This document shows, piece by piece, positions 1-64,000 of a DNA stretch of 64,000 nt. The stretch comes from Bifidobacterium breve (GTDB lineage Bacteria; Actinomycetota; Acidimicrobiia; Acidimicrobiales; Ilumatobacteraceae), in the NCBI GenBank assembly GCA_945901725.1, contig CAMDLK010000002.1, forward strand, positions 492 to 64,491, given 5' to 3'. The notes under the pieces are model-generated. The model saw only the letters and a program-made list of their open reading frames with translations. It made no database searches and was not told where the DNA came from. The position numbers were made by a program, and so were the translations under genes. Numbering within the stretch: position 1 is the stretch's first letter; each line of letters begins with the position of its first letter.

Positions 1-1
1 A

Positions 2-427
2 GAAGCCCTAGCTTCCATGGGCGATTTCGTCACTCAGATGCACACCACTTCAGGCTTGCTTGAACTAATCAAGACGTCAACCATCAGTCACGATGAAGCG
101 ATGCAGCAAACTCTCGACTTCATCAAGGAACACAGTCCTGAATCAGGAAAGATTCCGTTGTGCGGGAACTCCATTCGTACCGACAGAAGTTTCCTTGAAA
201 AGTACATGCCAGAAATTGAACACTGGTTGCACTACCGCTGTGTTGATGTTTCCACTGTGAAGGAACTGGTGAAGCGCTGGTACCCGAACATCGCATACGG
301 TCGTGAAATCAATGCTGGTCAGAATCATCGTGCAATGGATGACATTCGTGACAGCGTCGATGAAATGCGTTACTACCGTAACTTAATTTTCCGTGATCCT
401 GCTGAAGTGAAGAAACCAAGCAAATGA
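2..427 (+). CDS. orn: Oligoribonuclease (3'-5' exoribonuclease), 5'-truncated by window edge
   Basis: ORF 17..427 is open back to the window edge. The sequence '..CGNSIRTDRSFLEKYMPEIEHWLHYRCVDVSTVKEL..HRAMDDIRDSVDEMRYYR' is a typical Orn C-terminal DEDDh exonuclease region (H-x4-D motif). Confidence 0.85.
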   Translation, partial: EALASMGDFVTQMHTTSGLLELIKTSTISHDEAMQQTLDFIKEHSPESGKIPLCGNSIRTDRSFLEKYMPEIEHWLHYRCVDVSTVKELVKRWYPNIAYGREINAGQNHRAMDDIRDSVDEMRYYRNLIFRDPAEVKKPSK

Positions 428-1479
428 GCTCGGACACTCCTCGCCCGCTGAAGTCTGAACAACTTCAAGCGACCGATGAGATTGTTGAAGTAGCACCCGG
501 AATTTTGCGCACGCAATTGCCTGCAAACATCACTGGCCTTGGCCACGTGAACATGTACGTTCTTGAAGACGAGCGCGGTGTTGCCGTAGTTGACCCAGGT
601 CTTCCTACAAAAGAATCGTGGACTGCACTCACTGATCGCTTAGCAACAATTGGTGTGCCACTGAAGCGCGTGCATTCAATCATTGTCACACATAGCCACC
701 CAGACCATTACGGCGGCGCTGCACGACTTCAGAATGAATCTGGCGCAGACATCATCACCCATCGTTTGTTTCGTACGTTCTACGACCCAACAGAACCACC
801 CGATGTCAATGCTGAAGATCTAGCTCTCATGATGCGTAGCCCATTTGATCCACCACCGTGGGGCGGACCAGCAATGGATATGCCATGGCAACGTAAAGCA
901 CGTATGCGCATCGCACGTACGTTTCCAAAACTAATGAAGGTGCCAAAGCCATCCGTTCGTCTGAATGAATCTGACCGTATGAAGTTTGCACGCCGTGAGT
1001 GGATTGCAGTGCATACACCTGGCCACACTCACGACCATTTATGCCTTTTCGACCAAGAAACAGGCACTCTTCTTAGTGGTGATCATGTGTTGCCAACCAT
1101 TACCCCACACATCAGTGGCCTTACTGCACATGGTGACCCACTAACTTTGTTCTTTGACTCACTCGACAAAATTGGCAACTTTGCTAACCAAATCAATATC
1201 GCATTACCAGCACACGGAACTCCGTTTGGGAATGTGGGCGACCGAGTGCAAGCAATTAAAGATCACCATGTTGAGCGTTTACAAAAACTCCGTGATACCA
1301 GTGTTGATCTCAGTCGCCCAGCAACCGTGATGGAGTTTGCTACTCACTTGTTCTCCCCTCGCGCGCAAGGCTCAATGGCTGATAGCGAAGCGTTTGCACA
1401 CCTTGAACACCTACGTATTCTTGGTGATTTTGAACGGCGCGACAAAGACGGCGCCTACGAATACGTGCTTAAGGATTAA
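424..1479 (+). CDS. MBL-fold metallo-hydrolase
   Basis: HxHxDH motif 'THSHPDHYGG' and later 'HTPGHTHDH'. There is a 4-nt ATGA overlap with orn. Confidence 0.8.
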   Translation: MSSDTPRPLKSEQLQATDEIVEVAPGILRTQLPANITGLGHVNMYVLEDERGVAVVDPGLPTKESWTALTDRLATIGVPLKRVHSIIVTHSHPDHYGGAARLQNESGADIITHRLFRTFYDPTEPPDVNAEDLALMMRSPFDPPPWGGPAMDMPWQRKARMRIARTFPKLMKVPKPSVRLNESDRMKFARREWIAVHTPGHTHDHLCLFDQETGTLLSGDHVLPTITPHISGLTAHGDPLTLFFDSLDKIGNFANQINIALPAHGTPFGNVGDRVQAIKDHHVERLQKLRDTSVDLSRPATVMEFATHLFSPRAQGSMADSEAFAHLEHLRILGDFERRDKDGAYEYVLKD

Positions 1480-2236
1480 GCCCGCACCACATAGCTGCAT
1501 GCATAGTTGCACCAACACGCAGCTGTAATTCAAGGTCGTCATGGCCTGATGCAATATGTCGAATTGGTTCCTGGCCAGGTTCTACTTGCACCACATGTTC
1601 TACGACTGCACGTAGCGGCGCGCGAACATCACGGTGTGCTGCAAGAAACTCTTCAACAATCACCCAATACGCAGCGTTATTCATATGGCCCACTGCATCA
1701 AAGTCAGCAAACCGTAAAGGCCACGACGTCGTTTCAACACTTGATTCGTTAAACAATTTGTCGCGCAACAAGAGTCGTGCGTTCACGTCACGACCACCTG
1801 CAGATGCACCCAAAATGTCAACAACATCAGCCGGCACTTTGCTCGGCTGCATTGTGGTCTCATCAACATGAACCCATAACGACGCAGCATCAATCAATGG
1901 CGTGCCATCAACAGAACTAATGCGTGTACGCCGTTCTGCCCAATGTGAACCGATTCCACCACACCATGTAGTGAGATCAATCTCTTGCATGTATTCCGGA
2001 AACTGATGCACATCAATAACGGTGCGACGCACTACCCACCAATGCGGGTCACTCCAGTCGGCATCGCGTGTGTCGTCATTCGACACATCTTGCAAATAGC
2101 GCGCAACTGAATCAAGACGTAAGCGCCCATTCGGAGTTGCATCACCAAGACGAACACGACGCCTGGCAGTGAATTGCCTTCCTGACCCGGGGCCATCAAT
2201 CATCTGAAAACTCAGTGCAGCATCACGAAACGACAT
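1469..2236 (-). CDS. Acyl-ACP thioesterase family protein
   Basis: Hotdog-fold thioesterase-like sequence ('LRLDSVARYLQDVSNDD..', 'FADFDAVGHMNNAAYW'). The long ORF runs to 2524, but its first ~96 aa are Cys/Ser-rich nonsense overlapping a better + strand ORF. I therefore chose the ATG at 2236; the start is uncertain. Confidence 0.6.
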   Translation of the reverse strand: MSFRDAALSFQMIDGPGSGRQFTARRRVRLGDATPNGRLRLDSVARYLQDVSNDDTRDADWSDPHWWVVRRTVIDVHQFPEYMQEIDLTTWCGGIGSHWAERRTRISSVDGTPLIDAASLWVHVDETTMQPSKVPADVVDILGASAGGRDVNARLLLRDKLFNESSVETTSWPLRFADFDAVGHMNNAAYWVIVEEFLAAHRDVRAPLRAVVEHVVQVEPGQEPIRHIASGHDDLELQLRVGATMHAAMWCGLNP

Positions 2237-2333
2237 CAATGTCACGATATCTGCTTGATATTGCCCCAGAGGCTTCCAACTACTTCCAACAAATGCACAC
2301 ATATCTGTACAACACCAGAAAAAGGGACTTACT

Positions 2334-2597
2334 ATGAGTATTAGCGAAGCACAACGATTCGACATGCAGATCGGACTGCGACAACAGCTAGGAGATGACG
2401 TGGCAAACTCACTTATGGAACACCTGCCTCCATCTGGCTGGTCAGATGTCGCCCGCACCCGTGACATTGAATTCATTGAAAAACGATTAGGAATGATCGA
2501 GAAACGATTGAACGTTTGCATCACAGTGGGTCTTGCGTGCGGACTCGCATTGGTTGCACTTCAAGTGCAAATCATGCTCAGCATCTCGCACCTCTAA
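2334..2597 (+). CDS. Small hypothetical protein with C-terminal transmembrane anchor
   Basis: 87 aa with an AAGGGA Shine-Dalgarno-like sequence ~7 nt upstream. A soluble helical N-part is followed by the hydrophobic tail 'ITVGLACGLALVALQVQIMLSI'. No family recognised. Confidence 0.4.
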   Translation: MSISEAQRFDMQIGLRQQLGDDVANSLMEHLPPSGWSDVARTRDIEFIEKRLGMIEKRLNVCITVGLACGLALVALQVQIMLSISHL

Positions 2598-2681
2598 GAG
2601 ACCAATAACTTGGCGATAACTGCCACAAGTAATTGCTACATTTCTTGTACTTGCTCATTCCATTTTAGAGAATGAGTTCGG

Positions 2682-2705
2682 GGCCCATTCCTTCGGGGAT
2701 GGGCC
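2682..2705 (+). terminator. Stable hairpin (10-bp stem, UUCG tetraloop) downstream of the 2334..2597 ORF
   Basis: GGCCCATTCC-TTCG-GGGATGGGCC followed by TCTGTGTTTC, a weak U-tract. Confidence 0.35.
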
Positions 2706-2836
2706 TCTGTGTTTCATCGGCAGATACCTTTAGTCGGGTCAATTGTCATCCGCCCACTTTGCGCAAACCCTTATGGGTACTGGATTTCATTAAATCAGTT
2801 GACTCTGGCGATATCAGGTGGTTTGATGGACACCTC

Positions 2837-3001
2837 ATGCGTAACAACCTGACCACCGCAACTATGGGTACCACGGCAACAGCCGTGGCGTTTACCTATG
2901 CGTCAACAGTGGTCGATCACGCATATGCCATGTGGTCGTCACCGGCAGCGAATCACGCCAATAAGCGTCGCACCCGGCAGCCCCGTGGGTTTCTGATCTA
3001 A
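2837..3001 (+). CDS. Putative leader peptide (uORF) of the whiB7-like gene, 54 aa, Thr/Ala-rich
   Basis: In-frame internal ATG of the 2672..3001 ORF ('MRNNLTTATMGTTATAVAFTYASTVV...'). It ends 27 nt before the attenuator hairpin. The call rests on position and analogy only. Confidence 0.3.
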   Translation: MRNNLTTATMGTTATAVAFTYASTVVDHAYAMWSSPAANHANKRRTRQPRGFLI

Positions 3002-3027
3002 CACAAGATCACAATACACACTTACGT

Positions 3028-3066
3028 GGCCGCCGGGAAATTATCCCGAGCGGCCTTTTTGTTTTA
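3028..3066 (+). terminator. Rho-independent terminator / attenuator upstream of the whiB7-like gene
   Basis: GGCCGCCGGGA-AATTA-TCCCG(A)GCGGCC forms an 11-bp stem with one bulge, followed by TTTTTGTTTT. Confidence 0.7.
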
Positions 3067-3115
3067 TCCGCCCACCTACCAAAAGATCTCAGCCCAATCG
3101 AAAGGAACAGAGAAC

Positions 3116-3466
3116 ATGTACACATCAATCAACACCGACATGGGAGGCACAACGCTCACAGAGCAGCCCCTCATCCTGTCCGCCAAGCGTTGCGCAGACG
3201 GCAACGGCACCTTGAGCTACCTCTTCTTTTCTGACGAGTGGGTCGACGTGCAGCGTGCGAAAGCAATCTGCGCAAAGTGTTCCGGACAAGAGGCGTGCCT
3301 ATCTGGCGCCCTCGAGCGCGAAGAGCCCTGGGGAGTCTGGGGAGGCGAACAGCTAGAGATGGGCAGAATCGTGGGCGTCAGACGCCCTCGTGGACGTCCT
3401 GCCACCAAAATCAGACCAACGCTTGTCATCGAAGAGGTACCAATTCCACGTCACCTCGTAGCCTGA
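3116..3466 (+). CDS. whiB7: WhiB-family Fe-S transcription factor, WhiB7 subclass (EPW motif plus C-terminal AT-hook)
   Basis: Four Cys ('RCADG..', 'ICAKCSGQEAC'), 'EEPWGVWGG' turn, and C-terminal 'RRPRGRPATK' AT-hook. AAAGGAA RBS sits before the ATG at 3116. The longer ORF from 3026 would read through the terminator. Confidence 0.75.
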   Translation: MYTSINTDMGGTTLTEQPLILSAKRCADGNGTLSYLFFSDEWVDVQRAKAICAKCSGQEACLSGALEREEPWGVWGGEQLEMGRIVGVRRPRGRPATKIRPTLVIEEVPIPRHLVA

Positions 3467-3470
3467 GTAC

Positions 3471-4052
3471 ATGAAGTGGAACCGCCGTACCGCACGATTT
3501 CTGGTTCCCTTCCTTGTACTACTTGTCAGCGTTGTTGGTGGGTGGGCTCTTAGTCGGCCCACCAACAGCGTTGACGTCAATCTCAATCAACCCGTAACAA
3601 CGTTGTCACCTACCATCGGTACAAACGCCAGCAACACGGGCAAGAAATTCACATTTGTTGAGTTGGTAGATAATGCCACCGGCGACAAAGGAACTATTGC
3701 TCCTGCTGGCAAACCGATGGTGGTGAACTTCTGGTACTCAACATGTGAGCCATGTAAACGTGAAATGCCGGCGCTGTCTGCATCAAGCGCAAAATATGCA
3801 GCGACCGTTGACTTCATTGGCATTAACCCCAATGATTCTCGCGAAGTGGCCACCGAATTCTTGAAGAAGTACAACATCACGTACCCGACATTTATTGATG
3901 ATGGAACACAACTTGCTGAAGCGGGCGTTGTCACACTTCCTGCCACGTTCTTTCTTGATAGTTCCGGGACCATCGTTGCCAGACGAGCCGGTGAAATCAC
4001 ATCTGCGGAAATTGATTCGATTCTTACAAATGATTTGAAAGTCTCGCCGTGA
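3471..4052 (+). CDS. TlpA/ResA-family membrane-anchored thiol-disulfide oxidoreductase
   Basis: N-terminal TM segment and thioredoxin fold with the CxxC motif 'FWYSTCEPCKREMP'. Confidence 0.8.
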   Translation: MKWNRRTARFLVPFLVLLVSVVGGWALSRPTNSVDVNLNQPVTTLSPTIGTNASNTGKKFTFVELVDNATGDKGTIAPAGKPMVVNFWYSTCEPCKREMPALSASSAKYAATVDFIGINPNDSREVATEFLKKYNITYPTFIDDGTQLAEAGVVTLPATFFLDSSGTIVARRAGEITSAEIDSILTNDLKVSP

Positions 4053-4894
4053 TTGCAATTGAAGGAAACTTCGCATACAGCTTCATTCTTGGCGTCATGG
4101 CGGCAGTGAACCCGTGTGGCTTTGTTCTCTTGCCTACATACCTTGTGTATTACCTCGGTACTGAACTCAACCGTGAAGATGAAAACAAGACAACCACTCT
4201 GCGACGTGGTCTCAGCGTTGGCATGGCAGTGTCTTCAGGATTCATTGGTCTATTTCTCATAGTAGGAATCATCTCGCGTGCATTTACAACTGTGATCAGC
4301 GAGAACGCTAAATATGCCGCACTTGTCATCGGCATTGCTCTCGTTGCTATGGGTATTGCAATGTTGTTTGGCTGGAAATTGCCCATTGCACAGCCAGATG
4401 TTTCAATGCAACGCAAGCGCACCACATGGAACATGTTTTTGTTCGGCATCGTGTACGCCATAGCTTCCATTGGTTGCACAATCGGTCTTCTCATTTCCGT
4501 CATTCTTGGCTCTATCAATCGACACGGCTTTGTTTCTGGTGTCATCAGCATTGTTCTATACGGCCTTGGAATGGGACTTCTAGTCACGTCGCTTACTGTT
4601 GCATTGGCATTTGCTCGAGTCGGTCTTGTCTCAACCATCAAGAAGAGCTTCAAGTGGTTCGACAAGGTATCAGCTGTATTCGTTGTACTGACTGGGCTGT
4701 ATCTGTCGTGGTATTGGTTGGGCGCAATTACTGATCGCGGAACAGACGGAGTGACATCTCGCGTTGAGCGTTGGCAAACAAAAGTCGTTCAGTTTTTGCA
4801 AGATGCCGGCGTCTACCCACTGCTTATAGTTTTCTGTGTCATTATCGCAACCGCCGGATTAGTTATTCGACGTTCCTCACTACAGAGCATGTAA
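4049..4894 (+). CDS. ccdA: Cytochrome c biogenesis protein CcdA (DsbD-family transmembrane electron transporter)
   Basis: Polytopic membrane protein with 'AAVNPCGFVLLPTYL' and a second Cys in 'ASIGCTIG'. Overlaps the resA-like gene by 4 nt. Confidence 0.85.
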   Translation: MIAIEGNFAYSFILGVMAAVNPCGFVLLPTYLVYYLGTELNREDENKTTTLRRGLSVGMAVSSGFIGLFLIVGIISRAFTTVISENAKYAALVIGIALVAMGIAMLFGWKLPIAQPDVSMQRKRTTWNMFLFGIVYAIASIGCTIGLLISVILGSINRHGFVSGVISIVLYGLGMGLLVTSLTVALAFARVGLVSTIKKSFKWFDKVSAVFVVLTGLYLSWYWLGAITDRGTDGVTSRVERWQTKVVQFLQDAGVYPLLIVFCVIIATAGLVIRRSSLQSM

Positions 4895-4896
4895 CC

Positions 4897-5496
4897 ATGA
4901 ATCTTTCTGAGTTATTGGAATACGACGACGTCACAGAAGAGTCGATATTGCGATCCACGTTTGGATTTATGGCCTTTCATGGCGGCGCGCTTGAAGAAAT
5001 GACTGACACCATTGCATCACGTGCAGCAGAACGCGCTGGTGCCTCGTACTACGGAATTCAATTGCCAGACAACCTTGAATGGCATCTTCCATCACACACA
5101 ATCACGGCTGATCAGTCACCTGTACTCGCATCTTTTCTGTCACATGTGAACATTGTGATCACAGTGCACGGTTTTGGTCGTGCCGGGTTTTTCACATCGC
5201 TACTGCTCGGTGGGCGCAACCGCAGACTTGCTACTCACCTCGGCGGCTTACTTCGCACACATCTTCCGGCTTACACAATCCTTGACGACATCGATGACAT
5301 TCCGAACAACCTTCGCGGCATGCACCAAGACAACCCAGTCAACGTGGTGGAACATGCCGGCGTGCAACTGGAATTGCCCCCTCGAGTACGTGGCTCTAGC
5401 CCGCTGTGGTGGGACTGGGAAGGCCCTGGGTTAACTCCACACACTGAAAGCCTGATTGACGCTCTGGTGGACTGCGCCTCAACCTGGCCCGGTTAG
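4897..5496 (+). CDS. Poly-gamma-glutamate hydrolase family protein (DUF867/PghP-like)
   Basis: 'FGFMAFHGGALEEMTD..', 'VITVHGFGR', 'LLGGRNRRLA', 'GVQLELPPRVR'. The ATG at 4897 lies directly after the ccdA stop; the upstream part of ORF 4771.. overlaps ccdA. Confidence 0.6.
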   Translation: MNLSELLEYDDVTEESILRSTFGFMAFHGGALEEMTDTIASRAAERAGASYYGIQLPDNLEWHLPSHTITADQSPVLASFLSHVNIVITVHGFGRAGFFTSLLLGGRNRRLATHLGGLLRTHLPAYTILDDIDDIPNNLRGMHQDNPVNVVEHAGVQLELPPRVRGSSPLWWDWEGPGLTPHTESLIDALVDCASTWPG

Positions 5497-6128
5497 GGCG
5501 CGAGGCGTTCAACGCGCCACACCACGCCATTGCGTGTGTAGCGGAAACGATCATGCAAACGACTTGGTCTGCCTTGCCAAAATTCAATCTGGTCAATCGA
5601 TAAGACATAGCCACCCCAATGTGGCGGACGAGGAACGTCACTACCTTCGAAGCGTGCAGTTACTTCTTCGATGAGATCATCTAGTTCTTCTCTGTTGCCG
5701 ATAACTGTTGACTGAGGAGAAGCCCATGCACCTAATTGTGAGGCGCGTGGTCGCGATGCAAAATACTCATCGCTCACTGCATCGCTTGCAAGAGAAATGT
5801 TCCCCTGAATACGCACTTGGCGGTGCAGGTCAAGCCACGCAAATGTTCCCGCGGCTCGTGAGTCACCCGCAATCTGTGTTCCCTTTGCACTAGTGCGGTT
5901 CGAGAAAAACGTGACTCCGTGTGCATCAATACCGCGAGCCAATAACACTCGGGAATCTGGCTGCCCTGTTGCATCAACAGTGGACAACACCATTGCATTA
6001 GGTTCAGTGATCCCAACTTCTTCTGCCTGGTGGTACCAGACGTTTAATTGTGTGATGGGATCTGCATGAAGATCATCAATATCAAGACCTGCTGTCTCGT
6101 ATTGAATACGGCGATCAGCAATACCCAC
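5493..6128 (-). CDS. pdxH: Pyridoxamine 5'-phosphate oxidase
   Basis: '..IEFWQGRPSRLHDRFRY..' and overall PdxH-like sequence, 211 aa. Confidence 0.9.
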   Translation of the reverse strand: MGIADRRIQYETAGLDIDDLHADPITQLNVWYHQAEEVGITEPNAMVLSTVDATGQPDSRVLLARGIDAHGVTFFSNRTSAKGTQIAGDSRAAGTFAWLDLHRQVRIQGNISLASDAVSDEYFASRPRASQLGAWASPQSTVIGNREELDDLIEEVTARFEGSDVPRPPHWGGYVLSIDQIEFWQGRPSRLHDRFRYTRNGVVWRVERLAP

Positions 6129-6130
6129 TG

Positions 6131-7426
6131 TTACGCCTTTGGCGTGATGTGCGTTGCACCGCGCATGTATGGGCGAAGAACATCTGGGATTCGAACGCTG
6201 CCGTCTGGTTGGCGGTGGTTTTCACAAATCGCTGCCCACACGCGAGGCACTGCAAGTGCCGAACCATTCAGTGTGTTTGCAATTTCAGTGCCTTTTTGCC
6301 CAGTGCGCTTGAAACGAATGTCTGCACGACGCGCTTGATAATCAGAGAACCAGGAAACACTGCTGACTTCCAGCCATGCATCACAACCAGGTGCATACAC
6401 CTCAATGTCGAAACTGCGGTGATGACTTCCGCCCATATCGCCAGTGCAAATTTCAATAATGCGATACGGCAATTCCAAAGCAGCCATAAGAGCTTCTGCA
6501 CGACCAACTAACTCAGTTAGTAGTTCGGGTGCATCTTCCGGGCGTGCAATCGCAAGAATTTCTACTTTGTCAAACTCATGAGCACGCAACATACCGCGCG
6601 TGTCACGACCAGCACTTCCCGCTTCGCGGCGGTAGCACGGCGAATAGGCCATCAGACGAATTGGTAGTTCGGCTTCATCTAACACTTCACCTGCATGTAG
6701 CGACGTGAGTGGAACTTCAGCGGTAGGAATAGCCCATAGGTCGTCACGTTCAATGGCATATGCATCATCTGCAAACTTCGGCAAGTGACCTGTGGCAGTA
6801 AGTGTTGAGGTAGTCACAAAACTTGGTGGGCGAATTTCTTCGAAGGCATCAGCGTTCTGATCTAATGCAAACTGGCACAGTGCACGTGCAAGGGTCGCAC
6901 CGAGACCCCGCTGCATGGTGAACATTGCACCAGCAATTTTTGTCGCACGTTCATTATCAAGAATTCCAAGAGCCGTTGCGGTCTCCCAATGAGGAACACG
7001 CTGATGTTCGCCAAAAGTGGCGGGCAAGTTAATGGGGCCTTTTACGATTGGGTTCTCATGATCGCCTGCGCCATCAGGGGCATCTGGGTGAGGCAAGTTA
7101 GGAATGCGCAGCATGATTTGCTGCAGTGCATCTTGCACAGTGTCGATCTCGCTCTGTAGAACGCGCTCACGGTCTCCACCAGCTCGGCTGCGCTCCATAA
7201 GCGCTTCTGCCTCGTCGTTCTTCTTGTCGCGACGTAGTGCGCCCACCTGCTTCGAGAGGTCGTTCACCTCTGCGCGCAGACTGTCACGCTCAAGGCTGAT
7301 CTCGCGAACACGGGTATCAAGGGCAACGGCTTCATCGACCTGTACTAGGAGGTCTGGCTTTCCCCGACGAGCCAAGGCAGATCGCACCCCATCAAGGTTC
7401 GTGCGCAGAAGTCGTACATCAATCAC
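6131..7426 (-). CDS. serS: Seryl-tRNA synthetase
   Basis: N-terminal coiled-coil arm plus class II core ('RREAGSAGRDTRGMLRAHEFDKVE'), 431 aa. Confidence 0.95.
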   Translation of the reverse strand: MIDVRLLRTNLDGVRSALARRGKPDLLVQVDEAVALDTRVREISLERDSLRAEVNDLSKQVGALRRDKKNDEAEALMERSRAGGDRERVLQSEIDTVQDALQQIMLRIPNLPHPDAPDGAGDHENPIVKGPINLPATFGEHQRVPHWETATALGILDNERATKIAGAMFTMQRGLGATLARALCQFALDQNADAFEEIRPPSFVTTSTLTATGHLPKFADDAYAIERDDLWAIPTAEVPLTSLHAGEVLDEAELPIRLMAYSPCYRREAGSAGRDTRGMLRAHEFDKVEILAIARPEDAPELLTELVGRAEALMAALELPYRIIEICTGDMGGSHHRSFDIEVYAPGCDAWLEVSSVSWFSDYQARRADIRFKRTGQKGTEIANTLNGSALAVPRVWAAICENHRQPDGSVRIPDVLRPYMRGATHITPKA

Positions 7427-7488
7427 AGGATTTCAGGCTACCTGTCCCGCCTTTCGTGCTGAGAGGCATTTGTTCGTAAAGTGGAGAT

Positions 7489-8385
7489 GTGTCCGTTGTT
7501 GTCAAAAATCTGAGTGTTTCCTATGGCGACCTCATGGCTGTCGACAATATCTCGTTCGAGGCTCCATCTGGCAGTGTGACTGTCATCCTCGGGCCAAATG
7601 GGGCCGGCAAGACCAGCACCATTGAGGTCTGTGAGGGCTTTCGCACTGCCAAATCTGGCTCTGTGCGAGTCCTTGGGCTTGACCCCGTCTCTGACCACCG
7701 TGCACTGACCGAGCGCATGGGAGTCATGCTGCAAGGCGGAGGCGTCTACCCCAGTGCCCGCGTGCGTGATGTGGTGTCTCATTTCTGCGCCCTGCATAAC
7801 AAAGGTGTGAATGCGACACAGTTGATTGAGCGCGTTGGCCTCTCAAATCGTTCAACAGGCACATGGCGAAAACTGTCGGGCGGAGAACAACAGCGATTGT
7901 CGCTTGCTTTGGCCTTAGCTGCAGACCCCGAAGTGATTTTTCTGGACGAACCAACATCAGGTGTCGACATTGACGGCCGCGACATCATTGCGGACATCAT
8001 TTATGATTTGGCAGCACGAGGCACCACTGTTGTACTGGCATCACATGACATGGCCGAAGCAGAGAAAGTAGCAACCCACGCAGTGCTGTTTAATTCTGGG
8101 AAGGTAATCGCAAGTGGTGAAATTTCATCGCTGCTTACATCTCGCAAGCACCTACGATTCACTTCATCAGAAGGTCTCGTACCTGCTGAACTTGCAGTGT
8201 CAATCAAGAGTCCAGTGGTTGCTATCGGAGACGGTGTGTACGAAGTGGCATCAGAACCAACTCCACAGTTAATGACACGAATTTCGCAGTGGCTTGCTGA
8301 TAATTCGCACCCGCTAATAGGCGTAGACATGGGTAAAGAGTCCCTCGAAGATACGTATCGACGCTTGACTCGGGGCCAGCAATGA
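7489..8385 (+). CDS. ABC transporter ATP-binding protein (ABC-2/DrrA-like)
   Basis: Walker A 'GPNGAGKTST', signature 'LSGGEQQRL', Walker B 'IFLDEPT'. Confidence 0.9.
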   Translation: MSVVVKNLSVSYGDLMAVDNISFEAPSGSVTVILGPNGAGKTSTIEVCEGFRTAKSGSVRVLGLDPVSDHRALTERMGVMLQGGGVYPSARVRDVVSHFCALHNKGVNATQLIERVGLSNRSTGTWRKLSGGEQQRLSLALALAADPEVIFLDEPTSGVDIDGRDIIADIIYDLAARGTTVVLASHDMAEAEKVATHAVLFNSGKVIASGEISSLLTSRKHLRFTSSEGLVPAELAVSIKSPVVAIGDGVYEVASEPTPQLMTRISQWLADNSHPLIGVDMGKESLEDTYRRLTRGQQ

Positions 8386-9113
8386 GGCGCATTCGTATTC
8401 AACTTCGCGCAGAACTAATGCTGCTTGCACGTAACGGCGAGCAACTGTTACTGACACTTATCATTCCTATATTGCTACTTGGCTTTTTTGGTTCGGTTGA
8501 TGTGTTGCCAAGTGCCGACATGGAACCAATTCAGATTCAGTTTTTGACACCCGGCGTACTTGCCATCGCGATCATGTCATCTTCTATGGTGAGTCTGGGA
8601 ATAGCTACGGGGTTTGAGCGTTCCTATTTGGTGTTGAAGCGACTTGGTGCAACCCCATTGACTCGTAGTGAATTAGTCATTGCAAAAATCTTGTCCGTAT
8701 TTACTGTGCAATTGATTCAGGCAATTATCTTGTTGTCGCTCGGCCTTGCGCTTGGGTGGCAACCAGGCGGTTCCACATGGCCTCTTGCAATTGTTGTGGT
8801 CCTGTTTGGGACATCGGCGTTCGCTGGAATCGGCCTCATCCTCGCTGGTCAATTACGCGCTGAGATAAATCTGGCTGCACAGAACGGGCTGTACTTGGTG
8901 TTGCTTTTGTTGGGTGGAATGGTGATTCCTCGCGACTCGCTTCCCGATTTCCTTAGTAACGCCGTTCAGGGCTTGCCGTCAACAGCGTTAGCTGATCTGC
9001 TGCGTTCGACGTTGAACGGTGATAACGCCGGCCTTGTTGTGCCATGTGCGGTGCTTGCCGCGTGGGGCATTATCGCGCCTGCAATTGCAGCACGACGCTT
9101 CCGCTGGAGTTAG
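8382..9113 (+). CDS. ABC-2 type transporter permease
   Basis: Six-TM hydrophobic protein, overlapping the ATPase gene by 4 nt. Confidence 0.8.
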   Translation: MRRIRIQLRAELMLLARNGEQLLLTLIIPILLLGFFGSVDVLPSADMEPIQIQFLTPGVLAIAIMSSSMVSLGIATGFERSYLVLKRLGATPLTRSELVIAKILSVFTVQLIQAIILLSLGLALGWQPGGSTWPLAIVVVLFGTSAFAGIGLILAGQLRAEINLAAQNGLYLVLLLLGGMVIPRDSLPDFLSNAVQGLPSTALADLLRSTLNGDNAGLVVPCAVLAAWGIIAPAIAARRFRWS

Positions 9114-9589
9114 ACGCGGTTCACCATCACGGTGATGGGCTTGTTGTGAATATGTGTTTCTCGCACGCGCTCCCACCCAAATGTTTCGTACCAATGCGCA
9201 ACATCTCGTGTGTACAAGTACACATCGGTATGCCCTAACTCACGTGCACGCCGAACCGCTTCAGTAACTAATTGTTTTCCCACTGACCTACCCCGGAATT
9301 CCGGATTCACAAAGACAGCTGCCACCCACGGGCCTGGTTCGATTGCGTCAGGCAATGCATCATCCAGAACCACGCATGCAACGCCAGCAAGTTGATCATT
9401 GCCGGCTGTGGCCGCGAGGCTTAGAGGCAGCGACGAAGGGTCTATCGCAGATTCTGAATAGACATTGAGATACCACTGAATGTCGTCGTTCGGATCAGTC
9501 TCTTTCCAATCATCAAAAGCCCACTGAGCACCTAGGTGTGCGAATTCTGAATTCGCAGGCATGTCAGAAATGACAATGTCAAATGTCAT
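9110..9589 (-). CDS. GNAT family N-acetyltransferase
   Basis: Acetyl-CoA binding motif 'FRGRSVGKQLV' and 159 aa. The start overlaps the ctaG stop (ATGA). Confidence 0.75.
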   Translation of the reverse strand: MTFDIVISDMPANSEFAHLGAQWAFDDWKETDPNDDIQWYLNVYSESAIDPSSLPLSLAATAGNDQLAGVACVVLDDALPDAIEPGPWVAAVFVNPEFRGRSVGKQLVTEAVRRARELGHTDVYLYTRDVAHWYETFGWERVRETHIHNKPITVMVNRV

Positions 9590-10437
9590 TGAGAGGAATC
9601 AGAAGTCTCTTTGGCGCTGTATGACTGCTCACCAAAGAAACCCTTCATAAATCGGGTGAAGAAAATGGTGATGATGAGCGCCCACAAGAAGACCGCTCCT
9701 CCGAGCTTCATAATTCCGCCAGCTAGTTGTTGATCACTCAGCACTGACATTCCCCACACTCGAACTGGAGTGTCATAGTGGTTGTACACAGAGCCTTCTG
9801 CGAATGTCAGCCAGCCTGCAGGAATTGAAGGCACCAGAGATGTGCAAAAGAGATAGACCATCATCGCCCCATAACTCATGCGCCATTCTTTTGCCGGGCC
9901 ACATATCGGTGTCCACAGCATTAAGGCGCTGAACACCAATAAAACGTGGAGGCTGTAGTGCAACGGGCCACCAGCGGCAGAGCGATTCACTAATGCAGGG
10001 ATATGAGTAATCAGTAGGACCGCGTTGTAGGTGACAGCAGCGATCACCGGGCGCGTGAGAAATCGAATCACTCGATACGTACGGCCGCGTCCCACCAATA
10101 GTCGAAACAGCCATTCCGGTGTTGCGAGTAGCGCAAGCGGCGGAATGATGTAGGTAAGAATTGTGTGCTGCAACATATGCATGGAATACAGGTATTCCTC
10201 AGCGATGTCATGTAGCGGCCAATCTGTTGAAATCAACAACATAAAGATCATCAGCGAAAAGATTCTGACCTGTTTGCGAGAAATCACTTCCCCACTGGGA
10301 ACAACTTTGGGGCCGAGCACTCGAATCGCGTACACGAACGCGACTATAAGACCAATGATCAACACCCAAATTTCTAGGTGCTGCTGATACCTCCAGGGAT
10401 CAGTATTCAGAGTTGGTTCGATGCTTGCGATCAGCAT
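9586..10437 (-). CDS. ctaG: Cytochrome c oxidase assembly factor CtaG (Caa3_CtaG family membrane protein)
   Basis: Polytopic membrane protein with 'HMLQHTILTYI', located at the 3' end of the cta operon. Confidence 0.75.
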   Translation of the reverse strand: MLIASIEPTLNTDPWRYQQHLEIWVLIIGLIVAFVYAIRVLGPKVVPSGEVISRKQVRIFSLMIFMLLISTDWPLHDIAEEYLYSMHMLQHTILTYIIPPLALLATPEWLFRLLVGRGRTYRVIRFLTRPVIAAVTYNAVLLITHIPALVNRSAAGGPLHYSLHVLLVFSALMLWTPICGPAKEWRMSYGAMMVYLFCTSLVPSIPAGWLTFAEGSVYNHYDTPVRVWGMSVLSDQQLAGGIMKLGGAVFLWALIITIFFTRFMKGFFGEQSYSAKETSDSSQ

Positions 10438-10456
10438 TGCCGACCCGCCCCGCTAA

Positions 10457-10768
10457 CTACGCGATGAAGAACTTGAAGGTGGCGAGAGCCGCGAAGTACA
10501 CGAATAACGCAAGCCCAAGACCGGTATAGAAAAGGAAGCTAAAAATCTTGCTATCAAACTTCAGATGCATGAAGTACGAAACGACCATTACAAACTTGAC
10601 CACCATCATGATGAGCAATGAAGGCATGAACAACGGGCCGAAATCTACGTAGTAGGTAGAAACCTCAAGCGCTGTGATGAGCGCCAAGATAATTGCAATC
10701 TTTATATAGCCGGCATCGGACATTCCGTGCTCTTGTGCGTCTTCGTGTGTTTCAGTAACTGTTGTCAT
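10457..10768 (-). CDS. Cytochrome c oxidase subunit IV (prokaryotic COX4 family)
   Basis: 103 aa, 3 TM, 'KFVMVVSYFMHLKFD' typical of bacterial caa3/qox subunit IV. Sits after ctaE. Confidence 0.75.
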   Translation of the reverse strand: MTTVTETHEDAQEHGMSDAGYIKIAIILALITALEVSTYYVDFGPLFMPSLLIMMVVKFVMVVSYFMHLKFDSKIFSFLFYTGLGLALFVYFAALATFKFFIA

Positions 10769-10781
10769 GATGCGCTCTCAA

Positions 10782-11396
10782 TCAGGATGGGATTAGGTAA
10801 ACCAGGGTGAAGATAACGATCCACACAACGTCAACAAAGTGCCAGTACAGACCAATGAGTTCTACAACTTCAGCCTTATCGCCAGTGATCTTGTTCTTTT
10901 TGATGATGCCCATTAAGGACAGCAACATAATGACTCCGATGGAAACGTGAACACCGTGGAAGCCGGTCAGAGAATAAAAGCTTGAACCGAAAAGACTTGT
11001 GGTGAAGCCGAGGCCTTCGCGATAGAAGGTTGTGAACTCATACACCTGGCCACCAACGAAGGTTGCGCCTAAGAGTGCTGTAATTGTCAGCCAAAGATTT
11101 GTCTTGCTGTCGTCCTTGCGATGTGCAGATGACACTGCGAGCACCATGGTGAGCGACGACATCAACAGAACGAAGCTGCTCACTGATGTGAAAGGGATGT
11201 CGTAAATCTGTGCTGGATGCGGCCCGTTTTGAACGCGTCCGCGATACAGCATGTACGTCGAGATGAGACCACCAAAGAGCAGGCATTCTGATCCGAGGAA
11301 CAACCACATTGCCAGCTTGTTGTTTGACAAGCCAGTTGATGAATGATGCCCGTGATCAGTTGCGTGATCGGTGTCGTGTGTTGCGATATCAGCCAA
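10782..11396 (-). CDS. ctaE: Cytochrome c oxidase subunit III
   Basis: 'FYSLTGFHGVHVSIG', 'LYWHFVDVVW'; 204 aa. Confidence 0.9.
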   Translation of the reverse strand: MADIATHDTDHATDHGHHSSTGLSNNKLAMWLFLGSECLLFGGLISTYMLYRGRVQNGPHPAQIYDIPFTSVSSFVLLMSSLTMVLAVSSAHRKDDSKTNLWLTITALLGATFVGGQVYEFTTFYREGLGFTTSLFGSSFYSLTGFHGVHVSIGVIMLLSLMGIIKKNKITGDKAEVVELIGLYWHFVDVVWIVIFTLVYLIPS

Positions 11397-13395
11397 GGGG
11401 AGCTATCTCCTTCGTGTGACCGTCGGTCGACGGTGTATCAAAATCGATTGCGTCAGGCACGGAAGGCTCAAGAACCCATCCGTACGAGGAGAAGAGAACA
11501 ATAAGTCCTCCGACAACCATGATTGGAGTTCCATAGATGACTCCCATACCAAGTACACCCATGCCGATAGAGAGAAGCAACGGCCAGTACGAAGGTCCTG
11601 GCATGTGAATGTCAGCATCAGCAGCTGCTTCTTCGGCGCGAACAAGCTCTTCACCGGTAGCTACTTGCTTCATTGTGTGAGTGACTTCGTCTTCTACATA
11701 TTTACGGTGGAAGAACTCATCGAGGTGATGTACGACTGGGATGCGATCAAAGTTGTGGACCTTAGGCGGGCTGGTTGTAATCCATTCCAAGGTACGAGCA
11801 TCCCATGGGTCAAGCGGAGCGCGTTCTGGGTTACGAGTGGTCTTGATCACGTTGATGATGAAGAAGAGAACACCGACGGCCAACACAAAGGAGCCGATAG
11901 ATGACACCATGTTCCAAAACCCGAAGTTGAAGAGACCTTCACCGCCACGAGCTTCGGTCCATACATACATACGGCGAGGCTGGCCTTGAAGACCAAGGAT
12001 ATGCATTGGTCCAAACGTGAGGTTCATACCAATAACCATGAACCAGAAGTTCCAGCTACCCAATTTTTCGTTGAGCATCTTTCCGAAAACTTTTGGCCAC
12101 CAGTAATAGAAGCCAGAGAACAGACCGAAGACCATTCCACCAAACAAGACGTAATGGAAGTGAGCAACGATGTAGTACGTGTCGGTCTGTTGGGTGTCAG
12201 AAGGTGCAACTGCGTGAGTAACGCCTGACAAACCACCGATGGTGAAGAGAATTACGAGGCCAATGGCGAACTTCATTGCCGCCGAGTACCAAATTTTGCC
12301 ACCCCACATGGTGAGAATCCAGTTGAAGATTTTCACACCAGTTGGAATTGCAATTGCCATTGTTGCCATCGAGAACACAGCAACAGAAACTGGGCCGAGA
12401 CCAGACGCGAACATATGGTGAGCCCACACGCCGAAGCCGACGAGTCCGATTGAAGCACCAGAGAACACCACGAACGGATAACCGAAAAGTGGTTTACGTG
12501 AGAACGTAGGAAGTACTTCAGAGATGATGCCGAACGCCGGCAGAATCAAGACGTACACCTCCGGATGACCAAAGATCCAGAACAAGTGTTGCCAGAGAAG
12601 TGGGTCTGCACCTTGCGACACATCGAAGAAGGTGGCTCCGTAGGAACGCTGGAACATCAGCAATACCAAAGCCACGGTGATGACGGGCAATGAGAACACC
12701 AAGAGGAACTGCACCACGAGAATCATCCACGTAAACACGGGCATCTTCATAAGGGTCATTCCGGGTGCTCGCATGTTGAGCACAGTGACAATCAGGTTGA
12801 TAGAGCCGATAAGCGAAGCGATACCCGCAATCTGCAACCCGAGAATCCAGAAGTCGACACCGTTACTTGGTGAGAACACTGGACCAGAGTTTGGTGCGTA
12901 CATAAACCAACCACCGTCAGCAGCGCCACCAAGGAACCATGATGCATTAAGAATCAGACCACCGGTTAGGAACAACCAGAACGACAATGCGTTGAGACGT
13001 GGGAAGGCAACATCTCGAGCACCAATTTGAAGAGGCAAGAAATAGTTTGCAAATGCTGCAGCCATGGGCATGGCGAACAAGAAGATCATCGTGGTCGCGT
13101 GCATGGTGAACATTTGGTTGTACTTGTCAGCACTAAGGATGCGGCCGTCAGGGAGTGCTAGCTGCAAGCGAATAAACAACGCTTCGACACCGCCGATAAT
13201 GAAGAACACAAAAGCAACAGTGCCGTACATGATTCCAAGTTTTTTGTGGTCAACAGTAAAGAGCCATTCGCGCCAGCCTGTTGTGTTGACTGGACGACGT
13301 ACAGCGCCAAGTGACTGAGTTGGTGCAACTACTAATTTGCCCTTCGCCACGTCAAGTGCGTTACCTGGTGTAAGAGTTAGTTCATTGGTGGACAT
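11389..13395 (-). CDS. ctaD: Cytochrome c oxidase subunit I, with a ~100-aa C-terminal extension carrying 2 extra TM helices
   Basis: All canonical ligand motifs are present: 'MFTMHATTMIF', 'WIFGHPEVY', 'WAHHMF', 'AHFHYVLFGG'. The C-terminal 'GPSYWPLLLSIGMGVLGMG...' resembles actinobacterial subunit IV (CtaF). Confidence 0.95.
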   Translation of the reverse strand: MSTNELTLTPGNALDVAKGKLVVAPTQSLGAVRRPVNTTGWREWLFTVDHKKLGIMYGTVAFVFFIIGGVEALFIRLQLALPDGRILSADKYNQMFTMHATTMIFLFAMPMAAAFANYFLPLQIGARDVAFPRLNALSFWLFLTGGLILNASWFLGGAADGGWFMYAPNSGPVFSPSNGVDFWILGLQIAGIASLIGSINLIVTVLNMRAPGMTLMKMPVFTWMILVVQFLLVFSLPVITVALVLLMFQRSYGATFFDVSQGADPLLWQHLFWIFGHPEVYVLILPAFGIISEVLPTFSRKPLFGYPFVVFSGASIGLVGFGVWAHHMFASGLGPVSVAVFSMATMAIAIPTGVKIFNWILTMWGGKIWYSAAMKFAIGLVILFTIGGLSGVTHAVAPSDTQQTDTYYIVAHFHYVLFGGMVFGLFSGFYYWWPKVFGKMLNEKLGSWNFWFMVIGMNLTFGPMHILGLQGQPRRMYVWTEARGGEGLFNFGFWNMVSSIGSFVLAVGVLFFIINVIKTTRNPERAPLDPWDARTLEWITTSPPKVHNFDRIPVVHHLDEFFHRKYVEDEVTHTMKQVATGEELVRAEEAAADADIHMPGPSYWPLLLSIGMGVLGMGVIYGTPIMVVGGLIVLFSSYGWVLEPSVPDAIDFDTPSTDGHTKEIAPLG

Positions 13396-13407
13396 GGTGT
13401 TCTCCGA

Positions 13408-14664
13408 TTACTTCAGTGTCAATAGGTAAGCGACGAGTTTGTCGATGTCTGTTTCAGTAAGACCAAGATTTGGCATACCGCGATATTTTCCACCTGATTT
13501 CACCAACTTGGTTGGGTCGGCGTACATCGGCTTCATTGCTGGTGCATTGCGCAACCACCCGCGAAGATCATTTGCATTCAAACAAGACTCTGAAACACCA
13601 GCTAGGTACTTCTCGCCAATGGTCTCGGAACTTGCATTCCAGACATCGCTTCGACACTTCTTGTTCAACAAGTCGAAAATCGCACCAGCAAAAGTGTTGC
13701 GCGACATGAGATGTGAGAGGTTCGGGGCGGCACCGGAATAGACGTTTTCGTCTGGTGCTGCGATGGCAGGTGTGCCATCAGCCTTCTTCAGGCCGTTGAC
13801 CTGGTGACAACGAATGCACTGATTCAAGAAGACTCCTTCGCCTTCTTTAGCCAAAGTTCCATCTGCAGGCGGCGTGTACGCCTTCTGCTGATTAGCTACC
13901 CACTTTGCAAAATCTTCCTTAGAAAGCGCTACCGCTTCCATACGCATGTTGGCATGAGAAAGACCGCAGAATTCGGTGCACTGACCAGCGAAAATTCCGG
14001 GTTTGTCTGCCTGAAGACGCAACAAGTTGATTCGGCCAGGAACGGCATCTTTCTTGCCATTCAATGCCGGGATCCAATACGAGTGAATAACGTCGCGGCT
14101 TGTTTCGCGCAACAAGATTTTTGTACCGACTGGGATAACCAATTGGCCTGAAGAAATAATCGGCTGAGTGATGCCTTGATCCTCTTGTGCTGGATAGTCA
14201 TATTCCCACCACCACTGCTGACCAGTGACGTTGATAATCATTTCGGTGTCTTTGGTCTCGGCAAGTTCGAAAATTCCGCGGAAAGTAAAGACGCCAACAA
14301 CAGTAAGGATGAGCGCAGGGATGATTGTGAGAATGATTTCAACAATTGGCTTGCCATGACTCTGCGACGGAATCGGTTGTCCGCGATCAGTGAACTTCCA
14401 AAACGTGTAGGCAGCGAGAGCAAAAACGAGAACTCCAACAACACCGGCCATAGGGAAAACAATCCACTGAAGGTTGTTAATAATCTGGGCGTTATCGCCT
14501 TTCGGCTGCCACGTATCTTGAGGCGCATTGGTGGCGCAACCAGCTAAAGCAACAACACCGAAGATCGTTGCAATTGAGTTACGAATGCGGTGACTTGAAG
14601 CCTTCACGTTGTTCACGATATCCATAGCCTTTTCTGATGTGTGAGGGGAGACTGAGTGACTCAC
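13408..14664 (-). CDS. ctaC: Cytochrome c oxidase subunit II fused to a cytochrome c domain (caa3-type)
   Basis: CuA motif 'HSYWIP...CTEFCGLSHANM' and heme c motif 'CIRCHQ'. Lipobox-like 'LAGC'. The GTG start overlaps the upstream gene's stop (GTGA). Confidence 0.9.
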   Translation of the reverse strand: MSHSVSPHTSEKAMDIVNNVKASSHRIRNSIATIFGVVALAGCATNAPQDTWQPKGDNAQIINNLQWIVFPMAGVVGVLVFALAAYTFWKFTDRGQPIPSQSHGKPIVEIILTIIPALILTVVGVFTFRGIFELAETKDTEMIINVTGQQWWWEYDYPAQEDQGITQPIISSGQLVIPVGTKILLRETSRDVIHSYWIPALNGKKDAVPGRINLLRLQADKPGIFAGQCTEFCGLSHANMRMEAVALSKEDFAKWVANQQKAYTPPADGTLAKEGEGVFLNQCIRCHQVNGLKKADGTPAIAAPDENVYSGAAPNLSHLMSRNTFAGAIFDLLNKKCRSDVWNASSETIGEKYLAGVSESCLNANDLRGWLRNAPAMKPMYADPTKLVKSGGKYRGMPNLGLTETDIDKLVAYLLTLK

Positions 14665-15785
14665 GGCACGACCAACTTGATTTCTCCGGTGGCACCAGGA
14701 ACTGTAAATGAGTACGGCTCGGCTTCTGTTGCTGGCTTAGGAATTGTGAGGGTCATTACTTGTTCTTGGTTCTTGCCGGTGAGTTGTGTGCATGTACCAA
14801 CTTTTTCAACGACTCCAGTTTCGGCAACTTTGGCTGAGCCCAAATTGACGACCAGTCGGTGATCCTCTTCATCAAGGTTGCGGAACATAACAGACGTTGC
14901 ATTCGAGCGAGGAATAGTGATTGTGTCGACTTTTTTGGTCATACCAATTGCTTCTGCATACACCTTTCCATCTTTTACAAAGATGGTGGCTGTCACAGCA
15001 GAACGCAATGAGACTGTGTTGTTTGCATGGTGGTCGTAATGCTCAGATTCTTCTTCTCCACATTCACGATGTGATGCGTCGAAATGATCTTCTTCTGCAG
15101 CGACAGCAAGTTCATGACGTTCGCCTGACAGTGCTGCAAACGTTCCGACGCCAATAAGAGCCACGGCTGCAAGGACAGCTACAACAACTGTGACAGCGCC
15201 TTTCATGAATCCCTTAGAAGCAATGAGGATGCCGACTACAAAAATTGCACCGGCCGCCGCAATAAAAAAGATTGTTCCAGATTCTTTTGATAGAGCAAGG
15301 AACACTCGAGAAAACAAGAAAGCAATGATGCCAAGACCAACCGCAGCAAGTCCCGGGTATTCAATTGCGCTAATCGCACGCTCGCGAGCAAACGTATTGA
15401 ATTCGCGATCCGACGATGCACCATCTGCCCAGTTGTGAATTGCCCATTCAACGCCGCCGCCAATGAGGACTGCAACGCCGAGGATGAATACGACAGACAC
15501 AGTCACAAGACCAGTGAGAACAATGGCTGCTCCGAGTGCGAACACAATTGGCCAGAAGGATGGTGGACCAGCAACGGCGTTAGCTGCAACTGCTTCTTCA
15601 TCTGTGTAGACGTCACCATCACGGGTGAACAATGCCATTGCACCGATAAGTGCGCCTGAGGCTGCAAGGCCGAACAGTGCAACTGCTCCGAGGTCTGATG
15701 GGTTCACCAACACCATGTACAAGATTGCGGAAATCAGCGACAAGCCTGTGAGGCCGAAGAAATATTTTGAGCCGGGGGTAATCAT
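14661..15785 (-). CDS. Membrane protein: subunit IV(CtaF)-like N-terminal TM bundle, extra TMs, and a C-terminal degenerate CuA/cupredoxin-like domain
   Basis: 'PPSFWPIVFALGAAIVLTG' parallels the CtaD tail 'GPSYWPLLLSIGMGVLGMG'. C-terminal 'EEDHRLVV...GTCTQLTGKNQEQVM' lines up with CtaC 'RDVIHSYWIP...GQCTEFCGLSHANM', but the second Cys and the second His are replaced. Confidence 0.6.
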   Translation of the reverse strand: MITPGSKYFFGLTGLSLISAILYMVLVNPSDLGAVALFGLAASGALIGAMALFTRDGDVYTDEEAVAANAVAGPPSFWPIVFALGAAIVLTGLVTVSVVFILGVAVLIGGGVEWAIHNWADGASSDREFNTFARERAISAIEYPGLAAVGLGIIAFLFSRVFLALSKESGTIFFIAAAGAIFVVGILIASKGFMKGAVTVVVAVLAAVALIGVGTFAALSGERHELAVAAEEDHFDASHRECGEEESEHYDHHANNTVSLRSAVTATIFVKDGKVYAEAIGMTKKVDTITIPRSNATSVMFRNLDEEDHRLVVNLGSAKVAETGVVEKVGTCTQLTGKNQEQVMTLTIPKPATEAEPYSFTVPGATGEIKLVVP

Positions 15786-15791
15786 CTTGAC

Positions 15792-16397
15792 CTACTTTTG
15801 TACGTACACCACGAACCACACAACAGCAAAGGCTGTAGTGAGGAAGTACCAATAGAGCGCGTGGGCATTAACAACATCTACGTCGTTGTCACGACCACCA
15901 ACAGATCGAAAGAAAGCCACGAGGCTAAATGCCATACCGCCAACAACTAACAACAACATCGTTCCGGTAATTGCATAGAACATTGTTTGAAACTGTCCGT
16001 CAGCGAGCCCGATGTCCATCTGGCTATAAACCGCAATTTGTGCATTCACAACAGCGAGCCCAATGAGGAAACTGATAGCAAGTGCAAGTGAACGGTGAGG
16101 CGCATCATTGCGTTTTGCTGAATATGAAGCCCACTGTGCCATCAATGCACCGACTGGGAAAGTAATGAGCATGACGTTGGCTGCAACTTCAGGAATTTTC
16201 ACTCCGGCCGGCATCCAGTCCTTGATGATTTTCAAACCATCAGATGAGTCACGCGTTGGCGCGCCGGCACGGAACTTCAACCACATTGCAATCATGCCGA
16301 TGATGAGCATGAATGCAGATGCGCAAGCTATTGCCGTTGCAACAAGAATTTGACGGCGTGGCGCCGGAGCTGGTGCTGCTGGTAATGCAATGGTCAT
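15792..16397 (-). CDS. Divergent cytochrome oxidase subunit III-like membrane protein
   Basis: 'FYAITGTMLLLVVGG' vs CtaE 'FYSLTGFHGVHVSIG', and 'ALYWYFLTTAFAVVWFVVY' vs 'GLYWHFVDVVWIVIFTLVY'. The start overlaps the upstream stop (ATGA). Confidence 0.7.
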   Translation of the reverse strand: MTIALPAAPAPAPRRQILVATAIACASAFMLIIGMIAMWLKFRAGAPTRDSSDGLKIIKDWMPAGVKIPEVAANVMLITFPVGALMAQWASYSAKRNDAPHRSLALAISFLIGLAVVNAQIAVYSQMDIGLADGQFQTMFYAITGTMLLLVVGGMAFSLVAFFRSVGGRDNDVDVVNAHALYWYFLTTAFAVVWFVVYVQK

Positions 16398-17914
16398 GCC
16401 GATGCCTCCTGTGAAACTGATGCGCCATTTCGCACTGCATCAATGAGCAGTGCGACGAAGCCCACAACCGTGAGAACAATGAGTGCGTGGCCAAGGCCAG
16501 CAAGAACATTCCAAAGAGCTACAGGTCCGTCGTAATCAAAACCCATAACGGTGTTGGCTGGCTGATCTGCAAACCCAGCGATATAGAGCGGGAAGCTAGC
16601 CAAGATTGTTCCTAGTAAACCGATTAGTGCAAGTCCGAGAAGTTTTGTGTTGTCAATGGCGCGTCCCCACAAGAGAGGAGCCCAATGACTCAGTGCGCCT
16701 AAGGCACTCAACAGGCCGCCGTACACAAGGTACAAAACAACTCCTTCAGAGAACACAGTGCCATCAAGTGAAGCTGCCTTCAAGTTGTATAAGCCGTTTC
16801 CAAGCACACCAACAATGATCATGAGTGCGCCAAGTAGTGACAAAGCAAATGGTGCAGTTACTCGAGGAGTTCCTACCTTCAGACACAAGAGTGAAACAAG
16901 AACAACAATCAGCATCCCGAGCAATGGCAAACCATTGAACAACGAATGCAACAAAGTGCTCTTCACTTTGTCTGAGTTTGTTCCGGCCCAATCAAGAATG
17001 TGCGCGCTTTGTGTCGCGGCACCAAGTACTGCTGTGGAAATGATTCCAATACCTGCGAGAACTACTGGACGAAGTGGTTGTTCTGTGCGGGCCGTTACTG
17101 GCGCAACTTCTGCAAGAACTCCGAGAGCCATGATTACAAACACAAAAGTCATTGGCTGAGATAAAGACCAACCCAAGAAGGAATTGATTCCCTTGTTGCC
17201 ACCGAAAACTAATTGCGCATGGGTGTGATCAACGTAGAGATAAATGATTGTGCCAATCATGACTGGCAAGCTCAGCAACGTAGCAATCGATCCGATTAAT
17301 GCTGACCATGAAAAAGCCGGAATCCGATCAAGTGTCATTCCCGGTGCACGAGCAGTAAGAACTGACGTTGCAATGGAAAGGCTTCCGGCCAAAAGACCAA
17401 CTGCTGCAAGCGCAACACCTAACAAGTACAAATCAACAAGATCAGTTGCTCCGCCACCAGGGCCGCCGTTGCCAATGATTGAAACATCAACCATCAATGC
17501 ACCAAAGAGCCATGCCCAGAAACCAAATTGCGCAAGTCGTGGAAACGCAATAGCGCGTGCGCCAAGTTGTGTCGGAACAACAGCAATTGCTATTCCTACG
17601 AAAAGTGGTGCAAGAACTCCAAAGACAAGGGCGAATTGATACAACGCAAACATTTGCGGAGTTGCATCACCGTGAAAGATTTCCATGTGAGCTGGGCTGA
17701 TGCGCTCGAGACCAAAGAGCAAGCCGAGCACTGCTGCAAGAACGGCGCTCAGCAATGAGGTCCCGACGAATAGACGTCCAATTTTTTTATGATCACTGCT
17801 GGTGATCCATTGGCCGATGGAAACGACAAAAGCAGAGCCTGCGCCCTGTGCATGCGTCGTTGCGCCCACGTGAGTGTCGATATTGGTCATTTTCGGATGA
17901 TCTCCCAGATACAC
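16394..17914 (-). CDS. Heme-copper oxidase subunit I-like protein lacking the canonical heme/CuB histidine ligands
   Basis: Shares 'SSDHKKIGRLF', 'QLGARAIAFPRLAQFGFW' and 'ARAPGMTLDRIPAFSW' with CtaD. Ligand positions read 'MFALYQFALVF' (His->Tyr), 'WSLSQPMTF' (His->Gln, Tyr->Phe) and 'VVLYLVYGG' (both His lost). Alternative start is the ATG at 17890. Confidence 0.75.
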   Translation of the reverse strand: MYLGDHPKMTNIDTHVGATTHAQGAGSAFVVSIGQWITSSDHKKIGRLFVGTSLLSAVLAAVLGLLFGLERISPAHMEIFHGDATPQMFALYQFALVFGVLAPLFVGIAIAVVPTQLGARAIAFPRLAQFGFWAWLFGALMVDVSIIGNGGPGGGATDLVDLYLLGVALAAVGLLAGSLSIATSVLTARAPGMTLDRIPAFSWSALIGSIATLLSLPVMIGTIIYLYVDHTHAQLVFGGNKGINSFLGWSLSQPMTFVFVIMALGVLAEVAPVTARTEQPLRPVVLAGIGIISTAVLGAATQSAHILDWAGTNSDKVKSTLLHSLFNGLPLLGMLIVVLVSLLCLKVGTPRVTAPFALSLLGALMIIVGVLGNGLYNLKAASLDGTVFSEGVVLYLVYGGLLSALGALSHWAPLLWGRAIDNTKLLGLALIGLLGTILASFPLYIAGFADQPANTVMGFDYDGPVALWNVLAGLGHALIVLTVVGFVALLIDAVRNGASVSQEASA

Positions 17915-18036
17915 ACCTTCAGTTCTGGTGAACTGTCGGAGCGAGTGCGCCTAGATGTAACGAATCAAGACTACCCATCGCCCTCCCACAGAAGGTAAAT
18001 CCTCGGGGGGTTACTAGTTCGTGCGATTGCGCTTTT

Positions 18037-18972
18037 TTAGCGGACGAAGACGTCGACGGTCAACGCAATGAACAGAAGCGAGATATACGAGATCGAAAAG
18101 GAGAAAAGACGCATCGAAGCGCTTGGACTGTCTGATTTTCCAAGTGCAATTGTGCCCCATAGGAAAGCCACGCCTAACACCAGCGCCGAGATTCCGTAGA
18201 CCCAGCCCATATCACTGACTGGGACCAGAAGTAGCGAGCTCAGAAGCAGGGCGATCGTGTATCGGACCATCGAGGCAATGACCTTTTCGTGGGACACCAC
18301 GGACGGCAACATCGGTACGCCGGCGGCTGTGTAATCGTCATTGTGCTTGATTGCCAGAGCCCAAAAATGAGGTGGGGTCCACAAGAAAATGACCAAGAAA
18401 AGCAACCATGGGGTCCAACTGAGCGAATTAGTGACCGCTGCCCAGCCCACAAGCACAGGAACAGCGCCTGCAGCCCCACCAATCACGATGTTCTGCTTGC
18501 TGGTGCGCTTCAGCCAGAGGGAATAGATGAAGACATAAAAAAGGGTGGCTGAGAGGGCCAAAATGCCTGAAAGTAGGTTAGTTCCGGCCCAAAGGACTAA
18601 AAATGCGACGATTTCGAGTGAAATAGCGAAGATAAGTCCGTTGCGTGGTGAAATTAAGCCAGTAACCAAGGGGCGATTCTTGGTGCGCTCCATCAGGGCG
18701 TCAATATCGCGATCGATGTACATGTTGATGGCGTTTGCGCCGCCGGCAGCAAGGGTGCCGCCCACCATCGTGACCACCATCAGCCAGAGGCTTGGCCAGC
18801 CGTTATTGGCTACGACCATGGTGGGGATCGTTGTGATCAGAAGCAATTCAATAATGCGCGGCTTTGTGAGAGCGATATAGCCCGCAACAACAGTCGTGGG
18901 GATACGCCCAGACTCATGGCCAGGTCGGCGCGTCAGGCGTGACGGGACAAAAGGGCGAACGTTGATAGGCAC
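18037..18972 (-). CDS. ctaB: Protoheme IX farnesyltransferase (heme O synthase)
   Basis: UbiA-family motifs 'NMYIDRDIDALMERTKNRPL' and 'WTPPHFWALA'. Confidence 0.9.
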   Translation of the reverse strand: MPINVRPFVPSRLTRRPGHESGRIPTTVVAGYIALTKPRIIELLLITTIPTMVVANNGWPSLWLMVVTMVGGTLAAGGANAINMYIDRDIDALMERTKNRPLVTGLISPRNGLIFAISLEIVAFLVLWAGTNLLSGILALSATLFYVFIYSLWLKRTSKQNIVIGGAAGAVPVLVGWAAVTNSLSWTPWLLFLVIFLWTPPHFWALAIKHNDDYTAAGVPMLPSVVSHEKVIASMVRYTIALLLSSLLLVPVSDMGWVYGISALVLGVAFLWGTIALGKSDSPSASMRLFSFSISYISLLFIALTVDVFVR

Positions 18973-19030
18973 AGCCCTCCATCGTATTGGTGGGTAGGCA
19001 ACATCGCCTATTCACCAGCAGAATGAATAT

Positions 19031-19351
19031 GTGATTTTCATCGCTCCGTCTGGAAGCCAACAAACTGAAGTGGCAGAGCCCTCCGTTGATATCGCCACGG
19101 ATGAAGTCGTTGACCTCCAGGTCCCCTGGGTGGTCATTGTGTGGAATGACCCCATCAATCTGATGTCGTATGTGTCATTCGTATTGCAGAAACTTTTTGG
19201 ATACTCCAAAGCAAAAGCAGACATTCTGATGATGGATGTTCATGAAAAGGGTCGCGCTGTTGTTTCAAACGGCCCCCGCGAAAAAGCAGAGATCGATGTT
19301 TTTCGACTCCACGAACATGGTTTGTGGGCAACGATGCAGCAAGACACATGA
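19031..19351 (+). CDS. clpS: ATP-dependent Clp protease adaptor ClpS
   Basis: '[44 protein letters not shown]'. Confidence 0.9.
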
Positions 19352-19839
19352 AGCGACGTAAACGCGAAGGGCCGGTTGTTGCTCGAGAGAATGACATGTT
19401 CGAGATCACATTGTCTTCAGACGACAGGTCAACACTGCTGCACTTTGTTGATCAATTGTCTGAAATATTGGCAATGGGACCAGACGATGTACGACTACGT
19501 CGACTATTCCCCACTGCGTATCACGAGAATCCTGAACACGATGCTGAGTATCAGGGCTACATGCGTGACGAACTCACCCAGTCGCGGGCAGCGTCAATTG
19601 CAGTGGTGAAAGAAGTTCTTGAATCAACTGAACTCATCACCGCCGGACAACTTCATGCCTTCATGACAGTCCTGAACAACTTGCGACTCGTGCTTGGGAC
19701 CTTGCTTGACGTGGGCGAAGACGATTTCGAGGACGACATTGACGAAAATGACCCCGCCTTTGGCCAGTGGCAGCTCTATGGCTATTTGGGCTGGCTCCTT
19801 GAATGGACAATCTCTGCCCTCTCAGGTGAGGACAATTGA
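19348..19839 (+). CDS. DUF2017 domain protein (conserved ClpS neighbour in Actinobacteria)
   Basis: The ATG at 19348 overlaps the clpS stop (ATGA). The protein is acidic and helical; the call rests on position and composition. Confidence 0.65.
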
Positions 19840-19904
19840 TATCGGGGGCGTATTGTTGGGTGGCTCCTGATAGCGTCACATTGCTCTCAACCGGAGTCGT
19901 CCAA

Positions 19905-19977
19905 GCCCCCATCGTCTAGCGGCCTAGGACACCACCCTTTCAAGGTGGCGGCACGGGTTCGAATCCCGTTGGGGGTG
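19905..19977 (+). tRNA. tRNA-Glu (anticodon TTC)
   Basis: Manual cloverleaf: acceptor GCCCCCA/TGGGGGT (G1-U72), anticodon loop CTTTCAA, T-arm ACGGG-TTCGAAT-CCCGT. No encoded CCA. Confidence 0.9.
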
Positions 19978-20002
19978 CAATATAGACCTGTGGTTTCCAC
20001 AA

Positions 20003-20079
20003 GGTCCCGTGGTGAAGCTGGAGTTCACGCCGGCCTGTCAAGCCGGAGGTCGCGGGTTCGAGTCCCGTCGGGACCGCCA
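20003..20079 (+). tRNA. tRNA-Asp (anticodon GTC)
   Basis: Acceptor GGTCCCG/CGGGACC, anticodon stem CCGGC/GCCGG with loop CTGTCAA, T-loop TTCGAGT. CCA is encoded. Confidence 0.9.
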
Positions 20080-20154
20080 TTATTGGCGGTATTTTCCGTC
20101 AATAAGACGGTGGTGAAAGCCACCGTCTGGTTCGGCAATAGCCGGACCGCCAAT

Positions 20155-20230
20155 GGTCGAGTAGCTCAGTTGGCAGAGCACACGCCTGAAAAGCGTGGGG
20201 TCACCGGATCGACGCCGGTCTCGACCACCA
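20155..20230 (+). tRNA. tRNA-Phe (anticodon GAA)
   Basis: Acceptor GGTCGAG/CTCGACC, D-arm GCTC-AGTTGGCA-GAGC, anticodon loop CTGAAAA. CCA is encoded. The T-loop reads ATCGACG (A at position 54). Confidence 0.9.
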
Positions 20231-20248
20231 TTTGAAATAGGTGTTGCG

Positions 20249-21067
20249 TTACAAATCGTTTCGCAAACGCACCAATGCTTCTTGGGCAACTGTTGCCACA
20301 TGTGTTCCGTCTTCGGCAAACACATACCCAAAACTGACACCTCTGTTAGAGGTGTACGAGTGGCAGTTCATTTCGAACAAATGCCATTGGCTGGCATCCA
20401 CATCACGGTGAAACCAAATGGTGTGGTCAAGGCTGGCTGAAAAGAAAGCATCGAATCCGTTGAAGTGCTTTGCAAGTTCCGGAACAGCAAGAACCACAGA
20501 TGCCGTTGGCAAGTCATCTGACAAATAGGCAAGCGCACAGCGATTCAACAATTGATTACCGCCGAAATTTTCCAGCGTTCGGTACCAGGTCATAATGCGG
20601 CCAGCACCATCACGATGATCCGTGAACTTTGTATCGCGTGGCACTGGGCGCTCTTCTACATATTCTGAAAAGGCTTGCGAATACGGAATATCGTCTGGCT
20701 TTGGAATATCCATTGGCATCTTCACTGTCGTGATAGCCGGCGAAATCTCTGGCTTTTGAAAACTTGCTTCAAGATTCAAAATTGCGCCAACAGATTGACG
20801 TGCAACAACACGTCGTGTCACAAAGCTCCTGCCATCGCGAATGCGATCCACTTCATAACGCACCGTTGCAGCATTGTCACCTCGACGAATGAAATAGGCG
20901 CGCAATGAATGCGGAAGGTATTCCGGGTCGACTGTGTGAGCAGCAGCGTTCAGCGCCTGCGTGACAATGTGGCCTCCATATAAACCACCCCACGGATACG
21001 GGTGACCTTCACCCACCAGCACGTCATTTCCGTGCGGTTCTAATTCAAAAAGTTTTGCGAGCGTCAC
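20249..21067 (-). CDS. tesB: Acyl-CoA thioesterase II (TesB family)
   Basis: Double hotdog architecture; 'HSLRAYFIRRGD..VRYEVDRIRDGRSFVTRRV', 272 aa. Confidence 0.85.
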   Translation of the reverse strand: MTLAKLFELEPHGNDVLVGEGHPYPWGGLYGGHIVTQALNAAAHTVDPEYLPHSLRAYFIRRGDNAATVRYEVDRIRDGRSFVTRRVVARQSVGAILNLEASFQKPEISPAITTVKMPMDIPKPDDIPYSQAFSEYVEERPVPRDTKFTDHRDGAGRIMTWYRTLENFGGNQLLNRCALAYLSDDLPTASVVLAVPELAKHFNGFDAFFSASLDHTIWFHRDVDASQWHLFEMNCHSYTSNRGVSFGYVFAEDGTHVATVAQEALVRLRNDL

Positions 21068-21468
21068 TTGATTGAAATGATCACTAGGACTTCATCGGTG
21101 ACATGGCTCTCGAGATCAAAAAGCCCTGCTTTGTCTGCAGTAAACGAGATAACTGCAGATTCACCCTTGGGGGTATCTCCGGTCGATAGATCGTATTCAT
21201 GAAGATGAAATTCATCATCAGCATTCGGATTTGTCAGAGTGATATTCACTTGAGAACCAAGTGCAACTTCTTCAATACGATCGGCGGCAGAGTCAGTTCC
21301 GACAGTGACACTGATTTCGGTTGGACCCGCAACTTTTGCAGAAGGGTCAGCTGCAACAACGGTTGTGTCGGCAGAAAGATTGGCCCCTTCGTCTGCATCA
21401 GTGTCTGAACATGATGCAAGTGATGCCATCAAAAGGAGTGGGGTGACCGCTGCGAAAAGTTTTCTCAT
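21064..21468 (-). CDS. Small lipoprotein, beta-rich with a His motif (function unknown)
   Basis: Signal peptide plus lipobox 'LLMASLASC', and 'DDEFHLHEYD...ESH'. The stop overlaps the tesB GTG start (GTGA). Confidence 0.6.
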   Translation of the reverse strand: MRKLFAAVTPLLLMASLASCSDTDADEGANLSADTTVVAADPSAKVAGPTEISVTVGTDSAADRIEEVALGSQVNITLTNPNADDEFHLHEYDLSTGDTPKGESAVISFTADKAGLFDLESHVTDEVLVIISIK

Positions 21469-21511
21469 GTAACCATCATGCCATTAACGATGGAAAACCA
21501 AGAAGTAGAGA

Positions 21512-22105
21512 TTATGAACCGAATTCAAACCCAAGGTCAGGCGCGGTTAACAACGGCTTGTACTTAATGCCAGCTTCTGCTGCCATTGCTGCACACGTAC
21601 CGCCGCGGTCCACAATCACAGTTATCAGCACAGGAACTGCGCCGAACTCCCACACTGCATCAACCGCTTCAAACAAACTTGTACCTCGGGTCACGGTGTC
21701 CTCAGTAATAACTACTCGGTCACCCGTTTGCAATGCGCCAGCAATTCGGCCAGTGATTCCGTGGTCTTTTGCTTCTTTGCGCACACTGAAGCTCCGTAAA
21801 TTTCGACCCTGCGTAGCACCGACAGCTGCAATTCCGTACGCAACCGGATCAGCGCCCATAGTGAGACCACCAATTGCTGTTGCATCAGCAGGGATTATTT
21901 CAAACGCTGCGTTAGCAACTGCGATCATTCCATCTGGTCGACACATGGTTTGCTTCGTATCAAGAAACCACGTGCTCTTGCGTCCCGACTTCAAAGTGAA
22001 GTCACCCATTTTCAACGAATGTTCAAATACATGGTCACGAAGTTTGGCAAGCACCGGAGACAAAGGTGGCAAACCATCAGGTGTGTGTGGAAATTCTGCA
22101 GACAT
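21512..22105 (-). CDS. pyrE: Orotate phosphoribosyltransferase
   Basis: 'FTLKSGRKSTWFLD' and PRPP-binding loop 'VVITEDTVTRGTS'. Confidence 0.9.
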   Translation of the reverse strand: MSAEFPHTPDGLPPLSPVLAKLRDHVFEHSLKMGDFTLKSGRKSTWFLDTKQTMCRPDGMIAVANAAFEIIPADATAIGGLTMGADPVAYGIAAVGATQGRNLRSFSVRKEAKDHGITGRIAGALQTGDRVVITEDTVTRGTSLFEAVDAVWEFGAVPVLITVIVDRGGTCAAMAAEAGIKYKPLLTAPDLGFEFGS

Positions 22106-22114
22106 CGTGTGATC

Positions 22115-23416
22115 CTATTTCTCTAGTAGCGAATCAATTGCGCGACCGGCATGTCGCAATACGCGAGATAAATCAAAAGCAGAATCTATTTGCTTCGCGC
22201 TTAGCGTTACTTTTGAATCGGCAGCTAAAACCTCGCGCAAGTGAGTTCCAGAGGAAATTGCAGTCGCTGCGGCTGATTGAACAATGCGGTATGCATCATC
22301 TCGAGTCATGCCTGATTCAACAAGCGCAAGTAACACTGACTGTGAGAACACAACTCCATGAAGTGCATTCAAGTTCTTCTGCATGCTCTCAGTATCAACT
22401 TCAAGATTCGACAACAACCGTGCCATGCGTCGAGTCATATACACAGCGAGAGATGCCGAATCCGGCAACACAATGCGTTCAGCGGACGAATGCGAAATGT
22501 CACGTTCATGCCACAGCGGAACGTCTTGCAAGCCAACTTGAGCATTGGCGCGCAGCACACGTGACAAACCGCTGATTGTTTCTGCAGAAATTGGGTTGCG
22601 CTTATGCGGCATCGCGCTTGAACCTTTTTGTCCAGGTGCAAACCCTTCGCGTACTTCGTTCACTTCTGTTCGTTGCAAATGACGAAGTTCAACTGCGATG
22701 GATTCAAGAGTTGTGCCGACAGATGCACATGCATACAAGAACTCAGCGTGACGGTCACGTGCCACTACTTGTGTTGCAGGAACTGGTGTGAGTGACAAAT
22801 GCTGGCCAACACGTGCTTCGACTTCAGGTTCAATATTGGAATAGGTGCCCACAGCACCAGACAACTTGCACACTGCGATTGCATCACGTGCCCGCAAGAT
22901 TCGTTCACGATCACGTTTAACTTGCGCACCCCACAGCGCAACCTTTGCTCCGAACGTTGTTGGCTCTGCATGAACTCCGTGCGTGCGGCCAATCATTGCT
23001 GTGTTGCGGTGAGTGGTCGCCAATGTGGTGATCACATCAAGTAAGTCATTCAAAGAATCGTGAATCAAAGTTGAGGCATCACGCAATGCCCAGCACAAAC
23101 CAGTATCAACCACATCTGTACTAGTAAGTCCGTAGTGAATCCATGAACCAGCTGGGGCTCCAATACTTTCCTGCAAAACGTCAACAAAAGCAGCCACATC
23201 GTGGTTAGTAATGGCTTCGCGAGCTTCCACGCGTGCAACAAATGCTGCATCAATTACTGGGGCTTTACGCCGACATTCCTCAGCAACATTTTTTGGCACA
23301 ACACCTGTAGCGGCTAAGGCATCAGTAACTGCAAGTTCAATCTCGAGCCATCGAGACATCTTTGCTTCTTCGGAAAACAGTGCATCAGTGTCTGGCGTCG
23401 AGTACCGCTTGATCAT
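22115..23416 (-). CDS. purB: Adenylosuccinate lyase
   Basis: Fumarate-lyase signature 'GSSAMPHKRNP', 433 aa. Confidence 0.95.
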   Translation of the reverse strand: MIKRYSTPDTDALFSEEAKMSRWLEIELAVTDALAATGVVPKNVAEECRRKAPVIDAAFVARVEAREAITNHDVAAFVDVLQESIGAPAGSWIHYGLTSTDVVDTGLCWALRDASTLIHDSLNDLLDVITTLATTHRNTAMIGRTHGVHAEPTTFGAKVALWGAQVKRDRERILRARDAIAVCKLSGAVGTYSNIEPEVEARVGQHLSLTPVPATQVVARDRHAEFLYACASVGTTLESIAVELRHLQRTEVNEVREGFAPGQKGSSAMPHKRNPISAETISGLSRVLRANAQVGLQDVPLWHERDISHSSAERIVLPDSASLAVYMTRRMARLLSNLEVDTESMQKNLNALHGVVFSQSVLLALVESGMTRDDAYRIVQSAAATAISSGTHLREVLAADSKVTLSAKQIDSAFDLSRVLRHAGRAIDSLLEK

Positions 23417-24684
23417 TAACGCACCACCATGGCGTCGCGCGATGGGCCGGTGCCAACCATAGAAACTGGAATACCTGTTTCACGTTCAACGATTTTCACA
23501 ATCTGTTGAGCACTTTGTGGCAAATCAGCAAACTTTGTGATTCCCTCTGTGCTTGATTTCCAGCCTGGCAATGTTTCGTACACCGGCACTGCATGCGCCA
23601 ACATGTCAGGGCGGTCTGGGTAATTACGCATCACTGTTCCGTTGATTGTGTACCCAGTGCAGACCTTCACTTCGTCAAAGGTGTCCAAAACATCAAGCTT
23701 GGTCAACGCAATCTCCGTAAGTGAGTTCACGCGCGTGGCATGACGCAACATCACTGTGTCAAGCCAACCAGTACGACGGCGTCGGCCAGTAACTGTTCCA
23801 TATTCGCGGCCAATGTCTACAAGAGCTTCACCAAGCGCATCAGTGAGTTCTGAAGGGAAAGGTCCCATTCCGACGCGGGTTGTGTATGCCTTTGTAATTC
23901 CAACAATGCGATCTATGTGGCGTGGTCCAAGTCCACTTCCAACAGCTGCACCACCTGAAATGGGATTCGATGATGTCACGTACGGGTATGTGCCGTGGTC
24001 AATATCTAGGAACGTTGCTTGTGCGCCTTCCAGCAAAATGTTTTCGCCACGCTCACGAGCATCATGCAACAAGTTCACAGTGTCAGCAACATACGGCGTA
24101 AGGCGTTCTGCATATGCAACAAAAGCAGTGACAACTTCTTCCACGTCGAATGTGTCGCCACCAACATCGCTTACTTCGCGACGCGCAGCAACCGCACGTT
24201 CACGCACGCGCTGTTCGAAACTCTTGATATCGAGAACTTCGCCAACGCGAATACCAGCACGCTTGACCTTGTCAACATATGCAGGCCCGATGCCTTTTAA
24301 GGTTGTGCCGATCTTGCCGTCGCCGCGCGCTGCTTCTAATGCAGCATCCATGGCTTGGTGCCACGGGAAAATCAGATGCGCAAGGCTCGAAACTTTCAAT
24401 CGAGCAGTTGAGATGCCGCGCGATTCAAGAGCGTCGATTTCCTTAAACAATGTTGGCAAGTCAACAACGACTCCATTGCCAATTACTGGGGTCACGGTGT
24501 CATAAAAAACGCCACTTGGAGTGAGCTGTAATGCGTACTTTTGATCACCGATTACGACGGTGTGGCCGGCATTGTGGCCGCCTTGATAGCGAGCAACGAT
24601 CTGATGAGAAGCGGCAAGGAGGTCAATAACTTTGGCTTTGCCCTCGTCGCCCCACTGGGTACCTACAACAACAGTGACGCTCAT
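23416..24684 (-). CDS. purA: Adenylosuccinate synthetase
   Basis: 'GTQWGDEGKAKVID' P-loop and 'GIGPAY', 422 aa. Confidence 0.95.
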   Translation of the reverse strand: MSVTVVVGTQWGDEGKAKVIDLLAASHQIVARYQGGHNAGHTVVIGDQKYALQLTPSGVFYDTVTPVIGNGVVVDLPTLFKEIDALESRGISTARLKVSSLAHLIFPWHQAMDAALEAARGDGKIGTTLKGIGPAYVDKVKRAGIRVGEVLDIKSFEQRVRERAVAARREVSDVGGDTFDVEEVVTAFVAYAERLTPYVADTVNLLHDARERGENILLEGAQATFLDIDHGTYPYVTSSNPISGGAAVGSGLGPRHIDRIVGITKAYTTRVGMGPFPSELTDALGEALVDIGREYGTVTGRRRRTGWLDTVMLRHATRVNSLTEIALTKLDVLDTFDEVKVCTGYTINGTVMRNYPDRPDMLAHAVPVYETLPGWKSSTEGITKFADLPQSAQQIVKIVERETGIPVSMVGTGPSRDAMVVR

Positions 24685-24812
24685 ACACGCTCCTCCTTCG
24701 GAACGTGAATTAACTCTACTTGGTAGGGGCGAAACTCATCCGCTCCCTTTCACCGCCCGCAGGTAGATTTCTCTATGTGACCGCAATCCTTCGCCGCCAG
24801 ACATGGTCGACC

Positions 24813-26105
24813 ATGACCGATGCTCAGAAGGAAGCCCTCTGCCATCGCGGACTCGACGACATCTTCGACGCTGGCCTGCGCACATCCATTGGTGCCCTTA
24901 TTGAAGACGTCCGGGTTCGTGGCGACCAGGCTGTATGCGACGCGCTCCAGAAGTTCGACGGCATCACCCTGACTCCCAGCCAATTACGGGTTTCAGCGCA
25001 AGAAATTGCCGATGCTCGCATTGACCCCGCAGTCGAAAACGCCATTATCGATGCCATCTCTCACCTGCGTGCCTTCAATGAAGAACTGCGCGAGCGGTCA
25101 AGCGACTGGCAGATGGAGCTGGAAAACGGCCTCACCGCTGGCGAGAAGATCACTCCTATCTCAAGTGTTGGCTTGTTCGTTCCAAGCGGCAAAGCCAGTT
25201 ATCCGTCAGTTGCATGCCAACTTGGTGTCCCTGCTGTTGTTGCTGGGGTACAAAACATCGTGCTTGTCGTGCCTCCTATTCCTGGTGGCAACGGCGAGGT
25301 TGACCCTGCAGTATTAGTGGTGTGCCGTCTTCTTGGCATCACCAACGTGTTTCGCATCAATGGTCCTGCGGGAATAGCTGCTCTCGGTTTCGGTACCGAG
25401 ACTATCCCTCGCGTTCGCAAAGTCGTTGGCCCCGGCAGCCCCGCTGTCACTTTGGCTCAAGTAGAAATGCAACGCCACGGTCTTGCAACCATGATGTTGC
25501 TCGGCCCCACCGAAAGCCTCGTTGTTGCAGACCACACCGCACATGTTGGCAAAGTTGCTTCTGACCTTCTTATAGAAGCTGAACACGGCACCGACTCGTC
25601 TGTTGTGTTTGTCTCTACTTCTAAAGAACTCATTGATGCAGTTGAAGCAGAGTTGCAGATTCAACTTGCAGATCTTCCAGATGTTCGCGCGCAAGCTTGT
25701 CGTGCATCACTAGGGCCGAACGGTGGTGCTGTACTTGTGTCAACTCTGAACGAAGCGGTTGAAGTTGTCAACATGTACGCACCTGAACATTGCCAAATTG
25801 CTGTAGATGCCCAGTATGAAGAGCGTGTTGTCGATGCCATCGTCAATGCGGGCGAGATACTTATCGGACAACACACGCCATTCAGCGCAGGCAATTTCAT
25901 CATTGGTGCGCCTGCCTCATTACCTACAAGTGGTTTTGCACACGTGTCTTCAGGCATCACTGTTGAAGCGTTCTTAAAGCGCACAGCAGTTGCTCGTGCA
26001 AATGAACCAGCGCTACGTCGTATGGCAGACAACATCATTGCGTTTGCAGACCATGAAGGTTTCCCTGCACACGGCAATGCAATTCGTCGCCGCTTTTCTT
26101 TGTAA
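24813..26105 (+). CDS. Histidinol dehydrogenase family protein (divergent paralog?)
   Basis: HisD-like 'GPGSPAVT', 'DLLIEAEHGTDSSV', 'APEHCQI' and 'FPAHGNAI', but 'SAGNF' and 'GAPASLPT' where HisD normally has SAGDY / GTNHVLPT. The ATG at 24813 was chosen; the ORF opens at a TTG at 24720. Confidence 0.75.
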   Translation: MTDAQKEALCHRGLDDIFDAGLRTSIGALIEDVRVRGDQAVCDALQKFDGITLTPSQLRVSAQEIADARIDPAVENAIIDAISHLRAFNEELRERSSDWQMELENGLTAGEKITPISSVGLFVPSGKASYPSVACQLGVPAVVAGVQNIVLVVPPIPGGNGEVDPAVLVVCRLLGITNVFRINGPAGIAALGFGTETIPRVRKVVGPGSPAVTLAQVEMQRHGLATMMLLGPTESLVVADHTAHVGKVASDLLIEAEHGTDSSVVFVSTSKELIDAVEAELQIQLADLPDVRAQACRASLGPNGGAVLVSTLNEAVEVVNMYAPEHCQIAVDAQYEERVVDAIVNAGEILIGQHTPFSAGNFIIGAPASLPTSGFAHVSSGITVEAFLKRTAVARANEPALRRMADNIIAFADHEGFPAHGNAIRRRFSL

Positions 26106-27191
26106 CTACGCAGTCTGCGGAAACGCAGAAATAAACGAAATCATGTCGGCGGCTAGTTCGGCTCCAAGGTCTTCCTGAATGAAATGACTAGCCCGGTACA
26201 CCTTGTGTTCGATACCTGGTAACTGAGTACCCGGAATTCCCTCGCGATATTGCTTTCCCATTTCCATATATGTGAAAGGGCAACGGTCTCCCCAAATAGT
26301 CAACACCGGTTTAGTAAATGTGTTGAACACTTCCCACGCAGCATCACCCTTTTCGCGTTCAGGGTCATCAGCCGAAATTGGCACCAACATCGGAAAGCGA
26401 CGCGCGCCGGCGGAGAACTCATGCGAGGGGAACGGGGCGTCGTATGCCGCGAGCGATTCAGGCGACAGTTTTGACAAGCACCAGCCCTGCACAATCTTCG
26501 ACGGAGTTAGTTCCTTCACTTCTTGGGCATACATACGCCATGCAAGGAAATAGAACGCTGGGCCTGCCTCGACAAGTGCATGAACCTTGTCAGCGTTAAT
26601 GCTGTCATCATCATTCACAGTTGCACGCCAATCCATGTTCATCATGTCCTTCATGATCTGAGGATCAAATGGTTGTTGTGCAGTAATAAACGGAACCGCT
26701 GGCCCCGAACGAGGCAGGCCCGTATTTGAAAACACAACGCGTGCAAAACGATCTGGTATTTCTGAAATAACTCGACCACCGATAAGGCCGCCCCAGTCTT
26801 GACCAAAGAAGGTTGCGTTCTGAAGATCTAGCTTCTCTACCAACTCACGGACCCAAGCAACATGGTTGCTATAGGTATAGGCAAGTTCATCTGTTGGTTT
26901 ATCTGAACGGCCAAAACCAATAAGGTCGGGAACAATCACGCGGTAACCGGCACCAACTAACGGTGCCACCATCTTGTGATACAGATACCCCCACATTGGT
27001 TCGCCGTGCAACAAGAACATCGTTTCTTTTGCATCACGTGGACCAGCATCCACATATGCCATTTGCAACCCTGCACCAACTGTTACTTCATGGACAGGCC
27101 AGTCGTAGCCAACCACATTCTTAAAACAGGATTCAGGAGTACGCACCACTTCACCAACAGTGGGGACAATACGGCGTTCAGGCAAGTTCAT
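26106..27191 (-). CDS. Alpha/beta hydrolase, haloalkane dehalogenase (HLD-I/DhlA)-like
   Basis: 'LHGEPMWGYLYHKM', 'PDLIGFGRSDKP', nucleophile elbow 'GQDWGG', and C-terminal 'SHFIQED'. The start could also be at 27242. Confidence 0.7.
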   Translation of the reverse strand: MNLPERRIVPTVGEVVRTPESCFKNVVGYDWPVHEVTVGAGLQMAYVDAGPRDAKETMFLLHGEPMWGYLYHKMVAPLVGAGYRVIVPDLIGFGRSDKPTDELAYTYSNHVAWVRELVEKLDLQNATFFGQDWGGLIGGRVISEIPDRFARVVFSNTGLPRSGPAVPFITAQQPFDPQIMKDMMNMDWRATVNDDDSINADKVHALVEAGPAFYFLAWRMYAQEVKELTPSKIVQGWCLSKLSPESLAAYDAPFPSHEFSAGARRFPMLVPISADDPEREKGDAAWEVFNTFTKPVLTIWGDRCPFTYMEMGKQYREGIPGTQLPGIEHKVYRASHFIQEDLGAELAADMISFISAFPQTA

Positions 27192-27260
27192 TGCCGAAGT
27201 GTAGAAGCATCTGCCATATGGCAATTCACCATGGGATAACACATACCATTCAAAAGGTTT

Positions 27261-29747
27261 TTAACGGCCAGTGACCACAAGTTCGCCATCGGCAACGTCT
27301 ACGGCAATGAGGCCATCGTCGCTGACGCGACCTTCCAAAATGATGATTGCTGCTCTATCTGCAATCTCACGCTGAATGAGGCGCTTCAAGGGTCGAGCAC
27401 CAAACGACGCATCGAATCCACGAGTGCCGAGCCACAGCCGCGCTGCTTCAGAAACTTGTAAAACCAATCGACGCTCAGCCATGCGTTGCACCAGATGCTC
27501 AAGTTGAATACCTACGATGTGGCTGAGATCATCTTCCGTCAACGAACGGAATCGCACGATTTCATCAATACGGTTCACAAACTCAGGTCGGAAATATTCA
27601 ATAGGTTCACCTGGCAGGTTGCTTGTCATGATCAAAACAACGTTGGTGAAGTCAACTGTACGACCTTGGCCGTCAGTTAAGCGACCATCATCAAGTACCT
27701 GCAACAAAATGTTGAACACTTCAGGATGTGCTTTCTCCACTTCGTCTAACAACACAACGCTGTACGGGCGGCGGCGAACAAGTTCAGTGAGTTGGCCGCC
27801 TTCGTCGTACCCGACATAACCCGGGGGCGCACCAATGAGGCGTGACACGGAATGCTTTTCCATGTACTCACCCATATCGATGCGAACCATTGCCTTGTCA
27901 TCGTCAAATAAGTATTCAGCTAGTGCACGTGCTAATTCGGTTTTACCAACACCGGTTGGGCCAAGAAACATGAAAGAACCAATTGGTTTGTTCGGATCTG
28001 ACAAACCTGCACGACTACGACGAATGGCGTTAGCTACTGCAGTCACTGCATCATTCTGGCCAATAACACGTTTATGTAGTTGGTCTTCAAGATGCACAAG
28101 TTTTGCCATCTCGCCTTCCAGCAATTTGCTGACGGGTACTCCGGTCCATTTTGATACCACTTCGGCAATGTCTTCAGCATCAACTTCTTCTTTCAACATT
28201 CGCTGTGTTGATTGCAGTTGATCAAGATGTTCTGTTGCATCATTGATGCGGCGCTCAAGTTCAGGGATGCGACCGTATTGAATTTCTGAGGCCTTAGTGA
28301 GGTCAGTTTCTCGTTCTACAGCAGAACGCAGAGTCTCAAGTTCTTCCTTCAATGTGCGAATTGCAGAGATTGCTGAACGTTCAGCATCCCAGTGCCCTTT
28401 CATCACGTCAGCTTCGAGCTGCAATAACGTGAGTTCCTCCACCAGAGTGGTTAAGCGATCTCGCGATGCGGAATCAGTTTCCTTTTCCAGTGCAACTTTC
28501 TCAATTTCTAATTGCAAAATACGACGTTGCACTATGTCAATCTCGGTTGGCAGCGAGTCAATCTCAATTCGCAGCTTGCTTGCTGCTTCGTCCATTAGGT
28601 CAATCGCTTTGTCTGGCAGGAATCGATTAGTGAGGTATCGGTTCGACAACACAGCTGCGCTGACTAATGCAGAGTCTTGAATTCGTACTCCGTGATGGAC
28701 TTCATAGCGTTCTTTCAGACCACGCAAAATTGCGATGGTGTCAGCAACCGTTGGTTCACCGACATATACCTGTTGAAAACGCCGCTCGAGAGCTGGGTCT
28801 TTTTCGATGTATTTGCGATATTCATCAAGAGTCGTTGCGCCAATCATGCGTAGTTCTCCGCGTGCAAGCATCGGCTTGATCATGTTTCCCGCGTCCATTG
28901 CACCTTCAGCCCCACCAGCGCCAACCATTGTGTGCATCTCATCAACGAACGTAATCACTTCACCTTCGGCATCAGTGATTTCCTTAAGGACTGCTTTGAA
29001 ACGCTCTTCGAATTCGCCACGGTACTTCGCACCAGCCACCAACGAACTGATGTCTAGAGAAATCAAGCGCTTCCCTTTCAGGCCTTCTGGTACATCGCCA
29101 TCAGCAATTCGGCGAGCAAGTCCGTCGACAATTGCAGTCTTGCCAACACCTGGTTCGCCTATCAATACAGGGTTGTTCTTTGTACGACGAGATAACACCT
29201 GAATCACCCGACGAATTTCTTCATCACGTCCAATGACAGGGTCAATCTTTCCTTCACGTGCCCGAGCCGTGAGATCAATGCCGTATTTCTCTAAGGCTGC
29301 AAACTGAGATTCAGGATCTGGCGACGTGACGCGATGTGAACCACGTACCTCTCTCAAGGCCTGCAACATTTCTTCGCTGCCAATGCCGATGCGTTGATTC
29401 ATTGCAAGGACGAGGTGCTCAACAGAGACGTAGTCGTCCTTAAGGTCTTTGCGAGCTGAGTCTGCATTTGTCAGAACATTGGCAAGTTCGCGATTCATAC
29501 GTGGTTCAGCGCCACCAGTTGCGCGTGGCAGTTTGGCAACTACTTCATCGGCCTTTGATTGCACCATGCCCGGAGCAATACCCAACTTCTGTAAGAACGC
29601 AGGGACAATAGTGTCGGTTTGTCCCGCCACTGCACTGAGTACGTGATCAACCGTGACTTCGGGGTTACCGAGAGTGCGCGCAGAATCACTTGCCGCAGCA
29701 ATCGCCTCTTGTGTCCGAGTAGTCCATTTCTTTGGGTCGATAGCCAT
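27261..29747 (-). CDS. clpB: ATP-dependent chaperone/disaggregase ClpB
   Basis: Two AAA+ modules ('GEPGVGKTA', 'GPTGVGKTE'), a long coiled-coil middle domain and a Clp N-domain. Confidence 0.95.
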
Positions 29748-29759
29748 GTCTGTGTTTCC

Positions 29760-30155
29760 TTATCGGTCGGGGTCAAAAATGCTGGGGCGCTCGCCGAAGC
29801 GGGCCATTGCTTGACGCAGCGGAACAATGTTGCTGCGACTACGCGATTCAATTTCAGTGATGGCATGCATCAGGCCTTGGCGCAGTTGTTCTACCTCGCT
29901 GCGAAGGCGCACTACTTCTGCTTCCAAGGTCATGACATGGCGAATGCCTTCCAAGTTCATGCCGGTAGCTGCAAGTTCTGTAATGCGCAAAAGTCGCGCA
30001 ATGTCTGCGTCGCTGTATCTACGATTTCCACCAGTCGTACGGGCAGGCGTTAGCAAACCACGTCGCTCATAAATGCGCAATGTCTGTGGGTGCATACCTG
30101 CAAGTTCGGCCGCGACCGAAATGACATATAGAGCGCGCATCTCGTCGTGGGTCAT
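29760..30155 (-). CDS. hspR: MerR-family heat-shock repressor HspR
   Basis: 'YVISVAAELAGMHPQTLRIYERRGLLTPARTTGGNRRYS', located after dnaJ. Overlaps the dnaJ stop. Confidence 0.85.
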   Translation of the reverse strand: MTHDEMRALYVISVAAELAGMHPQTLRIYERRGLLTPARTTGGNRRYSDADIARLLRITELAATGMNLEGIRHVMTLEAEVVRLRSEVEQLRQGLMHAITEIESRSRSNIVPLRQAMARFGERPSIFDPDR

Positions 30156-31273
30156 GAAACATTGCCTGACGTACGTGGTGAAGTTAGTACTTCACTAAGT
30201 TTGTCGATTGCGGATCGCTCTTCATCAGAGAGTTTCGTTGGCACGTTTACATCAACAGTAACAATGAGGTCGCCCGTTTGCTTTGGCAATTCAATACCTT
30301 TGCCTTTCACGCGGTGACGTGAACCACTTTGTGTTCCTGCTTTCAAGCGCAATGTCACTTCGCTGCCATCAAGGGTTGGCACTGCAATCGTTGCGCCCAA
30401 TACTGCTTCTGTAAATGACACAGGAACTCGGGTTAATAGGTTCAGGCCCTCACGTGAAAACAATGGATGCGGTGCAACATTGCATTCCACAAACAAGTCG
30501 CCAGCAGGACCACCGTTGCGACCAGGAGTTCCTCGGCCTTTCAAACGAATGCGTTGACCGTTATCAACACCAGCCGGAATTCGCACATTCACTTCGCGAG
30601 GCCGACGTTCAATTCCAGTTCCCCTACATGTGGAACACGGGTTTTCAATAATGATGCCGTTGCCACTACAGGAACGACACGGCTGAGAGAACGAAAACAT
30701 TCCCTGATTGTCTGCAGTAGAACCACGGCCTCCACAAGCAGCGCATGTTTTTGGTGTTGTGCCTGCACGGGCACCAGAACCAGAACATGACGAGCATTGT
30801 GCATCTGCAGTGAGGTGCAACGAAGTGGTGATGCCGTGTGCCGCATCGACAAAATCAAGTGTCAGTGTGGTTTCAATGTCTTGTCCGCGTTGTGGACCTG
30901 TTGATCCGCCACCACCACGGCGCCCGCCGCCGCCGCCCCGACCAAACATTTGGCCAAGGATGTCGCCGAAACCATCGCCACCCATGTCGAAGCGAATGTT
31001 TTGTCCGCCTGCACCGCCGCCGAATCCGCCCATTGGGCCAACGCGTCGTACTTCGTCGTACTCTGCCCGTTTCTTTTCGTCACCGACAACGTCATATGCA
31101 GCTGAGATGTCTTTGAACTTCTCTTCAGCTTTTACGTTGTCAGGGTTTGCATCAGGGTGATACTGACGCGCAAGTCGCCGGTATGCCTTCGTAATGTCTT
31201 TGACAGTTGCGTCTTTCGACACGCCAAGCACTGCGTAATAGTCCTTTTCGTACCATTCGCGCTGACCGGACAT
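30152..31273 (-). CDS. dnaJ: Molecular chaperone DnaJ
   Basis: J-domain 'YHPDANP', G-rich linker and four CxxCxGxG zinc-finger repeats. Confidence 0.95.
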   Translation of the reverse strand: MSGQREWYEKDYYAVLGVSKDATVKDITKAYRRLARQYHPDANPDNVKAEEKFKDISAAYDVVGDEKKRAEYDEVRRVGPMGGFGGGAGGQNIRFDMGGDGFGDILGQMFGRGGGGGRRGGGGSTGPQRGQDIETTLTLDFVDAAHGITTSLHLTADAQCSSCSGSGARAGTTPKTCAACGGRGSTADNQGMFSFSQPCRSCSGNGIIIENPCSTCRGTGIERRPREVNVRIPAGVDNGQRIRLKGRGTPGRNGGPAGDLFVECNVAPHPLFSREGLNLLTRVPVSFTEAVLGATIAVPTLDGSEVTLRLKAGTQSGSRHRVKGKGIELPKQTGDLIVTVDVNVPTKLSDEERSAIDKLSEVLTSPRTSGNVS

Positions 31274-31276
31274 GTC

Positions 31277-31759
31277 TTATCCCCGCACCTTCACCATGGC
31301 AGCGCGCAATACACGGCCCTTCCATTCGTATCCAGTGCGAAGCACTTCAACCACGATTGGTTCTCCGCCGTCGCCCTCTTCATGAACAACAGCTTCTGAA
31401 GTAGTTGGGTCAAACGGCTTATCCAAAAGATCAAGCGCTACAAGACCTTGCTTCTCAAGAGCCTTGAGAAGAGCCGACCAAATAGGTTCAACACCATCTG
31501 CGCCGTGCGCAAAGGCTGCTTCACATGCATCAAGTACTGGCAACATTGAATCTGCGATGCGACCGGTGGCCCGATCTACTTCGTCAGACATATTTGACGT
31601 GACGCGTTTCTTGTAATTCTCGAAATCTGCCTGCAGACGAAGAGCGATGTCCTTGAACTCGTTACGTTCTTGGACAAGCGCGTGAATGTCGTGCTCGATA
31701 AGTTCAACTATCTCAGCGTCAATGGCATCTTCTGGTTGATCAACATTGTCTTCTGACAT
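31277..31759 (-). CDS. grpE: Nucleotide exchange factor GrpE
   Basis: Lies between dnaK and dnaJ. 'RLQADFENYKKR' motif. Confidence 0.9.
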   Translation of the reverse strand: MSEDNVDQPEDAIDAEIVELIEHDIHALVQERNEFKDIALRLQADFENYKKRVTSNMSDEVDRATGRIADSMLPVLDACEAAFAHGADGVEPIWSALLKALEKQGLVALDLLDKPFDPTTSEAVVHEEGDGGEPIVVEVLRTGYEWKGRVLRAAMVKVRG

Positions 31760-31762
31760 GAA

Positions 31763-33598
31763 TTACTGCTCATCTACAATTTCAGCATCAACGATGTCAT
31801 CGTCATTTGGTGCACCCGAAGCGCCTGATGCAGATGTGCCTGCGGCTTCACTGTCGCGAGCTGCTGTTTCGTACAACTTCTGACTGAATTCCTGGCTGGC
31901 CCCCATCAGTGTTTCTGTTGCTGCCTTGATGTCATCAATATTGTTTCCGGCAATTGCGGTCTTCAGAATTCCGAGTGGGCCTTCAACAGCTGCCTTTTCT
32001 TCTTCAGTGACTTTGTCGCCCTGATCTTTCAGAACTTTTTCGGTCTGATACACAAGGGAGTCGGCATTGTTGCGCACCTCTGCTTCTTCACGACGACGCT
32101 TGTCGTCTTCAGCGTGAGACTCGGCATCCCGAATCATCTCTTCGATTTTCTCTTTGCTGAGTGACGAAGAACTTGTGATGGTCATTGACTGTTCTTTGCT
32201 TGTTGCGCGGTCCTTGGCCGATACATGCACGATTCCGTTTGCGTCGATATCGAATGTGACTTCGATTTGGGGCGTGCCGCGCGCAGCAGGTGGCAGATCA
32301 ACCAAGTTGAACTTGCCAAGTGACTGGTTGTAACTAGCCATTTCGCGCTCGCCCTGGAGAACATTGATCTCTACTGATGGCTGGTTGTCATCTGCAGTAG
32401 TGAACACTTCTGTACGACGTGTTGGAATTGTTGTGTTGCGCTCGATGAGTTTTGTCATCACGCCACCCTTAGTTTCAATTCCCAAAGACAACGGTGTGAC
32501 GTCGAGGAGCAAGATGTCTTTAACGTCGCCCTTCAACACTCCGGCCTGAACAGCTGCACCGATAGCAACAACCTCGTCTGGGTTAACAGACTTGTTTGGC
32601 TCTTTGCCAGTCATGTTGAACACAAGTTCTTGCACTGCTGGCATACGAGTTGAGCCACCAACCAAGATGACGTGATCGATTTGGCTCTTTGTAAGACCTG
32701 CATCTTTGATTGCCTGATCAAATGCCACGCGACAACGCTCGACAAGGTCAGCAGTCATTTCCTGGAACTTTGAACGAGTCAACGATTCATCAAGGTGCAA
32801 CGGGCCTTCTGCTGTTGCAGTAATGAAGGGCAAGTTGATTTGTGTCTGTTGTGTTTGTGACAATTCGATCTTTGCTTTTTCAGCCGCTTCTTTCAAACGC
32901 TGAATTGCCATGCGGTCTTGCGCAAGATCAATACCGTGAGCGCTTTTGAACTGTTGTGTCAACCAATCAATGATGCGCTGGTCCCAGTCGTCTCCACCAA
33001 GGTGAGTGTCACCGTGTGTGCTCTTTACTTCAAACACGCCATCACCAATTTCAAGAACGGAAACGTCGAACGTTCCGCCACCAAGGTCGAATACCAAAAT
33101 GGTTTCATCTTGTGTTGATTTGTCAAGGCCGTACGCAAGTGCAGCTGCAGTTGGTTCGTTGATAATGCGCAGAACATTCAGACCAGCAATGGCGCCAGCT
33201 TCTTTTGTTGCGGTGCGTTGTGCGTCGTCGAAATACGCAGGAACAGTGATGACTGCATCTGTGACTGTGTCACCGAGATAAGCCTCGGCATCACGCTTCA
33301 ACTTCATCAGTGTGCGTGCGCTGATTTCCTGTGGCGTGTACTTCTTGCCATCAATATCGGCAGAGGTCCAGGTAGTTCCCATTTGGCGCTTGATGCTGCG
33401 GAATGTGCGATCAGGGTTGGTGATGGCTTGACGCTTTGCCACTTCACCAACAAGAACTTCGCCGGCCTTTGAAAAGGCAACGATTGACGGCGTGGTGCGG
33501 GCACCTTCTGAGTTGGGGATGACGACTGATTCGCCAGCCTCAAGAACTGAAACAACTGAGTTTGTGGTTCCGAGGTCGATTCCGACTGCTTTTGCCAT
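31763..33598 (-). CDS. dnaK: Molecular chaperone DnaK (Hsp70)
   Basis: 'GIDLGTTNS', '[10 protein letters not shown]', '[11 protein letters not shown]'. Confidence 0.97.
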
Positions 33599-33702
33599 GG
33601 GGTTATGTCTCCTGTACTTGGTTCCGACGGGACGCCGGATACGGGTGGGGTGACTTCACAATAAGGGGTCCATTGAGAGATACCAACCTTTGATATAGGA
33701 AA

Positions 33703-33723
33703 GTTGATACGAGGTGACTCAAC
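33703..33723. promoter_or_regulatory. HAIR-like inverted repeat (putative HspR operator) upstream of dnaK
   Basis: GTTGATA-N7-ACTCAAC compared with the HAIR consensus CTTGAGT-N7-ACTCAAG (right half 6/7, left half 4/7). It lies ~105 nt upstream of the dnaK start. Confidence 0.35.
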
Positions 33724-33800
33724 ATTTGTCACATGGGGGAATTACCTGTGATTCCATTCAGATTTCCCCGCCAGCATGGGCTCAGACCTACGATGAAGGT

Positions 33801-34550
33801 GTGCTCGGCAATCTCGTCCTCCTCCGCCATGGTCAAAGTACCTGGAATGAACTGAACCTCTTTACTGGCTGGCACGACGTGCCCCTTTCAGCCCAAGGCG
33901 AACAGGAAGCGGCGGCCGCTGGCCCCACCATGGCTGCAGCTGGCCTTGTGTTCGATGTTGCTCATACCTCTTTATTAACCCGCGCTGTCATGACCTGCCA
34001 TCTAGCGCTTTCTGGCATGGGTCAGGTCTGGTTGCCGGTTGAACGTCATTGGAAATGGAACGAGCGTCACTACGGGGCATTGCAAGGTCTCGACAAGGCC
34101 GCCACTACTGCCCAACACGGCGAGGAACAAACAAAAATCTGGCGTCGCAGTTACGACGTACCGCCTCCTCCCGTTGATGTGTCCAGCCCCGAGCACCCCG
34201 TAAGTGATCCTCGGTATCGCTTGGTCAACCCTGCAGACCTGCCGGCTACCGAATGCTTAAAAGATGTGGTCGAAAGAGTCGTGCCACATTTTCACGCCAC
34301 CGTTGTGCCCCAGTTGCGTGCGGGCATGAACGTGTTAGTTGCGGCACACGGCAATTCATTGCGCGCTTTGGTCATGGCGCTGGAGGACATTTCATCTGAA
34401 AACATTGCCGAATTGAACATCCCTACTGGGGTGCCCCGCCTATACAAATTGTCGGATTCCCTAGCCGTGAATGAAGTCACCTACCTCGGAGATGCCGAGA
34501 AAATCAAAGCAGCAACGGATGCTGTGGCGAACCAGGCAAAAGCCAAATAG
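33801..34550 (+). CDS. gpmA: 2,3-bisphosphoglycerate-dependent phosphoglycerate mutase
   Basis: 'LVLLRHGQSTWNELNLFTGW' with the catalytic RHG. The ORF opens at 33714, but that would overlap the dnaK promoter/HAIR region, so the GTG at 33801 is preferred. The start is uncertain. Confidence 0.85.
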   Translation: MLGNLVLLRHGQSTWNELNLFTGWHDVPLSAQGEQEAAAAGPTMAAAGLVFDVAHTSLLTRAVMTCHLALSGMGQVWLPVERHWKWNERHYGALQGLDKAATTAQHGEEQTKIWRRSYDVPPPPVDVSSPEHPVSDPRYRLVNPADLPATECLKDVVERVVPHFHATVVPQLRAGMNVLVAAHGNSLRALVMALEDISSENIAELNIPTGVPRLYKLSDSLAVNEVTYLGDAEKIKAATDAVANQAKAK

Positions 34551-34595
34551 CTCCACTGGTAAATAGGCACTTTCAATAGAAGTACACTTGGGTAC

Positions 34596-35021
34596 ATGGC
34601 AAGTACTAAATCAACCGTCGACTCCCTCCGCAACATCTCACTTTTTTCTGAGTGTTCTGCAAAAGAACTCGGACTCGTAGTTAAGAACTCCACTGAGCGT
34701 GTTCTCAAAGCAGGAACCATCATCATGGATCAGGGCCAAACAGGTCGTGAGGCATACGTCATTCTTGAAGGTTCAGCCACCATCAAGCGCAACGGCAAAA
34801 AGATCGGTACCGCAATGGCCGGCGCAGTTGTTGGCGAGTTGTCACTACTTGACAGTGGACCTCGTACAGCTGCAGTGATCGCTGATACCGATGTCACATT
34901 GCTCGTCATCTCAGAGCGTGCCCTCAAAGGCGCAATCGACAACATCCCAGCCATTTCACGCAAGTTGCTCAAGGCCCTTGCTACGCGCGTTCGTGAACTC
35001 GACCGCGCACATTACGGCTGA
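34596..35021 (+). CDS. Stand-alone cyclic nucleotide-binding domain protein
   Basis: cNMP-binding beta-roll 'GELSLLDSGPRTAAVIA'. At 141 aa there is no room for an HTH output domain. Confidence 0.8.
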   Translation: MASTKSTVDSLRNISLFSECSAKELGLVVKNSTERVLKAGTIIMDQGQTGREAYVILEGSATIKRNGKKIGTAMAGAVVGELSLLDSGPRTAAVIADTDVTLLVISERALKGAIDNIPAISRKLLKALATRVRELDRAHYG

Positions 35022-35095
35022 TACTCATCGTGATCGGGTGAATTACCCGACGAATCGGACTCTGCGGACCTTCGCCCACTAGCGTTGTAACTCAT

Positions 35096-37360
35096 ATGAG
35101 CACCAACGCTGCCGCCCCCACAGAGAAGACACCTAAGCGTCTTCACCCGTACCAAATCTCCATTGCCATCGGCGTTGGCATGGGTACATTCACCTTGTTC
35201 TCGGGCATCATCCCGCAGTTCACTCATTGGCACGGAACCTCCGAAATGTCGCGTGAGGTATTCGAAGGAATTCCTGGACCACTGCAAGCTGCGTTCTACA
35301 CAATTCTTCCCGCGATGATCATTTGGGGCTCATTCAAGTTTGCTGATCGCATGCGCAACTGGGAACGTGGAGCACCAGACCGCCGTCGCACTACTCCGAA
35401 AAATGCAAAGCGCCGTCTTGCTGATTACCGCGCAGGTGTCTACATGCGCACCTTGTTGCGTGATAGCGCGGCGGGCCTGATGCACTCCATGATGTATTTC
35501 GGTTTCCTTATTCTTTTGGGTGTCACCACGGTTCTTGAAGTTGACCACCAATTGCCAGAGTCATTGAAGTTCCTTCATGGTGGCGTGTACCAGGGCTATG
35601 TCTTGGTCGGTGACTTTGCTGGCCTGATGTTCACCATTGGTGTCGTCTGGGCAATTGTTCGCCGTTACGTACAACAGCCATACCGCATTCGCATTAAGAC
35701 AAAGGCCGAACACGGCATCATTCTTGCGTGCATGTTGCTGATTGGTCTGTCTGGCTTTGGCGCAGAAATGTTCCGCATCGCCGTCAGCACTGCTGAAGGC
35801 AAAGACATGTCGTTTGAGAGTTGGTCATTCATTGGCTACCCATTGTCACAACTTGTAGACGGTGGATCATTGCAGTCATTGCAAAACTGGCACCAATCAA
35901 TGTGGGTATTGCACGTCGTTGCATTCATCGGGTTCCTTGCATTGTTGCCACTCACAATGTTGCGCCACATCTTCACATCACCGCTGAACATGTACCTCAA
36001 AGATCGTGATCGTCCAAAGGGCGCAATGCGCGCAATGCCGAACCTCACAGAGACTTCGCTTGAGACGTTTGGTGCTTCAGTTGTTGAAGACTTCACATGG
36101 AAGCAACTTCTTGATACTGACTCATGCACCATGTGCGGTCGTTGCACCAGCGTGTGCCCTGCACATGCAACAGGAAAGCCACTTGACCCACGTGAAATCG
36201 TTTTGAAGACTGGCGAAATCATGGCAGCTACTGCAGCTCATGGTTCAGTTACTCCGCCATTGTCTGTTGACTCTGAAATCAAGATTGGTGCCAACTCATT
36301 GTTCGAGCGCATCACATCAGAAGAAGTGTGGGCATGCACCACATGTCGCGCATGTGATGAGATTTGCCCAGTCAATATTGAAATCCTCGACAAGATTCTC
36401 GACATGCGTCGTTACTTGTCGCTCATGGAAAGTAACTTCCCTGCTGAACTTGGTAACGCATACCGCGCCATGGAAAACCAAGGCAACCCATGGGGCATGA
36501 ACCAGGATGACCGTGCAGATTGGGCCAAGGACCTCAACGTCGACGTTGTAGACCCGGGCGCTGCATTCAACCATGAGTACTTGTACTGGGTTGGTTGCGC
36601 CGGTTCATTCGACGACAAGAACAAGAAAGTAACGCAGGCCATGGCCAAGTTACTTGAGCGCGCAGACATTGACGTTGCAATTCTCGGACCAAGCGAAATG
36701 TGCACAGGTGACTCTGCACGTCGTTCAGGCAACGAATACTTGTTCCAGATGCTCGCACTGCCAAACATTGAAATGTTGAACGGCATGGGCGTGAAGAAGA
36801 TCATCACGCAGTGCCCACATTGCTTCAACACATTGAAGAACGAATACCCACAATTGGGCGGCAACTACGAAGTTGTTCACCATAGTGAGTTCCTCGAACA
36901 CCTCATTGATACAGGCAAGCTTGATATCCGTAATGCATCACTTGAAGATCGCATCACGTATCACGACTCGTGCTACCTCGGTCGTCACAACGACGTGTAC
37001 ATGGCTCCTCGTAAAATTGTTGGCTCTATCAAGGGCGTACAAATTGTCGAGATGCCACGCAACGGCACACAAGGAATGTGCTGTGGCGCCGGTGGTGCAC
37101 GTATGTGGATGGAAGAGTCAATTGGCACCAAGGTGAACGATGAACGTGCACAAGAAGCAATCAGCACTGGTGCATCCCGTGTCGCTACTGCGTGCCCATT
37201 CTGTTACATCATGCTTGACGACGGCGTAAAGGCTGCCGGCAAGGAAGAGTCAGACGTGAAGGTTGCAGACATTGCAATTCACTTGCTTGATGCATTGGAA
37301 AACGGCGAGCGCGAACTGGCTAACCAGAACGCACCACTCGCCGGTTCAGTCGGCGAATAA
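35096..37360 (+). CDS. Membrane-bound (Fe-S)-binding reductase: NarI/DsrM-like TM domain, 2x[4Fe-4S], and two CCG (HdrD-like) domains. Rv0338c-like.
   Basis: ~6 N-terminal TMs, 'CTMCGRCTSVCP' and 'CTTCRACDEICP'. CCG motifs are 'VGCAGSFD..', 'CPHCFNT' and 'CCGAGG'. Confidence 0.8.
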   Translation: MSTNAAAPTEKTPKRLHPYQISIAIGVGMGTFTLFSGIIPQFTHWHGTSEMSREVFEGIPGPLQAAFYTILPAMIIWGSFKFADRMRNWERGAPDRRRTTPKNAKRRLADYRAGVYMRTLLRDSAAGLMHSMMYFGFLILLGVTTVLEVDHQLPESLKFLHGGVYQGYVLVGDFAGLMFTIGVVWAIVRRYVQQPYRIRIKTKAEHGIILACMLLIGLSGFGAEMFRIAVSTAEGKDMSFESWSFIGYPLSQLVDGGSLQSLQNWHQSMWVLHVVAFIGFLALLPLTMLRHIFTSPLNMYLKDRDRPKGAMRAMPNLTETSLETFGASVVEDFTWKQLLDTDSCTMCGRCTSVCPAHATGKPLDPREIVLKTGEIMAATAAHGSVTPPLSVDSEIKIGANSLFERITSEEVWACTTCRACDEICPVNIEILDKILDMRRYLSLMESNFPAELGNAYRAMENQGNPWGMNQDDRADWAKDLNVDVVDPGAAFNHEYLYWVGCAGSFDDKNKKVTQAMAKLLERADIDVAILGPSEMCTGDSARRSGNEYLFQMLALPNIEMLNGMGVKKIITQCPHCFNTLKNEYPQLGGNYEVVHHSEFLEHLIDTGKLDIRNASLEDRITYHDSCYLGRHNDVYMAPRKIVGSIKGVQIVEMPRNGTQGMCCGAGGARMWMEESIGTKVNDERAQEAISTGASRVATACPFCYIMLDDGVKAAGKEESDVKVADIAIHLLDALENGERELANQNAPLAGSVGE

Positions 37361-37368
37361 GTTCTTCC

Positions 37369-38595
37369 CTATTTTTGGGGAACGTACGAAGACAAGAAAT
37401 TACCTAGACGGCCAATGGCCTCTGTTAAATCCTTTGCCCACGGCAACGTGACAATACGTAAGTGATCTGTGCTTGGCCAGTTAAAACCTGAACCTTGCAC
37501 CACTAACACATGTTCGGCACGCAAGAAATCAAGCACGAACTGGCGATCATCTTTGATGGGGTACATCTCTTGATCAATCTTCGGGAACACGTACAGTGCG
37601 CCTTTCGGTTCCACCACGCTGACACCCGGAATTGCACGTAGCGCAGTAACTGCCGCATCTCGTTGTGCAAGCAAACGTCCGCCCGGAAGCAACAAATCTT
37701 GAATGCTCTGACGACCACCCAATGCAGTTTGAATTGCATGTTGCGCTGGCACGTTGGCACACAAACGCATGTTGGTCAGCATCTGAATGCCTTCGATATA
37801 GCTAGCGGCGTGCTTGCGTGGGCCGGTGAGCATCATCCAGCCAGAGCGGAATCCAGCAAGACGATACGCCTTTGATAATCCGCTGAAGGTAAAGACAAGA
37901 CAGTCAGGTGCAATGGCTGCAAACGTATGATGCACCGCATCGTCGTAGAGAACCTTGTCGTAGATTTCGTCGGCGAAAACAACGAGGTTGTGTTCAATTG
38001 CAAGGTCAGCAATTTCACGCAAGATCTTCTTGCTGTACACAGCACCTGTTGGGTTGTTTGGGTTGATAACAACAATGGCGCGAGTCTTTTTCGTAATCTT
38101 CGAACGAATATCGTCTAGATTTGGATTCCATTCATTGTCTTCATCGCACAAATAGTGCACTGGCGTTCCACCCGCAAGGCTTGTTGATGCAGTCCACAAC
38201 GGGTAATCCGGCGCAGGAATCAGAACTTCATCGCCGCCATTTAGTAACGCATTCAACGACAACTGAATGAGTTCGCTGACACCGTTACCCAACCAAATGT
38301 CATCAGGGTCTGTGATGTCAATGCCTTTTGTTTGGTAATGCTGCACAACTGCAGTGCGCGCAGAACGAATACCTTGCGAATCGGAATAGCCCTGTGATTC
38401 CTGCAAGTTGCGAATGACATCAACCAGAATTTCAGGCGGTGCTTCAAAACCAAACGGCGCAGGGTTACCAATATTTAGTTTGGTAATTCGGTGTCCTTGT
38501 TCTTCAAGGCGCTTTGCTTCTTCCAGCACTGGCCCACGAATGTCGTAGAGAACGTGTTCAAGCTTGTCTGACTGCTTGATGTCGGGCTGAGTCAT
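37369..38595 (-). CDS. PLP-dependent class I aminotransferase (AlaA / Rv0337c AspC-like)
   Basis: 'NIGNPAPFGF', 'INPNNPTGAVY', 'SGLSKAYRLAGFRSG' (PLP lysine). Confidence 0.9.
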   Translation of the reverse strand: MTQPDIKQSDKLEHVLYDIRGPVLEEAKRLEEQGHRITKLNIGNPAPFGFEAPPEILVDVIRNLQESQGYSDSQGIRSARTAVVQHYQTKGIDITDPDDIWLGNGVSELIQLSLNALLNGGDEVLIPAPDYPLWTASTSLAGGTPVHYLCDEDNEWNPNLDDIRSKITKKTRAIVVINPNNPTGAVYSKKILREIADLAIEHNLVVFADEIYDKVLYDDAVHHTFAAIAPDCLVFTFSGLSKAYRLAGFRSGWMMLTGPRKHAASYIEGIQMLTNMRLCANVPAQHAIQTALGGRQSIQDLLLPGGRLLAQRDAAVTALRAIPGVSVVEPKGALYVFPKIDQEMYPIKDDRQFVLDFLRAEHVLVVQGSGFNWPSTDHLRIVTLPWAKDLTEAIGRLGNFLSSYVPQK

Positions 38596-39191
38596 TACTG
38601 AAAATTCTCAAAATAACGCGACGGTGTTGGGCCGCGCTGTCCCTGATACTTCGAACCCTTTGCGCCAGAACCGTATGGCTTCTCTGCTGGCGATGTCATC
38701 TTCATGAAACTGATTTGGCCAATCTTCATACCTGGGTACAAGGTGATCGGAAGGTTGGCCACGTTTGCCAATTCCAATGTGACGTGACCATCGAAGCCAG
38801 CATCAATAAAACCTGCAGTGGAATGAATAAGTAGGCCAAGGCGACCAAGTGAGCTCTTGCCCTCAACACGTGCCACTAAGTCGTTCGGTACCGCAACGCG
38901 CTCAAGCGTGGAACCTAGGACAAATTCGCCTGGGTGCAAAATGAAGACGCCATCAAGGGGAATGTCAACCAGTTCGGTGAGGTCAGTCATGTCTTTCTTC
39001 ACGTCGATGATGCCGGCTGTGTGATTACGGAACACCCGGAACAGGTTGTGCACCTTGATATCGATACTGCTTGGCTGCACGCACGCCTCATCGAAAGGCT
39101 CGATGATGATACGGCCAGCGGCCAGTTCGGTACGGAGGTCACGGTCAGACAGAATCACGAATGAAACCTTACCCAACGGGGCTCTTGACAC
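38595..39191 (-). CDS. dcd: dCTP deaminase
   Basis: 'ILSDRDL', 'SIDIKV', '[15 protein letters not shown]', '[10 protein letters not shown]'. An alternative GTG start is at 39158. Confidence 0.9.
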
Positions 39192-39230
39192 CCCGATGAA
39201 TTGTGGGTCTCCGTTGATTTGAGAGTTGGA

Positions 39231-39842
39231 TTATTTGGTTTCTTTCCAGCGATATACGCCGAGAACTGCCTCGATTGAGACCTTGTTCCAGGCCTCGAGG
39301 TCGACTTGAGAAGGATTCATTTCGGCCATAACCCGGCCATTGAGCTGACCGATGCCCCAATATGAAAGGGCCATGGCATCAAGATCCTTCGTGACCCAGC
39401 CTTTTTCTTGGCCAAATATCATGACGCGGGCAAGGGATTCTGCGGATTCGTGATTGATCTCAATGACTGCAGCGGCAATTGCTGGGCTGGTTTGAGCTGC
39501 ACCCATCACGTTCATGCGAATTGATCTGATCTCGGCACGCTGTGGTGAATAGACGGCAGCCAATATTTTGCGGACTGAGCGTTCGAAGTCCTCCCAGGTA
39601 TCGGACATCAGGGCTGCTGCTTCGAATGGAACCATCATTTCTGAGTAACTGCGGCGATAGCGCTCGATTTGGGCGGCTTCCACAAGGGCTTCGCGGTTTT
39701 TAAAGAAGTGGTACACCGATGGTTCGCGAACCCCGACTGCGTTTGCAACTGAGCTGACACGGACAGACCCCTCACCACCTGAGGAGATGGCGTCGATGGT
39801 GGCATTCAACAATTTTGAGCGGGTATCTAACTCAGTCGCCAT
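39231..39842 (-). CDS. TetR/AcrR family transcriptional regulator
   Basis: N-terminal HTH 'VSSVANAVGVREPSVYHFFKNREALV'. Confidence 0.85.
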   Translation of the reverse strand: MATELDTRSKLLNATIDAISSGGEGSVRVSSVANAVGVREPSVYHFFKNREALVEAAQIERYRRSYSEMMVPFEAAALMSDTWEDFERSVRKILAAVYSPQRAEIRSIRMNVMGAAQTSPAIAAAVIEINHESAESLARVMIFGQEKGWVTKDLDAMALSYWGIGQLNGRVMAEMNPSQVDLEAWNKVSIEAVLGVYRWKETK

Positions 39843-39901
39843 AGTGCCTAACCCTAGTAGGGAACAGCGAAGAAACTTTTTTACGTCGTGTGAAAGCTTG
39901 G

Positions 39902-40258
39902 TTACGGTTCCATCACAACCCAGCCCCGGCGCTGTAATTCAGCGGCCAGAACCTCGGCAGGCACGGATTTCAATGATCGTTCAGCTGCAGTGACCTTGGG
40001 TTTGATGGCCTGGGGAGTTGGGGCAACGGGGGTGGGTAGGGCATCTGCTGATTCGGCGATCTCGGCCCATTCTTGAAGTTGGGCAATGAAGGCATCGGCT
40101 TCGTCGCGAGTGAACCTGCCACCTGCTTGGCGTTGGTTGAAACCCATGGGGCCTCGGGCATCACGAAAGTCTGTATGGCCAGCAGCGTTCAAGAGTTCGA
40201 GAAGTTCTCGCGTTTGTTTTGCGGTTGCTGGTGGGCCAGCTGGTTGTCCGAATGCCAT
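39902..40258 (-). CDS. Hypothetical protein, 118 aa
   Basis: Plausible sequence from the ATG at 40258 ('MAFGQPAGPPATAKQTRELLELLNAAGH...'). The upstream 93 aa of the 211-aa ORF are Arg/Cys/Gln-rich and overlap a better small membrane ORF in another frame. Confidence 0.5.
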   Translation of the reverse strand: MAFGQPAGPPATAKQTRELLELLNAAGHTDFRDARGPMGFNQRQAGGRFTRDEADAFIAQLQEWAEIAESADALPTPVAPTPQAIKPKVTAAERSLKSVPAEVLAAELQRRGWVVMEP

Positions 40259-40284
40259 AAACGAAACAGTACTCGTGGCGTCTT

Positions 40285-40494
40285 TCAACGAATCAGACTG
40301 GCCAAGGCCCAGAGGCCGGCAATGGCACCTATGGCAATCATCAGGTAGCTGCGGGCTTTGGGTGCTTCGGCCAAGTCGCCTTCTGCGCGAGCCCTTGGCG
40401 GTGGTTTGATGAGGGCCATTATGTTGCCAGCCGAGAGCGCAAACCCAAGCGCCATCACGAGATAAGCAAGCAGGTTTTCTCCGAGGAACATCAC
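40285..40494 (-). CDS. Small two-TM membrane protein, 69 aa
   Basis: Two clear hydrophobic helices separated by the basic loop 'KPPPRARAEGD'. Confidence 0.5.
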   Translation of the reverse strand: MMFLGENLLAYLVMALGFALSAGNIMALIKPPPRARAEGDLAEAPKARSYLMIAIGAIAGLWALASLIR

Positions 40495-40522
40495 TACAGA
40501 TTAGGCGTGGCAGACTCTGCGC

Positions 40523-41062
40523 ATGGGCTTTCATCACGTCGCACTCGCCACTAAAGACTTACAAGCAACACACCACTTCTATACAGAGGTGATGGGCTTT
40601 TCATTAGTGAAAACAGTTATTGGCCCGGTGCCAGGTTCCCCAGAAGGTTGGGCTCGTCACGTCTTTTACGACACCGGTTCAACGGGCATGATTGCATTTT
40701 GGGATCTACATGATGCGCAATGGGCAGACGGCTACCCCACCGACATTAATAAGTTGGCCGGGCTACCTGGATGGGTGAATCACTTTGCGTACTTTGCACC
40801 ATCGCGTGAATTTCTTGATGAGCGTCGCAAGAACTGGACAGACCATGGACACATGGTGGCTGAAGTGAACCATGAGTTCTGCATCAGCATTTACACAAGT
40901 GACCCGGATGGAAACACCGTTGAGTTCTGTTACGACGTTCGCGAATTTACTGACGAAGAAAAAATAGAAGCGATGGCCTTGTTAGTTCACAAGCATCCAC
41001 CAATGGATAAAGATGCCTCTGTGACTATTCACCCGCCAACAAACGTGGCGGTTGCGCACTAA
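40523..41062 (+). CDS. VOC (glyoxalase/bleomycin resistance/dioxygenase) family protein
   Basis: 'FHHVALATKDLQATHHFYTEVMGF'. Confidence 0.8.
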   Translation: MGFHHVALATKDLQATHHFYTEVMGFSLVKTVIGPVPGSPEGWARHVFYDTGSTGMIAFWDLHDAQWADGYPTDINKLAGLPGWVNHFAYFAPSREFLDERRKNWTDHGHMVAEVNHEFCISIYTSDPDGNTVEFCYDVREFTDEEKIEAMALLVHKHPPMDKDASVTIHPPTNVAVAH

Positions 41063-42439
41063 CTATTCCGGTTCGTCAACGAACTGGGTGTACGCCTTGT
41101 TGAACAACAAGCGCACATCACCTGTAGGGCCTGAACGATGCTTTTGCACGATGACGTCTGCATAGCCTTTGTCATTGTTACGCGCTTCAGCATTTGCTGC
41201 CTCTTCGCGATACAGAAACATAACAACGTCGGCGTCCTGCTCGAGTGCACCGGATTCACGCAAGTCGGCAAGAACAGGGCGGCGGTCAGCTCGTGTTTCA
41301 ATAGTTCGACTTAATTGACTCAGCGCAACAACAGGAATTCCAAAGTCTCGAGCGAGCATTTTGAGACCACGACTAATCTCACTGACTTCCAATTGGCGGT
41401 TTTCGTTATTGCCGCCACCCATGAGCTGAAGGTAGTCAATAACAACAAGAGCAGGCGCCGCATCTGACACGGCAACACGGCGCAACTTCTGGCGAATCTG
41501 CGTCACCGTAATTTGGGATGTGTCGTCAATATAAAGAGGAATTTCTAGACGGTTGATTGCGTTCGTAATCTTGGTCCAATCGGCATCTTGTAAATTGCCG
41601 GTACGCATACGATCTGAATCAACTAGTGCTTCCGCAGACAAAATTCGCTGCGTTAATTCTGGGGCTGACATTTCTAATGAGAAGAACAACACAGGGCGGT
41701 TGGTTGTACGCGCTGCACTGACTGCCATACCCAATGCAAATGCGCTCTTACCCATAGCAGGGCGAGCACCAACAATGTTTAGGGTTCCTGGTTGTAAACC
41801 AGACAATAGTTTGTCGAGTTTTGTATATCCAGTACGAATACCCGTGACATCGGACTTTGCATCGTAACGATCTTCCAGAATTTGTGCGACTGTTCCGGTT
41901 AGTTCGTGAAGTTTTTTTAATGAGTCGACGATTTGTTCATCACCGATATCGAACACAATTTGTTCCGCTTTGTCAATTGCATTCTTGATATCGGCAGGAG
42001 CTGAATACCCAATGTCTGCAATTTCGCTTGCGCCGCGAATCAGACGACGAAGCGTTGATGTATCGCGCACAATGCGGATGTAGCGGCCCGCGCTACTGAT
42101 TGATGGAGTTGCGTTCTGCAGTTCCAGCAGGAAGTTCAGTCCGCCCAATTCGTCGATGAGATTGTGACGACGCAATTCATCGGCAACAGTGACAACGTCA
42201 ACAGCGTCAGCAGCTTGCGACAATACTTTGATTGCTGCAAATACATGACCGTGTGCTGGCTTGTAAAAATCTTCCGGCACAAGTTGCTGTTCAATAGCCA
42301 AACCAATTGGTTCTTCATTGAGCAACATGGCTCCGAGCAACGAAGCTTCTGCATCTAAGTTGTGCGGCGGTACGCGACTATCCGTACGAGTAGTACGTGG
42401 TGCTGAGGACCGTTCAGGCCTGTCGGAAAAGTCGCTCAT
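41063..42439 (-). CDS. dnaB: Replicative DNA helicase DnaB (no intein)
   Basis: 'PPHNLDAEASLLGAML', Walker A 'GARPAMGKSAFAL', 458 aa. Confidence 0.95.
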   Translation of the reverse strand: MSDFSDRPERSSAPRTTRTDSRVPPHNLDAEASLLGAMLLNEEPIGLAIEQQLVPEDFYKPAHGHVFAAIKVLSQAADAVDVVTVADELRRHNLIDELGGLNFLLELQNATPSISSAGRYIRIVRDTSTLRRLIRGASEIADIGYSAPADIKNAIDKAEQIVFDIGDEQIVDSLKKLHELTGTVAQILEDRYDAKSDVTGIRTGYTKLDKLLSGLQPGTLNIVGARPAMGKSAFALGMAVSAARTTNRPVLFFSLEMSAPELTQRILSAEALVDSDRMRTGNLQDADWTKITNAINRLEIPLYIDDTSQITVTQIRQKLRRVAVSDAAPALVVIDYLQLMGGGNNENRQLEVSEISRGLKMLARDFGIPVVALSQLSRTIETRADRRPVLADLRESGALEQDADVVMFLYREEAANAEARNNDKGYADVIVQKHRSGPTGDVRLLFNKAYTQFVDEPE

Positions 42440-42469
42440 AGAGATCCTCTACCTTGCCTGTAAATGCCT

Positions 42470-42544
42470 GTGGATTGCTAGTGGATAACCCTGCGAAATC
42501 ACTGTGGATAGCGCTGGGGACAAAGCCCGACAACTGTGGATAAC
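42470..42544. promoter_or_regulatory. Cluster of four same-orientation DnaA boxes upstream of dnaB
   Basis: TGTGGATTG (42470), AGTGGATAA (42481), TGTGGATAG (42504) and TGTGGATAA (42536, a perfect reverse complement of TTATCCACA). Confidence 0.6.
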
Positions 42545-42567
42545 AAGTGTGTAAGCAGCGCTGGCTA

Positions 42568-43011
42568 TCAGCCGGCAACCACTGACAATTTCACTGTGCA
42601 CTCGACATCAGCGTGCAAGCGGACAATTGCCGTGTGTGCACCTGTTGTACGAATTGGCTGAGCCACCACTTTTTTGCGATCAAGGATGACGCCAGATTGT
42701 GCAGCGAGTGCAGCAACGATGTCAGCAGTGGTTACTGAACCGAACAAACGGCCTTCGTTTCCAGCTTTTGCCTTGACAGTAAATGAGCGAGCCATGAGCG
42801 TTTCAGCAACAGTGTGAGCAGATGCTCGGTCTGATGCTTCACGAAGGTCACGTGCACGACGCATTGATGTCGCTTGCTGTACTGCGCCGTCGGTTGCTAC
42901 AAGAGCAAGTCCGCGTGGCAACAAGTAGTTACGAGCATGGCCATCAGCAACAGCGATGATGTCGCCGCGGCAGCCGACTCCGGCTATGTCTTGACGAAGA
43001 ATGACTTTCAT
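42568..43011 (-). CDS. rplI: 50S ribosomal protein L9
   Basis: 'MKVILRQDIAGVG.RGDII.V..G.ARNYLLPRGLA'. Confidence 0.95.
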   Translation of the reverse strand: MKVILRQDIAGVGCRGDIIAVADGHARNYLLPRGLALVATDGAVQQATSMRRARDLREASDRASAHTVAETLMARSFTVKAKAGNEGRLFGSVTTADIVAALAAQSGVILDRKKVVAQPIRTTGAHTAIVRLHADVECTVKLSVVAG

Positions 43012-43013
43012 GA

Positions 43014-43451
43014 TTATGCCTCTACTTCGGCTTCAACTGCAGCAGTTTCTTCTGCGACAGCTTCGGTTGAATCTGTTGAATCATCTTCGTCCTCACGAGG
43101 CACGAATGATGAACTTGTTGGCTGCTCGTCGAGTTCCAAGTTTGCTTCGTCTTCACGGCCTTCTTTACCTGGGCGAGGTGCACGGGTGCTGACGGTGCGC
43201 TTTGTGTATGGCAACAATGCCATTTCGCGAGCGTTCTTGATTGCCGTTGCGAGGTCGCGCTGTTGCTGCACGTTTGTGCCGCTCATGCGCTGTCCACGGA
43301 TTTTCGAACGATCTGACATGAAGCGCTGAAGGAGGCTTACGTCTTTGTAATCGATGAAAACAACTTTTTCGATGGCCAATGGGTTGGCCTTCTTTTTGAA
43401 CTTGCGGTTTGCCTCACGGGCGTTACGAATTTTGTTCGTTTTACTTGTCAT
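43014..43451 (-). CDS. rpsR: 30S ribosomal protein S18 with a ~60-aa acidic C-terminal extension
   Basis: S18 core '[50 protein letters not shown]', then the tail '..[38 protein letters not shown]'. Confidence 0.9.
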
Positions 43452-43500
43452 GGTGTGATCCTTGTATCAGGGAAGGTGTGAAGGGTAGAAAATGGAAAGC

Positions 43501-43962
43501 CTAGAAAGGCTCTTCGTCAGATGGGAAGTAGTCGCCACCGCCGGCGTTGCCGCCTGCTGGTTGTGAACCACCACGTGCACCGCCGCCAGCGTTGCCGCCA
43601 CCTTCGGCACGAGGTGTGCGCTCGACAGATGCGGTTGCCCAGCGAAGGCTTGGCCCAATTTCATCTGCGTTGACTTCAATCGCGGTGCGCTTTTCGCCTT
43701 CGCGGTTTTGGTATTCGCGCTGCTCGAGGCGACCAGAGACGATGATTCGCATTCCCTTGGTGAAGGTTGCTGCGGCGTTCTCGCCCAGTTGGCCCCATGC
43801 AACGATGTTGAAGTACGAGGTTTGTTCTTGCCATTCACCGTTGACTTGGTAGCGGCGACCAACGGCGATGCCGAATGATGCGACGCCCTTGCCGCCTGTA
43901 GTGAAACGAAGTTCTGGATCGCGGGTGAGGTTCCCTACGAGTGTGATTGTGTTGTCGGCCAT
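43501..43962 (-). CDS. ssb: Single-stranded DNA-binding protein
   Basis: OB fold 'ITLVGNLTRDPELRFT', Gly-rich linker and acidic tip 'DEEPF'. Confidence 0.95.
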   Translation of the reverse strand: MADNTITLVGNLTRDPELRFTTGGKGVASFGIAVGRRYQVNGEWQEQTSYFNIVAWGQLGENAAATFTKGMRIIVSGRLEQREYQNREGEKRTAIEVNADEIGPSLRWATASVERTPRAEGGGNAGGGARGGSQPAGGNAGGGDYFPSDEEPF

Positions 43963-44015
43963 GGTGATGGTTCCTTCCTAAAGATGAAGAGAGCGCTGTG
44001 CTCGATAAGGACGGC

Positions 44016-44342
44016 TTACGCCGCCGAGATCATTCCGCGACGAGCTGCCTCGTCGTCTGGAAGTCGGAGCAATTTATGACGCAGGACGTCATCGGAAAGG
44101 CGGAATCCGCGCTCGACTTCATCGAGTGCGCCACCTTCAGCAGAGAGGTTGAAAATGGCGTAGTAGCCATCATCTTGTTTCATGATCGGATAAGCCAAGC
44201 GACGCTTGCCCCACCAATCGGGATTGCCGTGGATTTGACCACCAACACCTGCCACTGAGGCAGAGATGGTTTTAATCCATGCATGGGCTGCGCTCTCGTC
44301 GAGCTTCCCGCTAATAATGACCATGAGTTCGTATGCACGCAT
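44016..44342 (-). CDS. rpsF: 30S ribosomal protein S6
   Basis: 'MRAYELMVII...WGKRRLAYPI'. GGGAGG RBS sits before the ATG at 44342; the longer ORF to 44480 was rejected. Confidence 0.9.
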   Translation of the reverse strand: MRAYELMVIISGKLDESAAHAWIKTISASVAGVGGQIHGNPDWWGKRRLAYPIMKQDDGYYAIFNLSAEGGALDEVERGFRLSDDVLRHKLLRLPDDEAARRGMISAA

Positions 44343-44522
44343 TGCGTGTGACCTCCCTTCGGACCCGAGTACGATCCCGGGGCCCCCGAGGGGGCAGGGT
44401 GAATAAGTGACTTGCGTAGCGTACCTGATGAGATTCACCCTCCCACAGGGGTGTTTCACTGAAGTCCAGCCTGTGTCCATTACCCCTGATGTGGACCAGG
44501 AATGGCAGTTTTTGGCAGAATT

Positions 44523-44933
44523 TCAGCCTTTTGCAGCTGTCCGAGGCCTTTTCGGTACCGCAATTGGCAGAACCCGTAATAGATGGTGCCACCGACATTG
44601 CGGGCAGGCTTCCACTACATAGGCGGTGTATTCGTGGCCGGTGCGCTGCAATTTCACAATGTCACTGCGGTCGGTGACGCACTTGCCGTTCTTTGGCAGG
44701 CCGTGTCCAAATACATAGGTCACGAGAGCCACGTTGACTTCTTCGCAAATGGGGCACATGGTCTTTGATGGTTCACCAATGTTGCGAGCAGCGCGAATGA
44801 GTTCGGGGTGCGCATCACACACAGAGTCCTTACTGACACGACCGCGTTTCACCTCATTAATAAGGGAGCGACGGGACAGTTGGTGATCAATAACTCCGGT
44901 ACCACCGCGCAACATGTCAACTGAGAAACCCAT
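44523..44933 (-). CDS. Conserved actinobacterial zinc-ribbon protein (DUF5318-like)
   Basis: 136 aa with CPIC...CPQC pairs, in the position upstream of rpsF typical of actinobacteria. The family name is from memory. Confidence 0.55.
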   Translation of the reverse strand: MGFSVDMLRGGTGVIDHQLSRRSLINEVKRGRVSKDSVCDAHPELIRAARNIGEPSKTMCPICEEVNVALVTYVFGHGLPKNGKCVTDRSDIVKLQRTGHEYTAYVVEACPQCRWHHLLRVLPIAVPKRPRTAAKG

Positions 44934-44955
44934 GCCTCCATAAGTTAGTCATAAG

Positions 44956-45585
44956 ATGCCTGTCATGTCAGATGCTGGTTCCACTGTTACCGATGGCCGC
45001 TCTATCTCCTTTGGTTCCACCGTCCACAACGAAAGCGAACTGCGCGTGTGCGGAGATCTTCGCGGCAAACGAGTGCTGGAACTTGGACTTTTTGGCACCG
45101 TACCGAATTGCGTGGCCATGGCCACCCAAGGTGCCCGAAGCATCGCCATCGACCCGTCGAGCGAGGCAATTTCCCGGGCTCGGGTAGCTGCCAGCAATTC
45201 AGAAGTAGTGGTCGAATTCCATGAAGGCGATCTTGCTGACCTCGGATTTCTCATGAACGCAGTCATCGACCTTGCGGTCTGTGTGCATCAGATCAATTCC
45301 GAAACTGACATTGCCCGCCTGTTTCGCCAAGTACACCGCGTTTTGCGCCCAGAAGCCGGATTGGTTTTTGCAGTTACTCACCCGATGTCTGCGGTGTTTG
45401 ACAACAATGACCCCACAGCTCGACGTCAATACGGTTCCACCACGCCGACAATTGGCGAATTAACAATGGCGTTGCAACGCGCAAACTTTTCTATTGACGT
45501 GATGCACGAACTAACGCCATTGCATCAGCCTCGTGCAGTTGCGCCGTCAACACTTGTTGTACGTGCGCGCAAGCTTGGTTCGTAG
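44956..45585 (+). CDS. Class I SAM-dependent methyltransferase-like protein
   Basis: 'KRVLELGLFGT...ARSIAIDPS' and 'FDLAVCVH..' style motifs. Motif I is somewhat degenerate. Confidence 0.65.
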   Translation: MPVMSDAGSTVTDGRSISFGSTVHNESELRVCGDLRGKRVLELGLFGTVPNCVAMATQGARSIAIDPSSEAISRARVAASNSEVVVEFHEGDLADLGFLMNAVIDLAVCVHQINSETDIARLFRQVHRVLRPEAGLVFAVTHPMSAVFDNNDPTARRQYGSTTPTIGELTMALQRANFSIDVMHELTPLHQPRAVAPSTLVVRARKLGS

Positions 45586-47049
45586 TTAGCGATTCTCCGC
45601 GCGTCGAGTGCGTTTCAGTTTCGACACATCATCAGCGTTGGTTGCCCACCATTCGCGTAAGCGAGCCACGATTACTTCTTCGCCAAGAATTCCTTCTTCC
45701 AAGCGAATATCCATAAGGAATTCGAGTGCAGCACCAATCGCAGGACCAGCTGGAACGCCAAGTAATTCCATTACATGTTGTCCGTCAATTTCTGGGCGTA
45801 GTGATGCAAGCTCTTCGCGCGCAGCAACTTCTGCAATGCGTGCTTCCATTTCGTCCATACGCCGCGAAAGAATTTTTGCTTTCTTTTCGTTGCGTGTTGT
45901 GCAGTCACAGCGCACCAACACATTGAGCTCGCCTAAATATTCACCAGCGTCGCGCACATAACGACGCACAGCGCTATCGGTCCAGCCCATTTGATACGTG
46001 TGAAAACGGCCGCTAATTGCTACTAATTCGGATACTGCTTCAATATCGGCATTCGGGTACTTCATTGCCTTCATGCGTTCACGCGTCATACGTGCACCGA
46101 CAACTTCGTGATGATGGAAGGTAACGCCCTTGCCTTCTTTGAAACCACGTGTGCGTGGTTTACCAATGTCGTGATACAACGCTGCAAGGCGAGTGATGCG
46201 AAAATCGAATTCACGAGTCGGATCAAGTTGCACGTTCTCAACAACTGCAAGCGTGTGCGTCAATACGTCTTTGTGCCTATGAATAGGGTCTTGTTCAAGG
46301 CGCATCAGTTTCATTTCTGGAAGGAAATGATCAACAAGGCCAGTATCAACTAAGAACCACAAACCAAATGTTGGTCGCTTCGTTGTCATCAACCTGTCGA
46401 ATTCAATACGCACTCGCTCGGCGGACACGATGGTGAGACGATCCGCCATTGAAGTTACTGCCGCTGTGATTGATGGGTCTGGCGCAACTTCTAACTGCGA
46501 AATGAATCGGGCTGCGCGCAACATGCGCAATGGGTCGTCGCTAAATGACTCTTCTGCTGACAAAGGAGTACGCAACACGCGGGCCATGAGGTCTGCAAGA
46601 CCACCAAACGGATCAACAAGTTCAGGAGTGTCTGTCGTTAGTTCCAATGCCATTGCATTGATGGTGAAGTCACGACGAGATAAATCAGTTTCAATGTCAG
46701 TTGCAAATTGCACTTCAGGTTTACGTGAATCAGGCGAATAGGCCTCTGCGCGATGGGTGGTGATTTCGTAGGTGCGTTCACCAATCTTCAAGCCAATGGT
46801 GCCGAAACGCTCACCCTGGGTCCACAGAGCGTCCGCGATTGGGCTCACTATTTTCTTGATCTGGTCGGGGGTCGCCGTCGTCGTTGCGTCGAAGTCAATC
46901 AGGCTGAGGTCTGTGCCGGCATCGGATTCGCCAATGAACAGATCGCGCACACTTCCTCCGACCAGAAAGAGCCGGTGGCCCGCTTCACGAAAGAGGGCAG
47001 CAAGGGGCTCCATCTCCTGAAGAATTGGGGCAAAGCGCGGCGGAAACAT
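45586..47049 (-). CDS. cca: CCA tRNA nucleotidyltransferase (with HD domain)
   Basis: 'LVGGSVRDLF', 'RRDFTINAMA', HD 'LYHDIGKP'. Confidence 0.9.
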   Translation of the reverse strand: MFPPRFAPILQEMEPLAALFREAGHRLFLVGGSVRDLFIGESDAGTDLSLIDFDATTTATPDQIKKIVSPIADALWTQGERFGTIGLKIGERTYEITTHRAEAYSPDSRKPEVQFATDIETDLSRRDFTINAMALELTTDTPELVDPFGGLADLMARVLRTPLSAEESFSDDPLRMLRAARFISQLEVAPDPSITAAVTSMADRLTIVSAERVRIEFDRLMTTKRPTFGLWFLVDTGLVDHFLPEMKLMRLEQDPIHRHKDVLTHTLAVVENVQLDPTREFDFRITRLAALYHDIGKPRTRGFKEGKGVTFHHHEVVGARMTRERMKAMKYPNADIEAVSELVAISGRFHTYQMGWTDSAVRRYVRDAGEYLGELNVLVRCDCTTRNEKKAKILSRRMDEMEARIAEVAAREELASLRPEIDGQHVMELLGVPAGPAIGAALEFLMDIRLEEGILGEEVIVARLREWWATNADDVSKLKRTRRAENR

Positions 47050-47085
47050 AACAAATGAAGGCTAGGCACCCGAGCGCCCGAACAG

Positions 47086-47913
47086 GTGGTACCCGCTGTT
47101 TCTGCCAGTTTTCGGCATCGCGGGGACCAGTCGCACTACGGTCATGGGGTGAGTTTGGTCGAGCAACGTTCCCGAGCAGGGGTCATTTGGTCAGGCGCCA
47201 CCACTGCCCGGGCCCGGCCGTGGCCAGAGGTGCCGACCCGAGCTGTCCTACTAATAGGTGGCTCACACAGCCCGACCGTGCAGTTACCTGACACCCCAAT
47301 TTTGCAGTCGTGGGTCGACACCTTGTCTCGCTGGGGCTACGACAGTGTTCGCACTTCCCCCCTTGCCCCCATTGCAGCAACCGCTCTTTCGGCGGTTGGT
47401 TTCAACACTTCGCAAAAGCTGACTTTGTTGGAACGACTTCATTCAGAGCCAGTCGTCGTCACCCAGCCGTTGCGTTCCGCTCGTCCACGTTTTCCCATGT
47501 CCCGTATGCCTGCCCCATCAGTGGTTGAGGCCATTCTTCGCATTGATCGCGCAGCCTTCGGCGACGAGTGGATGATGGATCAGCAGACATTTCGCGAAGC
47601 ACTTCATGCCACACAACGGGCTCGCATATTTGTTTCCCACGACGACGGCGAATTGACTGGTTTTGTCATCGCCGGCGTCACGGACTCATACGGGTTCATC
47701 CAGCGACTCGCAGTTCACCCCGATTTTCAACGCCACGGAGTTGCCGGTTCTTTGGTGCAGAATTCATTGTCATGGATTCACTCACGCGACTGCCGGTCAA
47801 CAGTTGTGAACACTGAGGTCTCGAACGACGCCGCACTATCCATTTATGAAAAAAATGGATTTGTACCCCTTGACTACAACCTTTTGGTGATGGAACGGCA
47901 GTTATCTGTATGA
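47086..47913 (+). CDS. GNAT family N-acetyltransferase (C-terminal GNAT domain; the N-terminal half is unclear)
   Basis: 'IQRLAVHPDFQRHGVAGSLV' and 'ALSIYEKNGF'. The GTG start at 47086 is uncertain. Confidence 0.65.
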   Translation: MVPAVSASFRHRGDQSHYGHGVSLVEQRSRAGVIWSGATTARARPWPEVPTRAVLLIGGSHSPTVQLPDTPILQSWVDTLSRWGYDSVRTSPLAPIAATALSAVGFNTSQKLTLLERLHSEPVVVTQPLRSARPRFPMSRMPAPSVVEAILRIDRAAFGDEWMMDQQTFREALHATQRARIFVSHDDGELTGFVIAGVTDSYGFIQRLAVHPDFQRHGVAGSLVQNSLSWIHSRDCRSTVVNTEVSNDAALSIYEKNGFVPLDYNLLVMERQLSV

Positions 47914-49883
47914 GATTCTTGCGATTTTTTGCGGTATGCCTTATTGCACTTGGCATTGCGTCGCCCGTGACTCACGTACAGGCAGGCACCCACACAACGG
48001 CACTGGGAATACCCGAATTGAAGATTGTTTCTCAACCATTCAATGTTCTCACCACAGTTAATTCACGCTTTGTTCTGTCACCCGACCTCGAGACCTTCGT
48101 TGCCGCAGATGATCGGCTTGAATTTCTTCTTCATCGTCGCGTTGCATCACGCGATTCGTTTCGTTCTATCGCCGACGGTGATGTCATCCCAGGCGTGACT
48201 GACTCAATCAGTTTTCGCCTGTCGCGCATTACTCGTGATGATGAAGGCCACCTCGTCGCAGTTGTCCCCATCAGCACCAGTGACAAACCAGGCGCAGCGT
48301 TGTCAATTCCATTTGAGGGCGTGTACCCACTCACTATTCGTATCGTTGATTCACAAACGGGTGATGTTGTTACGTCAGTAATGACATTCTTGAATCGTCG
48401 CGACCCGAAACTTGAAACTCCAGTTGTTCCGTTCAGTACAGTCGTTTCACTCACTAGCCCTCCATCGTTGGAGCCAAATGGTCCATCGATCGTCACTGAC
48501 AATGCACGCGATGCAATTACACGCCTTATTGATTTTCTCTCTACGTTTCGTTACAACGTCACCATCTCTATTCAGCCTGAAATCATTGCTGCATTTGCCA
48601 ATTCAACGGTGCCGGGGGACGTTGAACTCTTTACAAGATTACGAGATCTCTTACGAGATCGAACAATAGTGAACACCACATTCGCACCGTCTAATCCTTC
48701 ACTTTTTGCCGCAATGAATTTGTCGTCGGAATTTGCTGCGCAATTGAAATTTGGAGAAAAGATACTGAATCGACTTCTGCCCGGAGTCACGATTCAACGT
48801 CAGACATGGGTTGCGGCTGACAATATCGATGCCCCAGCAATGTCAGTGTTGAAGTCTGCCGGCATCACATCAATTATCTTGCTGCCTTCTGCACAGACTT
48901 TGGTAACGAGCGAACGGTCATTATCGCTGCTTGGTCGCGCGACAAGAACTGGCAACGAAATGATTTCCGTGGTCAGTCCATTGAATGGTGCAGCGCAATT
49001 GAAGCACACGCAACCAGAAGGCTCACAGCGTCTTGCATACAAAATTGCTGCTGAGCTTTTAGTGGAACGAGATGATTTGCTAGCCCAAGAAAACGCTCCG
49101 ACCGAAATCAAGATGGGTGTCGTTGCTCCATTTAACGATGTTGCGGAGTCTGGCGCAGCCGTCACCGCAACACGAGTTTTGTCTCAATCAAGTGGTTTTT
49201 CTATGAATGACTTTGGTGGCACATTTGTTGTCAACCCAATCACCCCAGCAGTCGCCTTCGCACCAAACAGCACGTCTTTTGATATCAGCAGAGCCTCAAG
49301 TATTCGTGCAACCCGCAGGGACCTAGACGCAACCGTGTCCATGCTCGGTCCAGATGATGTCCGCCGTGAGACTTGGCCCTCTCTCTTTTCGCTCGGTACC
49401 TCCACCATCACGTCCTTCCCTGGCGCCTACATCACTTCCTTGCGTACAACCATGCGTGCAACACGTGACGCAGTCACTGTTACCACTCCAAAGTCAGTCA
49501 CGCTCTCTAGCCGCACTGGAGCGATTCGTATCCAAGTGCGCAATGACTCTGACCAAGACCTCACGGTGCGAGTGCGCTTGACTAGTGCCAAATTGACTCT
49601 GACTGATCCAAGCCGAGTCGTTGTGCTCACAAAAGGCGGCACCACGGAACTCAATGTGACAGCCACAACTCGCGCAAGCGGTGAGATCCCCATCTCGATC
49701 TGGGTGTCGACGCCAGAAGGAAGCCTGTCCGTCGTCGACCCCATCACTATCTCTGCCAATGTCAATGCCATAGCTGCGTACGGACAATTTGTGAGCCTGA
49801 TTCTCCTACTTTTGCTGTTTGCATGGTGGTGGTCGAACCGTCGGTCAGCACGACGCGAACGGCTGAACACGACTACGGTTTAA
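47910..49883 (+). CDS. Large secreted protein with C-terminal TM anchor (Rv3909/DUF6049-like by position)
   Basis: N-terminal signal 'FFAVCLIALGIASPVTHVQA' and C-terminal 'FVSLILLLLLFAWWW'. Sits downstream of cca as in other actinobacteria. Confidence 0.55.
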   Translation: MRFLRFFAVCLIALGIASPVTHVQAGTHTTALGIPELKIVSQPFNVLTTVNSRFVLSPDLETFVAADDRLEFLLHRRVASRDSFRSIADGDVIPGVTDSISFRLSRITRDDEGHLVAVVPISTSDKPGAALSIPFEGVYPLTIRIVDSQTGDVVTSVMTFLNRRDPKLETPVVPFSTVVSLTSPPSLEPNGPSIVTDNARDAITRLIDFLSTFRYNVTISIQPEIIAAFANSTVPGDVELFTRLRDLLRDRTIVNTTFAPSNPSLFAAMNLSSEFAAQLKFGEKILNRLLPGVTIQRQTWVAADNIDAPAMSVLKSAGITSIILLPSAQTLVTSERSLSLLGRATRTGNEMISVVSPLNGAAQLKHTQPEGSQRLAYKIAAELLVERDDLLAQENAPTEIKMGVVAPFNDVAESGAAVTATRVLSQSSGFSMNDFGGTFVVNPITPAVAFAPNSTSFDISRASSIRATRRDLDATVSMLGPDDVRRETWPSLFSLGTSTITSFPGAYITSLRTTMRATRDAVTVTTPKSVTLSSRTGAIRIQVRNDSDQDLTVRVRLTSAKLTLTDPSRVVVLTKGGTTELNVTATTRASGEIPISIWVSTPEGSLSVVDPITISANVNAIAAYGQFVSLILLLLLFAWWWSNRRSARRERLNTTTV

Positions 49884-49886
49884 TTC

Positions 49887-50726
49887 ATGACCGTACGTAT
49901 CGTGACCGACTCTTCCTGCGACCTTCCACAAGCCATGGCTGACGCTCTGGGAATTCGCATTGTTCCTCTCAGTGTTCGTTTCGGCGACACCGAATACATC
50001 GACCGCACCACCATCACCGCAACCGAGTTCTGGTCAAAGTGTGCGGCGTCTGCCACATTGCCTGAAACCGCAGCCCCCTCGCCTGGTTCCTTCGAGGAAA
50101 CCTACAGAAGTCTTGCTGCAGAAGGCGCAACCGCCATCGTTGTGGTCGCGCTCTCCTCCGATTTGTCGGCCACAATGCAGAGCGCCGAGCTTGCTGCTCG
50201 CGCCGTTGCCCCTGGAATCGATGTTCGTATCGTCGATAGTCGCAATGCCTCAATGGGCCTCGGACTCACCGTTCTCGCCTGTGCCGAACTAGCAAAGACC
50301 GGCGCATCTGCCGACGAAGTAGTTGCGCGTGCACAATCAGTCATTCCTCGCACCCGCGTGTTTGCAGCTCTCGACACTCTCGACAACTTGAAAAAGGGTG
50401 GTCGAATCGGTGGTGCGAAGGCCATGCTCGCAACCGTGATGTCAATCAAGCCATTGATCTCAATTACGAATGGTCTTGTTGAAGAAGCTGGGAAACAGCG
50501 CACACGATCAAAAGCACTTGCTCACCTCGTTGACATTTTGCGCAACCAAGAAGTTCCCATTGAGCGACTCGCCGTTCTGAATGCACAATGTGCGGACATC
50601 GATTCGTTTATTGCAATGGTGAAAGAGGTCTACACCGGCGAAATTATTGTCGGTGACATCGGTGCAGTTATCGGTACTCACGCCGGTCAGGGAACTATCG
50701 GAATCGTTTTTCTCCTTTCTGCATAA
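49887..50726 (+). CDS. DegV family fatty-acid-binding protein
   Basis: 'IVTDSSCDLP', 'TAAPSPG', 'VVALSSDLSATMQSA'. Confidence 0.85.
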   Translation: MTVRIVTDSSCDLPQAMADALGIRIVPLSVRFGDTEYIDRTTITATEFWSKCAASATLPETAAPSPGSFEETYRSLAAEGATAIVVVALSSDLSATMQSAELAARAVAPGIDVRIVDSRNASMGLGLTVLACAELAKTGASADEVVARAQSVIPRTRVFAALDTLDNLKKGGRIGGAKAMLATVMSIKPLISITNGLVEEAGKQRTRSKALAHLVDILRNQEVPIERLAVLNAQCADIDSFIAMVKEVYTGEIIVGDIGAVIGTHAGQGTIGIVFLLSA

Positions 50727-50765
50727 GGGGTATACCCCGCTTAGGGGGTGTTTCAGAAGTAGCGT

Positions 50766-52472
50766 TTGTTCCCAGTAATGGCTGCAGCACGACACTCCGA
50801 TGACCTCATAGGTAATAGGTACCGTCTTGAGAGCACGATTGCTTCTGGTGGCATGGCTGATGTGTGGCGTGCAACTGACTTGCATCTTGGTCGATTAGTC
50901 GCTGTAAAACTCTTACGCGCAAGTGTTATGGATGATCCAATCGTCACCGAGCGATTTCGTCGCGAAGCTCGCGCTCTTGCACGACTCACTCATCCAAACA
51001 TTGTTCCGGTGTATGACTGCGTCGAAGAAAATGGTCAAGTTGCATTAATCATGCGACTCATCGAAGGTAAGTCGTTGCGCGAATTACTCGATGAAGCAAA
51101 TGACTCAGACCAAGCGGGAATGCTCAGCGTTCATCTCACTGTGCACATTGGTCGCGCAATTGCAGCTGCACTTGCTAAAGCGCACGCAGAAAATATCGTG
51201 CACCGCGACATCAAGCCAGGCAACATTCTCATCATGCAACAAGGCGAGGTGTTGCTGACAGATTTTGGTATTGCCAAGCCATTAAAGAGTTCAAAAGAAG
51301 ATGGAACAGACCTCACGCGTGTTGACATCATGATGGGAACTGCAAAGTATTTGTCTCCTGAACAAGTGCAAGGCCGTGATCTTGATGGTCGCGCAGACAT
51401 GTATTCACTGGGGCTCGTTTTGTACGAATGCCTAGCAGGACATGCTCCTTTTAAGGAAGATAACGATCAAGCAACTGCAGTCGCTCGTCTGCAGCGCGAC
51501 CCCACTCCGCTCACCGGAATTCGCTCTGATGTACCAAGCAATGTCATTGCAGTAATCAACAAGATGTTGCGCCGCAAACCTGAGCATCGTTACGACGATT
51601 GCAATGAAGTAGCACAAGCTCTTGAATTTGCCATTAAGAATGTGCATGATGCGATGACGCCAGTCGGTGGTCTCTCACCTGCAGGCAGTGCGCCAACAAC
51701 TTCGCGATCACGTCCAGATCTCAATGATCCGTTGATGCCAAAAAAGCAACCGCGTCAATTTTCGGTAGTAGAAAATGACGACACACCACAAAAGCCTGTT
51801 GCGAAGCGAGACATAACACCGCGCGGAATTGTACGCACAGATAAGTCATTGCCTCCCTCGCAACAAACGTCTACAAAGCGCAAGTACATTCCCATTGCAT
51901 TGCTGCTTGTTGCTGCATTAGTGATGTCGGTGATGTTGTGGCGTGGATTACAAAACACAAAATCGGTTCCTGGCGGTGTTGCGCCTGTCGTTGTGAATGA
52001 CATTGTCGTTGGTCCCGTGTCGGTAGTGGGCCTACGAAGTTATGACCCCAATGGTGACGATGGGCAAGAGAACGAAGCCATGATTCCTAACCTCACTGAC
52101 AACAATCCGGCCACTTCATGGACCACCGTGTGTTACGGAAACCAATACTTCGGCTCTAAAGGTGGGGTCGGAGTGGTCGTGCAGTTATCTGGCATCGGTA
52201 TTGGCTCTTTGGCCGCAACATTCGCAACTGCCCCGTGGAATGCCGATGTCTTTGTGTCAACAAGTGAAGCAATTCCCACCACGCTTGACGGTTGGGGCCC
52301 TCGCGTTGCAGATTCAAATGGCCCTGCGCCAGGTGCTGCAACGTTCCCGGTCGCCACACCGGCTCGAAATGTCTTGCTATTGATGCGCGAAGCCGGGCGG
52401 AGCACCTCGTGCAGCAACAGCAATCCCTATAAGGGCATGCTGTCTGACCTTTCGTTCACATCAGGGAAATAG
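50766..52472 (+). CDS. Transmembrane Ser/Thr protein kinase with an extracellular beta-rich (MviN/Rv3910 ectodomain-like) C-terminal domain
   Basis: 'GGMADVW', 'VAVKLL', 'HRDIKPGNIL', 'DFGIA', 'YLSPEQ'. TM is 'IPIALLLVAALVMSVMLW' and the ectodomain carries '..NPATSWTT..'. An alternative ATG start is at 50778. Confidence 0.9.
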   Translation: MFPVMAAARHSDDLIGNRYRLESTIASGGMADVWRATDLHLGRLVAVKLLRASVMDDPIVTERFRREARALARLTHPNIVPVYDCVEENGQVALIMRLIEGKSLRELLDEANDSDQAGMLSVHLTVHIGRAIAAALAKAHAENIVHRDIKPGNILIMQQGEVLLTDFGIAKPLKSSKEDGTDLTRVDIMMGTAKYLSPEQVQGRDLDGRADMYSLGLVLYECLAGHAPFKEDNDQATAVARLQRDPTPLTGIRSDVPSNVIAVINKMLRRKPEHRYDDCNEVAQALEFAIKNVHDAMTPVGGLSPAGSAPTTSRSRPDLNDPLMPKKQPRQFSVVENDDTPQKPVAKRDITPRGIVRTDKSLPPSQQTSTKRKYIPIALLLVAALVMSVMLWRGLQNTKSVPGGVAPVVVNDIVVGPVSVVGLRSYDPNGDDGQENEAMIPNLTDNNPATSWTTVCYGNQYFGSKGGVGVVVQLSGIGIGSLAATFATAPWNADVFVSTSEAIPTTLDGWGPRVADSNGPAPGAATFPVATPARNVLLLMREAGRSTSCSNSNPYKGMLSDLSFTSGK

Positions 52473-52595
52473 CGCACTCAATCAACTAACTAGTCTGTTG
52501 TCATCACAGATATTGATGATTCCATTCTCGTTCGTCGTGCCAAGCGTGGCGACCAAAGCGCCGTTGATGCCCTGTTACGTGTTCACTACGACACC

Positions 52596-53093
52596 GTGCG
52601 GGCTGTCTGTCACCGCATTGTCATCAATAAGTCAGACGCTGAAGATGCCACCCAAATGGCTCTGATGTCCATTGTTCGCGCACTTCCCTCGTTCGATGGT
52701 CGCTCAAAGTTTTCAACCTGGGTCTATCGCATTGCCACAAACGCGGCCCTTGATGAAGTGCGCCGCATCAAACGTCGTCCTCTTCCTACAGATAAGGAGT
52801 CGGTCTACGACTCGCCCGCTGGCGACCGAACCGGTGCCGTTGATGCCCAAATGGATGTTTCGGGTGCCTTATCCCATTTGCCAGAGGAATATCGCACCGC
52901 CATTGTTCTTCGCCACGTTGCCGATCTTGATTACGAAGAGATTGCCGCCATTCAAGGGGTGCCGGTCGGAACTGTTCGGTCTCGCCTTGCCCGTGGTCGC
53001 GCCCAATTAGCCGAAATTCTGGGGAACCAAAATGCGTCGTCAGATCGTCAGACAATGACCACCACTGCGCCGCCCGAAGGGAGTGCCCCATGA
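52596..53093 (+). CDS. ECF RNA polymerase sigma factor (SigM-like); the true N-terminus probably extends upstream to ~52503-52512
   Basis: 'DAEDATQMALMSIVRAL..F.GRSKFSTWVYRIATNAALDEVRR' and region 4 'IAAIQGVPVGTVRSRLARGR'. The in-frame upstream sequence encodes 'DDSILVRRAKRGDQSAVDALLRVHYDT' (region 2.1) but contains no ATG/GTG/TTG. Confidence 0.85.
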   Translation: MRAVCHRIVINKSDAEDATQMALMSIVRALPSFDGRSKFSTWVYRIATNAALDEVRRIKRRPLPTDKESVYDSPAGDRTGAVDAQMDVSGALSHLPEEYRTAIVLRHVADLDYEEIAAIQGVPVGTVRSRLARGRAQLAEILGNQNASSDRQTMTTTAPPEGSAP

Positions 53094-53698
53094 ACGATGA
53101 TGAACTAGACCCAGAGGTTATGGCCGCCCTTCGTGATATTGCCCCGGCATCTGGTGCCTTACGCGACAAGCACATCGCCGCTGCCCTTGCCGAAATATCA
53201 GCAGCCGGGGCTCGGTCTCGCACTAAATGGCTTAGTGCGGCAGCTGCAGTTCTCGTCCTGCTTGTTGGTGGCAATGCTCTCTACGCATCACTTTCCCCGT
53301 CCACTGACTCGAACGTGACCCCGAGAAATGGCATAGTCACCACCACAGTTCCGGTCAAAGGTTCTGTGTGTGGCGCAGATCTGGCTGACTACACATTCGT
53401 TGGTGCCTATTCGACAGCCGGGTCCGTGCGAGAAGTATGGAGCTCCAAACAAGACCTCACAGTTGTTGACCAAACCTCGTGTACCCAACTCGACACATTC
53501 ACGCACCCCGCCGCAGTTGCGAGCGACAAGATATGTGAGGGTTTTTTCACGTCCTTTGCGCCCGAAGGTGTTCAGTGGGTGGGTACCTACTCAGTCGCGA
53601 GCGCAGAATTCGTGCTTGTCGCAACGCCAAGTGAACTACAGATCCGCGACGGCTCATGTGCTGTTATTGCCAGTTATCCACTTCCTCTACAGCCGTAA
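53090..53698 (+). CDS. Putative anti-sigma factor (single-pass membrane protein)
   Basis: ATGA overlap with the sigma gene, TM 'AAAAVLVLLVGGNALYA' and an extracytoplasmic C-domain. No HxxxCxxC zinc motif was seen. Confidence 0.5.
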   Translation: MNDDELDPEVMAALRDIAPASGALRDKHIAAALAEISAAGARSRTKWLSAAAAVLVLLVGGNALYASLSPSTDSNVTPRNGIVTTTVPVKGSVCGADLADYTFVGAYSTAGSVREVWSSKQDLTVVDQTSCTQLDTFTHPAAVASDKICEGFFTSFAPEGVQWVGTYSVASAEFVLVATPSELQIRDGSCAVIASYPLPLQP

Positions 53699-53737
53699 GC
53701 CCATTGCCCCACTTGGTGTCGCCGTTAGGCTGAACCT

Positions 53738-54064
53738 ATGGTGTCAAACCCTCTGACCGATCCTGAATGGGCGGACCGCTCTGTCGATTTCATCGACCGC
53801 GTCGTCAGCACCATTCGCCGGTACACCACGCAACCACTCGTCACCACGGCCCGAGGCATTGTCTTTGGCTTGCTTGGTGCCTTCGGTGTCGTGGCAATGG
53901 TGGTCTTGTTCGTTGTGGGTCTTACCCGCGGACTGCAAGCAGCACTTGATGCCGTCGTAAACCACGAAGCAGCCGTGTGGATTTCATATTTCATCCTGGC
54001 CGCAATCTTTGGGCTTCTCGGAGCCCTACTGATGCGCCGCCGTTACACAGAAGAAGACAAATAA
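53738..54064 (+). CDS. Small membrane protein (2 TM)
   Basis: 108 aa with two long hydrophobic helices. The stop abuts the trxB start. Confidence 0.55.
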   Translation: MVSNPLTDPEWADRSVDFIDRVVSTIRRYTTQPLVTTARGIVFGLLGAFGVVAMVVLFVVGLTRGLQAALDAVVNHEAAVWISYFILAAIFGLLGALLMRRRYTEEDK

Positions 54065-55009
54065 ATGAGCAACGTTCGTAACACCATCATCATTGGCTCT
54101 GGCCCTGCCGGACTCACTGCAGCTATATACACAGCGCGTGCCTCACTTGAGCCACTCGTCATTGAAGGTGAACCAAGTTCCAGCAGCGATCAGCCTGGCG
54201 GTCAACTCATGTTGACAACCGAGGTTGAAAACTTCCCGGGCTTTCCTGAAGGCATCATGGGACCAGAACTCATGATGAATTTCCGCTCACAAGCAGAACG
54301 CTTTGGTGCAGAGTTCATTACTGAAAAAGTAACCAAGGTTGACTTCTCGTCTCGCCCATTCAAAGTGTGGATTCGCGACACTGAATACAGTGCGAACTCA
54401 ATCATTGTTGCAACAGGTGCACAGTCATTAATGCTTGATTTACCTAAGGAAACCGAGCTTATTGGGCATGGTGTCTCCACCTGTGCAACATGCGACGGGT
54501 TCTTCTTTCGCGGTCAAGAAATTGTCGTTGTCGGTGGCGGTGACTCTGCAGTTGAAGAAGCAACGTTCCTTACAAAGTTCGCATCAAAGGTGCACCTCAT
54601 TGTTCGTCGTGATGCATTGCGCGCATCTCGCATCATGCAAGACCGTGCAATCTCTAACGAGAAGATTGAAATTCACTGGAACTCGAAAGTGTCTGAACTG
54701 CACGGTGAACAATCACTCTCTGGTGTCACTCTTACCGACACAGTCACTGGTGCAACTAGCCCACTTGCTGTTACTGGCTTGTTCATTGCTATTGGCCACA
54801 AACCAAACACAGCAATTTTCCAGAACGTGTTGAACATGGAAGATTCCGGTTACCTGCTAACACGTGATGGTTCTACATACACAGACATCGAAGGCATCTT
54901 TGCCTGTGGTGATGTGCAAGATCACACCTATCGCCAAGCAATCACCGCTGCTGGTTCAGGCTGCATGGCAGCTCTTGATTGCGAGCGCTGGCTCGAACAC
55001 CAGCACTAG
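54065..55009 (+). CDS. trxB: Thioredoxin-disulfide reductase
   Basis: 'IIGSGPAG', redox-active 'CATCDG', 'VVGGGDSA'. Confidence 0.95.
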   Translation: MSNVRNTIIIGSGPAGLTAAIYTARASLEPLVIEGEPSSSSDQPGGQLMLTTEVENFPGFPEGIMGPELMMNFRSQAERFGAEFITEKVTKVDFSSRPFKVWIRDTEYSANSIIVATGAQSLMLDLPKETELIGHGVSTCATCDGFFFRGQEIVVVGGGDSAVEEATFLTKFASKVHLIVRRDALRASRIMQDRAISNEKIEIHWNSKVSELHGEQSLSGVTLTDTVTGATSPLAVTGLFIAIGHKPNTAIFQNVLNMEDSGYLLTRDGSTYTDIEGIFACGDVQDHTYRQAITAAGSGCMAALDCERWLEHQH

Positions 55010-55011
55010 TC

Positions 55012-55533
55012 ATGACTACGCGCATCGGAGTCGTTTCGGTTTCAGACCGTGCCTCTTCCGGCGTGTACGAAGATAAAGGTGCTCCTGCGATCCATCAGTT
55101 CCTCACGGGTTGCATCACCTCTCCTATTGAATTCGTCAATCGCTTGATCCCAGACGAACTCGACACCATCTCGTCAACACTGATTGATCTGATCGATGTG
55201 GAGAATTGCGCATTGGTCATCACTACGGGCGGTACTGGTCCATCGCCCCGCGACGTAACGCCAGAAGCAACCGAAGCGGTATGCACCAAGATGCTCCCGG
55301 GATTCGGTGAAGCAATGCGGGCGGTGTCTATTGGTCTAATCCCCACCGCCATCTTGTCCCGTCAAACAGCAGGCATTCGTGGTTCGGCTCTCATCATCAC
55401 CTTGCCAGGCAAACCCACTGCTATTGCGGAATGCCTCGGTGCAGTCATCGCCGCAGTCCCCGATTGTTTAAGCGTGATTGGCGCACCTTCCATCGAGTTG
55501 ATACCCGCCATTGGCACGTATCGCCCTCACTAA
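55012..55533 (+). CDS. mogA: Molybdopterin adenylyltransferase MogA
   Basis: 'RIGVVSVSDRASSGVYEDKG', 'TTGGTGPSPRDVTPEAT', 'MPGFGEAMR', 'LPGKP'. Confidence 0.85.
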   Translation: MTTRIGVVSVSDRASSGVYEDKGAPAIHQFLTGCITSPIEFVNRLIPDELDTISSTLIDLIDVENCALVITTGGTGPSPRDVTPEATEAVCTKMLPGFGEAMRAVSIGLIPTAILSRQTAGIRGSALIITLPGKPTAIAECLGAVIAAVPDCLSVIGAPSIELIPAIGTYRPH

Positions 55534-55574
55534 ACATTGCGGCAGTAACATAGGCAATGACGAGAGGTTTGGCT

Positions 55575-55904
55575 ATGGCTATCACACTTACAAGTGCCAC
55601 ATTTGATGAGGTAATCAACAGTTCAGATACACCGATTTTGGTTGACTTTTGGGCCGAATGGTGCGGACCGTGCAAGCAAATTGCGCCCATCCTCGATCAA
55701 ATCGGTGCAGAGATGCCAACCCAAATCACCATTGCAAAGCTCAATGTTGATGACTATGGCGACATTGCTGGTCGATTCAATGTCATGAGCATTCCCACCA
55801 TGTTGTTGTTCGACAAGGGCGAGATCAAAACCAAAATTGTTGGTGCGATGCCAAAGGGTCGCATGCTCGAGGAGCTTTCCAAATTTCTTCCGGCTTCCCA
55901 ATAG
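55575..55904 (+). CDS. trxA: Thioredoxin
   Basis: 'WAEWCGPCK'. GAGAGG RBS sits before the ATG at 55575; the ORF opens at 55557. Confidence 0.9.
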   Translation: MAITLTSATFDEVINSSDTPILVDFWAEWCGPCKQIAPILDQIGAEMPTQITIAKLNVDDYGDIAGRFNVMSIPTMLLFDKGEIKTKIVGAMPKGRMLEELSKFLPASQ

Positions 55905-55927
55905 GTCCAGGGCACCGCGGTCCAGCG

Positions 55928-56866
55928 GTGCATGATCTACAACGTCGACTCTCGGCTGCAGGTTTTCTTGCTCCAGGCTCAGCTGAAGATTTCAACTTCT
56001 GTGCGCGCACACACAGTGCTGTTCTAGCATTTCAAGATTCATACGGTCTTGCGGCTACCGGTGAATGCGATGAGCAAACGTGGTCGGCATTAATTGAAAC
56101 GTCGTGGACTCTGGGAGAACGTTTGTTGTTTCTTCGCACACCCAACATTCGTGGGGATGATGTTGCCGAATTACAAACACAACTGAACCGTCTTGGTTTT
56201 AACTGTGGACGTGTTGATGGCATCTACGGCCAGAAAGCAGTGGATGCCGTTTCAGAGTTTCAGCGCAATATGGGCATCGCTGCAAATGGCGTCTGTAGCC
56301 CTGAATTCATTGACTTTTTGAAGCAGATGGGTTCGCAATCTGGAGCAGGTCCTGGTGTTGCTGCAGTACGAGAATCAATTGATTTAGGCAACACCGATGC
56401 ACGCGATGATGCGCGACTAGTTGTTGGTTATTTCATTGGTGGTGCACAACTTGCGCATGCAATTCTTCGTCGCGCAAAACAAACTCACCCTCTAGCTACA
56501 TCTGTTGATGCAGATGCATCGTCACAAGCGCAAGCTGCAAATCAATTTGTTGCAGATGCGTACATCGGTTGTGAAGTATCAAACGATGATGGATGCATTG
56601 TTTACTTCTATGAAGTACCAACGTTTGTCAGTGTCGGCGGACGCAACCTTGCGTTACGTGTTGCCGCTGCAATTTCATCACGTGTGCCTGAATTGTCTGT
56701 TCGGGCCATTGGAATTCGTCATCCGGTTCTTCGTGAAACGCGAATGCCGGCAATTTTGTGTTCCATGGGCCCAGTTGACATGGTGGCCTTGACCACAAGC
56801 TCCCTTGCTTTGGCTATTACGGATGCTTTTGATGCCTGGCGCGAAGATCCACTGCACGAGATCTAG
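55928..56866 (+). CDS. cwlM: CwlM-type N-acetylmuramoyl-L-alanine amidase homolog (two PG-binding domains plus an amidase_3 domain)
   Basis: Two 'V..LQ..L...G......DG.(Y/F)...T..A(V/L)..FQ' repeats and a C-terminal amidase-like domain. Position after trxA matches M. tuberculosis. Confidence 0.8.
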   Translation: MHDLQRRLSAAGFLAPGSAEDFNFCARTHSAVLAFQDSYGLAATGECDEQTWSALIETSWTLGERLLFLRTPNIRGDDVAELQTQLNRLGFNCGRVDGIYGQKAVDAVSEFQRNMGIAANGVCSPEFIDFLKQMGSQSGAGPGVAAVRESIDLGNTDARDDARLVVGYFIGGAQLAHAILRRAKQTHPLATSVDADASSQAQAANQFVADAYIGCEVSNDDGCIVYFYEVPTFVSVGGRNLALRVAAAISSRVPELSVRAIGIRHPVLRETRMPAILCSMGPVDMVALTTSSLALAITDAFDAWREDPLHEI

Positions 56867-56944
56867 TTATCCACAGGCAATCCACAGCTGTGCGTATCTC
56901 TAAAGTCTCTACCCACAGTTGAGGGTGATAGCGGTGTGGATAAC
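56867..56944. promoter_or_regulatory. DnaA-box cluster in the cwlM-parB intergenic region
   Basis: TTATCCACA (56867, perfect), CAATCCACA (56878), the weak CTACCCACA (56909), and TGTGGATAA (56936, perfect, inverted). Confidence 0.5.
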
Positions 56945-56978
56945 TACACCGTTGGTATTTGAAACCAGAACCGGCTGA

Positions 56979-57908
56979 TTAATCAGTCATATGGCGATAA
57001 ATACGCTCAAGGTCAATCAGATCTGCGAACTCAATGCTGATCCGTCCTCGTTTGCCCGCCATTGACACGCTGACTTTCGTATCAAGGAATTCAGCCAGGA
57101 GGTTTTCCAGTTCCAGTAAGCCAGCTGGACGCAACGTAGTGGTTCCCCCACTTGTTGCTGGCTTTGGCTTATCGACACCGGGAACTCCGTTTTTCACTGC
57201 GTCTTCAGTGGCTCGCACTGACCAGCCATCCTTCACAGCCAGTGCTGCGAGTTCTTCCATCACAGAACTTGAACTGCTCGCCAATAATGCTCTGGCGTGA
57301 CCCGCTGTTAGTCGACCATCTGCCAAATACCCCTGCACGGCAGCAGGCAGTGACAACAAGCGCAATGCGTTGGTGATTGCAGCACGGCTCTTGCCCACAC
57401 GTTTCGCAATCTGCTCGTGCGTCATTGAAAAATCTTCAGAAAGTTGCTGGTAGGCAGACGCTTCTTCGAGCGCCGTGAGATCTTGGCGATGAAGGTTCTC
57501 AACTAACGCTTGTTCTACTGAGCCCAGTTCATTGATCTCGCGAACCACGACCGGGACAACAGACAGTTTTGCCTTCTGTGCTGCGCGCCAACGACGCTCG
57601 CCCGCAATCAACTGGAACTTGCCCGGTGACTTCTCACGAACAAGCAATGGCTGCAAGATGCCAATTTCCTTAATCGACTTTGCCAAATCACTCAATGATT
57701 CCTCATCGAAATGAACACGCGGCTGATGTGGGTTCGGCTCGATAGATGATGTGGGCACATCACGCAATGCAGACTCCGGCAATTCTTCACGCGGTGCTGC
57801 AGGCTTCGCGGCTGACGCGGGCGCAGTTGTAGCGGGCGCTGGAGCGTCTTCCCTAGTTGTGGGGATGAGAGTCGAAAGACCCTTACCTAGCTTTCGGCGT
57901 TCGACCAT
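56979..57908 (-). CDS. parB: Chromosome partitioning protein ParB
   Basis: 'LGKGLSTLI', 'PNPHQPR', 'GILQPLLVR', 'IAGERRWRAA'. Confidence 0.95.
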   Translation of the reverse strand: MVERRKLGKGLSTLIPTTREDAPAPATTAPASAAKPAAPREELPESALRDVPTSSIEPNPHQPRVHFDEESLSDLAKSIKEIGILQPLLVREKSPGKFQLIAGERRWRAAQKAKLSVVPVVVREINELGSVEQALVENLHRQDLTALEEASAYQQLSEDFSMTHEQIAKRVGKSRAAITNALRLLSLPAAVQGYLADGRLTAGHARALLASSSSSVMEELAALAVKDGWSVRATEDAVKNGVPGVDKPKPATSGGTTTLRPAGLLELENLLAEFLDTKVSVSMAGKRGRISIEFADLIDLERIYRHMTD

Positions 57909-58677
57909 GGCTTAACTCCTTTGCTACGTCGCGGTATGCCTTTGCACCTTTTGAGGTGCTGGCGTGCTTCAAGACCGACCGTTCCATTGATGGAGCTTCG
58001 GCCAACTTCACGTTGTACGGAATTGAACTGCGAAAGACTTTGGTGCCGTATGCAGAACGCAATTCCGCTTCGACTTCTGATGACAGCTTTTTGCTGCCCT
58101 CAGACATAGTCAATAAATAATGGGCTATTTCAAGAGTTGGATTCAGCGCCTGTTGCACTTGCTTCACCACTTCACTGAGATCACGAAGGCCTTCAAGAGC
58201 AAAGTACTGGCATTGCACAGGGGCCAAAATGGCATCAGCGGCCATAAAGGCATTCACTGTGAGACGACCAAGCGTGGGCGGGCAGTCAAGCAACATATAA
58301 TCCCAGTCATCCCGGCAGGCATCAATGGCGTCTTTCAAACGCGGCTGGGGAAACATCTCTGCCACAAGTTGGGCTTCAACTTCTGCTAGTGCCTGGCCGG
58401 TTGGCGCTGGAGCAACGAACAAGTTCTTTTCCGCAGTTGGCTCAATAATGCTGTCGAGGGTTTCCTCACGGCGCAACACTTCGGCAATAGTCGGCGCGTC
58501 TTCTGGTGGCCTCACGCCGAGACCAGATGATGCGTTGCCCTGCGGGTCGAGGTCAATGATCAGGGTCCGAAAGCCCAACTCAGCGAGAGCTGCCCCCAAA
58601 TTGATGGCGGTCGTGGTCTTGCCGACGCCGCCCTTCTGGAGGGAGATGGCAAGGACTGTTGTATCTGAATCGCTCAC
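57883..58677 (-). CDS. parA: Chromosome partitioning ATPase ParA/Soj
   Basis: Deviant Walker A 'QKGGVGKTTTA' and 'LIIDLDPQGNAS'. Confidence 0.95.
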   Translation of the reverse strand: MSDSDTTVLAISLQKGGVGKTTTAINLGAALAELGFRTLIIDLDPQGNASSGLGVRPPEDAPTIAEVLRREETLDSIIEPTAEKNLFVAPAPTGQALAEVEAQLVAEMFPQPRLKDAIDACRDDWDYMLLDCPPTLGRLTVNAFMAADAILAPVQCQYFALEGLRDLSEVVKQVQQALNPTLEIAHYLLTMSEGSKKLSSEVEAELRSAYGTKVFRSSIPYNVKLAEAPSMERSVLKHASTSKGAKAYRDVAKELSHGRTPKAR

Positions 58678-58763
58678 GAAGGGGTGTCTCCTTGCTCTGT
58701 GGTGGTGGGGTGGACACTGCCAGTGTAGGTGGAGGCTGTGGACAACGGGTGGATGTTGCCCGA

Positions 58764-58779
58764 TGTTTCACGTGGAACA
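58764..58779. other. parS site (one mismatch)
   Basis: TGTTTCACGTGGAACA compared with the consensus TGTTTCACGTGAAACA. Confidence 0.8.
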
Positions 58780-58806
58780 TCGGTCTCAGGCGGGGTGGTC
58801 TCAGAA

Positions 58807-58822
58807 TGTTTCACGTGAAACA
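58807..58822. other. parS site (perfect)
   Basis: TGTTTCACGTGAAACA. Confidence 0.9.
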
Positions 58823-58846
58823 TCTGAAGGTTTTTGGTCTGCCGAT

Positions 58847-58862
58847 TGTTTCACGTGAAACA
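58847..58862. other. parS site (perfect)
   Basis: TGTTTCACGTGAAACA. Confidence 0.9.
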
Positions 58863-58880
58863 AACCCTCAACCAAGTCAC

Positions 58881-59468
58881 TTAAGGGTTTGCCGTGAGGC
58901 ACACCACGCCAGGACGGTATTCAGGGGGGTCAAAACCGAGCCGTTTCAGGAGGTCTGACGGCCATCGTGTGGGGTCAAAAGTGGGGGGTTCAGAGACGAT
59001 TAACGTCCCTCCGTTTTTTAGGAGGGGTCGTGCGAGGGTGGCCGTGACTTCGGGTGAAGCGAACCCTCGACAGACCACCGCGTCGTAGGTGGCGGCATGC
59101 TCGGGGCTCTGGCCAAGTACCGCCACGTCGCCGGTCAGCACCTTCACCCGGTCGCGAATTCCCATTGCGGTAACCCCGCGGGCAAGTGCATCCATCCGGG
59201 CTTCACGTCGATCAGTTAGTACCAATCTCAAGTCGGGGCGGTCGACAGCGATGATGAGACCAGGTACTCCGGCCCCCGTTCCGATATCCATTACCGACCC
59301 AGTGACACCAACAAGGCCATCAACAAATTGCCGTGAATGTGCAATGACGTCAGGGATTGGCAGTGCGCCAAGGGTGCCGAGACGCTGGGCTGTCCCTAGG
59401 ACGTCTTCAAGGCTACGGGGTTCTGGCACGTCATGAATGTAGTGCCGAATATGCAAAAGGCCCGCCAT
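58881..59468 (-). CDS. rsmG: 16S rRNA (guanine527-N7)-methyltransferase RsmG/GidB
   Basis: 'DIGTGAGVPGL' SAM motif. Lies between parA and jag. Confidence 0.9.
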   Translation of the reverse strand: MAGLLHIRHYIHDVPEPRSLEDVLGTAQRLGTLGALPIPDVIAHSRQFVDGLVGVTGSVMDIGTGAGVPGLIIAVDRPDLRLVLTDRREARMDALARGVTAMGIRDRVKVLTGDVAVLGQSPEHAATYDAVVCRGFASPEVTATLARPLLKNGGTLIVSEPPTFDPTRWPSDLLKRLGFDPPEYRPGVVCLTANP

Positions 59469-59496
59469 ACGGCGGGCCCATCACAATAAAGAGTGG

Positions 59497-60306
59497 TTAT
59501 TCAGCTGGTTCTACAACCACCCGGCGGCGAGGATCTTCACCCTCAGAGCGGGTAATCACGCCTTCAAATTCCATGAGGGTGTCGTGGACGATCTTGCGGT
59601 CTGCTGATGACATTGGCTCAAGCATGCGCGGTGAACCAGTTTCTTTCACTTCAGCAGCAACCTTTTGGGCAAAGCGGCTGAGTGCTTCACGGCGACGCTC
59701 GCGGTAACCCGCGATGTCGATACGAAGACGAGTGTCCTGGTCACCAAGGCGGCGCTGGCTAGCGACGCGAGTGAGGTCTTGGATGGCGAGCAATGTTGCG
59801 CCGCCAGGTCCGACCATAAGCCCAAGTTCTGATCCGTCGACCAGTACTTCGATCTCTTCTTCAACGCGACTGACCTTTACAGAACCCGTGGTACCAAAGG
59901 CTGTAACGAGACCATTGAGGAACTCGGCTGCTGCCTTGCCCACTTCTTCGGGATCAACTTCAATCTTTTCGCGTGGCTCACGTGGCTCACGTTGTGGGCG
60001 ATCCTCGCGTGGTGCGCGCTCACGACGCTCTCCGCGCTCAGCGTTTTCCTTGCGGGGGCGCTGTTCACGTGGCTCTGATGACTTCTCTGCTGCTTGCTTG
60101 CGCGGGCGACGCTCGGTCTTACCGCGTGGTGTTGCCGGACGAACGCGTGCACGCACGCGAGCTTCGCCGCGGGTACGACCGAAAAGGCCCGCCTTTGGTT
60201 CGTCAACAATTTCGAATTCAGCGTCGTCTTCTGCAACGCCCAATTGGTCGAGCGCGGCTTCCTTGGCTTCTTCGAGTGTGCTGCCTGTTGTTTCTACCCA
60301 TTCCAT
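59497..60306 (-). CDS. jag: Jag/KhpB-type RNA-binding protein (Jag_N, KH, R3H) with a low-complexity Arg/Glu/Pro linker
   Basis: N-terminal 'LEEAKEAALDQLGV', central 'PREPREPRE..' and C-terminal R3H 'MSSADRKIVHDTL'. Confidence 0.85.
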   Translation of the reverse strand: MEWVETTGSTLEEAKEAALDQLGVAEDDAEFEIVDEPKAGLFGRTRGEARVRARVRPATPRGKTERRPRKQAAEKSSEPREQRPRKENAERGERRERAPREDRPQREPREPREKIEVDPEEVGKAAAEFLNGLVTAFGTTGSVKVSRVEEEIEVLVDGSELGLMVGPGGATLLAIQDLTRVASQRRLGDQDTRLRIDIAGYRERRREALSRFAQKVAAEVKETGSPRMLEPMSSADRKIVHDTLMEFEGVITRSEGEDPRRRVVVEPAE

Positions 60307-60351
60307 GGTGTCCTCAATTTCTGTGTGTGAATAGTGCGTCAGCGTGACGCG

Positions 60352-61284
60352 TTACTTGTTTCGCTTGCTGGGTGGAACCGGGCGACTCGGCCGACCGCTT
60401 GGTGCGGGACGGTTCTTGCTCGGGGTAACCCTCTTGCTCTGAATGGGAGCGGGTGCTTGCGATTGTTCGTTCTTCTGCTTGCTGGGCTTAGCGTCATCCT
60501 TGCCCATTTCGCGCGCGGATGCGCTGGCGGCTTGAGCCTGACGGCCGAGGCCATCTTCTCCGTAGAAGCGACGAGTGATGTATCCCTGTTGAAGGATGCG
60601 GAAAACAGTTTGGGTGAGGTAGTACACCACGAGGCTGGTTGGCAAAAAGACTTGAAACAGTGCGAATGCAACGGGCATGTACTGCATGATCTTGGCCTGA
60701 GTGGCTGACATGCCAGCGCCTGCTGGTGTGCGACTAGCCACCATGCGCTGCTGAACGAGATACAAGCCGCCGAGCAGCACAACGAGCAGGGCATACCAAA
60801 TGCCACTGGCAAAGTTCTGTCTCATTGCATCAGCCGGGGTAATCGCAAGGTCAAGACCAAACGACATCATCTTGTTCACCTGACGCAAAGCAATCGATAA
60901 GTCAGAGCTATCCGAAATGTAATGCGGGTCAAAAAGGCCAGTCATTGGGTCTTTTTTGGTCAAACCGCTCAAAACGCGGAACATGATGATGAACACGGGC
61001 ATCTGGGCCAGCAATGGCAAACACGAAGCCAGCGGGTTCACCTTGTGCTCTTGGTAGAGCTTCATCATCTCTTCGTTCAGCTTTTGGCGATCACCTTTGT
61101 ACTGATTCTGCAGCTTCTTCATCTCTGGTTGAAGACGTTGCATTTCCAACATTCCCTTGGTGCTCTTCATTGTGAGCGGGGTGATGAGCAACATGATGGC
61201 AAGCGCCACAATGGCAATTGCTACCGCGTAACTGTGCACCCACCCGTAGGTGGTGTCGATGAGCCATGCGCCTGCTTGAAACAT
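60352..61284 (-). CDS. yidC: Membrane protein insertase YidC
   Basis: 'MQRLQPEMKKLQNQYKGDRQKLNEEMMKLYQEHKVNP..CLP.L.QMP.F' and a basic C-tail. Confidence 0.9.
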   Translation of the reverse strand: MFQAGAWLIDTTYGWVHSYAVAIAIVALAIMLLITPLTMKSTKGMLEMQRLQPEMKKLQNQYKGDRQKLNEEMMKLYQEHKVNPLASCLPLLAQMPVFIIMFRVLSGLTKKDPMTGLFDPHYISDSSDLSIALRQVNKMMSFGLDLAITPADAMRQNFASGIWYALLVVLLGGLYLVQQRMVASRTPAGAGMSATQAKIMQYMPVAFALFQVFLPTSLVVYYLTQTVFRILQQGYITRRFYGEDGLGRQAQAASASAREMGKDDAKPSKQKNEQSQAPAPIQSKRVTPSKNRPAPSGRPSRPVPPSKRNK

Positions 61285-61296
61285 ATTGGTGCCTTT

Positions 61297-61563
61297 CTAG
61301 GCAGCCCCTCGCGGGGCAGGTACTTGGTCGACTCCGGATGGCCCGAATGGTCGACAACGGATCAATCTGCGAATAGTGAGCCATAGCCCGCGGACAGATC
61401 CGTGGGTTTCAATGGCTTCCACCGCATAGTGAGAACAGCTGGGATAGAAGCGGCATGGCGAAGGACGGCCTTCGCGAGCAACTTGGTAAAACGAAATGGC
61501 CTTCAACATGAGACTTTGTGGTTTTGTGAAATGCTCATGGTCGGCGCAGACGTCGGTGCTCAT
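61297..61563 (-). CDS. yidD: Membrane protein insertion efficiency factor YidD
   Basis: 'CRFYPSCSHYAVEAIETHG'. The ATG at 61563 overlaps the rnpA stop (ATGA). Confidence 0.85.
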   Translation of the reverse strand: MSTDVCADHEHFTKPQSLMLKAISFYQVAREGRPSPCRFYPSCSHYAVEAIETHGSVRGLWLTIRRLIRCRPFGPSGVDQVPAPRGAA

Positions 61564-61892
61564 TTCGAGGCTCCTGCACATTTGGCCAGAAGGGAATCGA
61601 GGTGGCGACCGAGTTCTGTGAAGGCGACTCCATGAGCCCGAGGCGACGCGCCAAAGACATACACGCCTGCCGGCATTGCAGCCTCGCGGGTTTTCACAAG
61701 TTCACGAAGTTGGCGGCGCAAACGGTTGCGGCGCACGGCAGACCCGTAGCCGCGCCCTAAGGCGTAGCCCACGTGAGGGTGAGAGAGAGTGGAGTCAAGC
61801 AACATGGTGCAGGACAGCGGACCAGAACGAACATGGCGCCCTTCTGCGCGAACGCGCTGAAAGGTCGATCGGCTCTGGATGCGGCCGATCAA
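61560..61892 (-). CDS. rnpA: Ribonuclease P protein component
   Basis: Basic 110-aa protein with '[13 protein letters not shown]'. The TTG start overlaps the rpmH stop. Confidence 0.85.
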
Positions 61893-62023
61893 GCGCTGAG
61901 GCGGTGACGGCCCTTGGCCCGACGGTTCTTCAAGATTGCGCGGCCGGCACGTGTGCTCATGCGCGAACGAAAGCCATGCTTACGAAGTTTGCGTCGGTTG
62001 TTGGGCTGAAAGGTGCGCTTCAT
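61889..62023 (-). CDS. rpmH: 50S ribosomal protein L34
   Basis: '[44 protein letters not shown]'. Confidence 0.95.
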
Positions 62024-62159
62024 GGCGCCTCCTATTGGGACAAGCTTCTGCAAAGAAGCGCGGATTATGAGAACGAACCTGTACCAGCGGTACGAGACGA
62101 ACGTCTGTCTCAGGCTAACGGGCTCAGGACCCGTCCCACCGCGACCCGCCAAATTTGGC

Positions 62160-62244
62160 TTATCCACAACTCCTGCTACGGTCGTCTACCCAGGGGAATT
62201 CCCCCATGCAGTCATCCACAGCCTGTGGATTGTGCTGTGGATGA
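62160..62244. promoter_or_regulatory. DnaA boxes in the rpmH-dnaA intergenic region (dnaA promoter / oriC-left)
   Basis: TTATCCACA (62160, perfect), TCATCCACA (62212), TGTGGATTG (62224), TGTGGATGA (62236). Confidence 0.7.
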
Positions 62245-62261
62245 GTAAAAAGGAGCCACAA

Positions 62262-63623
62262 ATGAGCAACCACGAAGCAGTGTGGAATGCAACAGCACAA
62301 CTCCTCAAAGCACAAGTGTCTGAAGGTGTGTGGTACTCCACATTCAACGACGTTGTCGCTCTCACAAGCACCGATGAGTCGCTTCGTCTTCAAGTTCCTA
62401 ACGCGCATGTGCGCGACCGCATCGTCACTCGTTACCACCCACTCGTCGTTGATGCACTCGACGAGATCGGTGAAAGCGATCGCGAGCTCATTATCGAGAT
62501 CAGCGATCTTCAACCCCCATCAGATACCGACATTGCAATCGTCGAATCACCAGAGACCGCAGCAGTAGCCACAAACACCAATAACGGCAAGGGTTTGGCA
62601 GTAGGTCTTAATCCTCGTTACACCTTCGACAACTTCGTGAAAGGTGCGTCTAACCAATTCGCACTTGCTGCTGCATTGCGTGTTGCTGAAACTCCAGCGC
62701 GTTCGTACAACCCCCTTTTCATCTACGGCCAGGCCGGACTAGGTAAGACTCACCTCTTGCAAGCCATAGGTTGGTACGTGCATGACCATTACGCGCACTA
62801 CGAAGTTCGTTATGTCTCGACAGAAACTTTCTTGAACGAATACGTCGATGCGATTCGTACAAACACCACCGCAGCCTTCAAAAGGCGCTACCGCGACGTC
62901 GATGTTTTGCTCATTGACGACATCCAATTTATGGAGGGTAAAGAAGGGCTCCAGGAGGAGTTTTTCCACACCTTCAACTCGCTCCACGGAGCCAACAAAC
63001 AGATCGTTATCTCCTCCGACCGGATGCCAGACAACATCCCAACTCTGGAAGATCGCCTCCGCAGCCGATTCCGTTGGGGCCTCATCACCGATATCCAGCC
63101 TCCGGACATCGAAACCCGCCTCGCAATCTTGCGAAATAAGGCCGAGCGAGACAACACCCCTCTGCCAGCAGACGTCCTTGAGTTCATCGCCACCAACATC
63201 ACCTCGAACATTCGTGAGCTTGAAGGTGCCCTTATTCGCGTCACCGCCTATGCCAACCTCACCCGTGAGCCAGCATCAGTAGAGATGGCACAGCATCAGT
63301 TGGCCGACCTTCTTACTGCAACGGCCCCAAAGAACCGCACGGACGAAGAAATGTTGGCCGAGATAGCCGAATTCATGGGATTCTCGGTCGAAGCCCTCAA
63401 AGGCAAGTCTCGCCAGCGCCCGCTGGTTTCAGCCCGCCAGATCGCCATGTACATATTCCGTGACATGACCGAGCTCAGCTACCCGGCAATTGCCCGCCTC
63501 TTCGGTGGCCGAGATCACACCACCGTTATTCACGCAGTTGACAAAACTCAGCGTCTGATGCGCGAAGACAAGCACACGTTTGACCTCGTCACAGCCATCA
63601 CCGCCCGGATCAAGAACTCATAA
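62262..63623 (+). CDS. dnaA: Chromosomal replication initiator DnaA
   Basis: AAGGAG RBS sits before the ATG at 62262. Walker A 'GQAGLGKTHLL', 'LLIDDIQF', and C-terminal DNA-binding 'RQIAMYIFRDMTELSYPAIARLFGGRDHTTVIHA'. The ORF from 62013 overlaps rpmH and the DnaA boxes. Confidence 0.95.
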   Translation: MSNHEAVWNATAQLLKAQVSEGVWYSTFNDVVALTSTDESLRLQVPNAHVRDRIVTRYHPLVVDALDEIGESDRELIIEISDLQPPSDTDIAIVESPETAAVATNTNNGKGLAVGLNPRYTFDNFVKGASNQFALAAALRVAETPARSYNPLFIYGQAGLGKTHLLQAIGWYVHDHYAHYEVRYVSTETFLNEYVDAIRTNTTAAFKRRYRDVDVLLIDDIQFMEGKEGLQEEFFHTFNSLHGANKQIVISSDRMPDNIPTLEDRLRSRFRWGLITDIQPPDIETRLAILRNKAERDNTPLPADVLEFIATNITSNIRELEGALIRVTAYANLTREPASVEMAQHQLADLLTATAPKNRTDEEMLAEIAEFMGFSVEALKGKSRQRPLVSARQIAMYIFRDMTELSYPAIARLFGGRDHTTVIHAVDKTQRLMREDKHTFDLVTAITARIKNS

Positions 63624-63909
63624 TTCGATGACTCACCAGGCTGTGAATCTCGTGGGGATGAACCTGTGTGCCTCTTGGGGACGAATGGGTATAAGTACCA
63701 CGTCGTCCACACCTTCATTAATTACACGCGCGCAACCTGTGTTAACCAGTCCTTCGCCGTGCACATGGTCTTTTCAGTACCCGTATGGCTCAGATGCTCG
63801 TCGTCCACAATCCACAGCACTTATTACTATTAATAGATTTATACATCACATTTCGGCATCTCTAATCGCGCCGTTCTACACTGACAATCTCCGAGTGAAA
63901 GTCCCAGCA
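63624..63909. other. Probable oriC core (dnaA-dnaN intergenic) with DnaA-box-like 9-mers and an AT-rich unwinding tract
   Basis: TCGTCCACA at 63703 and 63811, AATCCACAG at 63819, and the AT-rich 'CACTTATTACTATTAATAGATTTATACATCACATTT' at ~63828-63863. Confidence 0.6.
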
Positions 63910-64000
63910 TGAAGTTCAGAAGCGAACAAGGAATCCTTGCCGAGGCCTTAGGGGCCCTTGCTCGAATTGCCTCCACTCGAAATGCTGGAACCCCGGCGTT
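63910..64000 (+). CDS. dnaN: DNA polymerase III beta sliding clamp, 3'-truncated by window edge
   Basis: 'MKFRSEQGILAEALGALARIAS..' is a typical DnaN N-terminus, positioned after dnaA/oriC. Confidence 0.8.

Follow-up and report, generated by a model that had tools for sequence, protein, structure and literature searches.

The window, a stretch of DNA of 64,000 nucleotides, carries on its minus strand an operon with the gene order ctaB, I', III', X3, ctaC, ctaD, ctaE, ctaF, and ctaG. The first gene, ctaB (18037..18972; heme O synthase, NCBIfam heme o synthase 407 bits, Pfam UbiA), is located ~120-145 nt upstream of I' and is found directly upstream of it in all loci that reach that far. The stop codon of I' (16394..17890) and the start codon of III' (15792..16397) share an ATGA overlap at 16394-16397, a 6-nt gap separates the end of III' at 15792 from the start of X3 at 15785 (ORF 14661-15785), and a GTGA overlap at 14661-14664 combines the stop codon of X3 with the GTG start codon of ctaC. 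The three intact reading frames, their junctions, and their coupling to a canonical caa3 operon are present as described in the initial annotation, and no promoter or terminator signals above chance were found within the operon.

CtaC (13408..14664) matches Pfam COX2, COX2_TM, and Cytochrom_C, as well as NCBIfam CoxB (192.7 bits, above the cut-off), and represents a canonical subunit II in which the CuA motif is intact and to which a cytochrome c is fused; CTEFCGLSHANM and CIRCH are visible in its translation. CtaD (11389..13395) is a canonical subunit I (Pfam COX1, 526 bits; NCBIfam CtaD_CoxA, 702.9 bits, above the cut-off) in which all six His and the Tyr are present, and to which a C-terminal subunit-IV-like hairpin (PF12270, residues 589-643) is fused. 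They are followed on the same strand by ctaE (10782-11396; Pfam COX3, 76.7 bits), ctaF (10457-10768; Pfam COX4_pro, 40 bits), and ctaG (9586-10437; Pfam Caa3_CtaG, 129.8 bits). The source organism is a freshwater actinobacterium.

I' is a diverged paralog of subunit I of A-type oxidases. It matches Pfam COX1 with full-length coverage (132 bits, E 2.9e-38, residues 44-475) and is 25% identical to CtaD of the window across its full length. Its AF2 model (pLDDT 84.5) has a Foldseek TM of 0.80 to a solved A-type subunit I, and the closest solved sequence is that of B. subtilis QoxB (6koc), a menaquinol oxidase. Translation almost certainly begins at the ATG at 17890, since the homologs all begin with MT[TN]ID, the Met is 92% conserved, and GGAGA lies upstream. 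The predicted protein thus comprises 498 aa, rather than the 506 aa previously counted from the GTG at 17914, the start of the longest ORF.

The motif pairs of I' and CtaD quoted in the initial annotation are all found in the translations, and the loss of redox ligands in I' and III' extends across the family. In I', MFTMH of CtaD is changed to MFALY, FGHPEVY to LSQPMTF, AHFHYV to VVLYLV, and GARDVAFPRLN to GARAIAFPRLA, and no more than one of the six His ligands may be left. The WAHHMF region had been considered unrecognizable; H305, 90% conserved in the Ilumatobacteraceae clade, is located there, and the equivalence of H305 to a CuB His varies with the alignment used. In a survey of 117 close relatives and 115 representatives of 50%-identity clusters, the positions of the cross-linked Tyr, the D-channel, the K-channel, and the heme-propionate Arg are substituted throughout. 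The equivalents of D132, N121, N139, E286, K362, and T359 are apolar or small residues, with Ala, Ile, Leu, Val, or similar residues replacing those of the D- and K-channels. At the TM2 His position the window clade has Tyr or Phe, and at that of TM10 it has Leu or Val. Both low-spin heme His are retained in 14 of the 115 clusters, the a3 His in nine, and the full set in none. Residues that are at least 85% conserved family-wide are nearly all Gly, Pro, Trp, and Arg also found in CtaD, and no family-specific polar cluster that would suggest a new active or transport site is present among them; a few polar residues (E70, R71, H305, and E390) are conserved in the Ilumatobacteraceae clade. Most relatives of I' retain the CtaD-type C-terminal motif DPWD..TLEW..SPP..NF, and the C terminus is truncated in the window clade.

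III' is, in turn, a diverged paralog of subunit III of A-type oxidases, with matches to Pfam COX3 (34.9 bits, E 1.9e-8) and NCBIfam aa3_CtaE_Actin, and with an hhalign probability of 100% (E 2e-46) to CtaE; the paralogy suggested earlier for both proteins is therefore genuine. The BLASTP alignment agrees with the reported loss of the conserved His residues, with TGFHGVHV changed to TGTMLLLV and YWHFVD to YWYFLT. In one locus (L075), I' and III' form a single in-frame ORF.

X3 starts with four TM helices predicted in the AF2 model (residues 1-125, 15411..15785), of which TM3-TM4 form a Cyt_c_ox_IV-like hairpin. Residues 72-117 align by hhalign with the C-terminal hairpin fused to CtaD (96.4% probability, E 1e-9), which itself matches PF12270, and a precomputed PF12270 match exists for the X3 ortholog P0407. 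The similarity to CtaF or subunit IV proposed for this protein thus finds support in one hairpin. Three further helices, TM5-7 (residues 143-220, 15126..15359; AF2 secondary structure), are kept in an alignment of all X3 forms (258-374 aa); no homolog of them was detected, and hhalign comparisons with the N terminus of CtaC, with CtaF, and with the C terminus of CtaD were not significant. Residues 221-262 (15000..15125) include, according to the alignments, a juxtamembrane GER..E..H motif and a His/Asp/Glu-rich linker with the invariant Cys242, in a region of low pLDDT. The outward-facing motif and the His/Asp/Glu-rich tail are common to all X3 forms, and similar acidic, His-rich tails are found also in forms without a cupredoxin domain.

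Residues 263-374 (14664..14999, followed by the stop codon at 14661-14663) form a copper-less cupredoxin-fold domain (pLDDT 70-84) that is predicted to face outward. Each of the best 50 Foldseek matches in the PDB is a cupredoxin, among them auracyanin (6kol, E 6.6e-4), Cupredoxin_1 (4hcf), and amicyanin. The X3 orthologs P0404, P0406, P0407, and P0408, as well as the protein of locus L081, combine a TM anchor with H...C-x2-H-x2-M type-1 sites, and hhalign gives no profile similarity between the C-terminal domain of X3 and the CuA cupredoxin of CtaC (0.2% probability). To judge from these comparisons, the domain derives from a type-1 blue-copper domain and not from CuA, so that the cupredoxin fold assigned in the initial annotation stands and the CuA origin does not. 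The ligand loop C-D-F-H-P-T-M of the Cu-intact orthologs is deleted in X3 of the window clade, the invariant Cys332 falls in a clade-specific insertion, and H309 and M344 are not conserved. The label II' and the retention of the first His, one Cys, and the Met had therefore to be abandoned. X3 of the window has two invariant Cys residues and one near-invariant His, and across lineages its cupredoxin is intact, degenerate, or absent.

About 90 loci were compared, and gene order is identical in all of those whose sequence extends far enough. The order ctaB-I'-III'-X3-ctaC-D-E-F-G was found in 80 of 80 genome loci and in all distant contexts examined, as far as the 150th-ranked representative, and is kept down to ~27% identity for I' and 26-33% for X3 relative to the proteins of the window. 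There are 482 homolog clusters at 50% identity with E<=1e-30. All named sources of the loci are Acidimicrobiia, the module is present in every Acidimicrobiia locus examined, and wherever a locus reaches into the genes downstream, the trio is accompanied by a caa3 operon. Upstream of the trio ctaA is found along with ctaB; in L081, X3 and ctaC are separated by an inserted gene for a TlpA-like thiol-disulfide oxidoreductase, and a TlpA-like gene adjoins a related anchored cupredoxin in L091. The dN/dS values are 0.075 for I', 0.085 for III', and 0.096 for X3, compared with 0.052 for ctaD and 0.117 for ctaF, and no frameshifts or stops occur in the trio in about 87 loci; I', III', and X3 are thus not pseudogenes, a possibility that the initial annotation had left to be checked. 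Relative to its catalytic counterparts, the trio evolves 2.4-3 times faster, with Kimura distances of 0.62-0.85, compared with 0.57 for CtaG and 0.25-0.40 for the core subunits. These data confirm a module of three intact, strongly conserved genes upstream of the caa3 operon. It has no described function, and a literature search found no description of an I'-III'-X3 system, in agreement with the earlier statement.

I', III', and X3 are diverged paralogs of the A-type subunits I, III, and, in part, IV, and would have originated by duplication of caa3 genes. As judged from the residues at the relevant positions, the proteins of the window lineage bind neither heme nor copper through canonical sites and have neither a D nor a K proton channel; the module is therefore not an oxidase, an NO reductase, or a proton pump. 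The cofactor sites are dispensable across the I' clusters and X3 lineages, which indicates that a selected function survived complete cofactor loss. Some distant relatives still have the pair of low-spin heme His or a blue-copper site that is intact, which suggests that this loss was progressive. A redox-active duplicate with a low-spin heme and a blue-copper domain was probably the origin of the module, its cofactors then being lost stepwise while a structural role was kept.

Our tentative preference, held at somewhat less than even confidence, is that the module is a pseudo-oxidase without catalytic activity that assembles with caa3 as a scaffold. I', III', and X3 would form a membrane sub-complex mimicking the I-III-IV core of the oxidase, with the subunit-IV-like hairpin provided in trans by X3 and in cis on CtaD, and X3 would place its copper-less cupredoxin domain and His/acid-rich linker at the outer membrane face. 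Made together with CtaC-D-E-F, this pseudo-oxidase would accompany the active caa3 in a structural, non-catalytic capacity, and may be a pseudo-protomer or a supercomplex scaffold that stabilizes or organizes the real oxidase. Such a role is favored by the preserved fold and lost chemistry of I' and III' along their full length, by conserved residues that are only of scaffold type, with no new polar cluster, by purifying selection and fixed linkage to caa3, and by an evolutionary rate of the trio that fits a non-catalytic subunit. Physical association is indicated by the I'-III' fusion in L075 and by the homology of the X3 hairpin to that fused to CtaD; co-assembly with caa3 is deduced from the gene order, the coupling, this one fusion, and sequence homology. 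On the other hand, no such subunits are found in the solved actinobacterial supercomplexes, although none of these is from Acidimicrobiia. The rate of the trio is nearer to that of the assembly factor CtaG than to those of the core subunits, which fits an assembly role equally, as does its position among the biogenesis genes ctaA, ctaB, ctaG, and the TlpA-like gene of L081. Scaffold and assembly roles are both possible.

An assembly platform based on molecular mimicry, on balance unlikely, is the strongest of the alternatives. The I'-III'-X3 complex would stay outside the mature enzyme and dock newly made subunits, for example by holding apo-CtaC as CtaD would, or else the heme a enzymes CtaA and CtaB. 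Heme a and copper, the latter via the His/acid-rich outer region of X3, would be inserted before the subunits are passed to the real CtaD. The flanking biogenesis genes (ctaA and ctaB upstream, ctaG downstream), the TlpA-like genes of L081 and L091, the overlap of the X3 stop codon with the ctaC start, the GER..E..H motif and outer tail shared by all X3 forms, and the CtaG-like rate are consistent with this scheme, for which the ligand-less COX1-like gene described beside ctaB in Acetobacter (PMC10715153) would be a precedent. However, the trio is not homologous to any of the known assembly factors, with no match to Surf1, Sco, PCuAC, or Cox11 in Pfam and NCBIfam, and the intact H-C-H-M sites of X3 orthologs are of the electron-transfer type rather than those of a labile chaperone. 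Three large membrane proteins (~1,070 aa in total) translationally coupled to structural subunits would be unusual for a chaperone, and I' of the window type, having no heme ligands, could not hold heme a in the usual way.

We consider it improbable that the 12-helix scaffold of I', together with III' and X3, has taken on an independent membrane function (for example, passive conduction of ions, protons, or gas, transport, or sensing) and is merely co-transcribed with caa3. Strong purifying selection without a recognizable cofactor site, the fully retained fold of I', and the clade-conserved E70, R71, H305, and E390 could be explained in this way, but the family-conserved residues are nearly all shared with CtaD and form no new polar cluster, and the trio was not found apart from the caa3 operon wherever downstream genes are visible. 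The replacement of all D- and K-channel residues also disfavors the ion- or proton-conducting module re-using oxidase channels that was suggested initially. Still less probable is a residual redox module in which electrons, for example those of quinol or of a donor in the periplasm, would reach the CtaC cytochrome c domain with the help of non-canonical ligands for a heme or a metal site made from Cys242, Cys332, and His239 of X3. The bis-His pair in 14 of 115 clusters, the intact type-1 Cu sites of some X3 orthologs, the two invariant Cys and near-invariant His of X3 in the window, and the proximity of I' to QoxB point in that direction, and such activity may hold for some relatives. It is unlikely for the module of the window, where the TM2 and TM10 His positions are replaced, neither the heme-propionate arginines nor the Cu ligand loop is retained, and a disulfide is the simpler explanation for the two outer-face Cys. 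Finally, that these genes are decaying remnants of a duplicated oxidase operon nearing loss, as the missing catalytic residues, faster evolution, and truncated I' C terminus might imply, is effectively refuted by their low dN/dS, undisrupted reading frames, 482 clusters, and gene order held over very deep divergence.

Comparison of the proposed pseudo-oxidase with A-type caa3 enzymes (that of the window, Thermus caa3 (2YEV), Bacillus caa3, and actinobacterial aa3 (6ADQ)) shows that I' and III' are homologs of subunits I and III in both sequence and fold. X3 contains the subunit-IV-like hairpin, relatives of I' mostly keep the CtaD-type C-terminal motif, and the I+III fusion of Thermus caa3 is paralleled in L075. 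Unlike these enzymes, the module has no ligands of heme a, heme a3, and CuB, save possibly one His, and no cross-linked Tyr, D/K channel, heme-propionate Arg, or CuA subunit; judging by its residues, it can neither reduce O2 nor pump protons. A "deranged COX1-like protein" of Acetobacter (Matsutani et al. 2014) is described in PMC10715153 as having no metal-ligand residues and adjoining ctaB, with a proposed structural role in stabilizing CtaB, and as a cytochrome c oxidase leftover after the switch of that lineage to ubiquinol oxidase. I' resembles it as a COX1 homolog without metal ligands near ctaB, with a structural role suggested, whereas the set described here comprises three genes, occurs alongside an intact caa3 to which it is coupled, and is both under purifying selection and conserved in all Acidimicrobiia loci examined.

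E. coli bo3 CyoA and the second subunit of gNOR (PMC11214002) resemble X3 in presenting a cupredoxin fold without copper ligands on a complex of the heme-copper oxidase type. In those enzymes, however, subunit I is fully active, and the X3 domain differs from their subunits in having no profile similarity to subunit II and in having orthologs of the type-1 single-Cys, rather than CuA, type. Respiratory-chain blue copper proteins with a membrane anchor (auracyanin, amicyanin) share that anchor and the type-1 sites with the X3 orthologs, which we presume to be comparable to sulfocyanin SoxE of the Sulfolobus SoxM supercomplex; in contrast, the ligand loop of X3 in the window is deleted, and its anchor consists of seven helices that include the subunit-IV-like hairpin. 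We know of no such non-catalytic scaffold paralog in the heme-copper oxidase superfamily. Elsewhere, non-catalytic paralogs serve as scaffolds or structural subunits, as in NifEN compared with NifDK, F1 alpha with F1 beta, and the bc1 core proteins with MPP, with NifEN and F1 alpha still binding ligands. The resemblance to these systems is one of analogy and not of homology, with duplicated subunits kept for a structural purpose after their catalysis was lost.

The three minus-strand reading frames located between ctaB and ctaC, denoted I' (subunit-I-like), III' (subunit-III-like), and X3, are genuine genes under selection. Their products are paralogues of oxidase subunits that lack the cofactors, and at all loci examined the trio is coupled to an active caa3 operon. 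Roles as an oxidase, as an NO reductase, or as a proton pump working through channels are excluded. The observation made in the initial annotation is confirmed, apart from the start of I' and the account of the third protein, both of which need correction, and its interpretation is supported in part.

The gene row, all on the minus strand, begins with ctaB (heme O synthase, 18037–18972) and continues with I' (16394–17914 as the longest reading frame), III' (15792–16397), X3 (14661–15785), ctaC (CuA and a fused cytochrome c, 13408–14664), ctaD (11389–13395), ctaE (10782–11396), ctaF (COX4_pro, 10457–10768), and ctaG (Caa3_CtaG, 9586–10437). The junctions are as originally described, with I' and III' overlapping in ATGA, a gap of 6 nt between III' and X3, and X3 and ctaC overlapping in GTGA. 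The reading frame of I' was also recognized correctly, although its start was not: since all homologues open with MT[TN]ID, the Met is 92% conserved, and GGAGA is located upstream, translation very probably starts from the ATG codon at position 17890 rather than from the GTG at 17914, giving a protein of 498 residues. No promoter-like or terminator-like signals above the shuffled expectation were found inside the gene row. The genes of the canonical caa3 oxidase are intact; against Pfam COX1, CtaD reaches 526 bits, it exceeds the CtaD_CoxA cut-off, and the translation of CtaC includes CTEFCGLSHANM and CIRCH.

The C-terminal ~100 residues of CtaD (11389–11700) form a fused two-helix extension that matches Cyt_c_ox_IV (PF12270) at residues 589–643, and a fusion of this type is also annotated in distant relatives (loci L083, L084, and L085). 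As ctaF encodes a separate COX4_pro protein, the active oxidase appears to contain two different kinds of subunit IV elements. The distant relatives that were examined have ctaA (COX15) immediately upstream of ctaB, in divergent orientation. The window has ClpS directly after ctaB (18973–19351), with no ctaA at that place, so that ctaA is either relocated or positioned beyond the stretch. A plus-strand tRNA cluster (Glu-TTC, Asp-GTC, and Phe-GAA, 19905–20230) follows closely on the genes for ClpS and DUF2017. The minus strand also encodes, at 21064–21468 and some 2 kb away from the cta operon, a predicted lipoprotein of 134 residues, with a signal ending in LASC, an HLHEY motif, and no Pfam family; its neighbors are an acyl-CoA thioesterase gene and a reading frame of 197 residues with no Pfam match.

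I' retains the subunit I fold over its whole length. It matches Pfam COX1 (PF00115) with 132.3 bits (cut-off 34.8) and E 2.9e-38 over profile positions 1–433 of 436, and aligns end to end with the CtaD of the window at 25% identity. The AlphaFold2 model of I', built from 26 relatives, has a pLDDT of 84.5 and a pTM of 0.87, and its Foldseek TM score against subunit I of the bovine, mycobacterial, and E. coli A-type enzymes is ~0.80; both the twelve-helix fold and the sequence homology are thus preserved. Six His residues are invariant in subunit I, two binding the low-spin heme, one the high-spin heme, and three CuB. In I' and 117 of its relatives, the six columns read Y, Q, (A/S/Q), (H?), V, and L. 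In I' itself, the heme a ligand in TM2 is replaced by Tyr, the CuB ligand in GHPEVY by Gln, the cross-linked Tyr by Phe, the heme a3 ligand by Val, and the heme a ligand in TM10 by Leu. The channels fare no better: D132, N121, and N139 of the D channel (R. sphaeroides numbering) correspond to A, I, and A, and E286 at its end to Met (M or Q across the family), K362 and T359 of the K channel to V and M (T359 being M or V across the family), and two Arg residues contacting the heme propionates to A and N. The same replacements are found in the 117 relatives, at 52–94% identity, and the active-site Tyr and a proton channel (D and/or K) are absent family-wide.

The claim that the ligands had been lost rather than displaced holds for five of the six positions, with no His at shifted positions in BLASTP, three MAFFT alignments, or the full-length Pfam match. 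The sole exception is the WAHHMF region, previously considered unrecognizable, where H305 is 90% conserved in the window clade (the freshwater Ilumatobacteraceae-type sequences close to the window) and is ambiguous, its equivalence to a CuB ligand varying with the alignment used. In a comparison covering cNOR, qNOR, eNOR, sNOR, gNOR, and others, I' lacks the heme ligands and the three His, with or without Glu/Asp, of NO reductases, the ligand columns being non-His, and its best NCBIfam matches are to A-type CtaD, with 155.8 bits against a cut-off of 670.75. Of the residues with at least 85% conservation in the I' family, nearly all are also present in CtaD (structural Gly, Pro, Trp, and Arg), with no family-specific polar cluster among them. 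At the C terminus (16394–16420), the window clade, with 498 residues, has lost the DPWD..TLEW..SPP..NF motif common to canonical CtaD and to ~90% of the I' family (536–545 residues); this loss reads as a further reduction step, specific to the window clade.

III' is similarly preserved in its helix bundle and devoid of the characteristic His residues. It scores 34.9 bits against Pfam COX3 (PF00510, cut-off 23.8) and aligns with CtaE in hhalign with a probability of 100% and E 2e-46 over 173 columns, which establishes its homology to the COX3 bundle, with TGFHGVHV changed to TGTMLLLV and YWHFVD to YWYFLT. Homology places I' and III' in the Pfam families COX1 and COX3, and they have none of the functional features of heme–copper oxidases or NO reductases.

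The third protein differs most from its original description, which combined a subunit-IV-like bundle with a CuA domain. No Pfam family and no sequence relative in the PDB could be found for the window X3 even at E ≤ 1, and all of its homologues are annotated as hypothetical. The AlphaFold2 secondary structure consists of seven TM helices followed by a β domain; as the model of the whole protein is poor (mean pLDDT 57.5), the analysis draws on its C-terminal domain alone. The subunit IV assignment is supported for one hairpin only: in hhalign comparisons, which were run on thinned alignments, residues 72–117 (TM3–TM4) match the PF12270-positive C-terminal hairpin of CtaD with a probability of 96.4% and E 1e-9 over 46 columns, and one orthologue (P0407) has a precomputed PF12270 match. 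TM5–7 show no significant hhalign similarity to the N-terminal helices of CtaC, to CtaF (COX4_pro), or to the C terminus of CtaD. A weak NCBIfam match of X3 to the "SCO2097 family" (22 bits, where the cut-off is 110) was set aside as probable helix-composition noise. A GER..E..H juxtamembrane motif is present in nearly all forms of X3. In these forms, a motif of the type GER(E/D)F(E/H)(E/H)H directly follows the last TM helix and leads to a stretch rich in His, Asp, and Glu (residues 221–262, window 15000–15125), with equivalent tails in L083–L087 and in the relative proteins P0406, P0408, and P0409; this stretch may serve to bind metal or to dock cytochrome c.

The subunit II assignment has to be abandoned. 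X3 has no COX2 (PF00116) match in Pfam or NCBIfam, its BLASTP comparison with CtaC is not significant, hhalign of its C terminus with the cupredoxin of CtaC gives a probability of 0.2% with no profile similarity, and the CuA motif H...CxExCGxxHxxM is absent. Residues 263–374 are nevertheless modeled with a pLDDT of 70–84, and all of the top 50 Foldseek matches of the domain in the PDB are cupredoxins, including auracyanin, Cupredoxin_1, amicyanin, and the CuA domain of N2O reductase; the β-sandwich fold is thus recognizable, with marginal E-values (best 6.6e-4) and in a whole-protein model of poor quality. Orthologues match the type-1 cupredoxin families PF13473 and PF00127, and distant ones carry the classical type-1 motif HN(V/I)A...C-D-(F/V)-H-x-x-M, with the copper ligands intact in P0404, P0406, P0407, P0408, and the L081 protein. 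In the window clade, the ligand loop C-D-F-H-P-T-M of the orthologues is deleted (YSFTV---PG), H309 is variable (H/Y/F/R), M344 is likewise not conserved, and the invariant Cys332 is located in a clade-specific insertion, leaving X3 of the window without the His, Cys, His, and Met set of type-1 copper. Based on the cupredoxin matches, the lack of similarity to CtaC, the type-1 motifs of the orthologues, and the deleted loop, the C-terminal domain is to be regarded as descended from a blue-copper domain, with the copper lost, and not as a CuA domain. The two invariant residues Cys242 and Cys332 probably form a disulfide, and by the positive-inside rule the domain would face outward.

The seven-helix core of X3 is constant across lineages and its tail varies. 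The protein may have no cupredoxin and end with an acidic and His-rich tail (L083–L087, P0409), it may carry one intact type-1 domain (L081, L090, P0404, P0407, P0408), or the domain may be copper-less, as in the window clade. Two related anchored proteins (P0403 and P0405) comprise two or three tandem intact domains with no IV-like N-terminal part; P0405 is found in a different gene context, adjoining ctaG. I' varies as well, with the bis-His pair of the low-spin heme kept in L081, L085, L086, and L087, the a3 His also kept in L086 and L087, and the CuB ligands in none of these four. In one Ilumatobacteraceae MAG (L075:8001–10208), I' and III' form a single in-frame reading frame with no stop between them, resembling the fusions of subunits I and III that occur naturally in some genuine oxidases, although an assembly error is possible. 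TlpA/ResA-like genes occur within the cta clusters of certain Acidimicrobiia from soil: L081 has such a thioredoxin-fold gene (AhpC-TSA, Redoxin; 11338–11904) between X3 and ctaC, and in L091 (1583–2110) one is positioned beside a membrane-anchored tandem blue-copper protein, which itself follows a ctaG-like gene.

The family of I' comprises at least 792 clusters at 90% identity, and a profile search of 1.84 billion representatives yielded 482 clusters at 50% identity (E ≤ 1e-30). Among 115 full-length top representatives, none has the complete ligand set; both low-spin heme His are kept in 14, the a3 His in nine, and the first CuB His in five. P0386, set aside from this count and the only full-ligand sequence in the top 150 representatives, was considered as an ancestral intermediate and rejected, its gene context being unrelated with no ctaB or caa3 nearby; it is probably a divergent true oxidase. 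Scanning one genome for each species gave relatives in 299 stretches, the best 80 of which are freshwater Ilumatobacteraceae or Acidimicrobiales MAGs, the closest (95% identity) being an Ilumatobacteraceae MAG from Lake Mendota. The order ctaB-I'-III'-X3-ctaC-D-E-F-G is preserved in all 80 as far as the contigs extend, and in the distant contexts examined, down to the 150th-ranked representative; the flanking ClpS, DUF2017, and purB of the window also recur in several distant contexts. Named sources all carry Acidimicrobiia, Acidimicrobiales, or a generic actinomycete label, and annotate I' as "heme/copper-type cytochrome/quinol oxidase subunit 1", "cbb3-type cytochrome c oxidase subunit I", or, once, "cytochrome o ubiquinol oxidase subunit 1". 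Several records (L002, L006, L018, L022, L030, L031, L080, and others) bear the title "Bifidobacterium breve" or "uncultured Bifidobacterium sp."; their I' proteins are 50–94% identical to that of the window, and as these MAGs carry the syntenic Acidimicrobiia operon, the labels look wrong.

The dN/dS ratios, calculated against 12 close relatives, and the mean Kimura distances over 48 loci are 0.075 and 0.74 for I', 0.085 and 0.62 for III', and 0.096 and 0.85 for X3, compared to 0.061 and 0.40 for CtaC, 0.052 and 0.25 for CtaD, 0.050 and 0.26 for CtaE, 0.117 and 0.40 for CtaF, and 0.073 and 0.57 for CtaG. No reading frame of the trio is disrupted in ~87 loci; in six I' loci, an in-frame stop is located upstream of the true MT[TN]ID start and not internally. 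Pseudogenization, which had been raised as a caveat, is rejected by these intact frames and by the dN/dS values of 0.075–0.096. Residual rate correlations among the nine operon proteins are near zero or negative, by construction.

The fusion in L075, the subunit-IV-like hairpin supplied in trans, and the translational coupling suggest that I', III', and X3 would form a sub-complex. Its selected function would be structural, since stepwise loss of the heme and copper sites was survived and only scaffold residues are conserved. We tentatively favor, at somewhat under an even chance, a non-catalytic partner or pseudo-protomer of caa3. A mimicry-based assembly platform is a possible, if rather unlikely, alternative, to which the biogenesis genes around the trio, the His/acid-rich outer region of X3, and the CtaG-like evolutionary rate would point; Pfam and NCBIfam scans detected no homology of I', III', or X3 to Surf1, Sco, PCuAC, Cox11, Caa3_CtaG, CtaA, or CtaB. 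A membrane function independent of the oxidase is improbable; at each of the Acidimicrobiia loci examined, the trio is tied to the operon of an active oxidase. A residual redox role is very improbable, with the heme ligands replaced and the copper loop deleted as described, and a decaying relic can practically be discounted for intact frames under selection. We can also speculate on a history that is possible, if somewhat unlikely, in which the trio never had, or no longer has, a binuclear center, is redox-active in some lineages, and persists as a dead and indispensable pseudo-enzyme protomer in freshwater Ilumatobacteraceae. In some lineages, the blue-copper domain of X3 may feed the bis-His low-spin heme of I', a step that would mirror the transfer from CuA to heme a and pass electrons into or around caa3. 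The trio of the window type would have lost every cofactor, yet been kept as an indispensable protomer of the oxidase complex.

Few membrane enzymes have been studied as much as the heme–copper oxidases, whose classification is based on the six invariant His ligands. It is surprising that the I/III/IV architecture was kept and the cofactors and channels discarded, with strong selection remaining. Acidimicrobiia include the abundant freshwater acIV lineage, and as I' genes are annotated as oxidase subunit I, terminal oxidases of Acidimicrobiia may be overcounted in metabolic reconstructions. Should the trio prove to be a structural protomer or an assembly scaffold, terminal oxidases would be able to recruit dead paralogues, like nitrogenase or ATP synthase, and a natural apo-subunit I would be available for studies of heme-free folding and assembly. 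The graded loss among relatives, with the low-spin His pair kept or lost and the blue-copper domain intact, degenerate, or absent, provides a series for the transition from a redox enzyme to a pseudo-enzyme.

We know of no earlier complete sub-complex of dead paralogues in a terminal oxidase. No description of the trio was found in the full-text literature, where coverage of journals is partial and prior mention is possible; the only related item is a COX1-like relic in Acetobacter. In the account of it given in PMC10715153 (citing Matsutani et al. 2014), this ligand-less gene beside ctaB is a leftover of a lost oxidase, and its product was proposed to stabilize CtaB. The likeness to the window lies in a ligand-less I' and its adjacency to ctaB. 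The window has a three-gene set instead of a lone COX1-like gene, and the trio coexists with an active enzyme and is conserved over very diverse Acidimicrobiia; since every sufficiently long locus has an intact caa3 operon directly after the trio, a relic of the Acetobacter type is rejected. Cupredoxin subunits with no CuA are present in bo3 and gNOR (PMC11214002). These subunits, however, partner an active subunit I, whereas the I' that accompanies X3 is inactive.
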